Below are positions 1 through 43,597 of a stretch of 43,597 nt of DNA, piece after piece; position 1 is the first letter of the stretch; every line of letters starts with the position of its first letter. Under the pieces are notes generated by a model. The model made no database searches, was not told the DNA's origin, and worked only from the letters and a program-made list of their open reading frames with translations. This stretch comes from Bacteroidota bacterium (GTDB lineage Bacteria > Bacteroidota > Bacteroidia > Bacteroidales > VadinHA17), in the NCBI GenBank assembly GCA_030596025.1, contig JAUVKW010000003.1:1-43597 (forward strand), read 5' to 3'. The position numbers were made by a program, and so were the translations under genes.

Positions 1-955
1 AGAATTCTATAAGACCTTCCGGATTACGGAATTTTCGATCATCTTTCTTTACGAATTCTAAAATTGAATCTTTAAGAGACACAATTTCATTGATTTTATG
101 GAACGTAATATTTGAAGTGCTTTCAATGGCTCTCATCATAAATAGTAACCAGGTTTTCCAGTCACCTCTCTGAGAGACCCCCATTAACCCGGAGTAATAA
201 TCATTCTTATTATCCAGAATGTATCGACTGAGGAATAATATTGGAACATCCAGTAGTCCTTTGTTAGTTAAATAATGGATATTGAATATACGACCCGACC
301 TACCGTTTCCATCACGGAATGGATGAATAGCCTCAAACTGAAAATGAGCAATGGCCATTTTTAATAAATGATCAATTCTATACTGCTTATCGTCATTCAA
401 GAAGTTGACAAGATTATCTAGCTTATCTTTAATTAAGGGCACACCTCTAGGAGGAGTATAGGTAATCTGACTGGCATTTGGTACTGTGCCTCCTTGTTTA
501 ATTGTCGTATTCAAAAAATCGGGACGAATTCCATCTGTGGTTTGCTTTATTTCCTGAAATACATGTATAAAGTATTCTTGATCAAATTGGCTGGTTTTTT
601 GTAAATAGTTGTGTCCAGACCAAAGTGCTTCCCGATATCTTAATACTTCTTTGGATGCTCCAGTTGTTTCAGTGTTTTGATCACTAAATGCTTTATATAG
701 TTCATCATCAGTTGTGAATATATTCTCAATTGCACTAGAGATTTTTGCTTCCTGCAGGCTTATTGTATTAATCAATAGTCCCTGATTTGGAATTATGGCA
801 CTACGACCGTGGAGTCTTGCTAAAGCTGCTTTAGCATCTCCAAGCTTCTCTAATATTTCTATTGTTTGATAAAGTTCCTTTCTTATGGGTAGCGAAGGAA
901 GATCATTCCAGGGAGCATTTCTGTCAGGATTAATAGGGTAAAGTATTTCTGGCAT
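1..955 (-). CDS. Fic family protein (AMP transferase) with N-terminal inhibitory helix; 3' end runs off the window; not in the ORF track
   Basis: Manual translation from ATG at 955: MPEILYPINPDRNAPWNDLP...LQEAKISSAIENI...HFQFEAIHPFRDGNGRSGRIF. Contains the Fic motif HPFxxGNGRxxR and the (S/T)xxxE(G/N) inhibitory motif SAIEN. Confidence 0.9.
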   Translation of the reverse strand, partial: MPEILYPINPDRNAPWNDLPSLPIRKELYQTIEILEKLGDAKAALARLHGRSAIIPNQGLLINTISLQEAKISSAIENIFTTDDELYKAFSDQNTETTGASKEVLRYREALWSGHNYLQKTSQFDQEYFIHVFQEIKQTTDGIRPDFLNTTIKQGGTVPNASQITYTPPRGVPLIKDKLDNLVNFLNDDKQYRIDHLLKMAIAHFQFEAIHPFRDGNGRSGRIFNIHYLTNKGLLDVPILFLSRYILDNKNDYYSGLMGVSQRGDWKTWLLFMMRAIESTSNITFHKINEIVSLKDSILEFVKKDDRKFRNPEGLIEF

Positions 956-970
956 TAATTAATTTGATTT

Positions 971-1100
971 TTAATGTTTGCTAAGGTTCTTCCTTCAAAA
1001 ATACAATATTTTTACACAACAAGCATTAAAAGTATAAGAAATTAATGTTTGGCAAAGTTCTGACCTTAAAAGTGATATTTAGAAACATAACAAACATCAA
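971..1100. promoter_or_regulatory. Two tandem 59-bp boxes with terminal inverted repeats upstream of the Fic gene
   Basis: 971-1029 TTAATGTTTG...CAAGCATTAA and 1042-1100 TTAATGTTTG...CAAACATCAA. A minus-strand TATTTTTG (-7 box) lies at 996-1003. Confidence 0.5.
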
Positions 1101-1217
1101 ATTGTCTGTTATTTAACGTTTAGCCTGTTTTTAGCCTTAATAGGATATAAACACAGACTTGAAATATGTTTTAAACAGTATTAATGATTCTTCAATCTCT
1201 TTTTCCCTTGTAAACAC

Positions 1218-1253
1218 AAAACCCCTGGTAGTCTTTACTCTACAAGGGGTTTT
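1218..1253 (-). terminator. Hairpin/terminator downstream of tRNA-Leu
   Basis: AAAACCCCTGGTAG...CTACAAGGGGTTTT inverted repeat. Confidence 0.6.
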
Positions 1254-1265
1254 ACTTTGATGGTG

Positions 1266-1349
1266 TACCCGGGGCGGGACTTGAACCCGCACGACCCAAG
1301 GGCCACTGGATTTTAAGTCCAGCGCGTCTACCAATTCCGCCACCCGGGC
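1266..1349 (-). tRNA. tRNA-Leu(TAA)
   Basis: GCCCGGGTGGCGGAATTGGTAGACGCGCTGGACTTAAAATCCAG...GGTTCAAGTCCCGCCCCGGGTA; TAA anticodon and long variable arm. Confidence 0.97.
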
Positions 1350-1525
1350 AACTTTGAACAAAAGTATGGTAAACGTCTTTTACTACATAATTTCCTGATT
1401 CCACTTTTTTCTGGTGGCGGAATTGACCACCCTGCAATCCGGCCCTTCGTTAAATTAGTCCACTGGACTAATTCTTTACACTCAGTCCTGCCACCCGGGC
1501 AACTTTGAACAAAAGTATGGCAAAC
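1339..1525. repeat. 36-bp direct repeat (1339-1374 / 1490-1525) covering the tRNA-Leu promoter and its first 11 nt
   Basis: GCCACCCGGGCAACTTTGAACAAAAGTATGG(T/C)AAAC, 35/36 identical. Contains a minus-strand TACTTTTG (Bacteroidota -7 consensus TAnnTTTG). Confidence 0.9.
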
Positions 1526-1587
1526 AATTCATAATTCTTCAAATTATCTAAATTAAGTCCTGTATAATGGTCAGGATAAATCTAAAG

Positions 1588-1611
1588 AAAAAAAGCGGAA
1601 TTAGATCCGCC
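1588..1611 (-). terminator. Intrinsic terminator after tRNA-Gly
   Basis: Minus strand GCGGA-TCTAAT-TCCGC followed by a T run. Confidence 0.7.
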
Positions 1612-1623
1612 TGAAAGAACTTG

Positions 1624-1696
<73 letters not shown>

Positions 1697-1757
1697 TTTT
1701 TTAATGTGCCGACAAAAGTAATATATTTAAATGAATTCAAAAAATTATTCTTTTATC

Positions 1758-4373
1758 TTATTTTCCTAAAAACTTCTTAATTTCATTTAGCTTATTCAGA
1801 GCTTCCAGGGGTGTTAGATTATTTACATCAATATTGATTAATTCATCACGAATTTGTTGAAGTACCGGGTCATCCAGTTGAAAAATACTCAACTGCATTC
1901 CTTCTCTTTTTCCTGCAAGCTCTGAAACAGGTTCAGTCAGGCTTCTTTTATCTCTTGATTTTTCCAGTTCCTTAAGTATGATGTTGGCTCGCTGAATTAC
2001 ACTTTTAGGCATACCGGCCATACGTGCCACATGAATACCAAAGCTATGCTCACTTCCTCCTCTTTCAAGTTTGTGGAGGAAAAGAATTTTATCTTCCAGT
2101 TCCTTGATGGATACATTATAGTTCTTAACCCTGGAGAAAGAATTCTCCAGTTCATTCAGTTCATGATAATGTGTTGCAAAAAGGGTTTTGGCTCTCGCAG
2201 TGGGATCCTCATGTATATATTCAACCATTGCCCAGGCGATTGAAATTCCATCATAGGTACTGGTTCCCCTTCCAATTTCATCCAGTAAAACGAGGCTTCT
2301 TGATGAGAGATTGTTCAATATGCTGGCTGCCTCGTTCATCTCCACCATAAATGTAGATTCTCCCATAGAAATATTGTCAGAGGCTCCAACACGTGTAAAA
2401 ATTTTATCAATAAGACCTATTCTTGCACTCCTGGCCGGAATGAATGATCCAATCTGGGCCATTAGTACAATCAGGGCAGTTTGCCTTTAAAGAGCTGATT
2501 TTCCAGACATATTAGGGCCGGTTAAAATAATAATTTGTTGCTTTTTATTGTCCAGATAAACATTATTGGGAACATAGCTCTCGTCAAGAGGTAGTTGTTG
2601 CTCTATCACCGGATGCCTTCCCTGTTTTAGATCAATAATTTCTGAGCGGTCCAGAACAGGCCTGCTGTATTTATTTTCTGTAGCGATAGTGGCAAAAGAC
2701 AGAAGACAATCAAGCCTGGCAACTATGGATGAGTTGACTTGAATAGCAGGAATATAATCTGCAAGACTGCTTACCAGCTCATTAAATAAGCTTGTTTCCA
2801 GGCTGAGTATTTTTTCTTCGGCTCCCAGGATCTTGTTTTCATATTCTTTGAGCTCTTCTGTTATGTATCTTTCTGCACTAACCAGGGTTTGCTTTCGAAT
2901 CCATTCCTCCGGGACTTTATCTTTATGTGTGTTCCTGACTTCAATGTAATACCCAAATACATTATTAAAAGCCACTTTAAGGGATGGAATTCCTGTGCGT
3001 TTAATTTCCCGTTGTTGCATTTCCACCAGGTAATCTTTCCCCGAGAATAAAATTTTTCTCAATTCGTCAAGTTCTTTCGAAACTCCCTCTGCAATTACCA
3101 TTCCCTTAATTACCTGGGTTGGAGGGTCTGGATTCATATTCTTGTCTATTTTTTGCCGTATTTTTTTACAAGGATCAATTCCTTTCCCTGTTTTTACCAG
3201 GGAAGGAAGCTTAGAAGATTTACAGATATTCTGTATGGGATCCAGGGCAAAAAGGGCGTTTTTAATATGTGCCATTTCCCGGGGATTGATTCTTCCAACC
3301 GCTACTTTGGAGATTAATCTTTCCATGTCACCAATATGCCTGATGTGTTCCTCGATTTCTTCTTTTTCTTCAGGAGTTTTAATGAAGAACTCTACAATAT
3401 CCTGTCTTTCTTCAATAGGTTTGAGGTTTTTAAGGGGCATGGCGACCCATCTTTTTATCATTCTGGATCCCATGGGAGAAATGGTATGATCCAGAATATC
3501 AATCAGGGTTTTTGCTCCCTGATTCAAGGAATGAAAAAGCTCAAGATTTCTAATTGTAAATTTATCCAGCCAAACATATCTGTCAGCTTCTATTCTTGAA
3601 AGTTCTGAAATATGTTGCACCCTTGTATGCTGGGTTAAATCAAGATATTGAAGAATAGATCCTGCAGCAATGAGCCCATACCGAAGGTCCTGAACTCCAA
3701 ATCCTTTCATGGAGCTGGTCCCGAAATGTTTCAACAGACGCTCATAAGAGGTGTCTGCATCATACATCCAGTCATCCAGCTTAAAGGTATAGTATTTGTC
3801 ACCAAAGAATTCGAAAAATTGATTCTGGATTGCTTTTTCAATCAATATTTCTTTTGGCTGGAAATTGGTAATTAATTGATCGATATATTCCAGGCTTCCC
3901 TCCGATGTAAGAAACTCCCCGGTAGAAATATCCAGGAAGGCCACTCCTGCAATTTTATGATCAATATGAACCGAAGCGAGGAAATTGTTTTCTTTATGTT
4001 CAAGAACATTGTCATTTAAAGAAACACCAGGGGTAACCAATTCAGTAACACCCCGCTTAACAATTTTTTTTGTAAGTTTTGGGTCTTCAAGCTGTTCGCA
4101 AATAGCAACTCTTTGTCCTGCCCTTACAAGCTTTGGAAGATAAGTATCAATGGCATGATAGGGAAATCCTGCAAGTTCAACAAAGGATGCCTTTCCATTT
4201 GCCCTTCGGGTAAGAGTGATGCCGAGGATTTCAGCACTTTTAATAGCATCTTCTCCAAATGTTTCATAAAAATCACCTACACGAAAAAGCAGTATGGCAT
4301 CAGGATGCTGTGATTTTATCCTGTTGAATTGCTTCATCAGGGGAGTTTCCACTATTTTTTGCTTTTCACTCAA
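1758..4373 (-). pseudogene. mutS: DNA mismatch repair protein MutS interrupted by one in-frame TAA (2487-2489)
   Basis: GDFYE mismatch motif, Walker A GPNMSGKS, then [15 protein letters not shown]; STFMVEM, DEIGRGT and FATHYHEL follow. The two ORF-track pieces are in the same frame. Confidence 0.9.
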
Positions 4374-4554
4374 AATACAATCGGCTTAGAACGCGAAATT
4401 TCTGATTCGGATTTACAAAAATACTAATTATTGAAAGGATGAATACAGGATTATGTTTTAAAACCTATTTTATTCTAAGTTTTGTTTTGTTTTCCATATA
4501 AAATAAATACTAATTTAGGGGCTTTAACAACAACTTAACCCTGGTTATATTATT

Positions 4555-5892
4555 ATGAAAAAAGTATTGGTATTAGGTGCCGGGATGGTAGCAGGCCCAA
4601 TGGCTGATCACCTCTTGAATTCAGGTTATAAAGTTACTTCTACGGGTATATATTTACATCGTGCTCAAGCGCTTGTCAAGGGACATAAAAATGGCTCGGC
4701 CAGGATTTGGCATGTAGAAGATGAGGAGGGATTAAGAGAGATGATCAATGAGCATGATCTGGTAGTAAGCCTTTTACCTTATGTATATCACACAATGGTG
4801 GCCCGCCATTGTATCAGTTTGAAAACAAATATGGTTACAACCTCTTATGTTGGTGAGGAGATGGAATCACTGGATGAAGAAGCCAGGAAGGCTGGAGTAA
4901 TAATTTTAAATGAGATTGGGCTGGATCCTGGCATTGATCATATGTCAGCATTGCGGGTTATTAACCATGTTCACAAGGCGGGAGGAAAAATAGATAAATT
5001 CTTTTCTTTATGTGGCGCCCTGCCTTCTCCCGAAAGTGCAGATAATCCTTATCGTTATAAGTTTTCATGGAGTCCTAAAGGTGTAATCATGGCAAGCGAT
5101 AATGAAGCACGCTATCTTAAGAATGGGACTGAAGTCAAGGTAAAAAGTATAGACCTTTTTAAAGAAATATTCCAACTTGATTTTCCTGGTGTTGGTGTAC
5201 TTGATATCTATCCAAACAGAGACTCTATACAGTATATTGATTTGTACGGAATTCCTGAAGTAAGCACCATGTTTCGGGGGACATTTCGCTTGCCTGGCTG
5301 GTGTGAGGCCCTGGACCTGATGAAGGGCTTGAAACTTTTGTCCAATGATAAAATCTTAATGGAGGGACTCAGTTATGCTGATATGCTTGCCCGGTTAATT
5401 GGAGAAGCAGATTCAGGAAACATCATGCAGAAGGCTGCAGATTTTCAAAATATAGATGTTAGAAGTAATGCAATGAAAGCACTTGAATGGCTTGGAGTGT
5501 TTGCGGATTCTGATATGGACAGAAAAGAAGATTCTCCTTTTGAAGTGATTTCTGATTTGATGATTGAAAAAATGTCTTTACAGAAAAGTGACCATGACAT
5601 GGTTGTGCTCCAGCATAATTTTCATGCCAGTTACCCTGACGGAAGTAGTGAGATTATTAAAGCAAGAATGCTGGATTATGGCTCACCAGAAGCATTTACC
5701 TCTATTTCCAGAACAGTTGCACTGCCAGCCGCCCTGGCCTCCATACTTATACTGGAGGGGCAAATTCAACTTTCAGGAGTACACCGGCCCCTTGTGCCGG
5801 AGATTTACAATCCGGTTTTGAATAAGTTAGAGGAGGTAGGAATAAAGGTTGAGGAGATATATGGTTTGAAGGAAGATGGCGATCTTTTTTGA
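4555..5892 (+). CDS. Saccharopine dehydrogenase family protein
   Basis: GAGMVA Rossmann motif; VSLLP, VTTSY, NEIGLDPGIDHM, YKFSWSP, YPNRDS, RGTFR. Confidence 0.9.
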   Translation: MKKVLVLGAGMVAGPMADHLLNSGYKVTSTGIYLHRAQALVKGHKNGSARIWHVEDEEGLREMINEHDLVVSLLPYVYHTMVARHCISLKTNMVTTSYVGEEMESLDEEARKAGVIILNEIGLDPGIDHMSALRVINHVHKAGGKIDKFFSLCGALPSPESADNPYRYKFSWSPKGVIMASDNEARYLKNGTEVKVKSIDLFKEIFQLDFPGVGVLDIYPNRDSIQYIDLYGIPEVSTMFRGTFRLPGWCEALDLMKGLKLLSNDKILMEGLSYADMLARLIGEADSGNIMQKAADFQNIDVRSNAMKALEWLGVFADSDMDRKEDSPFEVISDLMIEKMSLQKSDHDMVVLQHNFHASYPDGSSEIIKARMLDYGSPEAFTSISRTVALPAALASILILEGQIQLSGVHRPLVPEIYNPVLNKLEEVGIKVEEIYGLKEDGDLF

Positions 5893-5946
5893 AGCGACTC
5901 ACCCGTCTGAATAATATCAAGCCGGGCAAGGAGAGGCGCTCTACAG
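5893..5946. repeat. REP-like hairpin, copy A of a dispersed 52-bp family
   Basis: 41/52 identical to the reverse complement of 23983-24034; AGCGACTC...GAGGCGCT followed by CTAC. Confidence 0.7.
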
Positions 5947-6084
5947 AATGTGGAGTTCAAGGAAACAATATGGCAGGAATTTTGCAGATGAACTATTCCA
6001 GGTATACCATCTATAGAAATATACAGGCCTCAATTATCAAACTTTAACTATCTTTAATTTCTGAAGAAAATTATCTCCTGCTCT

Positions 6085-7362
6085 ATGAGAACCAGAAACG
6101 GATTTGCGCTGATTCTTTTATTTTTACTGATGTTTTTTGGTTGCAAAACCTATGAGCCGATAACAAAACGACAGAATCTTGCATATTTGTATCGTCCTGG
6201 TGCCACTTCTCTTCATCCCAGGTTCGTAGTTTATCATAATTCCGACTCAACATCCAACCTTATGGTGAAGATTTATCCTACCGAGCTGTTATTTAACAAA
6301 GCAAATGAGGATGGAAACTACAAGGCATGGTTAAGTATTCAGTATCGTGCCAGAGAAATTGGTCCTGGCAGGGCCCTCACAGATTCTGCAATTTTAGAAT
6401 TCCCGTTTGAAGTAAGCGGGCTCGATAAACCTTTTATTACCAATATAAGTCTTAAAACAAAACCTCCAAAAGAATATATTGTAGAGGTTGTAACAATGGA
6501 CAGATTGAGAAAAAGAGCGGTTCAATCATTTATTTTTGTAGAGAGGACATCAGAGACCAACTCTCAAAACTATTTTGTTATGGACCAGTCAACAGGAAGC
6601 CTGCTTTTTAACCCGGTAGTTGATTCTTCATTGATATTCAATATTTATTTTCCGAAAAGGACAATTGATACTTTATTTGTACATTACTATGAACCGGATA
6701 CAAGGATTCCTTATCCCCCAAATTTGCTACTTTCAACCTCACTTGCCTTAGATAGGGCTGATAGTGTATGGCAGTTTGGGGTTTTTGAATCAAAAGGGAT
6801 TCATCTTTCAAAAAAAGGAATATACCAGTTTCTTAAGGATGCAAATGATAAACAAGGATATAACATGTATTATTTTGGGGAGTACTTTCCATTAGTGAAA
6901 ACCCCTGAACAGATGATTGATCCTCTGGTCTATCTGGCAGATGACAAGGAAATGAGAGAATTGAGAAAGAATGAAAGTGCAAAAATTGCTGTCGATAATT
7001 TTTGGCTGGAGGCAGGGAAGGATATTAATCGTGCAAAGGAATTGATAAGAATTTATTACAACAGGGTGTTTTATTCGAATTATTATTTTACCTCTTTCAA
7101 GGAGGGTTGGAGTACTGATCGTGGAATGATCTACCTGGTCTACGGGCCTCCAGGTACTTTGTACAAAACTGCAACACAGGAAAGATGGATATATGGGAAA
7201 GAAGGTGGCGACAAGAATATAGAATTTGTTTTTACAAAAATGAATCATCCCCTTTCAAATAATGTATTCAGACTTCGGCGATCTTCAGATTTGAATTCAA
7301 GATGGGTTCAGGCAGTAAGAGCCTGGAGGCAGGGGAGTGTTTTTATTCTAGAAAATGACTGA
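6085..7362 (+). CDS. GWxTD domain-containing lipoprotein
   Basis: Lipobox FFGC; GWSTDRGMIYLVYGPP. Confidence 0.9.
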   Translation: MRTRNGFALILLFLLMFFGCKTYEPITKRQNLAYLYRPGATSLHPRFVVYHNSDSTSNLMVKIYPTELLFNKANEDGNYKAWLSIQYRAREIGPGRALTDSAILEFPFEVSGLDKPFITNISLKTKPPKEYIVEVVTMDRLRKRAVQSFIFVERTSETNSQNYFVMDQSTGSLLFNPVVDSSLIFNIYFPKRTIDTLFVHYYEPDTRIPYPPNLLLSTSLALDRADSVWQFGVFESKGIHLSKKGIYQFLKDANDKQGYNMYYFGEYFPLVKTPEQMIDPLVYLADDKEMRELRKNESAKIAVDNFWLEAGKDINRAKELIRIYYNRVFYSNYYFTSFKEGWSTDRGMIYLVYGPPGTLYKTATQERWIYGKEGGDKNIEFVFTKMNHPLSNNVFRLRRSSDLNSRWVQAVRAWRQGSVFILEND

Positions 7363-8134
7363 TTACATGAGACAAAAAGAGCCGGCAAAGATGAACTATA
7401 TTTATGGTTTACATTCTGTACTGGAAGCAATTCATCTGGGGAAAGAGATGGAAAAGGTGTTCATTCGAAAGAGCCTGAACAATGAAAGAAGCAAGGAGCT
7501 GATCCGTCTCCTTAGGGAAAGAGATATTCCTATTCAATTTGTCCCTAACGAAAAATTGCAAAGGATTAGCAGTAAAAATCATCAGGGAGTTATTGGCTTG
7601 ATTTCAATGATTGAATATGGTAGGTTGGAAGTATTAATTCCAGACCTTTTTGAGAAAGGAGAAATCCCATTTATCCTTGTTTTAGATGAAATTACCGATG
7701 TGCGTAACCTGGGGGCAATTGCCAGAACAGCTGAATTTGTTGGGGCTCATGCACTGCTTATTCCTGCAAAGGGATCTGCCCAGATTAATGCTGATACAAT
7801 AAAAACCTCTTCCGGAGCATTGCACAAACTTCCTGTGTGCCGGACTCCGGAACTCATAGATTCCCTTAGCTATCTAAAAAATTCTGGTTTGAAGATTGTA
7901 GCCGGAACAGAAAAGGGTGAAAAACTTTATTTTGATTCTGACCTTTCAGGACCTATTGCTATTGTGATGGGATCGGAGGAAAAGGGAATTTCAAATAAGA
8001 TCTTGCTTATGGCAGATCAATTGGTAAAAATCCCTCAATTCGGGAAGGTTGATTCCCTGAATGTTTCTGTAGCTGCAGGGGTTTTGTGCTATGAGGTAAT
8101 TCGCCAGAGGCAGCTATCCTCTTCTCAGGAGTAA
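7355..8134 (+). CDS. rlmB: 23S rRNA (Gm2251) 2'-O-methyltransferase
   Basis: NHQGV, LDEITDVRNLGAIAR, VMGSEEKG, SLNVSVA (SPOUT/TrmH motifs). Confidence 0.92.
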   Translation: MTDYMRQKEPAKMNYIYGLHSVLEAIHLGKEMEKVFIRKSLNNERSKELIRLLRERDIPIQFVPNEKLQRISSKNHQGVIGLISMIEYGRLEVLIPDLFEKGEIPFILVLDEITDVRNLGAIARTAEFVGAHALLIPAKGSAQINADTIKTSSGALHKLPVCRTPELIDSLSYLKNSGLKIVAGTEKGEKLYFDSDLSGPIAIVMGSEEKGISNKILLMADQLVKIPQFGKVDSLNVSVAAGVLCYEVIRQRQLSSSQE

Positions 8135-8400
8135 ATAAATTTTGCAAAAACCAGGTAAGAAGTTCCAAGAATATTTACCAGGTAGTTTAGTAGTAAAGGA
8201 TACTGGAATTTTTTGTCCTGGATATTGTCGAAAAGGATATAAATAAAAGTAAGTAATACCCCTATTGACCACATGAGCAGGAATGACCAGGAAAAACTTG
8301 CTACATCATGTGACTTCCAGGTGAGAATTACCTGAGGAAAAATACCTATGCTCAATAGTATATTGCCAAACCAGCCCAGTAAATGCATGAATGTTTTCAT
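8125..8400 (-). CDS. SemiSWEET/PQ-loop three-helix transporter
   Basis: 91 aa, three hydrophobic segments, IFPQVILTW. Confidence 0.75.
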   Translation of the reverse strand: MKTFMHLLGWFGNILLSIGIFPQVILTWKSHDVASFSWSFLLMWSIGVLLTFIYILFDNIQDKKFQYPLLLNYLVNILGTSYLVFAKFIYS

Positions 8401-8430
8401 CTGCTAAAAATTTTTGAATAATAAAATTGT

Positions 8431-8534
8431 TTATCCGCTACGCGGAATAAATAAGCTTTTGTGACTGTTTTTCCTACAACACTTAATCCGCTACGCGGAA
8501 ATTCTCCGTAGGAGATTTAGTGTTGTAGAAAAAA
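8431..8534. repeat. Compound REP-like palindrome cluster
   Basis: TCCGC-TAC-GCGGA twice and TCTCC-GTA-GGAGA, with an outer stem CTACAACACT/AGTGTTGTAG. Confidence 0.7.
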
Positions 8535-8614
8535 GAACCCCCTACTAAACAAATACCTCGTATAGGTTTGACAATAATGTATAGTCATTTTATATACTAG
8601 CTTGCTACTAAAGA

Positions 8615-9859
8615 TTATGGCAATAGATTACTAAAGTCAGAACCCGTTGGGTTTTGAAAAACTTTTAACTCAAACTCCGGTAAAACGGCAAGGATATGAT
8701 CAAAAATATCGGCCTGGATAGCTTCATAATTGGCCCATTCCTGATCTCTGCTGAATACATATATTTCAATAGGAATACCCTTGTCATTTGGTTGTAGTTG
8801 TCGAACAAGGAAAGTCATATTGTCATGAATCAGTGGATGTGCATGCAAATAACCTTCCATATATTTTCTGAAGTTACCTAGGTTGGTCATTCTTCTGCCA
8901 TTGGCCAGAACAGATGGATCAACATTGTGCTTTTCATTGAATTCATTTATCTCTTTTCCTTTAGCATCAATGTAATTATTAAGAACTTGAATTTTTTTGA
9001 AACGCTGAATCATTTCTTCAGAACAAAATTTCACACTTGTCATATCAATATTGATTGATCGCTTGATTCTTCTTCCTCCGGATTCCTCCATACCTCTCCA
9101 GTTTTGAAAAGATTCAGATACCAGTGCATAAGTAGGAATGGTACTGATGGTTTTATCCCAGTTTTGTACTTTAACAGTATTAAGATTGATTTCCAGAACA
9201 ACCCCATCTGCTTTTCTGCCTGGCATCGAAATCCAATCTCCGGGATTAACCATATTATTCATTGACACCTGAATACTGGCAACAAATCCGAGAATAGTAT
9301 CCTTAAATACCAGCATAAGAACAGCCGCAAAAGTTCCTAATCCAAGGAATAAACCTTTAAGTTCGGCATCAAATACTACAGATATGATTATCATGCTACC
9401 TGTAAACATTACTATAATCTGCACTACCTGTACGTATCCCTTGATGTGTCTGCTTTCAGATATTGGGAGAGTATCATAAATGCTATTCAGGGTCAGAATG
9501 ACCGAATTAAGGACTATCATTATAATAATGATGATATAAAAATATGCAGCTTTATTAACAAAAGGTATCAGATTTGGGTAATCCTTAAATATTAGATCAG
9601 CTGAAAATAAAATAATAAGTGCAGGCACAAGGTGAGAAAGTCTGCTAAAAACTTTTTCCTTTATAAAGATATCATCCCAGGTATTTTTCGTTCTGTGAAT
9701 TACCGCTTCGATTGCCCGAATAATTATTTTTTTTGTTATAAAATTTGCCAGAAAACTAATTAGCCCAAATAGTATAACATAAATTAGTGTTTTTAGAAGA
9801 ATTGCCAGATTTTCAGTAACTCCAAGTGAAATTAGCCATTCAATTATTTTTGTGTCCAT
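8615..9859 (-). CDS. Mechanosensitive channel, MscS family (YbdG-like)
   Basis: FKDTILGFVASIQ, GDWISMP, VKVQNWDKTISTIPTY, NWRGMEESGGRRIKR, YEAIQADIFDH. Confidence 0.92.
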   Translation of the reverse strand: MDTKIIEWLISLGVTENLAILLKTLIYVILFGLISFLANFITKKIIIRAIEAVIHRTKNTWDDIFIKEKVFSRLSHLVPALIILFSADLIFKDYPNLIPFVNKAAYFYIIIIIMIVLNSVILTLNSIYDTLPISESRHIKGYVQVVQIIVMFTGSMIIISVVFDAELKGLFLGLGTFAAVLMLVFKDTILGFVASIQVSMNNMVNPGDWISMPGRKADGVVLEINLNTVKVQNWDKTISTIPTYALVSESFQNWRGMEESGGRRIKRSINIDMTSVKFCSEEMIQRFKKIQVLNNYIDAKGKEINEFNEKHNVDPSVLANGRRMTNLGNFRKYMEGYLHAHPLIHDNMTFLVRQLQPNDKGIPIEIYVFSRDQEWANYEAIQADIFDHILAVLPEFELKVFQNPTGSDFSNLLP

Positions 9860-9956
9860 AAGAACTTTATTTAATTTTTGACAAATTTAGCAGGATATTA
9901 ATTAATCTCTAACTTTATTGGATGTAACAAAAGCATATAAATTAAATTATCAACTG

Positions 9957-11264
9957 ATGAGTCGTACATTTATTATAAAGATATTCTTAGTCCTGCTTTT
10001 TTGTATTAATGGCACACTTTCTGGCCATATCCTTGCACAAATTCCCTATGCTAAATATTTTACCGGGCAGTCCCTCCGTATTGATTATTTGCTTTCCGGA
10101 AATGCCACAGAAACCAAATTGACTTTAGATCAGTATAAGATTGAACCTTTTTGGGGTGGCCCCGAAGAAAACCTTTTGTCTCCCTTTAAATACGGAGAGT
10201 TTAGAATTGAAGTATATGATAAGGAAACAGGAGAGCTGATCTTTAAAAAGGGGTTTAGCACTCTTTTCCAGGAGTGGCAAACCACAGCTGAGGCAAAATT
10301 GATGAGCCGCTCATTTTACCAGGTAAACAGAATCCCTTTTCCAAGAAATACCATTTTGCTTAAGATCTTAAAAAGAGAAACAGATAAGACCTATGTTACT
10401 TTGCTTGAAACCAATCTTGATCCCGGGAACTATTTTATCTTAAATGAAAAGCCCCTTTCTTTTCCTGTTGAAGTGATACGTGAAAATGGAGACCCTTCTC
10501 ATAAAGTTGACCTGGTTTTTTTGCCGGAAGGTTATACAAGCGAAGAAATGCAGGATTTTCGGGATGATGTGGTAAGACTAACTGACAGTTTGTTTTCTTT
10601 TAGTCCTTATAAAGATATGAAATCAAGCTTTAATGTACGTGCTGTAATGGCTCCCTCAGAGGAATCGGGTACAGACAATCCGGGGGAGGGAGTATATAAA
10701 AATACAATAATGAATTTTTCTTATTATACATTTGATCTTGCACGATATCTTACAAGTAAAGATGTACGGTCAATTAGAGATGTTGCCGGAAATGTACCAT
10801 ATGATCATATTGTAGTACTGATAAATGCAGAAAGCTATGGAGGAGGGGGGATTTTTAATCACTATTCAGCCAGTACTTCAGATAATTATCTGTCACCTAT
10901 TGTCATGGTTCATGAGATGGGTCATGGTTTTGCAGGACTGGGAGATGAATATTATACCTCTGATGTTGCTTACGAAGAGTTTTATAAGCTGGATGAGGAG
11001 CCCTGGGAACCCAATTTAACCACCCTGGTGGATTTCTCCTCAAAATGGGAGTCAATGCTTGAGAAAACTACACCGGTTCCAACACCTAATACTTCTGAAT
11101 ATGCTAACACAATTGGGGCGTTTGAGGGGGGAGGATATGTGCCTAAAGGAGTATACCGGCCTTACCCTGATTGTATAATGAAGAGTAATGCCCCTTCAGG
11201 CTTTTGTCCGGTTTGCCAGGAGGCTATTCGGAAGATGATTCTTTATTATTGTGGAGAGGAATAA
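9957..11264 (+). CDS. Secreted M64-family (IgA peptidase-like) metallopeptidase
   Basis: Signal peptide; HEMGHGFAGLGDEY, FEGGGY, CIM, FCPVC. ATG 9957 is preferred over TTG 9918. Confidence 0.9.
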   Translation: MSRTFIIKIFLVLLFCINGTLSGHILAQIPYAKYFTGQSLRIDYLLSGNATETKLTLDQYKIEPFWGGPEENLLSPFKYGEFRIEVYDKETGELIFKKGFSTLFQEWQTTAEAKLMSRSFYQVNRIPFPRNTILLKILKRETDKTYVTLLETNLDPGNYFILNEKPLSFPVEVIRENGDPSHKVDLVFLPEGYTSEEMQDFRDDVVRLTDSLFSFSPYKDMKSSFNVRAVMAPSEESGTDNPGEGVYKNTIMNFSYYTFDLARYLTSKDVRSIRDVAGNVPYDHIVVLINAESYGGGGIFNHYSASTSDNYLSPIVMVHEMGHGFAGLGDEYYTSDVAYEEFYKLDEEPWEPNLTTLVDFSSKWESMLEKTTPVPTPNTSEYANTIGAFEGGGYVPKGVYRPYPDCIMKSNAPSGFCPVCQEAIRKMILYYCGEE

Positions 11265-11273
11265 TGAAAAGGA

Positions 11274-11314
11274 AACCTTTCAGGGTCCGACCGCAGGGAG
11301 GTCCTGGAAGTGTT
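11274..11314. repeat. REP-like hairpin related to 12027-12059
   Basis: AACCTTTCAGGGTCC...GGTCCTGGAAGTGTT. Confidence 0.55.
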
Positions 11315-11328
11315 GGTTCTGTAATATT

Positions 11329-11388
11329 TGGAATGATGGAATGATGGAATATTGGAATGAAGAGTTGAAAGCGGTGAAAGCGGTTGAG
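11329..11388. repeat. Short tandem repeats: TGGAAT(GA/AT) x4, then TGAAAGCGG x2
   Basis: Read directly from the sequence. Confidence 0.8.
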
Positions 11389-11521
11389 ATCAATATTCAA
11401 TATTTTTGTCAAAAAGGACCGATGTTTTCATTCCAAATTCATGCTAATGCCCTAAAGAGCCCGTCTAATAAGGGATAGGCATTGGATGGCATTAATATAC
11501 CTTTAAAAAGATCGTTCATTA

Positions 11522-11558
11522 AAAATCATAACCCGGGTCCTGCCCAGGCTATGATTTT
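11522..11558. terminator. Hairpin between convergent genes
   Basis: AAAATCATAACCCGGG...CCCAGGCTATGATTTT. Confidence 0.5.
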
Positions 11559-11576
11559 CTTAATTCAATAAATGTA

Positions 11577-11915
11577 TTATTCCCCTTTTTTCAGTTTCCG
11601 GGCCAGGAAAAAGTAAAGTACCAGGCCTGCTCCTGCAAATACAAAAATCATGGAGGGATATGCAACTCCTTCCATAATAACTGTTGTTGCAACTAAAATT
11701 GCAGCAACCAGTACTCCCAGTCCTGCACCAATAAGAAACATACCCGCTGACAGTGCAAAATTACCCCAATAGATCTTCTTCCCGGTATTGAACATAGATG
11801 CATCTGCACCCTTATCAATCAAGGCAATTCTTTCTTTGTGCCTTGTTGAGAAATACATATAAAGGATTCCGAAAAGTGTACCGAAAATAACGAGTACTAT
11901 AAAAAAATCTTCCAT
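11577..11915 (-). CDS. Small membrane protein (DUF6249-like), divergent from the ECF sigma factor
   Basis: Three TM segments; TRHKERIALIDKG motif. Confidence 0.75.
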   Translation of the reverse strand: MEDFFIVLVIFGTLFGILYMYFSTRHKERIALIDKGADASMFNTGKKIYWGNFALSAGMFLIGAGLGVLVAAILVATTVIMEGVAYPSMIFVFAGAGLVLYFFLARKLKKGE

Positions 11916-11974
11916 AATTAAAGTTTTAAATTAAACATATTTCTAATTGAATATTATTGTTTGTTTGCCTTTTT

Positions 11975-12000
11975 GACGCAAGTTTTGTGAAACGGTTACA
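11975..12000 (-). promoter_or_regulatory. ECF-type promoter for the DUF6249-like gene
   Basis: Minus strand TGTAACC-N15-CGTC, the same motif and spacing as 12110-12135. Confidence 0.75.
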
Positions 12001-12026
12001 AGTTCTTAAAACCAGGTGTAAGAAAA

Positions 12027-12059
12027 GACCTGTCAGGGTCCAAGGGTCCTGACAGAGTC
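12027..12059. repeat. REP-like hairpin between the divergent promoters
   Basis: GACCTGTCAGGGTCC-AA-GGGTCCTGACAGAGTC. Confidence 0.6.
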
Positions 12060-12109
12060 GTCACAAATGAGAACATATATTGTACATATTTAGTAAATTG
12101 CTGAAGATT

Positions 12110-12135
12110 TGTAACCAAATTTATTGACTTGCGTC
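12110..12135 (+). promoter_or_regulatory. ECF-type autoregulatory promoter
   Basis: TGTAACC-N15-CGTC ending 9 nt before ATG 12145. Confidence 0.75.
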
Positions 12136-12144
12136 TTAAGGGTG

Positions 12145-12711
12145 ATGAGCAGGGAAGATGATAATTATTATATTGAAGAAGTGCTTTCCGGACAAACTCA
12201 GGCCTATGCTGAATTGGTGGACCGCCACAAGGATATGGTATATACTATAGCCATTGGATTAATGCAAATAAGGGAAGAAGCTGAAGAAGTTTCACAGGAT
12301 GCATTTCTAAAGGCTTATCAGGCCTTAAATAAATTCAAAAAACAGGCAAAGTTTTCAACCTGGTTATATAGGATAGTCTATAATGAGTGCATATCCAGAT
12401 TAAGGAAGAGGAAGCTTAATAATATTTCTTTGGATGAAAATAAAATAAATATTTCTGACAGCTTAATTATTGATGAAAACAGTGCTAATGAAGAAAAAAA
12501 GTACAGGATGCTTCAGGAGGCACTCATGGATCTGCCGAAAGAAGATAAAACGATAATCTTACTGTACTATTTTGAAAGTCTTAGCATTGAAGAAATATCT
12601 GTAATCACTGCCCTAAGCAAGTCCAATATAAAAATACGTTTGTTTAGAATAAGAAATAGAATACACGAAAAATTGAGCAAAAGATTTAATGTGGCTTTGA
12701 TAGGAACCTAA
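12145..12711 (+). CDS. ECF RNA polymerase sigma-70 factor
   Basis: EAEEVSQDAFLKAY, FSTWLYRI and a region 4 HTH. The start is moved to ATG 12145 because TTG 12124 lies inside the promoter. Confidence 0.92.
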   Translation: MSREDDNYYIEEVLSGQTQAYAELVDRHKDMVYTIAIGLMQIREEAEEVSQDAFLKAYQALNKFKKQAKFSTWLYRIVYNECISRLRKRKLNNISLDENKINISDSLIIDENSANEEKKYRMLQEALMDLPKEDKTIILLYYFESLSIEEISVITALSKSNIKIRLFRIRNRIHEKLSKRFNVALIGT

Positions 12712-12723
12712 TTTTATTATACG

Positions 12724-13143
12724 ATGGTCGATAAAACTACACAGCAGGATGAACAGATTCGGGAAGCTTTTTCCGATATTGGTAAAATGACTCCAAAAGA
12801 AGATTTTACCATGAATGTGATGAGTAAAATTGAGAAGGAATTAATTCCTGTGCATATTCAGTATACTCCAATCTTCAGTAAAAGTGGCTGGGCATTTATT
12901 GCAGTTCTTGTTTTAGGCTTATCCCTTTCTATATTTTATTTGTCACCGGAAAGTAGCGGTTTTTTCCCCAGTTTATCTTTCCAGATAGATTTGAGTTCAT
13001 TCAGTAGTATTATTAACATGCTCTTTACTCAAATTGCAGAATTCTTATTCTCTTCAGAAATAGTGTTATCCCTTATTGCAATGGCAGGACTTGGCCTTAT
13101 CAATTTTGTAATATTCCAAAGGATAAACCCGATGAAAGCATAA
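12724..13143 (+). CDS. Putative membrane anti-sigma factor
   Basis: Directly follows the ECF gene; P..DFTMNVMSKI N-terminus and two TM segments. Confidence 0.6.
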   Translation: MVDKTTQQDEQIREAFSDIGKMTPKEDFTMNVMSKIEKELIPVHIQYTPIFSKSGWAFIAVLVLGLSLSIFYLSPESSGFFPSLSFQIDLSSFSSIINMLFTQIAEFLFSSEIVLSLIAMAGLGLINFVIFQRINPMKA

Positions 13144-13162
13144 TAGCAGTATTTTTTTTGGG

Positions 13163-13822
13163 CTATTCAATAAGTCCCATCATGGCTTTCACAACATTTT
13201 GGGCCCCTTCTCCAATTTCCACAATATTTGCATCAAGCATATAACAGGGAGTAGTAACCAGATTGTGTTTTAAATCTATGGTAATTTCTCCATGGTTGGT
13301 GATCTGGTGGCGGGCTCCCATAGATTCTATAGCATCGGCAGTGCTTTTATCCTGGCCTATGGTCAAATCAACTTCACCAAGTACTTTTGCCAGAATAACC
13401 GGGGCTATACACAAAGCTCCTATGGTCTTTTTTGCCTTTACCATAGCCTCAATGGCTTTCTTAACATCTTCATTTACCTTGCAATCAGCACCGTCGAAAG
13501 CAAAGCTTGATAGATTTTTTGCAGCTCCAAATCCTCCGGGGAAGAGGAGGGCATCAAACTCAGAGGCATCAAATTCATGAAGTGCTCTGATTTTACCCCT
13601 GGCAATTCTTGCCGATTCTACCAGAACATTTCTGCTTTCATTCATTTCTTCACCGGTGATGTGGTTAATGACATGATGTTGAGGGATATCAGGAGCAAAA
13701 ATTTCATATGCCCCACCATTTTTTACAATAGCATACAGACTGAGGGTGGCTTCATGAATTTCAGCACCATCAAAAACTCCGTTTCCTGAGAGGATAACAG
13801 CAAATTTCTTAATTCTTCCCAT
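13163..13822 (-). CDS. elbB: ElbB glyoxalase (DJ-1/PfpI, ES1 family)
   Basis: DGAEIHEA, RNVLVESARIARG, PGGFGAAKNL, CIAP, VTTPCYM. Confidence 0.93.
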   Translation of the reverse strand: MGRIKKFAVILSGNGVFDGAEIHEATLSLYAIVKNGGAYEIFAPDIPQHHVINHITGEEMNESRNVLVESARIARGKIRALHEFDASEFDALLFPGGFGAAKNLSSFAFDGADCKVNEDVKKAIEAMVKAKKTIGALCIAPVILAKVLGEVDLTIGQDKSTADAIESMGARHQITNHGEITIDLKHNLVTTPCYMLDANIVEIGEGAQNVVKAMMGLIE

Positions 13823-13924
13823 GATAGATTATTTGTTTATATTACCTCTCTAAGTTATTTAATTTTCACAAGCTTTCCACATTAGATATGGGAAATTTGA
13901 AACGCACATTCATTGCTATTCCTT

Positions 13925-13955
13925 ACTCAAAACTTAACACTTAAAACTCAACACT
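13925..13955. repeat. Tandem 7-mer ACT(C/T)AA(A/C) x4
   Basis: ACTCAAA ACTTAAC ACTTAAA ACTCAAC ACT. Confidence 0.75.
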
Positions 13956-15399
13956 ATTTCCCCCTGGCTCCAAGTATTGTGAGTATTGTGTAGGTAAGAA
14001 TTTTCAAGTCCGCATATAGGGACATGTCTTCAATATAGATCAAATCATAATTCAATCTTTCAATCATTTGATCTACATTTTCTGCATATCCATATTTTAC
14101 CTGACCCCAGGAAGTAATTCCAGGTTTTATTTTTTGCAGATGGATATAATATGGGGCTTTCTTTAAGATTTGATCAATAAAATATTTTCTTTCAGGCCGT
14201 GGACCTACCAGGGACATATCACCTAAAAGCACATTCACGAAATTTGGTATTTCATCAATTCTAAATTTTCTCATGAATCTTCCTATACTGGTTATTCTGG
14301 GATCGTTACTTGAAGAGAGACTTGGTCCAAATTCTTCAGATTCATGATACATGGTTCTGAATTTATACAGATTAAATGGTCTGCCATATTTCCCAATTCT
14401 TTCCTGGGTATATATAGCAGGACCACGTGAGCCAAATTTTATTGCCAGAGCGAGTAATATGTTAAGAGGAAGTGTGAGGATCAAAGCAAGCAGGGCCACC
14501 ACAAGATCCATGCTTTGTTTTACTGCCTCCTGCCAGGCAGGTATAAGTTCATCAGAAATCTCAATTAAAGGAGTACCATAAACAGAAGACATCTTTACCT
14601 GACCTGATAAAATTTCATAAAGACCAGGGATTATTTTAATGATAATTTTTCTTTCTTTGAGTTTGTTGATAATATCACCCATCAATTTAGAGTCATTAGA
14701 TTCTGTTGCAAGTATTGCTTCCTCAACCTGATTCTGTTCAATTATCAGGGAAACATCTTCCAGGTGGCCCAGCAATGGAATAAAACTTTCCAGCTTTTTT
14801 TCAGGTAAAGGATTTACACAAATAAATCCAAGTATCTTATTTCCCGAAGATTTTTTGCCTGATGTTAGTTTCTGGTAAACTTCGGTTGCTTTTCCATTTC
14901 CCCCTATGATGATTGTATTAAAACCAATTTTTCCGGAAAATATGAGATGATTTGTACGAGAAGTAATGATAAATCTTGGGATGTAAGTAAGAATAAAATG
15001 TAAGCCCAGGAGTATGGAAAAAGAAAGGTAATAACTTTTATAGCTAATAATTGTGTCATCCAGGATCAAAGTGAAAAACAGGATCAGTGTTCCTATCAGA
15101 GAAACCCTAAAGGTCACTCCTAATTCGTGAAGACGGGACTTCCGGTATGGTTGTTTATAATAACCAGATAAGTAATGAAGAATAATCCAGAATACAGAAA
15201 TCCCCAACACACTGACCCAGAATTTAAGATCGAAATTTACCGAAACCTGAAAACCAAATTTTGGAGATTCAATTAATCCTTTTCTGAGTATAAATAAAAG
15301 AAACCAACTGACGGAGGCTGCAAGAAAATCAGAGCTCAGGTATTTTAATCTTTGTACTTTTCTATTCATTCGAAATCCAAGGATTTGGATTTGGTCCAT
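13954..15399 (-). CDS. Polyprenyl-phosphate phosphoglycosyl transferase (WcaJ/WbaP type)
   Basis: N-terminal TMs; KFRTM, DPRIT, IDEIP, GDMSLVGPRPE, KPGITSWGQV. Confidence 0.92.
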   Translation of the reverse strand: MDQIQILGFRMNRKVQRLKYLSSDFLAASVSWFLLFILRKGLIESPKFGFQVSVNFDLKFWVSVLGISVFWIILHYLSGYYKQPYRKSRLHELGVTFRVSLIGTLILFFTLILDDTIISYKSYYLSFSILLGLHFILTYIPRFIITSRTNHLIFSGKIGFNTIIIGGNGKATEVYQKLTSGKKSSGNKILGFICVNPLPEKKLESFIPLLGHLEDVSLIIEQNQVEEAILATESNDSKLMGDIINKLKERKIIIKIIPGLYEILSGQVKMSSVYGTPLIEISDELIPAWQEAVKQSMDLVVALLALILTLPLNILLALAIKFGSRGPAIYTQERIGKYGRPFNLYKFRTMYHESEEFGPSLSSSNDPRITSIGRFMRKFRIDEIPNFVNVLLGDMSLVGPRPERKYFIDQILKKAPYYIHLQKIKPGITSWGQVKYGYAENVDQMIERLNYDLIYIEDMSLYADLKILTYTILTILGARGK

Positions 15400-15490
15400 A
15401 AAAACGACCGGTTTAAGCTAGCGCAATTTAACTAATTACTTAGTCTTTCACACAATTTTCAAAAAATAAATCAAGTTCTAAATCGGAATA

Positions 15491-16453
15491 CTAGAATACA
15501 GGAACCCCTTTGGCTTGTTCTAACTTGAGGTGTATTTCTTTAGCCAGTGAAAAGGCCATGAAAGAATCTTCAAAACTTATGCATTTCCCGGATCGAACAG
15601 TTAGAAGCTCAAGGAAATTGAGGATTGCATCAGGTGAATTTTGTGTAATAACATGTCCCACTGGACTTTTTGAGGATAAATCTCCCACTCCTCCACCAAC
15701 AATTTCTTTAGAAATATTCTGGTCACGAGAAAGAACTCTTGTGTGATTTGATAAAAAGTCGAGAATAATCTGTTTGTCAGCCTGGTAAAGTGTGGCTGTA
15801 TGACTCTTCAAATTATGATTAAGCTTGTAATTTACAGCTGTTGTAGACCCATTATCAAATTCAAGGTGAATATGGAAAAAACTGATATGATTCATAGTAT
15901 TTCTTATACCATTGACATGAGACTTAATAATATTTCCTCCGATTATGGAAGAAATGAACTGAATATCTGAAAATAGCATTCTAAGAGTTTGAGAACTATA
16001 TCTGTCCGTTTCCTGAAATCCCCTTTCAATCTCAATATGCTTTGTTTGGACTGCCTCTTTTGAATTGTACTTTATAAATGGATGGTTAAATAAATCATTC
16101 TTAATACAAACCAGTACGCCAGCTTCATCTGCAAGTTTTACGATATTATTATATTCATGATCAGTGAGTTCGGGTGGATGATCCAGGAAGATATGTCTGG
16201 ATCTTTTCAATGCCTGGGTAGTCTTTTCATGGTCAAGTGAGGTTTCTCCAAGAAAAAGAATGGCATCTGATTTATTCAGTAAGGAATTAAAAGAAAGCCT
16301 TGTTGGTGTGTTGGTTGCTTCCCCGGTTTGAGTATCTATATTTTCCCTCCCAACAAAACATATCCCGGATATTTCGTAAAGATTATTATGGCTGTTATGG
16401 GGAAGATTGTTTTTTGATGGAGCTTCATCAGTTAAAACACCAAATTTTATCAT
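15491..16453 (-). CDS. Divergent Gfo/Idh/MocA-like protein
   Basis: ALKRSRHIFLDHP aligns with the family's ALxxGKHVxxEKP; LEFDNGS. The GxGxxG motif is absent. ATG 16453 is preferred. Confidence 0.5.
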   Translation of the reverse strand: MIKFGVLTDEAPSKNNLPHNSHNNLYEISGICFVGRENIDTQTGEATNTPTRLSFNSLLNKSDAILFLGETSLDHEKTTQALKRSRHIFLDHPPELTDHEYNNIVKLADEAGVLVCIKNDLFNHPFIKYNSKEAVQTKHIEIERGFQETDRYSSQTLRMLFSDIQFISSIIGGNIIKSHVNGIRNTMNHISFFHIHLEFDNGSTTAVNYKLNHNLKSHTATLYQADKQIILDFLSNHTRVLSRDQNISKEIVGGGVGDLSSKSPVGHVITQNSPDAILNFLELLTVRSGKCISFEDSFMAFSLAKEIHLKLEQAKGVPVF

Positions 16454-16561
16454 ACTTTTGCAGTGTTTTAGGCAAAAATAATGCATTTTTAAGGACCAAA
16501 AATCCTTTTTACAATCATTTTATTAACCTTACATTGTTGATAACCTGAGTTTTTTTAAGAA

Positions 16562-17224
16562 ATGAAGTTGGAAGATACATTTAAACACAAGGGCTTAAGG
16601 CAGAAACTGGTTGATGGAATCAGGCAAAAAGGGGTTAGAAATGAGGATGTTCTAAAGGCAATGTTAAAAGTCCCACGGCATTATTTTATGGATTCAGGTT
16701 TTGTGAGTTTTGCCTATAGAGACCAGGCATTTCCAATAGGGGAGGATCAAACCATTTCTCAACCTTACACAGTAGCCTTCCAAACCGAGTTGCTGGATGT
16801 TAAAATGCATGATAAAGTATTGGAAATAGGTACCGGATCGGGTTACCAGGCGGCAGTCCTACTTGAATTGGGCGTTCGGTTATTTACTATAGAAAGGCAG
16901 CGAAAATTGTTTCTGAAAACCCAGACACATTTACCCTTGATTCATTATAAGCCCAGGTTTTTCTATGGGGACGGGTATAAAGGCCTGCCGGCTTTCGCTC
17001 CATTTGACAGAATATTAATTACTGCAGCAGCTCCTGAAATTCCAGGGGAATTACTGCGTCAGCTAAAAATTGGTGGGAAGATGGTAATGCCAAAAGGAGG
17101 GGCCATGAATCAGAATATGTTACTGATTGAAAAAACCGGGGAAGATGAATATAAGGAGAGTAAACATGGCCTTTTTGTTTTTGTTCCAATGCTGAATGGC
17201 ACCAGCAATGGGAAGAACTCCTGA
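16562..17224 (+). CDS. pcm: Protein-L-isoaspartate O-methyltransferase
   Basis: QTISQPYTVA, VLEIGTGSGYQAA, GDGYKG, APFDRI, FVPM. Confidence 0.95.
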   Translation: MKLEDTFKHKGLRQKLVDGIRQKGVRNEDVLKAMLKVPRHYFMDSGFVSFAYRDQAFPIGEDQTISQPYTVAFQTELLDVKMHDKVLEIGTGSGYQAAVLLELGVRLFTIERQRKLFLKTQTHLPLIHYKPRFFYGDGYKGLPAFAPFDRILITAAAPEIPGELLRQLKIGGKMVMPKGGAMNQNMLLIEKTGEDEYKESKHGLFVFVPMLNGTSNGKNS

Positions 17225-17296
17225 ACCTGTTTTGCTTTGATTTGCCTTTGGCTTATTTTTTAATTTTAACCGGATACTGCTGATAAAAATAATATT

Positions 17297-17935
17297 ATGA
17301 TTGAGATCCAGGAGTTTGTTTTTAATCCTTTCCAGGAGAATACATATATTCTGTTTGATGAAACTAAAGAGTGTATAATAATTGATCCCGGATGCTCAAC
17401 AAATCAGGAAGGGGAAACCATTAAATCTTTTCTGAAAGACAGGGAGTTGGATTTAGTTAAGATGGTGTTCACACATGGACATTTAGATCATGTTTGTGGT
17501 GCCGCATTTATTCACGATGAATTTGGCCTTTCCCCCCAGTGCCATTCTTTGGACCAGGATTTACTTGAACAAGTGGTAGCACAGGGAAGGAGTTATGGAT
17601 TCGTACTTCAGGCACCTCCAACTCCCGGGAAGTTTCTTGGTGAGGGAGATTCTATAGGTTTTGGGAACTCATCCCTGAAGGTTCTTCATACACCCGGACA
17701 TTCACGTGGCCACATTGTTCTGCACAATGAAGCTCAGAAATTCTTAATTACAGGAGATGTTCTTTTTCAGGGAAGTATTGGCCGTACCGACCTTCACGGT
17801 GGAGACTATGATACTTTGATCCACAGCATACAAAATCAAATTCTTCCTCTTGCCGATGAAACAAAGGTTTATTCAGGTCATGGCCTCTCTACCACTGTTG
17901 GAATTGAAAAGCTTTCCAATCCATATTTAAGTTGA
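17297..17935 (+). CDS. MBL-fold metallo-hydrolase (glyoxalase II-like)
   Basis: THGHLDH, TPGHS, GDVLF..SIGRTD, GHG. Confidence 0.92.
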   Translation: MIEIQEFVFNPFQENTYILFDETKECIIIDPGCSTNQEGETIKSFLKDRELDLVKMVFTHGHLDHVCGAAFIHDEFGLSPQCHSLDQDLLEQVVAQGRSYGFVLQAPPTPGKFLGEGDSIGFGNSSLKVLHTPGHSRGHIVLHNEAQKFLITGDVLFQGSIGRTDLHGGDYDTLIHSIQNQILPLADETKVYSGHGLSTTVGIEKLSNPYLS

Positions 17936-18065
17936 TAAGGCTGGTTTCTAATTCTTGTTTACAATCATTTTTAGTATGTGAAAAATCATATTTATACAAG
18001 TTTTGCTTTCTTAATTTTGAGCAATTAGGTGATTTATCCGATAATTAAAAATAAAGAATTATACT

Positions 18066-20942
18066 ATGGCTTTTGATTTATTTGTTGATAGACATATTGG
18101 TCCAAGGGAAGAGGAAGTGCAGAAAATGTTAGAAAAATGTGGGGTGTCCTCAATGAAGGATTTGATTGATAAAACCATTCCGCAAACCATAAGATTGCCC
18201 GAACCTCTTTCACTTGATGATGGAATTAGTGAGTATGAATATCTTGGGAAGATCAGGGAACTTGCCTCCAGAAATAAGCTTTATAAAACTTATATCGGAC
18301 AGGGTTATTACAATACTATATTGCCTTCTGTTATATTAAGAAATATCCTGGAAAATCCATCCTGGTACACCTCCTACACTCCTTACCAGGCTGAAGTTTC
18401 ACAGGGTCGCCTGGAAGCATTACTGAATTTTCAGACCATGGTAGTTGATCTTACGGGGATGGAAGTAACCAATGCCTCTCTCCTTGATGAAGCAACGGCT
18501 GCTGCCGAGGCTATGCTAATGGCATACCGGTCAAGATCACGTGATGCAGTAAAGGCTGAAGCTAAAAGGTTTTTTATTGACAAAAATGTTTTTCCCCAAA
18601 CTATTGAAGTGATACAGTCAAGGGCAGAGCCCCTGGGAGTTGAGCTGGTGATTTCCTCTTATAAAGACTTTGCTTTCGATGAAAAAATATTTGGGGCTTT
18701 AGTCCAGTTTCCAAATTGTGATGGGAACGTGGAGGACTACAAGGAATTTGCAGGCAGTGCCAGGGAAAATGGTTCTATGATGGTGGTTGCAGCTGATCTG
18801 CTTAGCCTCGCTATTTTAGTGCCTCCGGGAGAATGGGGTGCAGATGTAGTTGTGGGATCTACTCAAAGGTTTGGAATCCCCATGGGATTTGGAGGGCCTC
18901 ATGCAGCATATTTTGCAACATATGAGAAATATAAGAGGAATATTCCGGGAAGGATTATCGGGGTATCTGTGGATGCTCAGGGAAATCGTGCATTAAGAAT
19001 GGCGCTCCAAACCAGAGAGCAACATATTAAAAGAGAGCGGGCATCTTCTAACATTTGTACTGCACAGGCCTTGCTGGCCACTATGGCAGGGATGTATGCT
19101 GCATATCATGGCCCTGAAGGATTAAAAAGAATTGCCACCCATATTCATGAGAAGACTGTGGAACTGGAAGAGAACCTGGTAAAATTGGGTTATCAACAAA
19201 TAAATGCTAACCTGTTTGATACATTGAAAATTGTTTTGCCGGAAGAACTTTCAATCAAACAGTTGCAGGAGATTGCCCTTGAAAATAAAGTGAATCTGAA
19301 TTACATTGACGAGAAAACAGTGGGACTGAGCCTGGATGAAACCTGCTCACAAGCTGATGTGGATTTGCTAACCAGAATTTTTGCCACATTAGCAGCAAAG
19401 GATAATTTTAAACTTGATGCCCCTTCAGCAAAATATCGTTTTGAAAGTAAATTTTTGAGGGACACAAATTTTATGACTGGAGATGTATTTCACGCATACA
19501 GGTCTGAGACGGAGCTGATGAGGTATATAAAAATGCTTGAGAGAAAAGATATTTCTCTTACCGATTCAATGATATCGTTGGGCTCTTGTACCATGAAACT
19601 TAATGCGGCAGTTGAAATGCTCCCTCTTAGTTGGCCGGAGTTTGGTAATCTTCATCCTTTTGTTCCTGCAGATCAGGCAGCCGGATATCATCAATTGCTT
19701 GATGAACTGGAAGAGGACCTGAAAGTTATTACTGGATTTGATGCGGTTTCGTTTCAGCCTAATTCAGGAGCTGCTGGTGAATATGCCGGACTTTCTGTTA
19801 TTAGCGCGTGGCACCAGAGTAAGGGCCAGGCACATAGGAATATTGTTTTGATCCCTGCATCTGCTCATGGAACCAACCCGGCAAGTGCTGTTATGGCAGG
19901 TATGGATGTTGTAGTTGTAAATTGTGATGAGAATGGAAACACTGATGTTGAAAACCTCCGGTCTCTGGCAGAGCAGCATAAAGATAATCTTGCTGCCTTT
20001 ATGGTTACTTACCCTTCAACTCATGGGGTTTTTGAAGAGGAGATACGGGAAATGGTTGACATCATACACAGCAATGGCGGACAAATTTATATGGATGGTG
20101 CTAATATGAATGCTCAGATAGGATTTACAAATCCAGCATATATTGGGGCTGATGTTTGTCATTTAAACCTTCACAAAACTTTTGCTATTCCCCATGGAGG
20201 GGGTGGGCCGGGAATGGGCCCCATTGCAGTGGCCGGTCATCTTGCTGAGTTTCTGCCTGGTCATTCACAAGTTAAAACAGGCGGGGAAAAGTGTATAAAT
20301 GCCTTGTCTGCAGCACCATGGGGAAGTGCCAGCATACTCCCAATTTCTCATGCATATATTAAAATGCTGGGTGGGAAGGGCCTTACAAGAGCTACAGCCA
20401 TGGCAATATTAAATGCAAATTACCTTTCCAGATCTTTGGATAAGTATTTCGATATTCTCTATACCGGGAAGAACGGCTTTGTTGGGCACGAAATGATTAT
20501 GGACTGCAGAAAATTTAAAGCTGATAGTGGAATTACCGAATTGGATATTGCCAAAAGACTTATGGATTACGGCTTTCATGCACCAACTCTTTCATTTCCG
20601 GTTCACGGTACACTTATGGTGGAACCTACGGAAAGTGAATCCTTGCAGGAACTTGACAGGTTTGTGGAAGCCATGGAAAACATTTACCTGGAGATTCTCG
20701 ATATCTCTGAAAAACGGACCGACCCCCATGACAATGTTCTTAAAAATGCTCCTCATACAGATAAGGTAATAGCTTCTGATGACTGGGCTCATGCCTACTC
20801 AAGAGAAATGGCAGCTTTTCCATTAAGTTGGGTTCGAAACAATAAATTCTGGCCCCCGGTTGCAAGAGTTGATGATGCCTTTGGTGATAGAAACCTGGTT
20901 TGTACCTGCGAACCTATTGAATCATACAGAAAGGAAGAATGA
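18066..20942 (+). CDS. gcvP: Glycine dehydrogenase (decarboxylating), glycine cleavage P protein
   Basis: YTPYQAEVSQGRLE, SNICTAQALLA, LGSCTMKLN, HLNLHKTF. Confidence 0.98.
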   Translation: MAFDLFVDRHIGPREEEVQKMLEKCGVSSMKDLIDKTIPQTIRLPEPLSLDDGISEYEYLGKIRELASRNKLYKTYIGQGYYNTILPSVILRNILENPSWYTSYTPYQAEVSQGRLEALLNFQTMVVDLTGMEVTNASLLDEATAAAEAMLMAYRSRSRDAVKAEAKRFFIDKNVFPQTIEVIQSRAEPLGVELVISSYKDFAFDEKIFGALVQFPNCDGNVEDYKEFAGSARENGSMMVVAADLLSLAILVPPGEWGADVVVGSTQRFGIPMGFGGPHAAYFATYEKYKRNIPGRIIGVSVDAQGNRALRMALQTREQHIKRERASSNICTAQALLATMAGMYAAYHGPEGLKRIATHIHEKTVELEENLVKLGYQQINANLFDTLKIVLPEELSIKQLQEIALENKVNLNYIDEKTVGLSLDETCSQADVDLLTRIFATLAAKDNFKLDAPSAKYRFESKFLRDTNFMTGDVFHAYRSETELMRYIKMLERKDISLTDSMISLGSCTMKLNAAVEMLPLSWPEFGNLHPFVPADQAAGYHQLLDELEEDLKVITGFDAVSFQPNSGAAGEYAGLSVISAWHQSKGQAHRNIVLIPASAHGTNPASAVMAGMDVVVVNCDENGNTDVENLRSLAEQHKDNLAAFMVTYPSTHGVFEEEIREMVDIIHSNGGQIYMDGANMNAQIGFTNPAYIGADVCHLNLHKTFAIPHGGGGPGMGPIAVAGHLAEFLPGHSQVKTGGEKCINALSAAPWGSASILPISHAYIKMLGGKGLTRATAMAILNANYLSRSLDKYFDILYTGKNGFVGHEMIMDCRKFKADSGITELDIAKRLMDYGFHAPTLSFPVHGTLMVEPTESESLQELDRFVEAMENIYLEILDISEKRTDPHDNVLKNAPHTDKVIASDDWAHAYSREMAAFPLSWVRNNKFWPPVARVDDAFGDRNLVCTCEPIESYRKEE

Positions 20943-20947
20943 AGATT

Positions 20948-21153
20948 TCTCGCAGATAGCGCAGATTTGCGTAGAATAATTTAAAGATAGATTTTAACAG
21001 CTTTACAAAAAAAATCTGCGATTGTTTGTGAAATCAGCGTGAAATAGTCTCTCGCAGATGCCGCAGATTTGCGCAGAATAATTTGAAGAAAGATTTTAAC
21101 AGCTTTACAAAAAAAATCTGCGATTGTCTGCGAAATCAGCGTGAAATAGTCTC
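20948..21153. repeat. Two tandem 102-bp units built from inverted CGCAGAT/ATCTGCG modules
   Basis: CGCAGAT at 20951 and 21053; CTTTACAAAA at 21001 and 21103. The units are near-identical. Confidence 0.93.
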
Positions 21154-21174
21154 ATTCAGATAAAATTTTGAGTT

Positions 21175-21558
21175 TTGGAAAAATTAGAGAATAAAATATC
21201 TTATGATATAAGAGGTGCTATTTTTCTGGTTTACAATGAACTTGGTCCGGGTTTGTTGGAATCCGTATACGAAGCGGCATTAGCATTTGAATTATCTGCA
21301 ATGGGACATAAAGTTAAAACACAAGTTCCCCTGCCTGTAAAATATAAAGACGTTAAACTTGAACTTGGATTCAGACTGGATATTCTTGTTGACGACCTGG
21401 TGATTATTGAAATAAAATCGGTTGAAGAATTGGTACCAGTCCACTATAAACAATTACTGACCTATTTAAAGTTAACAGATAAAAAGCTTGGGTTATTGAT
21501 TAATTTCAATACTGATGAAATATCTGGCTCTATTAAACGGATAGTTAATGGCTTGTAG
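21175..21558 (+). CDS. GxxExxY protein (PD-(D/E)XK-like fold)
   Basis: ELGPGLLESVYE, RLDILVDDLVIIEIKSVE, QLLTYLK, GLLINF. Confidence 0.93.
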   Translation: MEKLENKISYDIRGAIFLVYNELGPGLLESVYEAALAFELSAMGHKVKTQVPLPVKYKDVKLELGFRLDILVDDLVIIEIKSVEELVPVHYKQLLTYLKLTDKKLGLLINFNTDEISGSIKRIVNGL

Positions 21559-21576
21559 AAATTTCTTACAAAATAG

Positions 21577-21649
21577 CAAAAAAAATCTGCGATTGTCTGC
21601 GAAATCAGCGTGAAATAGTCTCTCGCAGATAGCGCAGATTTACGCAGAA
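21577..21649. repeat. Third copy of the repeat junction, downstream of GxxExxY
   Basis: CAAAAAAAATCTGCGATTGTCTGCGAAATCAGCGTGAAATAGTCTCTCGCAGATAGCGCAGATTTACGCAGAA. Confidence 0.93.
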
Positions 21650-21662
21650 AAGAATAAATACG

Positions 21663-22658
21663 CTATTCAGCTTTTCTGCCAACCCTGAATATCGCATCCT
21701 GTATACTGAGATCTAGAATATCATACAGATCACGTCCATACGCCCTTACCTGTTTGGGGATAATGCTGTTTTGACTCATGCCTGGAACAGTGTTTATTTC
21801 AAGGAAATAAGGTGTGTTTCGCGAGATGATATAATCAATGCGAACAATACCATGGCATCCCAGCTTATCATATATTTTTGAGGAAAGCTTCATGCTCTGC
21901 TGTACCAGGTTATTTGATATTCCGGCAGGTGTGATTTCTTCAGCCTGGCCATCGGTGTATTTTGCCTCAAAATCAAAAAATTCATTTTTACTTACAATCT
22001 CGGTTAAGGGGAAAATGTGATTCTCCCCTGAAGCTTTAATAAGACCACATGAAATTTCAGTGCCATTTACAAATTCTTCAATAATTACCTCATCATCTTC
22101 AGTGAAAGCCTTAAGAATAGCAGCTTGCAAGCCATCTTCATGTGGCACCTTAGAAATACCAAAACTAGACCCACTATTATTTGGCTTAACAAAATATGGG
22201 GGTTTTATTTTTTTCTTGATTTCTTTCAGGTCAATTTGTTCATCTTTACGAACCATCATGCTCTTAGCAACAGGGATTCCAAACTCTTTCAGGAAGGTCT
22301 TACAGGCAAACTTGCTAAAACTCAAGGCTGAACAGAAAGCCCCACAACTTGTGTAAGGAATTCCAATAAGGTCAAAATAAGATTGGAGCTTGCCATCTTC
22401 CCCGGGTATTCCATGGATAGCAATCAAAATACAGTCAAAATAAATTTGTTGCCCCTCGTGAATGAAAGAGAAGTCGTTCTTATCTATATCTATTTTATTT
22501 TGATTTACCTGAGCTTTCCATTTATTACCCCTTATCTGAACAATGTATGCTTCATACTTGCCGGTATCCAATACCTTTAATAGTTCATCCGCACTTTGAA
22601 TGGATATCTCATATTCTGAAGAATCTCCGCCGGCAACAACAGCTATCTTTTGTCTCAT
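21663..22658 (-). CDS. ddl: D-alanine--D-alanine ligase
   Basis: GGDSSEYEIS, HGIPGEDG, VKPNNSGSSFG, FDFEAKY, EINTVPG. Confidence 0.95.
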   Translation of the reverse strand: MRQKIAVVAGGDSSEYEISIQSADELLKVLDTGKYEAYIVQIRGNKWKAQVNQNKIDIDKNDFSFIHEGQQIYFDCILIAIHGIPGEDGKLQSYFDLIGIPYTSCGAFCSALSFSKFACKTFLKEFGIPVAKSMMVRKDEQIDLKEIKKKIKPPYFVKPNNSGSSFGISKVPHEDGLQAAILKAFTEDDEVIIEEFVNGTEISCGLIKASGENHIFPLTEIVSKNEFFDFEAKYTDGQAEEITPAGISNNLVQQSMKLSSKIYDKLGCHGIVRIDYIISRNTPYFLEINTVPGMSQNSIIPKQVRAYGRDLYDILDLSIQDAIFRVGRKAE

Positions 22659-22707
22659 AGAATTCAGTGAATTAATTATTAAGAATTCAGATCAAAAATA
22701 ATCTATT

Positions 22708-23814
22708 TTATTCTTTATTTTTATAATATTCATTTAGTATTTCCTGTGCAGCTGAAAAGGGACTGGTTTCCATATTCAGGACTTTTCTCTCCAATAATGA
22801 CAGTTTTTTTTGGATCGGTCCATTTTTATAGAACTGGTACTTCAACTTTTCCTCAATTGTCTGATACATCCAGTATTTTGATTGAGAATTTCGGGTTTTT
22901 TCGAACCAACCATTTGCACGGGTCAGAGCAACAAATTCCAGAATTGTAATCCATATTTCATTTAGCCCCTTTTTTGTATATGCAGAGCAGGATGAGACTT
23001 TAGGAACCCATCCTGTTTCACCAGGAGGGAAAAAATGTAAGGCATTTCTAAAGTCTGCCATAGCCCTTTCGGCCTTTTTTAAATTATCTCCATCTGCTTT
23101 TGTGATGGCTATAAGATCAGCCATTTCCATAATTCCACGTTTGATTCCCTGCAGCTCATCTCCAGATCCGGGAAGCATCAACAAAAGGAAAAAGTCCACC
23201 ATAGAATGCACTGCAACTTCTGATTGTCCTACACCAACTGTTTCAATGAATAAAATATCGAAACCTGCAGCTTCACATAGAATGATAGTTTCTCTTGTTT
23301 TTCTTGCTACGCCTCCCAATGAACCGGTAGAGGGGGATGGTCGGATAAATGCATTTGGATCAGATGCAAGGGTTTCCATTCTGGTTTTATCTCCCATTAT
23401 ACTGCCTCCCGACCTGACGCTGCTGGGATCAATTGCCAGAACAGCCAGTTTTTTCCCTGAGGAGGTTATGACTCCTCCAAGTTCTTCTATAAAAGTGCTC
23501 TTTCCAACTCCGGGTACGCCTGTGATTCCTACCCTGATCGAATTTCCGCTTTTTGGCAAACAAAGTCCAATTATATCCTGTGCCAGTTGGTTATGATCTT
23601 CCCTGGAACTTTCAATGATGGTAATTGCCTGACTGCGAATTACCGGATCATGATTGAAAATTCCTTTTGCATACTCAGTGGCAGAAAGAACTTGCTTTCT
23701 TTTTTTTCTGCTTAAATCAAATGCCTGTTTATTTACCGGGTCAGCATGGGGAACCCCTGCACTAACACTCAGTGCACTTACTTTACTCCTTTTCCCCTTT
23801 CTGCCTGTTTCCAT
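22708..23814 (-). CDS. meaB: Methylmalonyl-CoA mutase-associated GTPase
   Basis: GVPGVGKST, DPSS..SGGSIMGDKTRM, ETVGVGQSE, GDELQGIKRG. Confidence 0.95.
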   Translation of the reverse strand: METGRKGKRSKVSALSVSAGVPHADPVNKQAFDLSRKKRKQVLSATEYAKGIFNHDPVIRSQAITIIESSREDHNQLAQDIIGLCLPKSGNSIRVGITGVPGVGKSTFIEELGGVITSSGKKLAVLAIDPSSVRSGGSIMGDKTRMETLASDPNAFIRPSPSTGSLGGVARKTRETIILCEAAGFDILFIETVGVGQSEVAVHSMVDFFLLLMLPGSGDELQGIKRGIMEMADLIAITKADGDNLKKAERAMADFRNALHFFPPGETGWVPKVSSCSAYTKKGLNEIWITILEFVALTRANGWFEKTRNSQSKYWMYQTIEEKLKYQFYKNGPIQKKLSLLERKVLNMETSPFSAAQEILNEYYKNKE

Positions 23815-23948
23815 GGTGTTACGAAGTTAATTTTAAAAATATCATTAACAAAACTCACCAAACAAAGAGCTATGGGTACTATTTTCAAGTTAGTATTTGT
23901 TGCCTTTTACTGAGTGTAGATTTGTCAGGATCATGCATAATATTATTC

Positions 23949-23970
23949 ATATTTACTACGTAGTAAATAT
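23949..23970. promoter_or_regulatory. Perfect 22-bp palindrome, possible operator
   Basis: ATATTTACTACGTAGTAAATAT. Confidence 0.45.
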
Positions 23971-23982
23971 TTGTGTCATGCC

Positions 23983-24036
23983 CTGTAGATCGACTCTTTC
24001 TGCCCGGCCTGGTATTTCTCTGAAGGGTGAGTCGAT
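23983..24036. repeat. REP-like hairpin, copy B of the dispersed 52-bp family
   Basis: GTAG-ATCGACTC...GAGTCGAT; inverted homologue of 5895-5946. Confidence 0.7.
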
Positions 24037-24042
24037 TGTGTT

Positions 24043-24387
24043 TTAAAATTGGAAATTAGTTTTTAGAATTTCCTCTACCTGGTTTTTTGACTGGATGCTG
24101 CTTGTGGCCTGAACAATTTTTCCGTTTTTATAATATATAGTGAAAGGCAGTCCCATAAATCCCATACATTCAGGAAGCTGACGGATAATTGAGGAGACAG
24201 GGATATCAAAATCCATGTCGTAAAAGGCCACATGAGGATACTCTTTTTCGAGCTCAAGCATGGATGAATATACGGGGATACACATAGGTCCCATACGCCC
24301 ACAACATATCATAGAATTCTCAGTTTCATTTAATGCCTTTTTGTATTCTTCGTCGGTTTCTATGTGTTTTAGGTTTGTATGTAACAT
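24043..24387 (-). CDS. Atypical thioredoxin-fold protein
   Basis: CCGRMGPMCIP at the active-site position; cis-Pro segment GLPFTIYYKNGK. Confidence 0.7.
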   Translation of the reverse strand: MLHTNLKHIETDEEYKKALNETENSMICCGRMGPMCIPVYSSMLELEKEYPHVAFYDMDFDIPVSSIIRQLPECMGFMGLPFTIYYKNGKIVQATSSIQSKNQVEEILKTNFQF

Positions 24388-24484
24388 TAATAGCAGATCA
24401 ATTAATAGTTAAAATTGAAAATCGAAGTGCAAAAATAGGAAATATTGTTTTCAAATGACACCCCTTTATATAATTTGATAGAAA

Positions 24485-24516
24485 AAAAACGAGTCCGGAA
24501 TTATGAACTCGTTTTT
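24485..24516 (-). terminator. Intrinsic terminator
   Basis: AAAAACGAGT...ACTCGTTTTT. Confidence 0.6.
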
Positions 24517-24541
24517 ATTTAATTTTATTAAATACTAAATA

Positions 24542-25642
24542 CTAATTAGCCTTCGGAGCTTCTACATCACCGGTAACCCTGAGTACCACTGTTGAGAATT
24601 TAGGGTCATTTGTGATAACAGTGATGGATTTGTTCTGGCGGCCAACCCGTGTGCCGGAGCTGAATATAGCCTTTATAGAACTGCTCTGACCGGCTTTAAT
24701 AACTTTTTCTTTTGGAGAAACCGCAGTACAACCGCAGCTCGATTTTATTTTTCTGATCACAAGGTCAGATTTTCCGGAATTCTTGAATACAAAATCATGT
24801 TCAACGGATGTTCTTTGCTGCATCTTTCCAAAGTTAAAAACCTTTTCTTCAAATTCAATCTTTGGTGAAGCTGCCAGTTCCGTTTTAGATAAGCTGCCAA
24901 AGTCTTCAGTAATGGTGGCTGAAATTGTAAGGAGGTTTTTTCTGTCCCTGGTATCATTATAAACAATCATTACCCGGTTAACAACAAAACCCCAGTCATT
25001 TACCATATTTGCATCATAGCTACCATGTATGGTTCCCTTTTGATTTGGCTTAAGAGTCTGTGGAGAGGCAGTTAGCTGGAGATGCTTTGGTACCATATCA
25101 AATGTTATTGTCTGGTTTTTATCAGTTGTATTTACCACCAGTACAGAAACAGATTTTTTCTGGTCTTTAAATACCTTAACAAAGGCCATGTGATTGGTGT
25201 TAAAACGCAAATCTCCAATGACAAAAGGATAATCATCTTCAATAGTTCTTGGTTTTGGAATCACATTCCCGGAAACTCTTAAGCTCACCACATTTCTGTT
25301 GGCATTGGTGTAAACGGTAGCCGATTTGTTAAATTTATTAGGGCGGTTTTTAGGATTGTATGCAATCTTAACATAACCTTTTCCTCCCGGAGGAACGGGC
25401 TCTTTTGTCCAGCTTGGGGTTGTACATCCGCAAGATGCTGTAACCCTGTTAATGATAAGGGGCTGGCTTCCTGTGTTTGTGAAAACAAAATCATAGCTTA
25501 CTACTCCTGCTTCTTCTTTGATATTTCCAAAATCATGTGTTTGACCCTCAAAAGATATGCTTGCCATTTTTTGTTGTGCACTCAGATGAAAACCAGTTGA
25601 GAGGATGAGGGTCAGTATTAGGCTGCTGATAAAATGCTTCAT
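24542..25642 (-). CDS. Secreted protein with two DUF1573 Ig-like domains
   Basis: Signal peptide; two copies of F.N.G...L.I....SCGCT. Confidence 0.88.
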   Translation of the reverse strand: MKHFISSLILTLILSTGFHLSAQQKMASISFEGQTHDFGNIKEEAGVVSYDFVFTNTGSQPLIINRVTASCGCTTPSWTKEPVPPGGKGYVKIAYNPKNRPNKFNKSATVYTNANRNVVSLRVSGNVIPKPRTIEDDYPFVIGDLRFNTNHMAFVKVFKDQKKSVSVLVVNTTDKNQTITFDMVPKHLQLTASPQTLKPNQKGTIHGSYDANMVNDWGFVVNRVMIVYNDTRDRKNLLTISATITEDFGSLSKTELAASPKIEFEEKVFNFGKMQQRTSVEHDFVFKNSGKSDLVIRKIKSSCGCTAVSPKEKVIKAGQSSSIKAIFSSGTRVGRQNKSITVITNDPKFSTVVLRVTGDVEAPKAN

Positions 25643-25949
25643 AGTTTAATTAATAATTTATTCTTATTTCCTGTACATACAACATATAACGTACCAAAGT
25701 TAATAAAGTTTAAATTTGTAAGTATTATTTTATGTGGATAAATTAATTTTTCAAAGCTCGCATAAACCCCATAGGACTCAGTAAAATTATACTATTAATA
25801 AGCTATATCAATGACTGTTTGTAAATTTTGCATAAAAAAAATTAAATTCGTTTAATATAGTTTTATGTTTTTGCTTTATATTTAATAATTTCGGTGTAAT
25901 TCTTGCGGGATGTTCATTTGATTTTCGGTTTAGAATTCTGATTGTACCT

Positions 25950-28900
25950 ATGAGATTTGAATTAAGGAAATATTTCTTACTTGCCTTGCTTCTGCTTGTT
26001 TCTTTTTATTCAAGTGGACAGTTTTACAATGGTTCTCAGATGACTTTCGGAAAGAATCGGGTTCAACATAATGAGTTTTTCTGGTCCTTCTACCGATTCG
26101 AAAGGTTTGATGCTTATTTTAATGAATATGGTAGAGAACTTGCCGATTATACAGGGCGTTATGCAAATACAAAGCTGGTTGAACTGGAAGATTTCCTGGA
26201 TTACCAGCTTGACAGACGACTAATTTTACTTATCTATAATAAAATGTCTGATTACAGGCAGAGTAATATGGGTCTTATTACCGGGAAAGATGATTATAAT
26301 CTGGGAGGTATTTCTACCATTATTGAAAATAAAGTTTTTCTTTATTATGAAGGGGACCACAGAAGCTATGATAAGCAGATTACCAAAGCAATTTCTTATG
26401 CATTGATAAATGAAATGATTTTCGGCTCCGACAAAACAAGGACTAAAAACTCTTCGAAGATGGAGCTTCCGGATTGGTATTTTAAGGGATTGATTTCTTT
26501 CCTGTCAGTAAACTGGGATTTTGATATTGAGAATGAGGTAAAAGATGGAGTTCTCACAGACAGGTACAATAAGTTAAACCGCTTAAAAATCGAAGATGCT
26601 GAAATTGCAGGCCATTCCTTCTGGAAGTTTATTTCCGACACCTATGGAGTAAATATTATTCCCAATGTTCTGTACATCACAAAGATAAATGAAGACTTTG
26701 AAAAAGGTTTATACTATGTTCTTGGCCTTACTTTAAAAGAATTAAATAAGGAATGGCTTATATATTACAAAGAGAAATTTTTGGAAGAGGATGCAAAAGG
26801 GGATTTTCCACAGGGCACAAAAATCTTGAAAAAGCCTAAGAAAAGTCGTGTTTATCAGCAAATTCGAATTAGTCCGGATGGCCGAAATATTGCCTATGTA
26901 ACTAATGAACTCGGACAATACAAGGTTTGGATTTATGACCTGGAGACAAACAAGAGCAAAAGAATTTATAGGAAAGAACCCAAGGTTGAGCAAATAATTG
27001 ATTATTCATATCCGGTGATTACCTGGCACCCAACAGGTAAAATGTTGACAATGGTTACTGAGGAAAAGGGAGGATTGGATATTCTTTTTTACAGGACTTC
27101 TACCAGGAAAATTGAACGTAAAAACCTTTTGTATTTTGATAAGGTTTTAGATATCTCCTATTCCCCAAATGGCAGTAAGCTGATTTTTTCAGCAATGAAG
27201 AATGGTCTTACTGATTTGTTTCTATTTGATGTGGCTGCTGGTACGCACGAGCAACTCACCTTTGACCTTGCTGATGATCTGCATCCCAGGTATACCACAG
27301 ATGGAGATCAAATAGTTTTCAGCTCCAACAGGTTGAATGATACCCTGACTTTCAGCAGGAATTATGATAAGAGAATTGGAACCAGTTATGAATTATTTTT
27401 ATACAAACTAAAAAACCGGTCTCCTGTTTTAACTCGTTTGCCGGAAGGAAAATACATTGATAAAACCCAGGCTTACTCATTTGATGACAATGAGTTTTTG
27501 TACCTGGGAGACCAATCTGGAATTATCAACAGGTATCATTCTCGCTTTGATAGCTCCATTAGCTATATTGATACAAGTATCCACTACAGGTATTTTACCA
27601 ACTCAGTTCCACTTACAAATTATTCAAGGAATATTATTGAAGCTGATTTTGCCAATGTACCAGGAATGATGGGAGAGGTGGTATATGAAAAGGGCAGGTA
27701 TTATATGTATTATGATTATTTATTAAAGGGAGAGCTTCCGGAATTTGCAAACCCTGAAACTACAGAATTCAGAGATAAGCATACAAAGGATCTACATAAA
27801 GCAGACAGCATAGAAATTCTCAGACAGAAGCTGATTGAGGAGGACCGCCGAATTAGGGATACACTAACAAAACCACTCTATGCTTATTTTGAAATTGATA
27901 AGGAAGTAGATATCAATAATTATGTATTTGAAGAGGAGAAGGAAAACTATTACTGGCAGCTACTGAAAAAAGATAATATTGAAGTAGACCTCGATGCTGA
28001 CGTCCTGGACTTGCCCCCCATCCGAATTTATGAAACATCCTTTTATAACAATTATATGGCATCTCAGGTAGATTTTGGTTTTATGGGACAATCCTATCAG
28101 GCTTTTAATGGCAGTGGAGTATACAATAATACCGGGATAGGGATGCTTTTTAATATTGGTACCAATGACTTGTTCGAGGATTATAAAATTGTAGGTGGGT
28201 TCAGATTTTCCGGGGACTTTGATTCCGGGGAGTTTTTATTAAGTTTTGAAGATCTGAAAAAGAGAACGGACAAGCAGATTATATTTCACCGGCAATCCTA
28301 TAAAGCCTGGGCAGACAATTCAACTTATGTAAAAATAAAATCTAACCAGCTCTTTTATAGTTTGAGATATCCTTTTAACCAGGTAATGGCTGTAAAGGGA
28401 ACTGCAAGCATAAGAAGTGACAGACAAATTTACCTGTCAACTAATACAGACAATTTATATAAGGAAAACCTACATGTTACCTGGGCTAATTTGAAACTTG
28501 AATACATATATGATAATACCAGGTACCGTGGAATTAATTTTTATAATGGTACGAGATTTAAGATCTTTATTGAAGCTTACCGACAGATTGAAAGGAAGAA
28601 GTCAGATGTTTTTATTATTGGAGGTGATTTCAGACACTATCTTAAAATCCACAGGGATTTGATTTGGGCAAACCGTTTTGCTACCAGTACTTCTTTTGGG
28701 CATAACAAGTTGGTTTATTATATGGGTGCCATTGATAACTGGTTTATGATATTTGATTATGAGAAGATGTTTAACAGAAGTATTCCTGTTGATCAAACTC
28801 AAAATTATGTTTTTCAAACATTGGCTACTAATATGCGGGGGTTTAAGCAAAATATACGGAATGGTAATTCTTTTGCACTAATAAATTCCGAGATCAGATG

Positions 28901-29225
28901 GCCGATTATCAGGTATCTTGCAGATCATCCCATTTCTAACAAGTTCTTACATAACTTTCATATAGTTGGTTTTGCAGATATTGGCACTGCATGGACCGGA
29001 TGGAATCCTTATTCAGGTGATAATTCCTATGACAAGGAGGTAATTGAAAATGGCCCAATCACCGTTACAGTTCATTCGAATAGGGAGCCTATTGTTGCAG
29101 GCTATGGCTTTGGTGCCAGGTCAACTCTTTTCGGTTATTTTGTCAGGGCCGACTATGGATGGGGAGTGGAGAATTTCCATGTGCGAAAGCCAATGTTTTA
29201 TTTTTCCTTTAGTTTAGACTTCTAA
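25950..29225 (+). CDS. Large outer-membrane protein: degenerate peptidase-like N-domain, TolB/WD40-like propeller, Omp85-like barrel
   Basis: FGKNRVQ; SPDG/HPTG/SPNG propeller repeats; MRGF motif; C-terminal FSFSLDF. Confidence 0.7.
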   Translation: MRFELRKYFLLALLLLVSFYSSGQFYNGSQMTFGKNRVQHNEFFWSFYRFERFDAYFNEYGRELADYTGRYANTKLVELEDFLDYQLDRRLILLIYNKMSDYRQSNMGLITGKDDYNLGGISTIIENKVFLYYEGDHRSYDKQITKAISYALINEMIFGSDKTRTKNSSKMELPDWYFKGLISFLSVNWDFDIENEVKDGVLTDRYNKLNRLKIEDAEIAGHSFWKFISDTYGVNIIPNVLYITKINEDFEKGLYYVLGLTLKELNKEWLIYYKEKFLEEDAKGDFPQGTKILKKPKKSRVYQQIRISPDGRNIAYVTNELGQYKVWIYDLETNKSKRIYRKEPKVEQIIDYSYPVITWHPTGKMLTMVTEEKGGLDILFYRTSTRKIERKNLLYFDKVLDISYSPNGSKLIFSAMKNGLTDLFLFDVAAGTHEQLTFDLADDLHPRYTTDGDQIVFSSNRLNDTLTFSRNYDKRIGTSYELFLYKLKNRSPVLTRLPEGKYIDKTQAYSFDDNEFLYLGDQSGIINRYHSRFDSSISYIDTSIHYRYFTNSVPLTNYSRNIIEADFANVPGMMGEVVYEKGRYYMYYDYLLKGELPEFANPETTEFRDKHTKDLHKADSIEILRQKLIEEDRRIRDTLTKPLYAYFEIDKEVDINNYVFEEEKENYYWQLLKKDNIEVDLDADVLDLPPIRIYETSFYNNYMASQVDFGFMGQSYQAFNGSGVYNNTGIGMLFNIGTNDLFEDYKIVGGFRFSGDFDSGEFLLSFEDLKKRTDKQIIFHRQSYKAWADNSTYVKIKSNQLFYSLRYPFNQVMAVKGTASIRSDRQIYLSTNTDNLYKENLHVTWANLKLEYIYDNTRYRGINFYNGTRFKIFIEAYRQIERKKSDVFIIGGDFRHYLKIHRDLIWANRFATSTSFGHNKLVYYMGAIDNWFMIFDYEKMFNRSIPVDQTQNYVFQTLATNMRGFKQNIRNGNSFALINSEIRWPIIRYLADHPISNKFLHNFHIVGFADIGTAWTGWNPYSGDNSYDKEVIENGPITVTVHSNREPIVAGYGFGARSTLFGYFVRADYGWGVENFHVRKPMFYFSFSLDF

Positions 29226-29227
29226 TT

Positions 29228-29596
29228 ATGAGTTACACAGATATTCTTATGCTTTTGCTTATTGGTCTCTTTGCCGGTACTGTTGGTGGATCTTTGGGAG
29301 TAGGAGGGGGTATTGTAATTGTTCCTGCCCTGGTTTTCTTTTTTGGTTTCAGTCAGCATTCTGCCCAGGGAACCAGTCTTGCGGTTCTTATGATTCCTGT
29401 AGCTGTCTTTGGAGCTTATAATTATTACAAGAATGGTTATGTGAATTTCAAATATGCTCTCATCATTGTTATCGCATTCGCAGTAGGACAATATTTGGGT
29501 TCGCTTTTATCTGTCAATCTCCCCGAACGTGTGCTACGTAAGGTTTTTGGAGGTTTTGTTGTACTAATGGGCCTCAGGATGATCTTCTGGAAATAA
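29228..29596 (+). CDS. TauE/SafE (TSUP) family transporter, half-size
   Basis: GVGGGIVIVPAL, QHSAQGTSLA. Confidence 0.88.
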   Translation: MSYTDILMLLLIGLFAGTVGGSLGVGGGIVIVPALVFFFGFSQHSAQGTSLAVLMIPVAVFGAYNYYKNGYVNFKYALIIVIAFAVGQYLGSLLSVNLPERVLRKVFGGFVVLMGLRMIFWK

Positions 29597-29695
29597 TAGT
29601 TAATTTTTCAAAACATTTTGTTTTAAATATTTGTATATTTGCCAGACTTTTTTGAAAGAAAGTTTTAATAATTGTTAACCAATAAATTTTAAAAA

Positions 29696-29863
29696 ATGGC
29701 TTACGTAATTAATGATGATTGTACTGCTTGCGGCACATGTGTTGATGAATGTCCGGTTGAGGCAATATCGGAAGGTGATATCTATAAAATTGATCCTGAT
29801 CTTTGCACCGATTGTGGTGCTTGTGCAGATGTATGTCCCGTTGAAGCCATTCATCCTGAATAA
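29696..29863 (+). CDS. 2[4Fe-4S] ferredoxin, 55 aa; not in the ORF track
   Basis: MAYVINDDCTACGTCVDECPVEAISEGDIYKIDPDLCTDCGACADVCPVEAIHPE, with two CxxCxxCxxxCP motifs. TATATTTG -7 box at 29634-29641. Confidence 0.97.
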   Translation: MAYVINDDCTACGTCVDECPVEAISEGDIYKIDPDLCTDCGACADVCPVEAIHPE

Positions 29864-29891
29864 GAATTTTATTTCTTTTTTAAGAAACAAG

Positions 29892-29921
29892 AAAGACCAG
29901 TCGTTAAGGCTGGTCTTTTTT
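29892..29921 (+). terminator. Intrinsic terminator after ferredoxin
   Basis: AAAGACCAGTC-GTTAA-GGCTGGTCTTTTTT. Confidence 0.75.
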
Positions 29922-30022
29922 GATTTATACAGTCGATCCTCCTGTTTTCCGAATAAGACACCCAAATGAATAATTTGTAAATCGCAATCTGGAGACTGCC
30001 AATTATGTGTATGTGGGTATAC

Positions 30023-31030
30023 TCAACTCGGATCATAATTCGAAATCATCAGTATCTTTTGATAATCTGAATCATTCATCAATTCCGGCAAACTTGTATC
30101 AGGACTGTTTTTCATGTACTTGCTTACAATTTGGAACCCCAGCCAAACTGCTGCCCTACCGGGAGACTCCCTTGGGAAGTAATTTGTAAATGGCCCTTCC
30201 CCAATAAGTTTCCTGATGGCAAGGTGATCAGTATCAAACAACAACTTATTCTCAACCAGGTAGCTCCACATTTGTTTTTCATTTTCAATACACCATTCAT
30301 ATTGCTCAGACGAAAATCCCATTATGATATGATCAGATTCATCAGGCATCATTGACTTGACAAAATAACTTAGCTTTCCCTGATAAATAATATTATTTAA
30401 AACATTGTTCCTTGCCTCGCCAAATTGAAATTCAGTGCTTCCCCAGGAATGCATACAATCTGAGGGGATTTTTTCAGGATACATATTATTTCTTATGTAC
30501 ATTGGTAAGCCAAGTCGTGGATAGTATTCGTAATCTGTTCCAAGATACCTGTCAATACCAATTCCCAGAAGATTTGTATCAATAATAATGGAGCTGTTGA
30601 AACCCGAAATAAAAGTATAAATTCCAGGAACGTTTTTTTCAGGGAAATAATACTTGTAGTGCTGAAAAGCCCGGGTCAATTTTTTTTCAAGAAAACCAAT
30701 ATTTGAAAATACTTCCTGGCTTTTTAAATATATTTCATTATTCATCCTGTTTGTTAAGAAAGCCAATAAAAATTCTTTAAAAGCCGGGTCATCCGGATTT
30801 CCAATATTGATTATATAAGAAAACAGGGAAAAGAAATGTGGGTATCTGGAATAGAGTTCCTTTGCAGACTCAGGAACATTATCCAGATTCATTTCGAAGA
30901 GTTCCTGTTCAAATCGAATAATAGATATCTCAAGATCAATTCCTGAAACAGGAATTATTAAAGAATTCCTTTTGCATCCGCTAAAAGCAAGAATAGATAA
31001 AAATAAGAGTAGAAAATATTTTTTCATCAA
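30023..31030 (-). CDS. gldB: GldB-like lipoprotein
   Basis: Lipobox FSGC; IRFEQELF, HYKYYFP, GIDRYLG, IYQGK, SPGRAAVWLGFQIV. Confidence 0.75.
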   Translation of the reverse strand: MMKKYFLLLFLSILAFSGCKRNSLIIPVSGIDLEISIIRFEQELFEMNLDNVPESAKELYSRYPHFFSLFSYIINIGNPDDPAFKEFLLAFLTNRMNNEIYLKSQEVFSNIGFLEKKLTRAFQHYKYYFPEKNVPGIYTFISGFNSSIIIDTNLLGIGIDRYLGTDYEYYPRLGLPMYIRNNMYPEKIPSDCMHSWGSTEFQFGEARNNVLNNIIYQGKLSYFVKSMMPDESDHIIMGFSSEQYEWCIENEKQMWSYLVENKLLFDTDHLAIRKLIGEGPFTNYFPRESPGRAAVWLGFQIVSKYMKNSPDTSLPELMNDSDYQKILMISNYDPS

Positions 31031-31200
31031 ACCAAAATTATTGTTGTATCAAACTCTTCACAAATTTAGTTAAGTTCATGGAAGAAATCTTTTAATGGTC
31101 AGAAAAATATTTATTCAAATCCTTTCATATTTATTAACTTTACACTAAATATTTACAAGAATATTTATTTTACTATACCTTCAGTAAATCTGTCGAAATA

Positions 31201-31920
31201 ATGATAAAAAGACATCTGCCAAATTTAAGAGGTCTGCATGATTATAAACGCTTCCCTTTCTTTTTTCTTACGATTATCCTGGTATTTCGTTTATTCCCTG
31301 CCTCTTCCCAGCAAAAAACCACATTCAGTATTGCTGCAGATCCCCATATTTCATGGTTTACAAGCGACAACAGGTACATTGAAACAAATGGAATAAAACC
31401 GGGAATTTCCTTTGGCCTGGTTGTAGACAGGTTTTTTGGTGAGAAATACGCTTTTTCCACCGGACTTTTTATGACTCATCTTGGTGGGAACCTTTCATAT
31501 TCCGATACTGTTCAAATTGGCACTTCCATAGACACAGTTACAGTTCCTGCCGGGACTATTTTAAGCTACAGGTTGCAGTATATAAGTATCCCTTTAGCTT
31601 TAAAACTGAAGACAGTAGAAATAGGATATAAAACTTTTTTTGTTGAGCTTGGCTTAAAAGCAATGATAAGAATAAATTCAAAAGCCTCTGCTCCAAATAA
31701 CCTCCTGGTGAAGGATAAAATCTCAGATGAAATTGCTTTATTTAACCTGGCTTATTCATTTGGCGGAGGTATGGAATTTTCATTAGGAGAGAATACTTCA
31801 ATTATTGGAGGTTTATATTATACAAATACTTTTCTGGATATAACTAAAGATTTGTATAATAAGCCAAAGGATTACCTGCGGGCAAGCATGATGTCGCTCA
31901 GGGTAGGAGTTTTGTTTTAA
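31201..31920 (+). CDS. Outer-membrane beta-barrel (PorT/porin-like)
   Basis: YRLQYISIPLALKLKT, amphipathic strands, terminal F. Confidence 0.7.
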   Translation: MIKRHLPNLRGLHDYKRFPFFFLTIILVFRLFPASSQQKTTFSIAADPHISWFTSDNRYIETNGIKPGISFGLVVDRFFGEKYAFSTGLFMTHLGGNLSYSDTVQIGTSIDTVTVPAGTILSYRLQYISIPLALKLKTVEIGYKTFFVELGLKAMIRINSKASAPNNLLVKDKISDEIALFNLAYSFGGGMEFSLGENTSIIGGLYYTNTFLDITKDLYNKPKDYLRASMMSLRVGVLF

Positions 31921-31941
31921 TAGAAAAAAAGGAATAAACAA

Positions 31942-33606
31942 ATGAAGATTGGGCTTGCACAATTAAACTACCAGGTTGCTCACTTTGAAAAGAATATTTC
32001 AAAAATTGTGGCTGCAATTGACGAGGCAAAAGGTCAAAATGCTGATCTTATCATTTTTTCAGAATTGTCAATTTCAGGATACCCTCCTTTAGATTTTCTG
32101 GAGCGCAAGGAGTTTGTTGATAAATGTGTACAGGGTATTGAAAAAATTGCCAGGCACTGTGTGAATATTGCTGCAATTGTAGGGGGTCCGGTGCAAAATC
32201 TGTCTCCGGAGGGTAAAAATTTGTACAATGCTGCTTATTTTCTTGAAGATGGAAAGGTAAAAAAGATTATCCTGAAAAGCTTATTACCTACCTACGATAT
32301 TTTTGATGAATATCGTTACTTTGAATCAAATAACAAATTCGAACTTGTTGATTTTAAGGGCAAAAAGCTCGCTGTAACCATTTGTGAGGACTTATGGGAC
32401 AAACAGGAGTTTGAGACCGATTTCGGAAAGAACCATCTTTATGTTGTTTCTCCGATGGATGAACTTTCCAGCTTGAATCCGGATATGATCATTAATATTG
32501 CTGCCTCTCCCTATTCTTATCATCGGGAGTCGGCAAAAAAGGAGATCTTCATAGCCAAAGCAAAGAATTATAAACTTCCGGTTTTTTATGTAAATCAAGT
32601 AGCTGCCCAAACTGAATTGATTTTTGAAGGCGGGTCTTTAGCGGTAAGTCCTTCTGGCCAGATTTTTAAAGAACTTACATTTTTTGAAGAAGAAATCAGT
32701 TTTTTTGAGTTCGATGAGGTTGTAAAGGGACGAGCGAGTGAAGACGAAGCAGAATCCAAGCTGGTTATTCAAAACATTCATGATGCCCTGATATTGGGGA
32801 TCAGAGATTATTTCTCAAAAATGAATTTCAAAAAGGCAGTCCTTGGTCTTTCCGGAGGGATTGATTCTGCAGTTTGTCTTGTACTTGCTCAAAAAGCACT
32901 GGGTGCCGGGAATATAAAAGTACTACTACTTCCTTCAGAGTATTCCTCCGATCATTCCATTATTGATTCCTTGGATTTAGTCAGGAAATTGGGGGTAGAG
33001 CATGAAATCATTTCTATTGAGAAGATAATGGGCTCATTTAAGGAAGTTCTTGATCCTGTATTTAAGGGTCTTGCTGAAGATATAACCGAAGAGAACCTGC
33101 AGGCAAGGATCAGATCAGTTCTTCTTATGGCTTTCTCAAATAAGTTCGGTAATATTTTGTTAAACACTTCCAACAAAAGTGAAGCTGCAGTAGGTTATGG
33201 TACCTTATATGGTGACATGAGCGGGGGATTGTCTGTTCTTGGAGATGTATATAAAACCGATGTTTATAACCTTGCCAGGTTAATTAACCAGGAAGAGGAA
33301 ATTATTCCCTGCAATATTATCTCAAAACCACCTTCTGCCGAACTTAAGCCAGGTCAGAAAGATAGCGATTCCTTACCCGATTATTCAGTCCTGGATCAAA
33401 TTCTATTTAGATTTATTGAACTGCAGAGAGGTTCTGAAATGATAATAAAAGAGGGCTTTGACAGAGCTCTTGTAAAAAAGATCATTAAGCTTGTTAATGC
33501 TAACGAATACAAGCGATATCAGGCCCCTCCGGTTTTGAGGATTTCTTCCAAAGCCTTCGGCTCAGGGAGACGTTTGCCCCTGGTGGCAAATTATGACTTC
33601 CTTTGA
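31942..33606 (+). CDS. nadE: Glutamine-dependent NAD+ synthetase
   Basis: Nitrilase domain (ICEDLW); LSGGIDS, ENLQARIR, NKSE...GYGTLYGD, PSAEL. Confidence 0.97.
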   Translation: MKIGLAQLNYQVAHFEKNISKIVAAIDEAKGQNADLIIFSELSISGYPPLDFLERKEFVDKCVQGIEKIARHCVNIAAIVGGPVQNLSPEGKNLYNAAYFLEDGKVKKIILKSLLPTYDIFDEYRYFESNNKFELVDFKGKKLAVTICEDLWDKQEFETDFGKNHLYVVSPMDELSSLNPDMIINIAASPYSYHRESAKKEIFIAKAKNYKLPVFYVNQVAAQTELIFEGGSLAVSPSGQIFKELTFFEEEISFFEFDEVVKGRASEDEAESKLVIQNIHDALILGIRDYFSKMNFKKAVLGLSGGIDSAVCLVLAQKALGAGNIKVLLLPSEYSSDHSIIDSLDLVRKLGVEHEIISIEKIMGSFKEVLDPVFKGLAEDITEENLQARIRSVLLMAFSNKFGNILLNTSNKSEAAVGYGTLYGDMSGGLSVLGDVYKTDVYNLARLINQEEEIIPCNIISKPPSAELKPGQKDSDSLPDYSVLDQILFRFIELQRGSEMIIKEGFDRALVKKIIKLVNANEYKRYQAPPVLRISSKAFGSGRRLPLVANYDFL

Positions 33607-33751
33607 CGTAGCTTTTATAAAAAGGTTTACTTTCTTATTCCAGGATATTTTCAGGTTTTTTCAGTACTATATATTAGTAATAATGGAATCTGTTTTGGTA
33701 TTGTTATTATAGTACGAGTTTCCTATATTTGTATGTTTTCTAACATATTTT

Positions 33752-34459
33752 ATGAACATGGGGGATTACGAATTGGAATGTGGGTTATGTTTGAGTGATG
33801 CGGATTCGATTTTTAATGTTTTAAGCGATGAGGAGAAGGAACATTTGATCAGGAATCATACCTGTGCAAACTTCAAAAAGGGGCATTTTATTTATGGAGA
33901 AGGGGATAAGCCTTCCGGTTTATTATATCTGACAAAAGGGAAAGTAAAAATATTTAAAGACGGAATTGGGGGAAGAGATCAGATTGTTAGATTGGCAAAA
34001 CCTCTGGGCTTTATTGGCTATCGGGCTCTTTTTGCAGACGAGAATTATTCTGCTTCTGCGGTAGCCCTGGAGGATGCAAGCATTTGTATAATTGATAAGG
34101 AAGCCTTATTTACTGTTCTTCAGGGGAATTCTGCCCTGTCACTTCGCCTGATGCAAAGCATGGCACTTGAACTTGGACTTTCCAATACCAGAACAGTTTC
34201 GCTTACACAAAAACATATAAGGGGCCGTCTGGCTGAATCCCTGTTTTTTCTTATAGATACATATGGATTTGAGAAAGATCAGCAAACAATCAGGGTGTAT
34301 TTGTCAAGAGAAGATATAGCCAACCTGTCAAATATGACTACTTCAAATGCAATCAGAACACTTTCTATGTTTGCCAGTGAAGCTGTAATTTCTTTGAATG
34401 GCAGAAAAATCAGAGTGCTTGACCAAACAAAACTAAAGAGAATCAGTGAACTGGGATAG
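33752..34459 (+). CDS. Crp/Fnr family transcriptional regulator
   Basis: cNMP-like domain and HTH LSREDIANLSNMTTSNAIRTLS. TATATTTG at 33724-33731. Confidence 0.92.
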   Translation: MNMGDYELECGLCLSDADSIFNVLSDEEKEHLIRNHTCANFKKGHFIYGEGDKPSGLLYLTKGKVKIFKDGIGGRDQIVRLAKPLGFIGYRALFADENYSASAVALEDASICIIDKEALFTVLQGNSALSLRLMQSMALELGLSNTRTVSLTQKHIRGRLAESLFFLIDTYGFEKDQQTIRVYLSREDIANLSNMTTSNAIRTLSMFASEAVISLNGRKIRVLDQTKLKRISELG

Positions 34460-34557
34460 TTAACAGCACCTTTATCCGGTATTGGTATTTTCAAGTATAT
34501 CCCTGGCTAATTTTTACCAACTAATCATACCATTGTACCTATAAGAATTGTTTAACA

Positions 34558-35439
34558 GTGGCCCGTTTCCTTTTTCATATAATCTATAACTTCCTGAGGC
34601 TGATCTCCTGGCTTCCACTAAGGTTTTCTTATTTTGTAGCTGATGTCTTATATTTTTTTGGCTTCTATCTTGTTCGGTACAGGAGAGAAATAAGCTCTAA
34701 AAATCTTGAGAATTCTTTCCCGGCAAAATCTCCTTCAGAACGTAAAAAGATCTCAAAAAAGTTCTACAGATATTTTTCTGACCTTATAGTAGAGGCGGTT
34801 TATTTGATTGGTATGAAGCCGGAAGAATCCCTGAAGAGATTCAGTTATAAAAATCTTTCTGTTCTGGAAGATATTTACAAAGAAGAAAAAAGCATCATTT
34901 TATTGTTTCCTCATTATGGAAATTGGGAATGGCTTGCCAATCTTGAATTGGTATCTCCCTTTCATTTCCTTGCGATTTATAAACCTTTAAGTTCTGTGTT
35001 TTTTGATAAATTATTTGTGAAGTTGAGGGAAAGGTATGGAGGAGAAACTGTTCCTATGAAAAGTTCTTTGCGGAGAATTCTTATAGGAATGGAGAAGAAA
35101 GAGCGAACTATTACCTTTTTTCTGTATGATCAGCGTCCGAGGAAAAAGGAACTACATCATTGGCTGAGTTTCATGAATCAGGAAACTCCTGTATTACTTG
35201 GGGCTGAAAAAATTGCCAGGAAAACCGGGCAAACAGTGGTTTTCTTGAAAACCACCAGGTTGAAAAGGGGATATTATGAAAATGAATTTATTAAAATTTG
35301 TGATGACCCTGCCGATTTACCAAAATTTGAAATCACAAATATATATTATCGCCTGGTTGAAAACCTGTTGAATGAAGCTCCTGAATACTGGCTATGGACT
35401 CATAATAGATGGAAATTCTCTCGAAAAAGTAATCATTAA
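34558..35439 (+). CDS. Lipid A lauroyl/myristoyl acyltransferase (LpxL/HtrB family)
   Basis: HYGNWE, YKPL, DQRP, PEYWLWTHNRWK. Confidence 0.9.
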   Translation: MARFLFHIIYNFLRLISWLPLRFSYFVADVLYFFGFYLVRYRREISSKNLENSFPAKSPSERKKISKKFYRYFSDLIVEAVYLIGMKPEESLKRFSYKNLSVLEDIYKEEKSIILLFPHYGNWEWLANLELVSPFHFLAIYKPLSSVFFDKLFVKLRERYGGETVPMKSSLRRILIGMEKKERTITFFLYDQRPRKKELHHWLSFMNQETPVLLGAEKIARKTGQTVVFLKTTRLKRGYYENEFIKICDDPADLPKFEITNIYYRLVENLLNEAPEYWLWTHNRWKFSRKSNH

Positions 35440-35597
35440 TTCGCTTTATCCCAATCCAAAAGCCTTTCAGGGTCTTTCCTTACTTTTTCAAAACATTCCT
35501 TTACCAATTTTCTGTTTTTCGAGTATCCACGAAACAGTAATGATATCAAAGATCTAAACTGTTTCGGGTGTAAAGATTGCTTCTTGCAACCAACCAT
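35436..35597 (-). pseudogene. Possible remnant of an addiction-module antitoxin-like gene (53-aa ORF)
   Basis: C-terminus KLVKECFEKVRKDPERLLDWDKAN resembles small addiction-module components; the N-terminus does not. Confidence 0.3.
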
Positions 35598-35768
35598 TCA
35601 CTGAGTATGCGAAATGAATGGTTATAAGCTGCTGTCTGTAGCCCTTTGGGAGCAAGTAGCCTGCAGCCAGCGAGTTATTCCCTCCCACAGCCTGGCCCAT
35701 ACCTCCACCGGAGGTATTGAAAAGACAGTGTAAACAAATACCAGGAGAGATATTCAGTTAAGAATGAA

Positions 35769-36548
35769 TTACAATTTTACCTGTTGAAGATATTCTTCAA
35801 ACAATAGTACCTTCTTAATATCTTTCATATTGATCAGAAAAGGACGTACATCACTGGACATTTCTTCCATGTTAATTTCCTCCATTCTTCCCAGTATAGA
35901 ATTTTTCAACTGAACTCCATTAGAGATGGAAGCTTTTGAATTAAGAAAATCATAATTCGGACTTATATTTTTACTTAGCAAAAATATAACATCATAAAAA
36001 TCCCTCCCTTTACTTTGTTCTCTTTCCAGAATGGTTAAGAATTTCTGTGCCAAAAGTATGTCAGGAGGAGTGACTTTAATCTCAGTAAAAACATCAAATT
36101 TATTTATAAGGTATGATTCTGCTTGAAAATCAAAATGCTGAGCTTCAGTGTCAAGCCTTATCAATATCTTTTCTTCCTGGTGCCCTGATAATTTATAGTT
36201 ATAAAGTATTTTTGGAAATCTTATATAACAATGATAAGCTCCACGTTTAACATTACGAAATTCAACCTGGTAGCCTTCTAGTTGTAATCCGTTTTGTATG
36301 GATATAGTGACTTCCGTGAACACATCAGTTGTAATATTGAAATTATCAAAATCAAGATCCTCAGAGAACCTGTTATTGTCATGAACAATCCTAAGAGCTG
36401 TACCTCCAATAAAAGCAAACTGATTTGCATATTCACTCTCAAATAATATTTCCAGTATCTTATACTGCAGGTACTCTCTGAGCATAAATCGCTCAAAACC
36501 CTTTAAATTATCAGGGTAATACTGCTTTATTTGATCAAGATTAAGCAT
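35769..36548 (-). CDS. AbiEii/AbiGii-family nucleotidyltransferase toxin
   Basis: REYLQ, FIGGTALRI, RFSEDLDF, K...RDFYD. Confidence 0.92.
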   Translation of the reverse strand: MLNLDQIKQYYPDNLKGFERFMLREYLQYKILEILFESEYANQFAFIGGTALRIVHDNNRFSEDLDFDNFNITTDVFTEVTISIQNGLQLEGYQVEFRNVKRGAYHCYIRFPKILYNYKLSGHQEEKILIRLDTEAQHFDFQAESYLINKFDVFTEIKVTPPDILLAQKFLTILEREQSKGRDFYDVIFLLSKNISPNYDFLNSKASISNGVQLKNSILGRMEEINMEEMSSDVRPFLINMKDIKKVLLFEEYLQQVKL

Positions 36549-37152
36549 CTAAGTAATCAATAAACAGTTTTACTCGAGAGTCCATTATTTTTGAACTAAA
36601 TACGGATAAATAATCCAGCATTTTATCCTTCAGAATTATTTCATTAGCGACCACTTGATTCAACCTGAGAGCATCTAATGATTTTTTATCATTTATCTTG
36701 TTAAAATAGAAGAAATCTAAAATTGCTTTTTCAGCTTCTGCCAACTTAATATTGTATTCCCCAAATTGTATCAATCGGTAACCAAAGAATAATTCTTGTT
36801 TAATGGTCTGGTACTGATAATTCCCCAGAGGAGTTTCAAAGAGCATAGTTTTCCTTGTTGATACTGAAGTATTGAGGAAAGCAGCTTCTGGAATCAAATT
36901 GTAATAAGACAAGGCTGTTGCCATTGAAATATAGGAGGGTTTATATATTTTATTTGAGATATGCATCAGAAAATTATCATTGATATCTTTCTCCTGAAAA
37001 TAATAATAACCGTTACGTATCTTTTTAATATAGTTCTTTGCCTGCCACTCGACTAATCTTTTTCGATCAAATCCGGATGTAACTTTCTTAATGTCAGAAT
37101 ATGAGAATACAGGAAATGCTGACAATGCCTTCCTAAATTCAATAAAATTCAT
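36541..37152 (-). CDS. AbiEi-family type IV antitoxin (wHTH)
   Basis: KIRNGYY, PSYISMATALSYYNLIPE, AEAEKAILD. Overlaps the toxin start. ATG 37152 is preferred. Confidence 0.88.
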   Translation of the reverse strand: MNFIEFRKALSAFPVFSYSDIKKVTSGFDRKRLVEWQAKNYIKKIRNGYYYFQEKDINDNFLMHISNKIYKPSYISMATALSYYNLIPEAAFLNTSVSTRKTMLFETPLGNYQYQTIKQELFFGYRLIQFGEYNIKLAEAEKAILDFFYFNKINDKKSLDALRLNQVVANEIILKDKMLDYLSVFSSKIMDSRVKLFIDYLDA

Positions 37153-37162
37153 GATATTTCTA

Positions 37163-37214
37163 TTTGTTGCTAAATATAACAACAAAAAGCAATAAAAACA
37201 AATACGATTTGTTT
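37163..37214. promoter_or_regulatory. Two inverted repeats upstream of abiEi (putative operator)
   Basis: TTTGTTGCTA-AATA-TAACAACAAA (37163-37186) and AAACAAAT-ACG-ATTTGTTT (37196-37214). Confidence 0.55.
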
Positions 37215-37316
37215 GAAATTTGAGTATAGAGGAATGATTCAGTTAACAAGTGTGCTATTACCTAATTTTCATGTCAAAACAGCTATCTTTGGATAAGAAG
37301 TGTTCTTTGAAAACAC

Positions 37317-37427
37317 TGGTTTGATTACGGGGCCAGGATGTACGATCCTAGTTTGGGGAGGTGGTTTGTTCCAGATCCATTACAGCAGTTTCATAGCCTC
37401 TATGATTAGACTGCAAATAATATTTAA
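37317..37427 (+). pseudogene. Relic of an RHS repeat-associated core domain
   Basis: Frame from 37317 reads [35 protein letters not shown]. Confidence 0.85.
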
Positions 37428-37455
37428 AGCTATAAATATTTGGCATATTCGGAAC

Positions 37456-37488
37456 ACTCGTCTGGCCACTTTAAGTGGTCTGACGAGT
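37456..37488. repeat. REP-like hairpin
   Basis: ACTCGTC-T-GGCCACTT-T-AAGTGGTC-T-GACGAGT. Confidence 0.6.
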
Positions 37489-37559
37489 AGAAAATAATTA
37501 GGTTTTACTGTAAAATGGAATTTCTATTTTGATACCTCGATAGCTTGCTGCGAGAATGT

Positions 37560-38144
37560 TCATTTTTTCTTGTTTCTGTCTTCCACAAAGCATTCCCGGC
37601 ATAGGGGCTCATAAGCATCTTTTTCTCCCAGAAGAACACGTTTGTCATTGTTACTCAGGCGATGTGAGTAAGAGGCAAGATTACCGCAACGCATGCAAAT
37701 TGCATGGACTTTTGTAACATATTCTGCAATTGACATGAGTTTTGGCACAGGTCCGAATGGAACTCCGAGGTAATCCATATCCAGTCCTGCAACAATTACC
37801 CGTATTCCATCATCGGCAAGCTTATTACAAACTTCTACCAGGCCTTTATCAAAAAACTGCGCCTCATCTATTCCAACTACTTCCACATCAGACACCAACA
37901 ATAGAATATTTGCTGATGATTCAACAGGTGTCGACATGATAGCCCTGGCATCGTGCGAGACTACTTCCTTTTCAGAATACCGTGTCTCAATCTGAGGCTT
38001 GAAGATTTCTACCTTCTGATTTGCATATTTTGCACGTCTTAGCCTTCTTATCAATTCTTCAGTTTTGCCACTGAACATAGATCCGGCGATTACCTCAATC
38101 CATCCATGTTTTCTGCCTTTAACCAGTGACTTTTCCAGAAACAT
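37560..38144 (-). CDS. tdk: Thymidine kinase
   Basis: [28 protein letters not shown]...YEPLCREC. Confidence 0.97.
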
Positions 38145-38214
38145 CAGATACGAAATTCTAATTATTAATTCTTAACTTTGCAAAATAGTGTAAATAATAA
38201 AATTAGTGTGAAAT

Positions 38215-38949
38215 ATGGATCTCAAAGAAAATTTTGAAAACCTTTCTAAAGATATACAAGATATCGGGAAATTGGTTGAGAACCTGAAAAATAATTCAGA
38301 TGTTTCATCTGTTGAACTGGATTTTTTAAAGCAAAGAATACATGACCTGTATGATTCAGTGGTAGGAGTTTCATGGCAAATGAAATTGGATAAAACAGGA
38401 GATGCTGCCGGAGATGATAAACCTGCTGATAATCAAAGTGTGATTGTCGAAGAGTCCGAAAAAAGGATAGAAACAACGGAAGAGAGAATAATAGTAGAAA
38501 AAGAGGAAATTATTGCTCCCGGAGACGAGGAAAAGAAGGTGGAATTTCAGATGGAGGAGCAGGAGGATATCCTTAGCCAACCATCTTCTGAAGTAAAGGA
38601 GAAATCAAGTGTTTTATCGGATAAGTTTCAGAATAAGCAGAATTACCGGAATGAAGCACTTAAGAAAGAAAAACCGGTACAGGATATTGCTTCAAAATAC
38701 CATGATCAGCCAATTCAGGATATTGGTACTGCAATTGGTATAAATGAGAAGTTCAGATATATAAGAGAACTCTTTGACGGGAATTCCACGCTCTATAATA
38801 AAACCATAAACAGATTGAACACAGTGGAATCTGAAGCAGATGCAACAAGATATCTTCAGGATAATTTTTCCTGGGATTTGGAGGAGAAATTAGCAAAAAG
38901 ACTTCTGGATCTTACCAGGAGAAAACTGAAAAACCAGGAGAATGACTAA
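38215..38949 (+). CDS. Hypothetical protein with acidic linker and conserved-looking C-terminal domain
   Basis: 244-aa ORF coupled to rsmI; IGINEKFRYIRELF. Confidence 0.7.
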   Translation: MDLKENFENLSKDIQDIGKLVENLKNNSDVSSVELDFLKQRIHDLYDSVVGVSWQMKLDKTGDAAGDDKPADNQSVIVEESEKRIETTEERIIVEKEEIIAPGDEEKKVEFQMEEQEDILSQPSSEVKEKSSVLSDKFQNKQNYRNEALKKEKPVQDIASKYHDQPIQDIGTAIGINEKFRYIRELFDGNSTLYNKTINRLNTVESEADATRYLQDNFSWDLEEKLAKRLLDLTRRKLKNQEND

Positions 38950-39613
38950 GCTTTTTCTCGTGCCAACTCCAATTGGAAACCTTGAAGATATTACACTGAG
39001 AGCAATTTCAATTTTGTCTGAGGTTGATCTTGTCCTGGCTGAGGACACCCGCAAAACAAGTTTCTTGCTTAAGCACCTGGCAATTGAGAAAAAAATTATT
39101 TCCCACCATAAATTTAACGAGCATAAAACCCTTGACCATATACTTGCAAGGATGAAAGAGGGTGAAACTATGGCACTGGTTTCAGATGCCGGAACACCTT
39201 CAATTTCTGACCCTGGTTTTTTGCTGGTAAGGGCGTGCATTGAGAATGATATCCAGATAGAATGCCTTCCAGGCCCCACTGCTTTTGTGCCTGCCATCGC
39301 TAATTCAGGCCTCGCATCTGAACGCTTTTGTTTTGAAGGTTTCCTGCCTGTTAAAAAGGGAAGGCAAAAGAGGCTGCAAAATTTGAAAGATGAAGACCGT
39401 ACAATGGTATTTTATGAGTCTCCACACAGGATATTGAAGTTGCTAAGCCAGCTGGCAGATGTTCTTGGGGCCGAAAGGAATGCTTCTGTTTCGAGGGAGT
39501 TGACAAAGATACACGAAGAAACAATTCGAGGAAGTTTAGACCAGCTGACAGAATACTTTTCAAAAAAGACACCCAGGGGGGAATTCGTTGTTGTGGTAGC
39601 AGGTAAAAAGTAA
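38942..39613 (+). CDS. rsmI: 16S rRNA (C1402) 2'-O-methyltransferase
   Basis: PTPIGNLEDITLRA, AEDTR, SDAGTPSISDPG, FYESPHR, RELTKIHEE. Confidence 0.97.
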   Translation: MTKLFLVPTPIGNLEDITLRAISILSEVDLVLAEDTRKTSFLLKHLAIEKKIISHHKFNEHKTLDHILARMKEGETMALVSDAGTPSISDPGFLLVRACIENDIQIECLPGPTAFVPAIANSGLASERFCFEGFLPVKKGRQKRLQNLKDEDRTMVFYESPHRILKLLSQLADVLGAERNASVSRELTKIHEETIRGSLDQLTEYFSKKTPRGEFVVVVAGKK

Positions 39614-39666
39614 ATTATTTTTTCGTAGCGAATTTATGTTGTAGCCAATAGAAAAATGAAAATATT

Positions 39667-41013
39667 ATGATTGAAACATTATTATTTGCTTTAATTGTCC
39701 TGGCAATACTAAATATTGTATTAAGCATAAGGAAAAAGGAATCTTTTGATATTAAACCCCAATTAAAAGAAATTGAGAAATCAATAATAAAATTTACTGT
39801 AACTCTTGAACGAACTGAAAAAACAATTCAAAATGAATTTCAGATAAACAGGAAGGAAACAGGTGATAATCTGAGAGTTAATAGAGAAGAGTTAGCAAAT
39901 TCCTTGAAATTATTTGAGATTAAATTGTCTGAAAGCAGCAAAGATCTGAATGAATTGTTAAGACAAAAATTCGGAGACTTTAACAAACAGCAAACAGACG
40001 TTAATAAACTGGCAATAGACAACATTAAGCATGTAGAAAACACAATAGAAAAACACCTGAAGTCGATACGTGAAGATAATAATAAGCAGCTTGAGGAGAT
40101 GAGAAAAACCGTTGATGAAAAACTTCAAACAACTTTAGAGAAAAGACTAGGAGAGTCCTTTAAGCAGGTTAGTGAACGACTGGAGCAAGTTCATAAAGGA
40201 TTAGGGGAAATGCAAAATATTGCAACAGGGGTTGGGGACCTTAAAAAAGTGCTTTCAAACGTAAAAACAAGGGGTGTGTTGGGTGAGTACCAGCTTGAAA
40301 ACATAATAGAGCAAATATTAACTCCAGACCAGTATTCTAAAAATGTAGCAACAAAAGAAGGAAGCCAAGCGAATGTGGAGATTGCAATAAGATTCCCCGG
40401 GAAGGAATCAGGGAAAGATGTATGGATGCCAATTGATTCAAAATTTCCTATAGAAGATTATCATGTTTTGCTTAATTCATTTGAAAAAGGAGATAAACAT
40501 GAAATTGAATCATCAGAGAAGAACTTAATTAAGAAGATTGAGCTTTTTGCAAAGAGTATTAGCGAAAAATACATTGATCCTCCTCATACAACAGATTTTG
40601 GAGTCATGTTTTTACCAGTAGAAAGCTTATATGCTGAAGTTTTAAGACATCCTGGATTATTTGAGACTCTCCAAAATAAATATAAAATTACTGTTACCGG
40701 TCCGACAACACTTTCAGCCTTACTCAATAGTTTGCAAATGGGATTCAGAACACTGGCAGTTCAGAAAAGAAGCAGTGAGGTTTGGGATATTCTGAAAGCA
40801 GTTAAATTTGAGTTTAAGCAGTTCTCAGGTGTTCTGGCAAGAGCCCATAAACAAATAGATACAGCTTCTGGTACTCTAGATAATCTAAGAACTACCAGAA
40901 CAAATGTGCTTGAAAAAAAGCTTAAGGATGTAGAAACTTTTACTTCAGTTGAATCGAAAAAAATATTAGAATTGCCAGAAGATAATCTCAACTTAGAAAT
41001 AGATGAAGAATAA
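39667..41013 (+). CDS. rmuC: DNA recombination protein RmuC
   Basis: TVDEKL, KTRGVLGE, PIDSKFP, KYIDPPHTTDF, GPTTLSALLNSL. Confidence 0.93.
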   Translation: MIETLLFALIVLAILNIVLSIRKKESFDIKPQLKEIEKSIIKFTVTLERTEKTIQNEFQINRKETGDNLRVNREELANSLKLFEIKLSESSKDLNELLRQKFGDFNKQQTDVNKLAIDNIKHVENTIEKHLKSIREDNNKQLEEMRKTVDEKLQTTLEKRLGESFKQVSERLEQVHKGLGEMQNIATGVGDLKKVLSNVKTRGVLGEYQLENIIEQILTPDQYSKNVATKEGSQANVEIAIRFPGKESGKDVWMPIDSKFPIEDYHVLLNSFEKGDKHEIESSEKNLIKKIELFAKSISEKYIDPPHTTDFGVMFLPVESLYAEVLRHPGLFETLQNKYKITVTGPTTLSALLNSLQMGFRTLAVQKRSSEVWDILKAVKFEFKQFSGVLARAHKQIDTASGTLDNLRTTRTNVLEKKLKDVETFTSVESKKILELPEDNLNLEIDEE

Positions 41014-41018
41014 AGTAT

Positions 41019-41546
41019 TTATTCAGCAGTATCTCCTGGAGGAATTTCCTTTGTAAGCTTCAAAAATCCATCCATCAGGTCATTATCAATAGTCACCGAT
41101 AAATGATAGTGAGAAAACTTCCATTCTTTATTCAGGTAAATCATTACACCAGATCCCCTGCAGGTTCCCATCCATGTATCCAACAGCTCATCAAACCATG
41201 CAGTTTCCCGGTCTGAAGAAAAAATTATACTTCTTTGCCAGGGCTTAAAATCCCATGCTTTACCACGATCAAAGTACGGTTTTGCAAATTTATAAAATTC
41301 AGTCTTGTTCCATCTTTCAGTGGCATCGGTCCCCAGATAAATAAAATTTGTATCCATCAGGCCAAAAAACACTTCCGCGTTGGCATCAGATGCGGCCTGA
41401 TGCCATGAATCTATTATCTTGTGCAAGTCTTCTTCTGTTTCATTGGTTCCCTGATCACAGGAAGCAAAAAATACAATAAACAGGGTAATAAAAAGTTTAG
41501 CAGTTTGTTTTTTGATGGATTTTACAGGAATATGCTTCACGATCAT
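41019..41546 (-). CDS. NTF2/SnoaL-like lipoprotein
   Basis: FASC lipobox; WHQAA, GTDATERW, AWFDELLDT, RGSGV. Confidence 0.8.
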   Translation of the reverse strand: MIVKHIPVKSIKKQTAKLFITLFIVFFASCDQGTNETEEDLHKIIDSWHQAASDANAEVFFGLMDTNFIYLGTDATERWNKTEFYKFAKPYFDRGKAWDFKPWQRSIIFSSDRETAWFDELLDTWMGTCRGSGVMIYLNKEWKFSHYHLSVTIDNDLMDGFLKLTKEIPPGDTAE

Positions 41547-42691
41547 ATGTGTTTGGGTACCTGAATTTCGAATATTTTTTCTTCTATCAGATTTTCAATC
41601 TTTTTCAAACGGTAAGATTCTTTCTTATTAACAAAGGTAAGAGCCACTCCAGTGGCTTTGGCACGGGCAGTACGCCCAACTCTGTGAACGTAATCTTCGG
41701 CATCCTGTGGAACATGATAATTGATTACCAGGTCAATGTTATCAATATCAATTCCTCTTGATACGATGTCTGTGGCTACAAGAATATTGATTCTCCCGCT
41801 TTTGAAATCTAACAATGCCTTTTCTCTTTCATTTTGAGTAAGGTCGGAATGAATTGCTGCTACCGAAAGTTTTTTATTTCCTAAAGTTCTGGCCAGTCTT
41901 TTCACATCACTCTTTGTTGATGAAAACAAAAGGACCTTATTGAGCTCCTTTCCAACAAGAAGGTCGAGTATGAGTTCGACTTTTTTAGAATCTTCAACTT
42001 TATAAATAGCCTGTAGTACTCCCTGTGGCGGTTTTGAAACTGCCAGGTCAATTTGTTGTGGATTGGTCAGCAGCTCATTTGCCAGGTTCCTGATTTCTCT
42101 TGGCATTGTTGCTGAAAACATTAGGGTTTGCCTCTTTGAAGGAAGTGATTTGACTATTTGAATTATATCTGCATGAAAACCCATATCAAGCATTCTGTCG
42201 GCCTCATCCAGTACCAGGAATTTAAGGCTTTGGAAATTGAGATAGCCCATTTGTAAATGAGCAATCAGGCGCCCCGGAGTGGCAATGATGATATCAGCTC
42301 CTTTTTCAAGGGCATTTTTTTGCTGGTCCCACGACATCCCGTCTCCACCCCCGTAAACAGCTATGGAGCTGGTATTGGCAAAATATGATACCCCCACTAA
42401 TTGCTGGTCAATTTGAATTGCCAGTTCACGGGTTGGGACTATGATCATTGCGCTCACTCCCCTGAGTTCCTCCTTGATCTGGATGATTTTCTGAAGCATG
42501 GGAAGTAAGAATGCTGCTGTTTTTCCGGTTCCTGTTTGTGCACAGCCGATCAAATCATCTCCTCTGAGAATAATTGGAATCCCCAATTCCTGAATAGGAG
42601 TGGGAGTGGTAAATCCCATAGAATCTATGCCTTCCATAATGGGTGCATCCAACTTAAAGTCTTCGAAGCTGGGATTATTTTTAGAATTCAT
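41543..42691 (-). CDS. DEAD-box RNA helicase
   Basis: AQTGTGKT, PTRELA, DEAD, SAT, RGID, HRVGRTAR. Confidence 0.96.
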   Translation of the reverse strand: MNSKNNPSFEDFKLDAPIMEGIDSMGFTTPTPIQELGIPIILRGDDLIGCAQTGTGKTAAFLLPMLQKIIQIKEELRGVSAMIIVPTRELAIQIDQQLVGVSYFANTSSIAVYGGGDGMSWDQQKNALEKGADIIIATPGRLIAHLQMGYLNFQSLKFLVLDEADRMLDMGFHADIIQIVKSLPSKRQTLMFSATMPREIRNLANELLTNPQQIDLAVSKPPQGVLQAIYKVEDSKKVELILDLLVGKELNKVLLFSSTKSDVKRLARTLGNKKLSVAAIHSDLTQNEREKALLDFKSGRINILVATDIVSRGIDIDNIDLVINYHVPQDAEDYVHRVGRTARAKATGVALTFVNKKESYRLKKIENLIEEKIFEIQVPKHI

Positions 42692-42759
42692 AATAGTTAG
42701 TCAAAAAAGAAAAGTTAAGTATCTTTAAATTTGGGTAGATTAATATTTCAAAGAATTTC

Positions 42760-43597
42760 TTATTGGGCAGAGATCCTTAATATTTCGACAATCATTTTTA
42801 GTGCCTTTTCCATGTCAGATATATGAATGTGCTCTTCCAGAGAGTGTTCAAGCTGAGCCCCAATGCCCACAACTGCCATTTCAATACCCTTGTTATTATA
42901 AATAGAGGCATCAGTAAAACCAGTTATAAAACCTGTTTTTGCTTTAACCCCGGCTACCTTTAAGGCTTGTTTTGAGACTTGCACTGTTTCCGAGTCCTTT
43001 GATATTTCCACTGCTTTAAAGGGATTGTTGATAGTGATTTTAACAATTGCACCTGTAGCTTCCACTTTTCCCCTGATGATGTTTTCCATCTTTTTTGCAA
43101 GTTCTTTTGCTTTTGTATGATTCAGGCTTCTGCATTCTGCAAGGAAGGAGGTTTCTTCGGGGACTCCATTTCTGATTATTCCTCCCTGGATTACTCCAAC
43201 ATTCGAGGTTGTTTCTTCATCTATTCTTCCCAGGGGAAGGGCAGAAATAGCCCTCGATGCAGCAAGAACAGCACTGATGCCCTTTTCAGGTTCCATGCCT
43301 GCATGTGCTGACTTTCCTTTGATTTCTACATCCAGGGTAAAGTATGAAGGGCCACCGATTACAACAGTATCCAGTGTGTCATTATCAAGCAGGTATCCTT
43401 TTTTAGCACTTAGCCAGCTAAAGTCAAGATTCTGAACACCTATCAAACCAACCTCCTCCTGCCTGGTAATAGCAAATTCTACACGGGGCCTGGTATCGGC
43501 AGTTCTTAATGCTTCAAGCATTTCAGCAATTCCTGCTTTGTCATCAGCTCCCAGGATAGTTTTTCCATCTGAACGAATAACACCATTTTCAATTACA
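42760..43597 (-). CDS. M20 family peptidase (peptidase T-like); 5' end off the window
   Basis: The frame stays open to the window edge: VIRSDGKTILGADDKAGIAEMLE; QEEVG, SAHAG, HSLEE. Confidence 0.92.
   Translation of the reverse strand, partial: VIENGVIRSDGKTILGADDKAGIAEMLEALRTADTRPRVEFAITRQEEVGLIGVQNLDFSWLSAKKGYLLDNDTLDTVVIGGPSYFTLDVEIKGKSAHAGMEPEKGISAVLAASRAISALPLGRIDEETTSNVGVIQGGIIRNGVPEETSFLAECRSLNHTKAKELAKKMENIIRGKVEATGAIVKITINNPFKAVEISKDSETVQVSKQALKVAGVKAKTGFITGFTDASIYNNKGIEMAVVGIGAQLEHSLEEHIHISDMEKALKMIVEILRISAQ

Follow-up and report, generated by a model that had tools for sequence, protein, structure and literature searches.

A GxxExxY nuclease gene among tandem palindromic units with phased hexamer arms in a Bacteroidota genome

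What is a small nuclease gene doing in a row of inverted-repeat units between two housekeeping genes? The question is raised by positions 20948-21649 of a 43,597-nt stretch of a Bacteroidota genome (contig JAUVKW010000003.1, positions 1-43,597), the whole of which is called the window here. The block reads L-spacer-R-linker-L-spacer-R-linker-(remnant)-GxxExxY gene-R-linker-L, where L is the left arm and R the inverted arm, and is flanked by the convergent genes gcvP and ddl. Each arm carries three CGCAGA-type hexamers.

Organization of the gcvP-ddl block

The features of the block and its two flanking genes are as follows:

18066..20942, plus strand: gcvP (glycine dehydrogenase), left flank, for context only (PF02347, E 1.4e-190; PF21478)
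20948..20976, plus strand: L1, three CGCAGA-type hexamers, the third being CGTAGA
20977..21011, plus strand: spacer 1 (first gene-less unit), leading via the A8 run into R1
21012..21039, plus strand: R1, inverted arm (TCTGCG, TTTGTG, TCAGCG; R pattern with 2 mismatches)
21040..21049, plus strand: linker between R1 and L2 (the 12-nt TGAAATAGTCTC of the original prediction extends 2 nt into the start of L)
21050..21078, plus strand: L2
21079..21113, plus strand: spacer 2 (second gene-less unit), leading via the A8 run into R2
21114..21141, plus strand: R2 (R pattern with 0 mismatches)
21142..21174, plus strand: linker and deletion scar (L arm and gene leader); cagataaaattttgagtt is common to the sister genome G001
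21175..21558, plus strand: GxxExxY gene, TTG start, for a 127-aa RecB/Cas4-like PD-(D/E)XK nuclease without cysteines
21559..21582, plus strand: gene trailer, running into the A8 run that precedes R3; homologous to a gene-less spacer in G001
21583..21610, plus strand: R3, from the R pattern search
21611..21620, plus strand: linker between R3 and L3
21621..21649, plus strand: L3, which pairs with R3 as a hairpin (-29.1 kcal/mol, z -5.3)
21663..22658, minus strand: ddl (D-Ala-D-Ala ligase), right flank, for context only (PF07478, E 8.9e-50)

The L and R modules, the linker, the 102-bp period, the flanking genes and a gene placed where the other units have a spacer between L and R had all been described in the original prediction, and all are present in the sequence. 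The R pattern, with up to three mismatches allowed, has 3 matches in the window compared with a mean of 0.00 in 100 shuffles, and the junction TGAAATAGTCTC has the same sequence at 3/3 R-to-L junctions. The 102-bp unit occurs in two copies (93% identity) and a 73-nt A8-R-linker-L block in three, the A8 run immediately preceding R in both spacers and in the gene trailer. Between the window arms the hexamers are complementary and the spacers that separate them are not. The elements of the predicted 'ordered array' are real, though the series is most fittingly described as a row of tandem L-X-R units with the linker between them. The block is shown to be a tandem cluster of small palindromic DNA elements, the arms of which consist of three hexamers one helical turn apart. 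A 'degenerate L' had also been placed directly before the gene (21152-21174). Because G001 keeps an intact L and a further ~30 nt at this position, the stretch is evidently a deletion remnant rather than a decayed copy, and the deletion junction in the window coincides with a CAGAT shared with G001.

Read on the minus strand, the R3-linker-L3 hairpin lies just past the ddl stop and is followed by U8 (minus-strand fold -28 kcal/mol). The R-linker-L hairpins, each followed by T8 on this strand, probably terminate ddl transcription and stop antisense transcription into the gene. These features, together with the state of the source genome (a metagenome-assembled draft of 225 contigs), could suggest that the hairpins are ordinary terminators or regulatory structures with an unrelated small gene next to them, or that the block is an assembly artefact, an explanation that we regard as very improbable and largely refuted. 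A consensus terminator scan, limited to loops of 3-8 nt and counting at most 20 stem pairs, found 0 sites here, the association statistics given below contradict chance, and the same locus structure is present in G001, which was assembled independently. Nor does the 102-bp duplication look like an artefact: its two units differ in sequence, and exact Logan contig pieces cover each junction in runs X1 and X2 and some junctions in X3, although these three runs may include the source sample and so count weakly as independent support for the assembly. Joints expected of copy-number or excision variants were absent from the Logan contigs of runs X1-X4, in which contigs break at repeats, as expected.

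The locus had been predicted to be transposase-free, and no ORF of at least 120 aa in the window (35 in all) belongs to a transposase or integrase family; the only ORF in the block is that of the 127-aa nuclease. The lack of an integrase family among the window ORFs sets the block apart from integron (attC) cassette arrays. An Rfam search at E up to 10 over 20700-21900 returned chance-level rows only, with no family and no rRNA match.

The GxxExxY protein and its associated repeats

The 127-aa product matches PF13366 (PDDEXK_3; E 3.4e-41, 140.7 bits, curated cut-off 22) and TIGR04256 (GxxExxY; E 2.6e-42, 143.8 bits, curated cut-off 35). The residues of the GxxExxY motif (G26, E29, Y32) and of the D...ExK motif (D69, E79, K81) do not vary among 60 homologues, Q93 and Y97 are conserved alongside E29, D69, E79 and K81, and in the window protein D69 and IIEIK (77-81) are intact. 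We take the motifs E, D, ExK and QxxxY to be those of the Cas4/RecB family. The predicted structure (pLDDT 94.6) has restriction-type and Cas4/RecB-type nucleases as its nearest folds (3ijm, Z 8.4; BpuSI, 7.5; Cas4, 7.3). Assignment to a specific family by fold (Foldseek, VIA) was attempted and returned only generic PD-(D/E)XK neighbours, and a PDB sequence search with the window protein gave no match. The likeness to Cas4 lies in the core fold and in weak matches (profile E 3.9e-4); unlike Cas4, the window protein is half the size, has no cysteines and has no cas genes nearby, none being present among the window ORFs. In Cas4 four cysteines hold an Fe-S cluster, and the window protein, having none, would carry no such cluster. 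The dN/dS ratio is 0.04-0.05 among Hymenobacter orthologues and 0.24 between the window's genome (G000) and G001. Judged from its sequence and modelled fold, the window protein is a RecB/Cas4-like PD-(D/E)XK nuclease that is intact and kept by purifying selection. Fusion partners were also sought, but 97 longer homologues were run-ons with unrelated housekeeping enzymes and had no constant DNA-binding or other domain. At least one GxxExxY gene is present in 148/251 genomes of the sampled order, and the function of GxxExxY/PDDEXK_3 is given as 'Unknown' in the accessible text of PMC3424549.

That repeats would be linked to GxxExxY genes in general was borne out in other genomes, where 53/80 close homologues (54-93% identity) have at least four CGCAG/CTGCG words in their 2 x 150 nt flanks, compared with 3.7% of 437 control windows. 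At a further 16 loci, at least five such words were found for 6/6 genes of at least 56% identity and for 1/10 below 56%. The inverted-repeat score (150 nt upstream versus 150 nt downstream, with same-geometry windows as controls) exceeded the control 99th percentile at 17/30 GxxExxY loci of relatives. Successive hexamers start 10 nt apart in 93 cases and 9 nt apart in 17, and the core CGCAGA(T) is constant in Bacteroidota, Ignavibacteriota, Balneolota and Cloacimonadota while the spacers vary. Conservation of core and phase with variable spacers is a sign that the arms may be read by a protein, beyond mere pairing. The expected co-variation of repeat sequence and protein phylogeny was also observed: repeat-core types are clustered on the protein tree (39 changes versus 63.8 in shuffles, with 0/200 shuffles as low), and the CACGA, CACAA, CGCAA, CACTA and CACAG types each occur in distinct protein clades, across different hosts.

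At the level of whole genomes, GxxExxY is present in 40/45 of those with at least five array matches versus 108/206 others (Fisher 3e-6). CGCAG-clade genes lie nearly always within arrays, an example being G259 (20 array matches), whose one such gene is flanked by arrays, whereas arrays often occur without a gene, the pattern that a resident of the arrays would give. In G153, which is 99% complete, the array pattern matches 120 times and no GxxExxY gene is found even with the E threshold at 1, and G013 (46 array matches), G273 (42) and G236 (21) have no CGCAG-clade gene beside their arrays. The arrays are an independent repeat family able to multiply without the gene, and the repeats are not exclusive to it, as seen both in these array-rich genomes and in G000, which has one GxxExxY gene and at least six other repeat sites. 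In G153 the array unit is nested in a larger element that has outer ends of its own, and these also flank other inserts. GxxExxY genes are also found in type I restriction-modification operons, for example as a cassette between hsdM and hsdS. A search of the openly accessible literature turned up no description of the gene-array association.

The same architecture, with other repeats, is seen around four-helix-bundle genes in G000 and its relatives, 18/22 of these loci exceeding the control 99th percentile of the inverted-repeat score. An unbiased inverted-repeat scan of G000, which missed the window locus because its arms share no exact 11-mer, ranked three known four-helix-bundle cassettes highest, together with two segments that lack an ORF; a further two such cassettes came lower in the ranking. 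Two of its top matches, C109 and C112, have no convincing ORF. Among the clusters examined, the cassettes carry essentially two protein families and are not random cargo.

Spread of the gene and of gene-less units

According to the original prediction the locus might be a mobile or cassette system, and in paralogous loci gene and arms do behave as one movable unit. In G033 a 481-nt segment shared by the paralogues L176 and L177 (91% identity) starts and ends at the arms, with unrelated flanks on either side, and gene and arms are shared in the same way in L078/L079/L080, L069 versus L073 and L114 versus L131. The protein tree cuts across phyla. At the level of sequence comparison, L-gene-R (~0.5 kb) is shown to be a single module, inherited and duplicated as one and present in unrelated genomic contexts and phyla. 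No target-site duplication is present at L176/L177.

Gene-less units and an empty gcvP-ddl site had been anticipated, and both exist. Within the genus the site is empty in G003, holds L only (L1) in G002 and is filled in G001 and in the window. G003 has neither gene nor units, while in both G000 and G001 a single gene has R-linker-L units on its flanks, and dispersed gene-less units occur in addition. In G000 the array pattern has 11 matches versus 0 for the reversed pattern, and full or partial gene-less units lie on C147, C149, C51, C153, C112 and C47. The unit on C147 is an 83-bp indel, missing at the orthologous site of the sister species G001; a 7-nt TGCATAA is present at both of its ends and is ambiguous, as it overlaps a hexamer-like word. 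In G001 a 9-nt AAGAGATTT repeat surrounds the gene segment. The dispersed gene-less units of the genus have the R-linker-L form, not L-spacer-R, and the two gene-less L-spacer-R units beside the gene are unfilled in both G000 and G001 and have been so since before the species split. In Hymenobacter the gene occupies one fixed site across species (dS 0.8-1.4) under strong purifying selection; the arms of the orthologous cassettes co-vary, and one cassette is inverted.

Explanations for the association

The explanation that we favour, while holding it at somewhat below even confidence, is that the nuclease recognizes the phased hexamers of its own arms and persists, in a homing-like manner, within a MITE-like palindrome family. 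The nuclease would be a sequence-specific DNA enzyme recognizing the phased hexamers of its own arm type, probably as an oligomer on double-stranded DNA. It would cleave units that lack the gene, or else its own unit at the ends, and so be copied into or moved between palindromes, the copying being performed by host recombination with the arms as homology. In effect it would be a free-standing homing-type nuclease resident in a MITE-like repeat family. There is a precedent in I-Ssp6803I, described in the accessible text of PMC3384342 as a small PD-(D/E)xK homing endonuclease that acts as a tetramer on a 23-bp pseudo-palindromic target. In both cases a small restriction-fold nuclease belongs to an invasive element, the gene lies within its own apparent target, and the target is long and pseudo-palindromic and bound by an oligomer (here a proposal). 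The present gene differs in not being intronic, in having dispersed repeats of one family, and not a unique gene, as its putative target, in the persistence of empty units next to it and in showing no sequence similarity.

Several observations weigh against this homing-like explanation. Efficient homing would have filled the neighbouring and dispersed units that remain unfilled, and a 'gene in the loop' model expects L-spacer-R, whereas the dispersed units of the genus are R-linker-L. The partial co-occurrence, with array-rich genomes such as G153, G013, G273 and G236 lacking a CGCAG-clade gene, also argues against a homing nuclease, and the fixed, selected Hymenobacter site is more what a domesticated or host-useful gene would show than what a homing gene in its cycle would. 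Since genes for four-helix-bundle proteins, not nucleases, are arranged in the same way, a mechanism without a self-encoded nuclease may serve both families, and the hexamer reader could be a protein other than the nuclease. A bolder version, which we think unlikely, makes L-gene-R a new class of minimal autonomous mobile element of ~0.5 kb with the 127-aa RecB/Cas4-like nuclease as its sole product. The nuclease would recognize the 10-bp-phased hexamer arrays at both ends, with its own word for each protein clade; the element would move via a circular or tandem R-linker-L junction form and leave MITE-like L-loop-R and R-linker-L derivatives, and the four-helix-bundle cassettes, rRNA intervening sequences among them, would follow the same way of life as a parallel branch. 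We know of no autonomous element as small as this. Terminal inverted repeats, gene-less derivatives of ~80-110 bp, indel polymorphism between sister species, and tandem and nested copies are shared with MITEs and minimal insertion sequences; unlike these, the present units come with no DDE, HUH or serine/tyrosine recombinase and show no clear target-site duplication.

The arrays might instead be the ends of a MITE-like family moved by a putative trans-acting enzyme or by host recombination, with the nuclease riding along as passive cargo and serving another role such as defence or repair. Multiplication of arrays without the gene, the nested unit of G153 with outer ends that bound other inserts, the run-on of 'longer' homologues into many unrelated housekeeping genes, which indicates promiscuous insertion, and the genes in restriction-modification operons are all as such a reading would have it. 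However, random genes would not be limited to essentially two protein families, each protein clade keeps its own repeat type, and the window has no transposase or integrase; we consider passive carriage a doubtful alternative. In another version the nuclease is no parasite; it would be a single-copy, vertically kept, domesticated enzyme that mobilizes or maintains its own dispersed palindromic doublets, much as the RAYT transposase is believed to serve REPINs, hairpin-forming pairs of inverted REPs (PMC3337134, accessible text). G000 and G001, with one gene, flanking and dispersed R-linker-L units and an inter-species indel, resemble this arrangement, as does the single gene of G259 within its arrays, and the joint absence of gene and units from G003, the commoner occurrence of GxxExxY in array-rich genomes and the long-term selection at the Hymenobacter site point the same way. 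REPIN-RAYT systems likewise have short, dispersed palindromic hairpin doublets and a single-copy gene that is kept vertically under purifying selection, with a flanking repeat type that follows the protein clade. The protein here, however, is a PD-(D/E)XK hydrolase (PF13366) and not a Y1 HUH transposase able to rejoin DNA, and the arrays reach high copy in genomes without the gene, as in G153, or, as in G013, G273 and G236, with no CGCAG-clade gene beside them. REPs are GC-rich hairpins with a GTAG tag, whereas the arms here are arrays of 3-4 phased hexamers. RAYT itself was considered as the array partner and rejected: PF01797 (Y1 transposase) has no match in G000, and Y1 transposase genes, present in 3/5 genomes searched (G153, G013 and G273), are flanked by other repeats. 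A relation of this kind is thus rather improbable.

We also considered action at the RNA level, in the manner of an intervening sequence, where L and R would pair in the transcript, the stem would be cut by RNase III or protect the mRNA, the cassette would be harmless in any transcribed spacer or operon, and the hexamers would be by-products of slippage. The model comes from a 23S rRNA intervening sequence in which a four-helix-bundle ORF lies within terminal inverted repeats and a 28-bp stem is cut by RNase III (PMC4990558, accessible text). Such sequences, with their S23p/four-helix-bundle ORF, share with the present module a size of ~0.45-0.5 kb, one small ORF within terminal inverted repeats, sporadic distribution and horizontal transfer, and a four-helix-bundle sister architecture is found in this very genome. 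The stable RNA fold of R-linker-L, the co-varying arms in Hymenobacter and cassettes inside operons such as hsdM/hsdS would also suit an RNA mechanism. Differences are that the present module lies outside rRNA, between gcvP and ddl, that its ORF encodes a nuclease and that its arms are sequence-conserved phased hexamer arrays with no sign of selection for sense-RNA pairing. Arm transition mismatches are 89 of the G-U type versus 91 of the A-C type (72 loci, p 0.94), so that no sense-strand G-U bias is seen; pairing alone does not require a hexamer sequence and 10-nt phase conserved across phyla, and the spacers in the window arms are unpaired. As one Hymenobacter cassette is inverted, recombination of DNA between the arms, and with it gene conversion, could explain the co-variation. 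The earlier suggestion that the array yields structured RNAs for the nuclease likewise found no support, neither in G-U bias nor in a match to any Rfam family, and we consider an RNA-level element quite unlikely.

GxxExxY/PDDEXK_3 proteins are common in annotations, and the inverted arrays of phased hexamers supply them with a concrete, testable DNA partner, a first handle on the function of the family. The shared architecture links GxxExxY to four-helix-bundle (S23p/Avd-like) genes, so far best known from rRNA intervening sequences, and the arrays account for intergenic repeats of a class at which Bacteroidota metagenome assemblies break. Should the nuclease read short words that differ between clades, nature would offer in this family a ready collection of small proteins that bind or cut DNA sequence-specifically. 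That a module of gene and repeats recurs across Bacteroidota suggests a kind of selfish DNA module not described before.

The gcvP-ddl block and its counterparts in the genus

The window covers all of contig C10 of G000, a draft genome of 225 contigs. The block at 20948-21649 is flanked by the convergent genes gcvP and ddl and reads, in order, L1, spacer, R1, linker, L2, spacer, R2, linker, a 23-nt remnant, a 127-aa ORF, trailer, R3, linker and L3. Each left arm (L) has three CGCAGA-type hexamers 9-10 nt apart, and each right arm (R) is made of their complements. The ORF was assigned as follows.

21175-21558: GxxExxY ORF (PF13366, E = 3.4e-41; TIGR04256 'GxxExxY', E = 2.6e-42)

The ordered L-spacer-R array of the original prediction, with its 102-nt period, was recovered by a repeat finder applied to the window as a 102-nt unit present twice at 93% identity, together with a 73-nt A8-R-linker-L block present three times. 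The R module occurs three times at ≤3 mismatches, against a mean of 0.00 in 100 shuffles. A transposase-free system had been suggested, and no integrase or transposase family was matched among the 35 window ORFs of at least 120 aa. The 102-nt duplication is not a collapse artefact of assembly, a concern raised at the outset, because the two units differ in sequence; each junction is also covered by exact contig pieces from sequencing runs X1 and X2, and some by X3, all of which may include the source sample.

Elsewhere in the window, on the minus strand, mutS is split by a frameshift, stop or sequencing error into ORFs 27 nt apart (1761-2462 and 2490-4373) that hold domains I-IV and domain V between them. 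The minus strand also carries an ORF for an AbiEii-family nucleotidyltransferase toxin (35772-36548), which overlaps a 214-aa ORF without a Pfam match (36544-37185); together they are likely a type IV toxin-antitoxin pair.

The gcvP-ddl site was compared across three genomes of the same genus, and an empty site of the kind sought was found. In G003, the most distant (flanks ∼70% identical in nucleotides), the site is a short, repeat-free spacer, and in G002 it holds one L and nothing more. In G001 it is filled, with the order L, spacer, R, linker, L, 30 nt, leader, gene, trailer, R, linker, L and a gene product 93% identical in amino acids to that of the window. Because G001 has L, 30 nt and leader at the position of the window's 'degenerate L', that segment is a deletion scar rather than a decayed arm copy. 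In G001 the gene-less spacer equals the trailer of the gene, and the gene segment is bracketed by a 9-nt AAGAGATTT repeat. A single clean insertion or deletion therefore separates filled from gene-less units. Between G000 and G001, dS was 0.128 for the GxxExxY gene (window 21175-21555), 0.242 for the 3' end of gcvP and 0.337 for ddl; the lower cassette value possibly reflects recent exchange, gene conversion or extra constraint.

Linkage of gene and arrays, and arrays without the gene

GxxExxY was matched in 31 of 41 related genomes, and many of the genes have a short-word array upstream and a complement array downstream, the word varying by locus (CGCAGA, CACAGAG, CGCAAAG, CACAAAG, CACGAAT, CACTAA). 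The inverted-repeat score exceeded the 99th percentile of same-geometry controls, drawn from the same loci, in 17 of 30 GxxExxY loci. Eighty closer homologues (54-93% identity) came from Bacteroidota, Ignavibacteriota, Balneolota, Cloacimonadota and one Anaerolineae bin; at least four CGCAG/CTGCG words were present in the flanks of 53, compared with 3.7% of 437 control windows, and none in 11. Their array core is CGCAGA(T), with hexamers spaced by 10 nt (93 cases) or 9 nt (17 cases). Co-variation of repeat sequence with protein phylogeny was to be checked, and it holds: on a 118-protein tree that cuts across phyla, the repeat-core label required 39 changes versus 63.8 when shuffled (0/200 as low), although, as related rows share labels by descent, this clustering is linkage and not yet function. 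At 16 further loci, arrays were of CGCAG type in 6/6 at ≥56% identity versus 1/10 below. No published description of the gene-array association was found in the searchable literature.

Arrays also exist without the gene. By tblastn, G000 has a single GxxExxY gene, and gene-less units were located on six of its contigs (C147, C149, C51, C153, C112 and C47) as full or partial R-linker-L. At C147 the unit corresponds to an 83-nt indel relative to the orthologous G001 site, with TGCATAA at both ends, and the empty G001 site reads TGCAGAA; the C149 unit is common to both genomes. Two other kinds of intergenic repeat lie near G000 units (C47:13640-13960, C149:9500-9760, C153:2700-2800, C112:380-470, C160:3800-3900), namely purine-rich low-complexity runs (gagaga/gaagag-like) and a 'gcagtcccgaaa...tttcgaggatcctcg' element.

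Matches to CGCAGA-N3-5-CGCAGA far exceed the reversed-pattern control in many genomes, reaching 46 in G013, 120 in G153 and 64 in G186. Units in G013 are L-loop-R, ∼90-110 nt, with ends TTTCCCGCAGA...TCTGCGGGAAA, placed between ordinary genes; in G029 and the window's genus the gene-less form is R-linker-L. Among 251 genomes of the order, 40/45 array-rich genomes have a GxxExxY gene versus 108/206 others (Fisher test, 3e-6; counts read by hand from two tables). G153, the richest in arrays and 99% complete, gave no GxxExxY match even at E 1, and its array units are nested in a larger element that has outer ends of its own. A GxxExxY gene of the CGCAG clade is also absent from G013, G273 and G236; G259 carries one, with flanks like those in the window. 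The arrays are distinct from the repeats of Y1/RAYT genes.

In G153 (L216-L224), AATGATGATTTAWCGG and its complement bound ∼160-320-nt intergenic palindromic modules whose inner part is of several different types, the CGCAGA array being one. The motif has 43 matches there versus 0 for the reversed control, and the modules resemble a MITE family that is composite or nested.

A moving module and its four-helix-bundle sister

Gene and phased-hexamer arms form one module that spreads and is polymorphic. Two paralogues in G033 are 91% identical over 481 nt, starting and stopping at the arms, with unrelated flanks and no target duplication at either. Gene plus arrays are the only DNA common to L078, L079 and L080, and likewise to L069 and L073, and to L114 and L131. 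In Hymenobacter the cassette occupies one orthologous site in several species, and its arms co-vary (T/T versus G/G, C/C versus T/T). At L131 the whole L-gene-R cassette is inverted against the flanking genes, relative to L114, L133, L135, L136, L137 and L139; thus, the two arms recombine with each other.

At L010 (G031:C1:432740-436081), a GxxExxY cassette separates the type I N6-methylase gene hsdM from the specificity gene hsdS, with a second GxxExxY ∼2 kb upstream. L080 appears to have another GxxExxY reading frame that begins directly after its downstream arrays, which would make two cassettes in tandem.

A similar architecture surrounds four-helix-bundle genes of the TIGR02436 family: of 30 loci sampled, 8 could not be scored and 18/22 had their own tandem words upstream and complements downstream. 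G000 has six such genes, most with their own words and complements (clear for C160, C180 and C28), and the words are unrelated to CGCAGA.

Four-helix-bundle genes of G000 (all TIGR02436)
C160:4069-4386
C221:12675-12995
C217:7626-7946
C25:1444-1737
C180:2083-2397
C28:9091-9414

C217 and C25 share 88% identity over a stretch that runs from the upstream 12-mer array into the gene; C25 carries a TGA. When G000 was scanned for inverted repeats without bias, four-helix-bundle cassettes and two ORF-less segments (C109:21945-22415, C112:17057-17468) ranked at the top. These segments are ∼350-470 nt long, with strong inverted repeats at their ends and no convincing ORF, and may be either cassettes in decay or non-coding elements. 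The known relative of this sister architecture is the 23S rRNA intervening sequence, for which an S23p ORF, a terminal stem of 28 bp and excision by RNase III are described (PMC4990558).

The nuclease and what may read the arms

The window nuclease gene is intact and under selection. Residues G26, L27, E29, Y32, D69, E79, K81, S82, K92, Q93, T96, N110, F111 and R122 are invariant in 60 homologues and Y97 nearly so, and dN/dS is 0.04-0.05 among Hymenobacter orthologues. The structure model is confident (pLDDT 94.6); among its fold neighbours, which comprise restriction-type nucleases, Cas4/RecB-type nucleases and Hjc, none stands out. Cas4-type matches in profile libraries are weak, and the window protein has zero cysteines. 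Homologues that are longer run on into unrelated housekeeping genes. In the set P0001-P0097, the GxxExxY domain is called in one frame with many enzymes unrelated to each other, among which NUDIX, RNase H, CN-hydrolase, FabZ and QueC recur, and there is often no stop codon between the cassette and the gene it abuts.

As a rival to a protein-read signal, the arms could act as an RNA stem. The R-linker-L hairpin is stable (−29.1 kcal/mol, z −5.3) and on the minus strand precedes a U8 run just downstream of ddl. Across 72 loci, arm transition mismatches are split between 89 sense-strand G-U and 91 A-C, and transversions dominate (388). This split, with the conserved word and the 10-nt phase, favours a DNA-level signal read by a protein over an RNA stem. 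The leading reading, still tentative, is that the nuclease may read its own arms and use them in a homing-like way. The persistence of empty neighbours, the long vertical stability and the non-nuclease sister family weaken it. Its rivals are the RNA stem, a partner of the RAYT kind and passive cargo.
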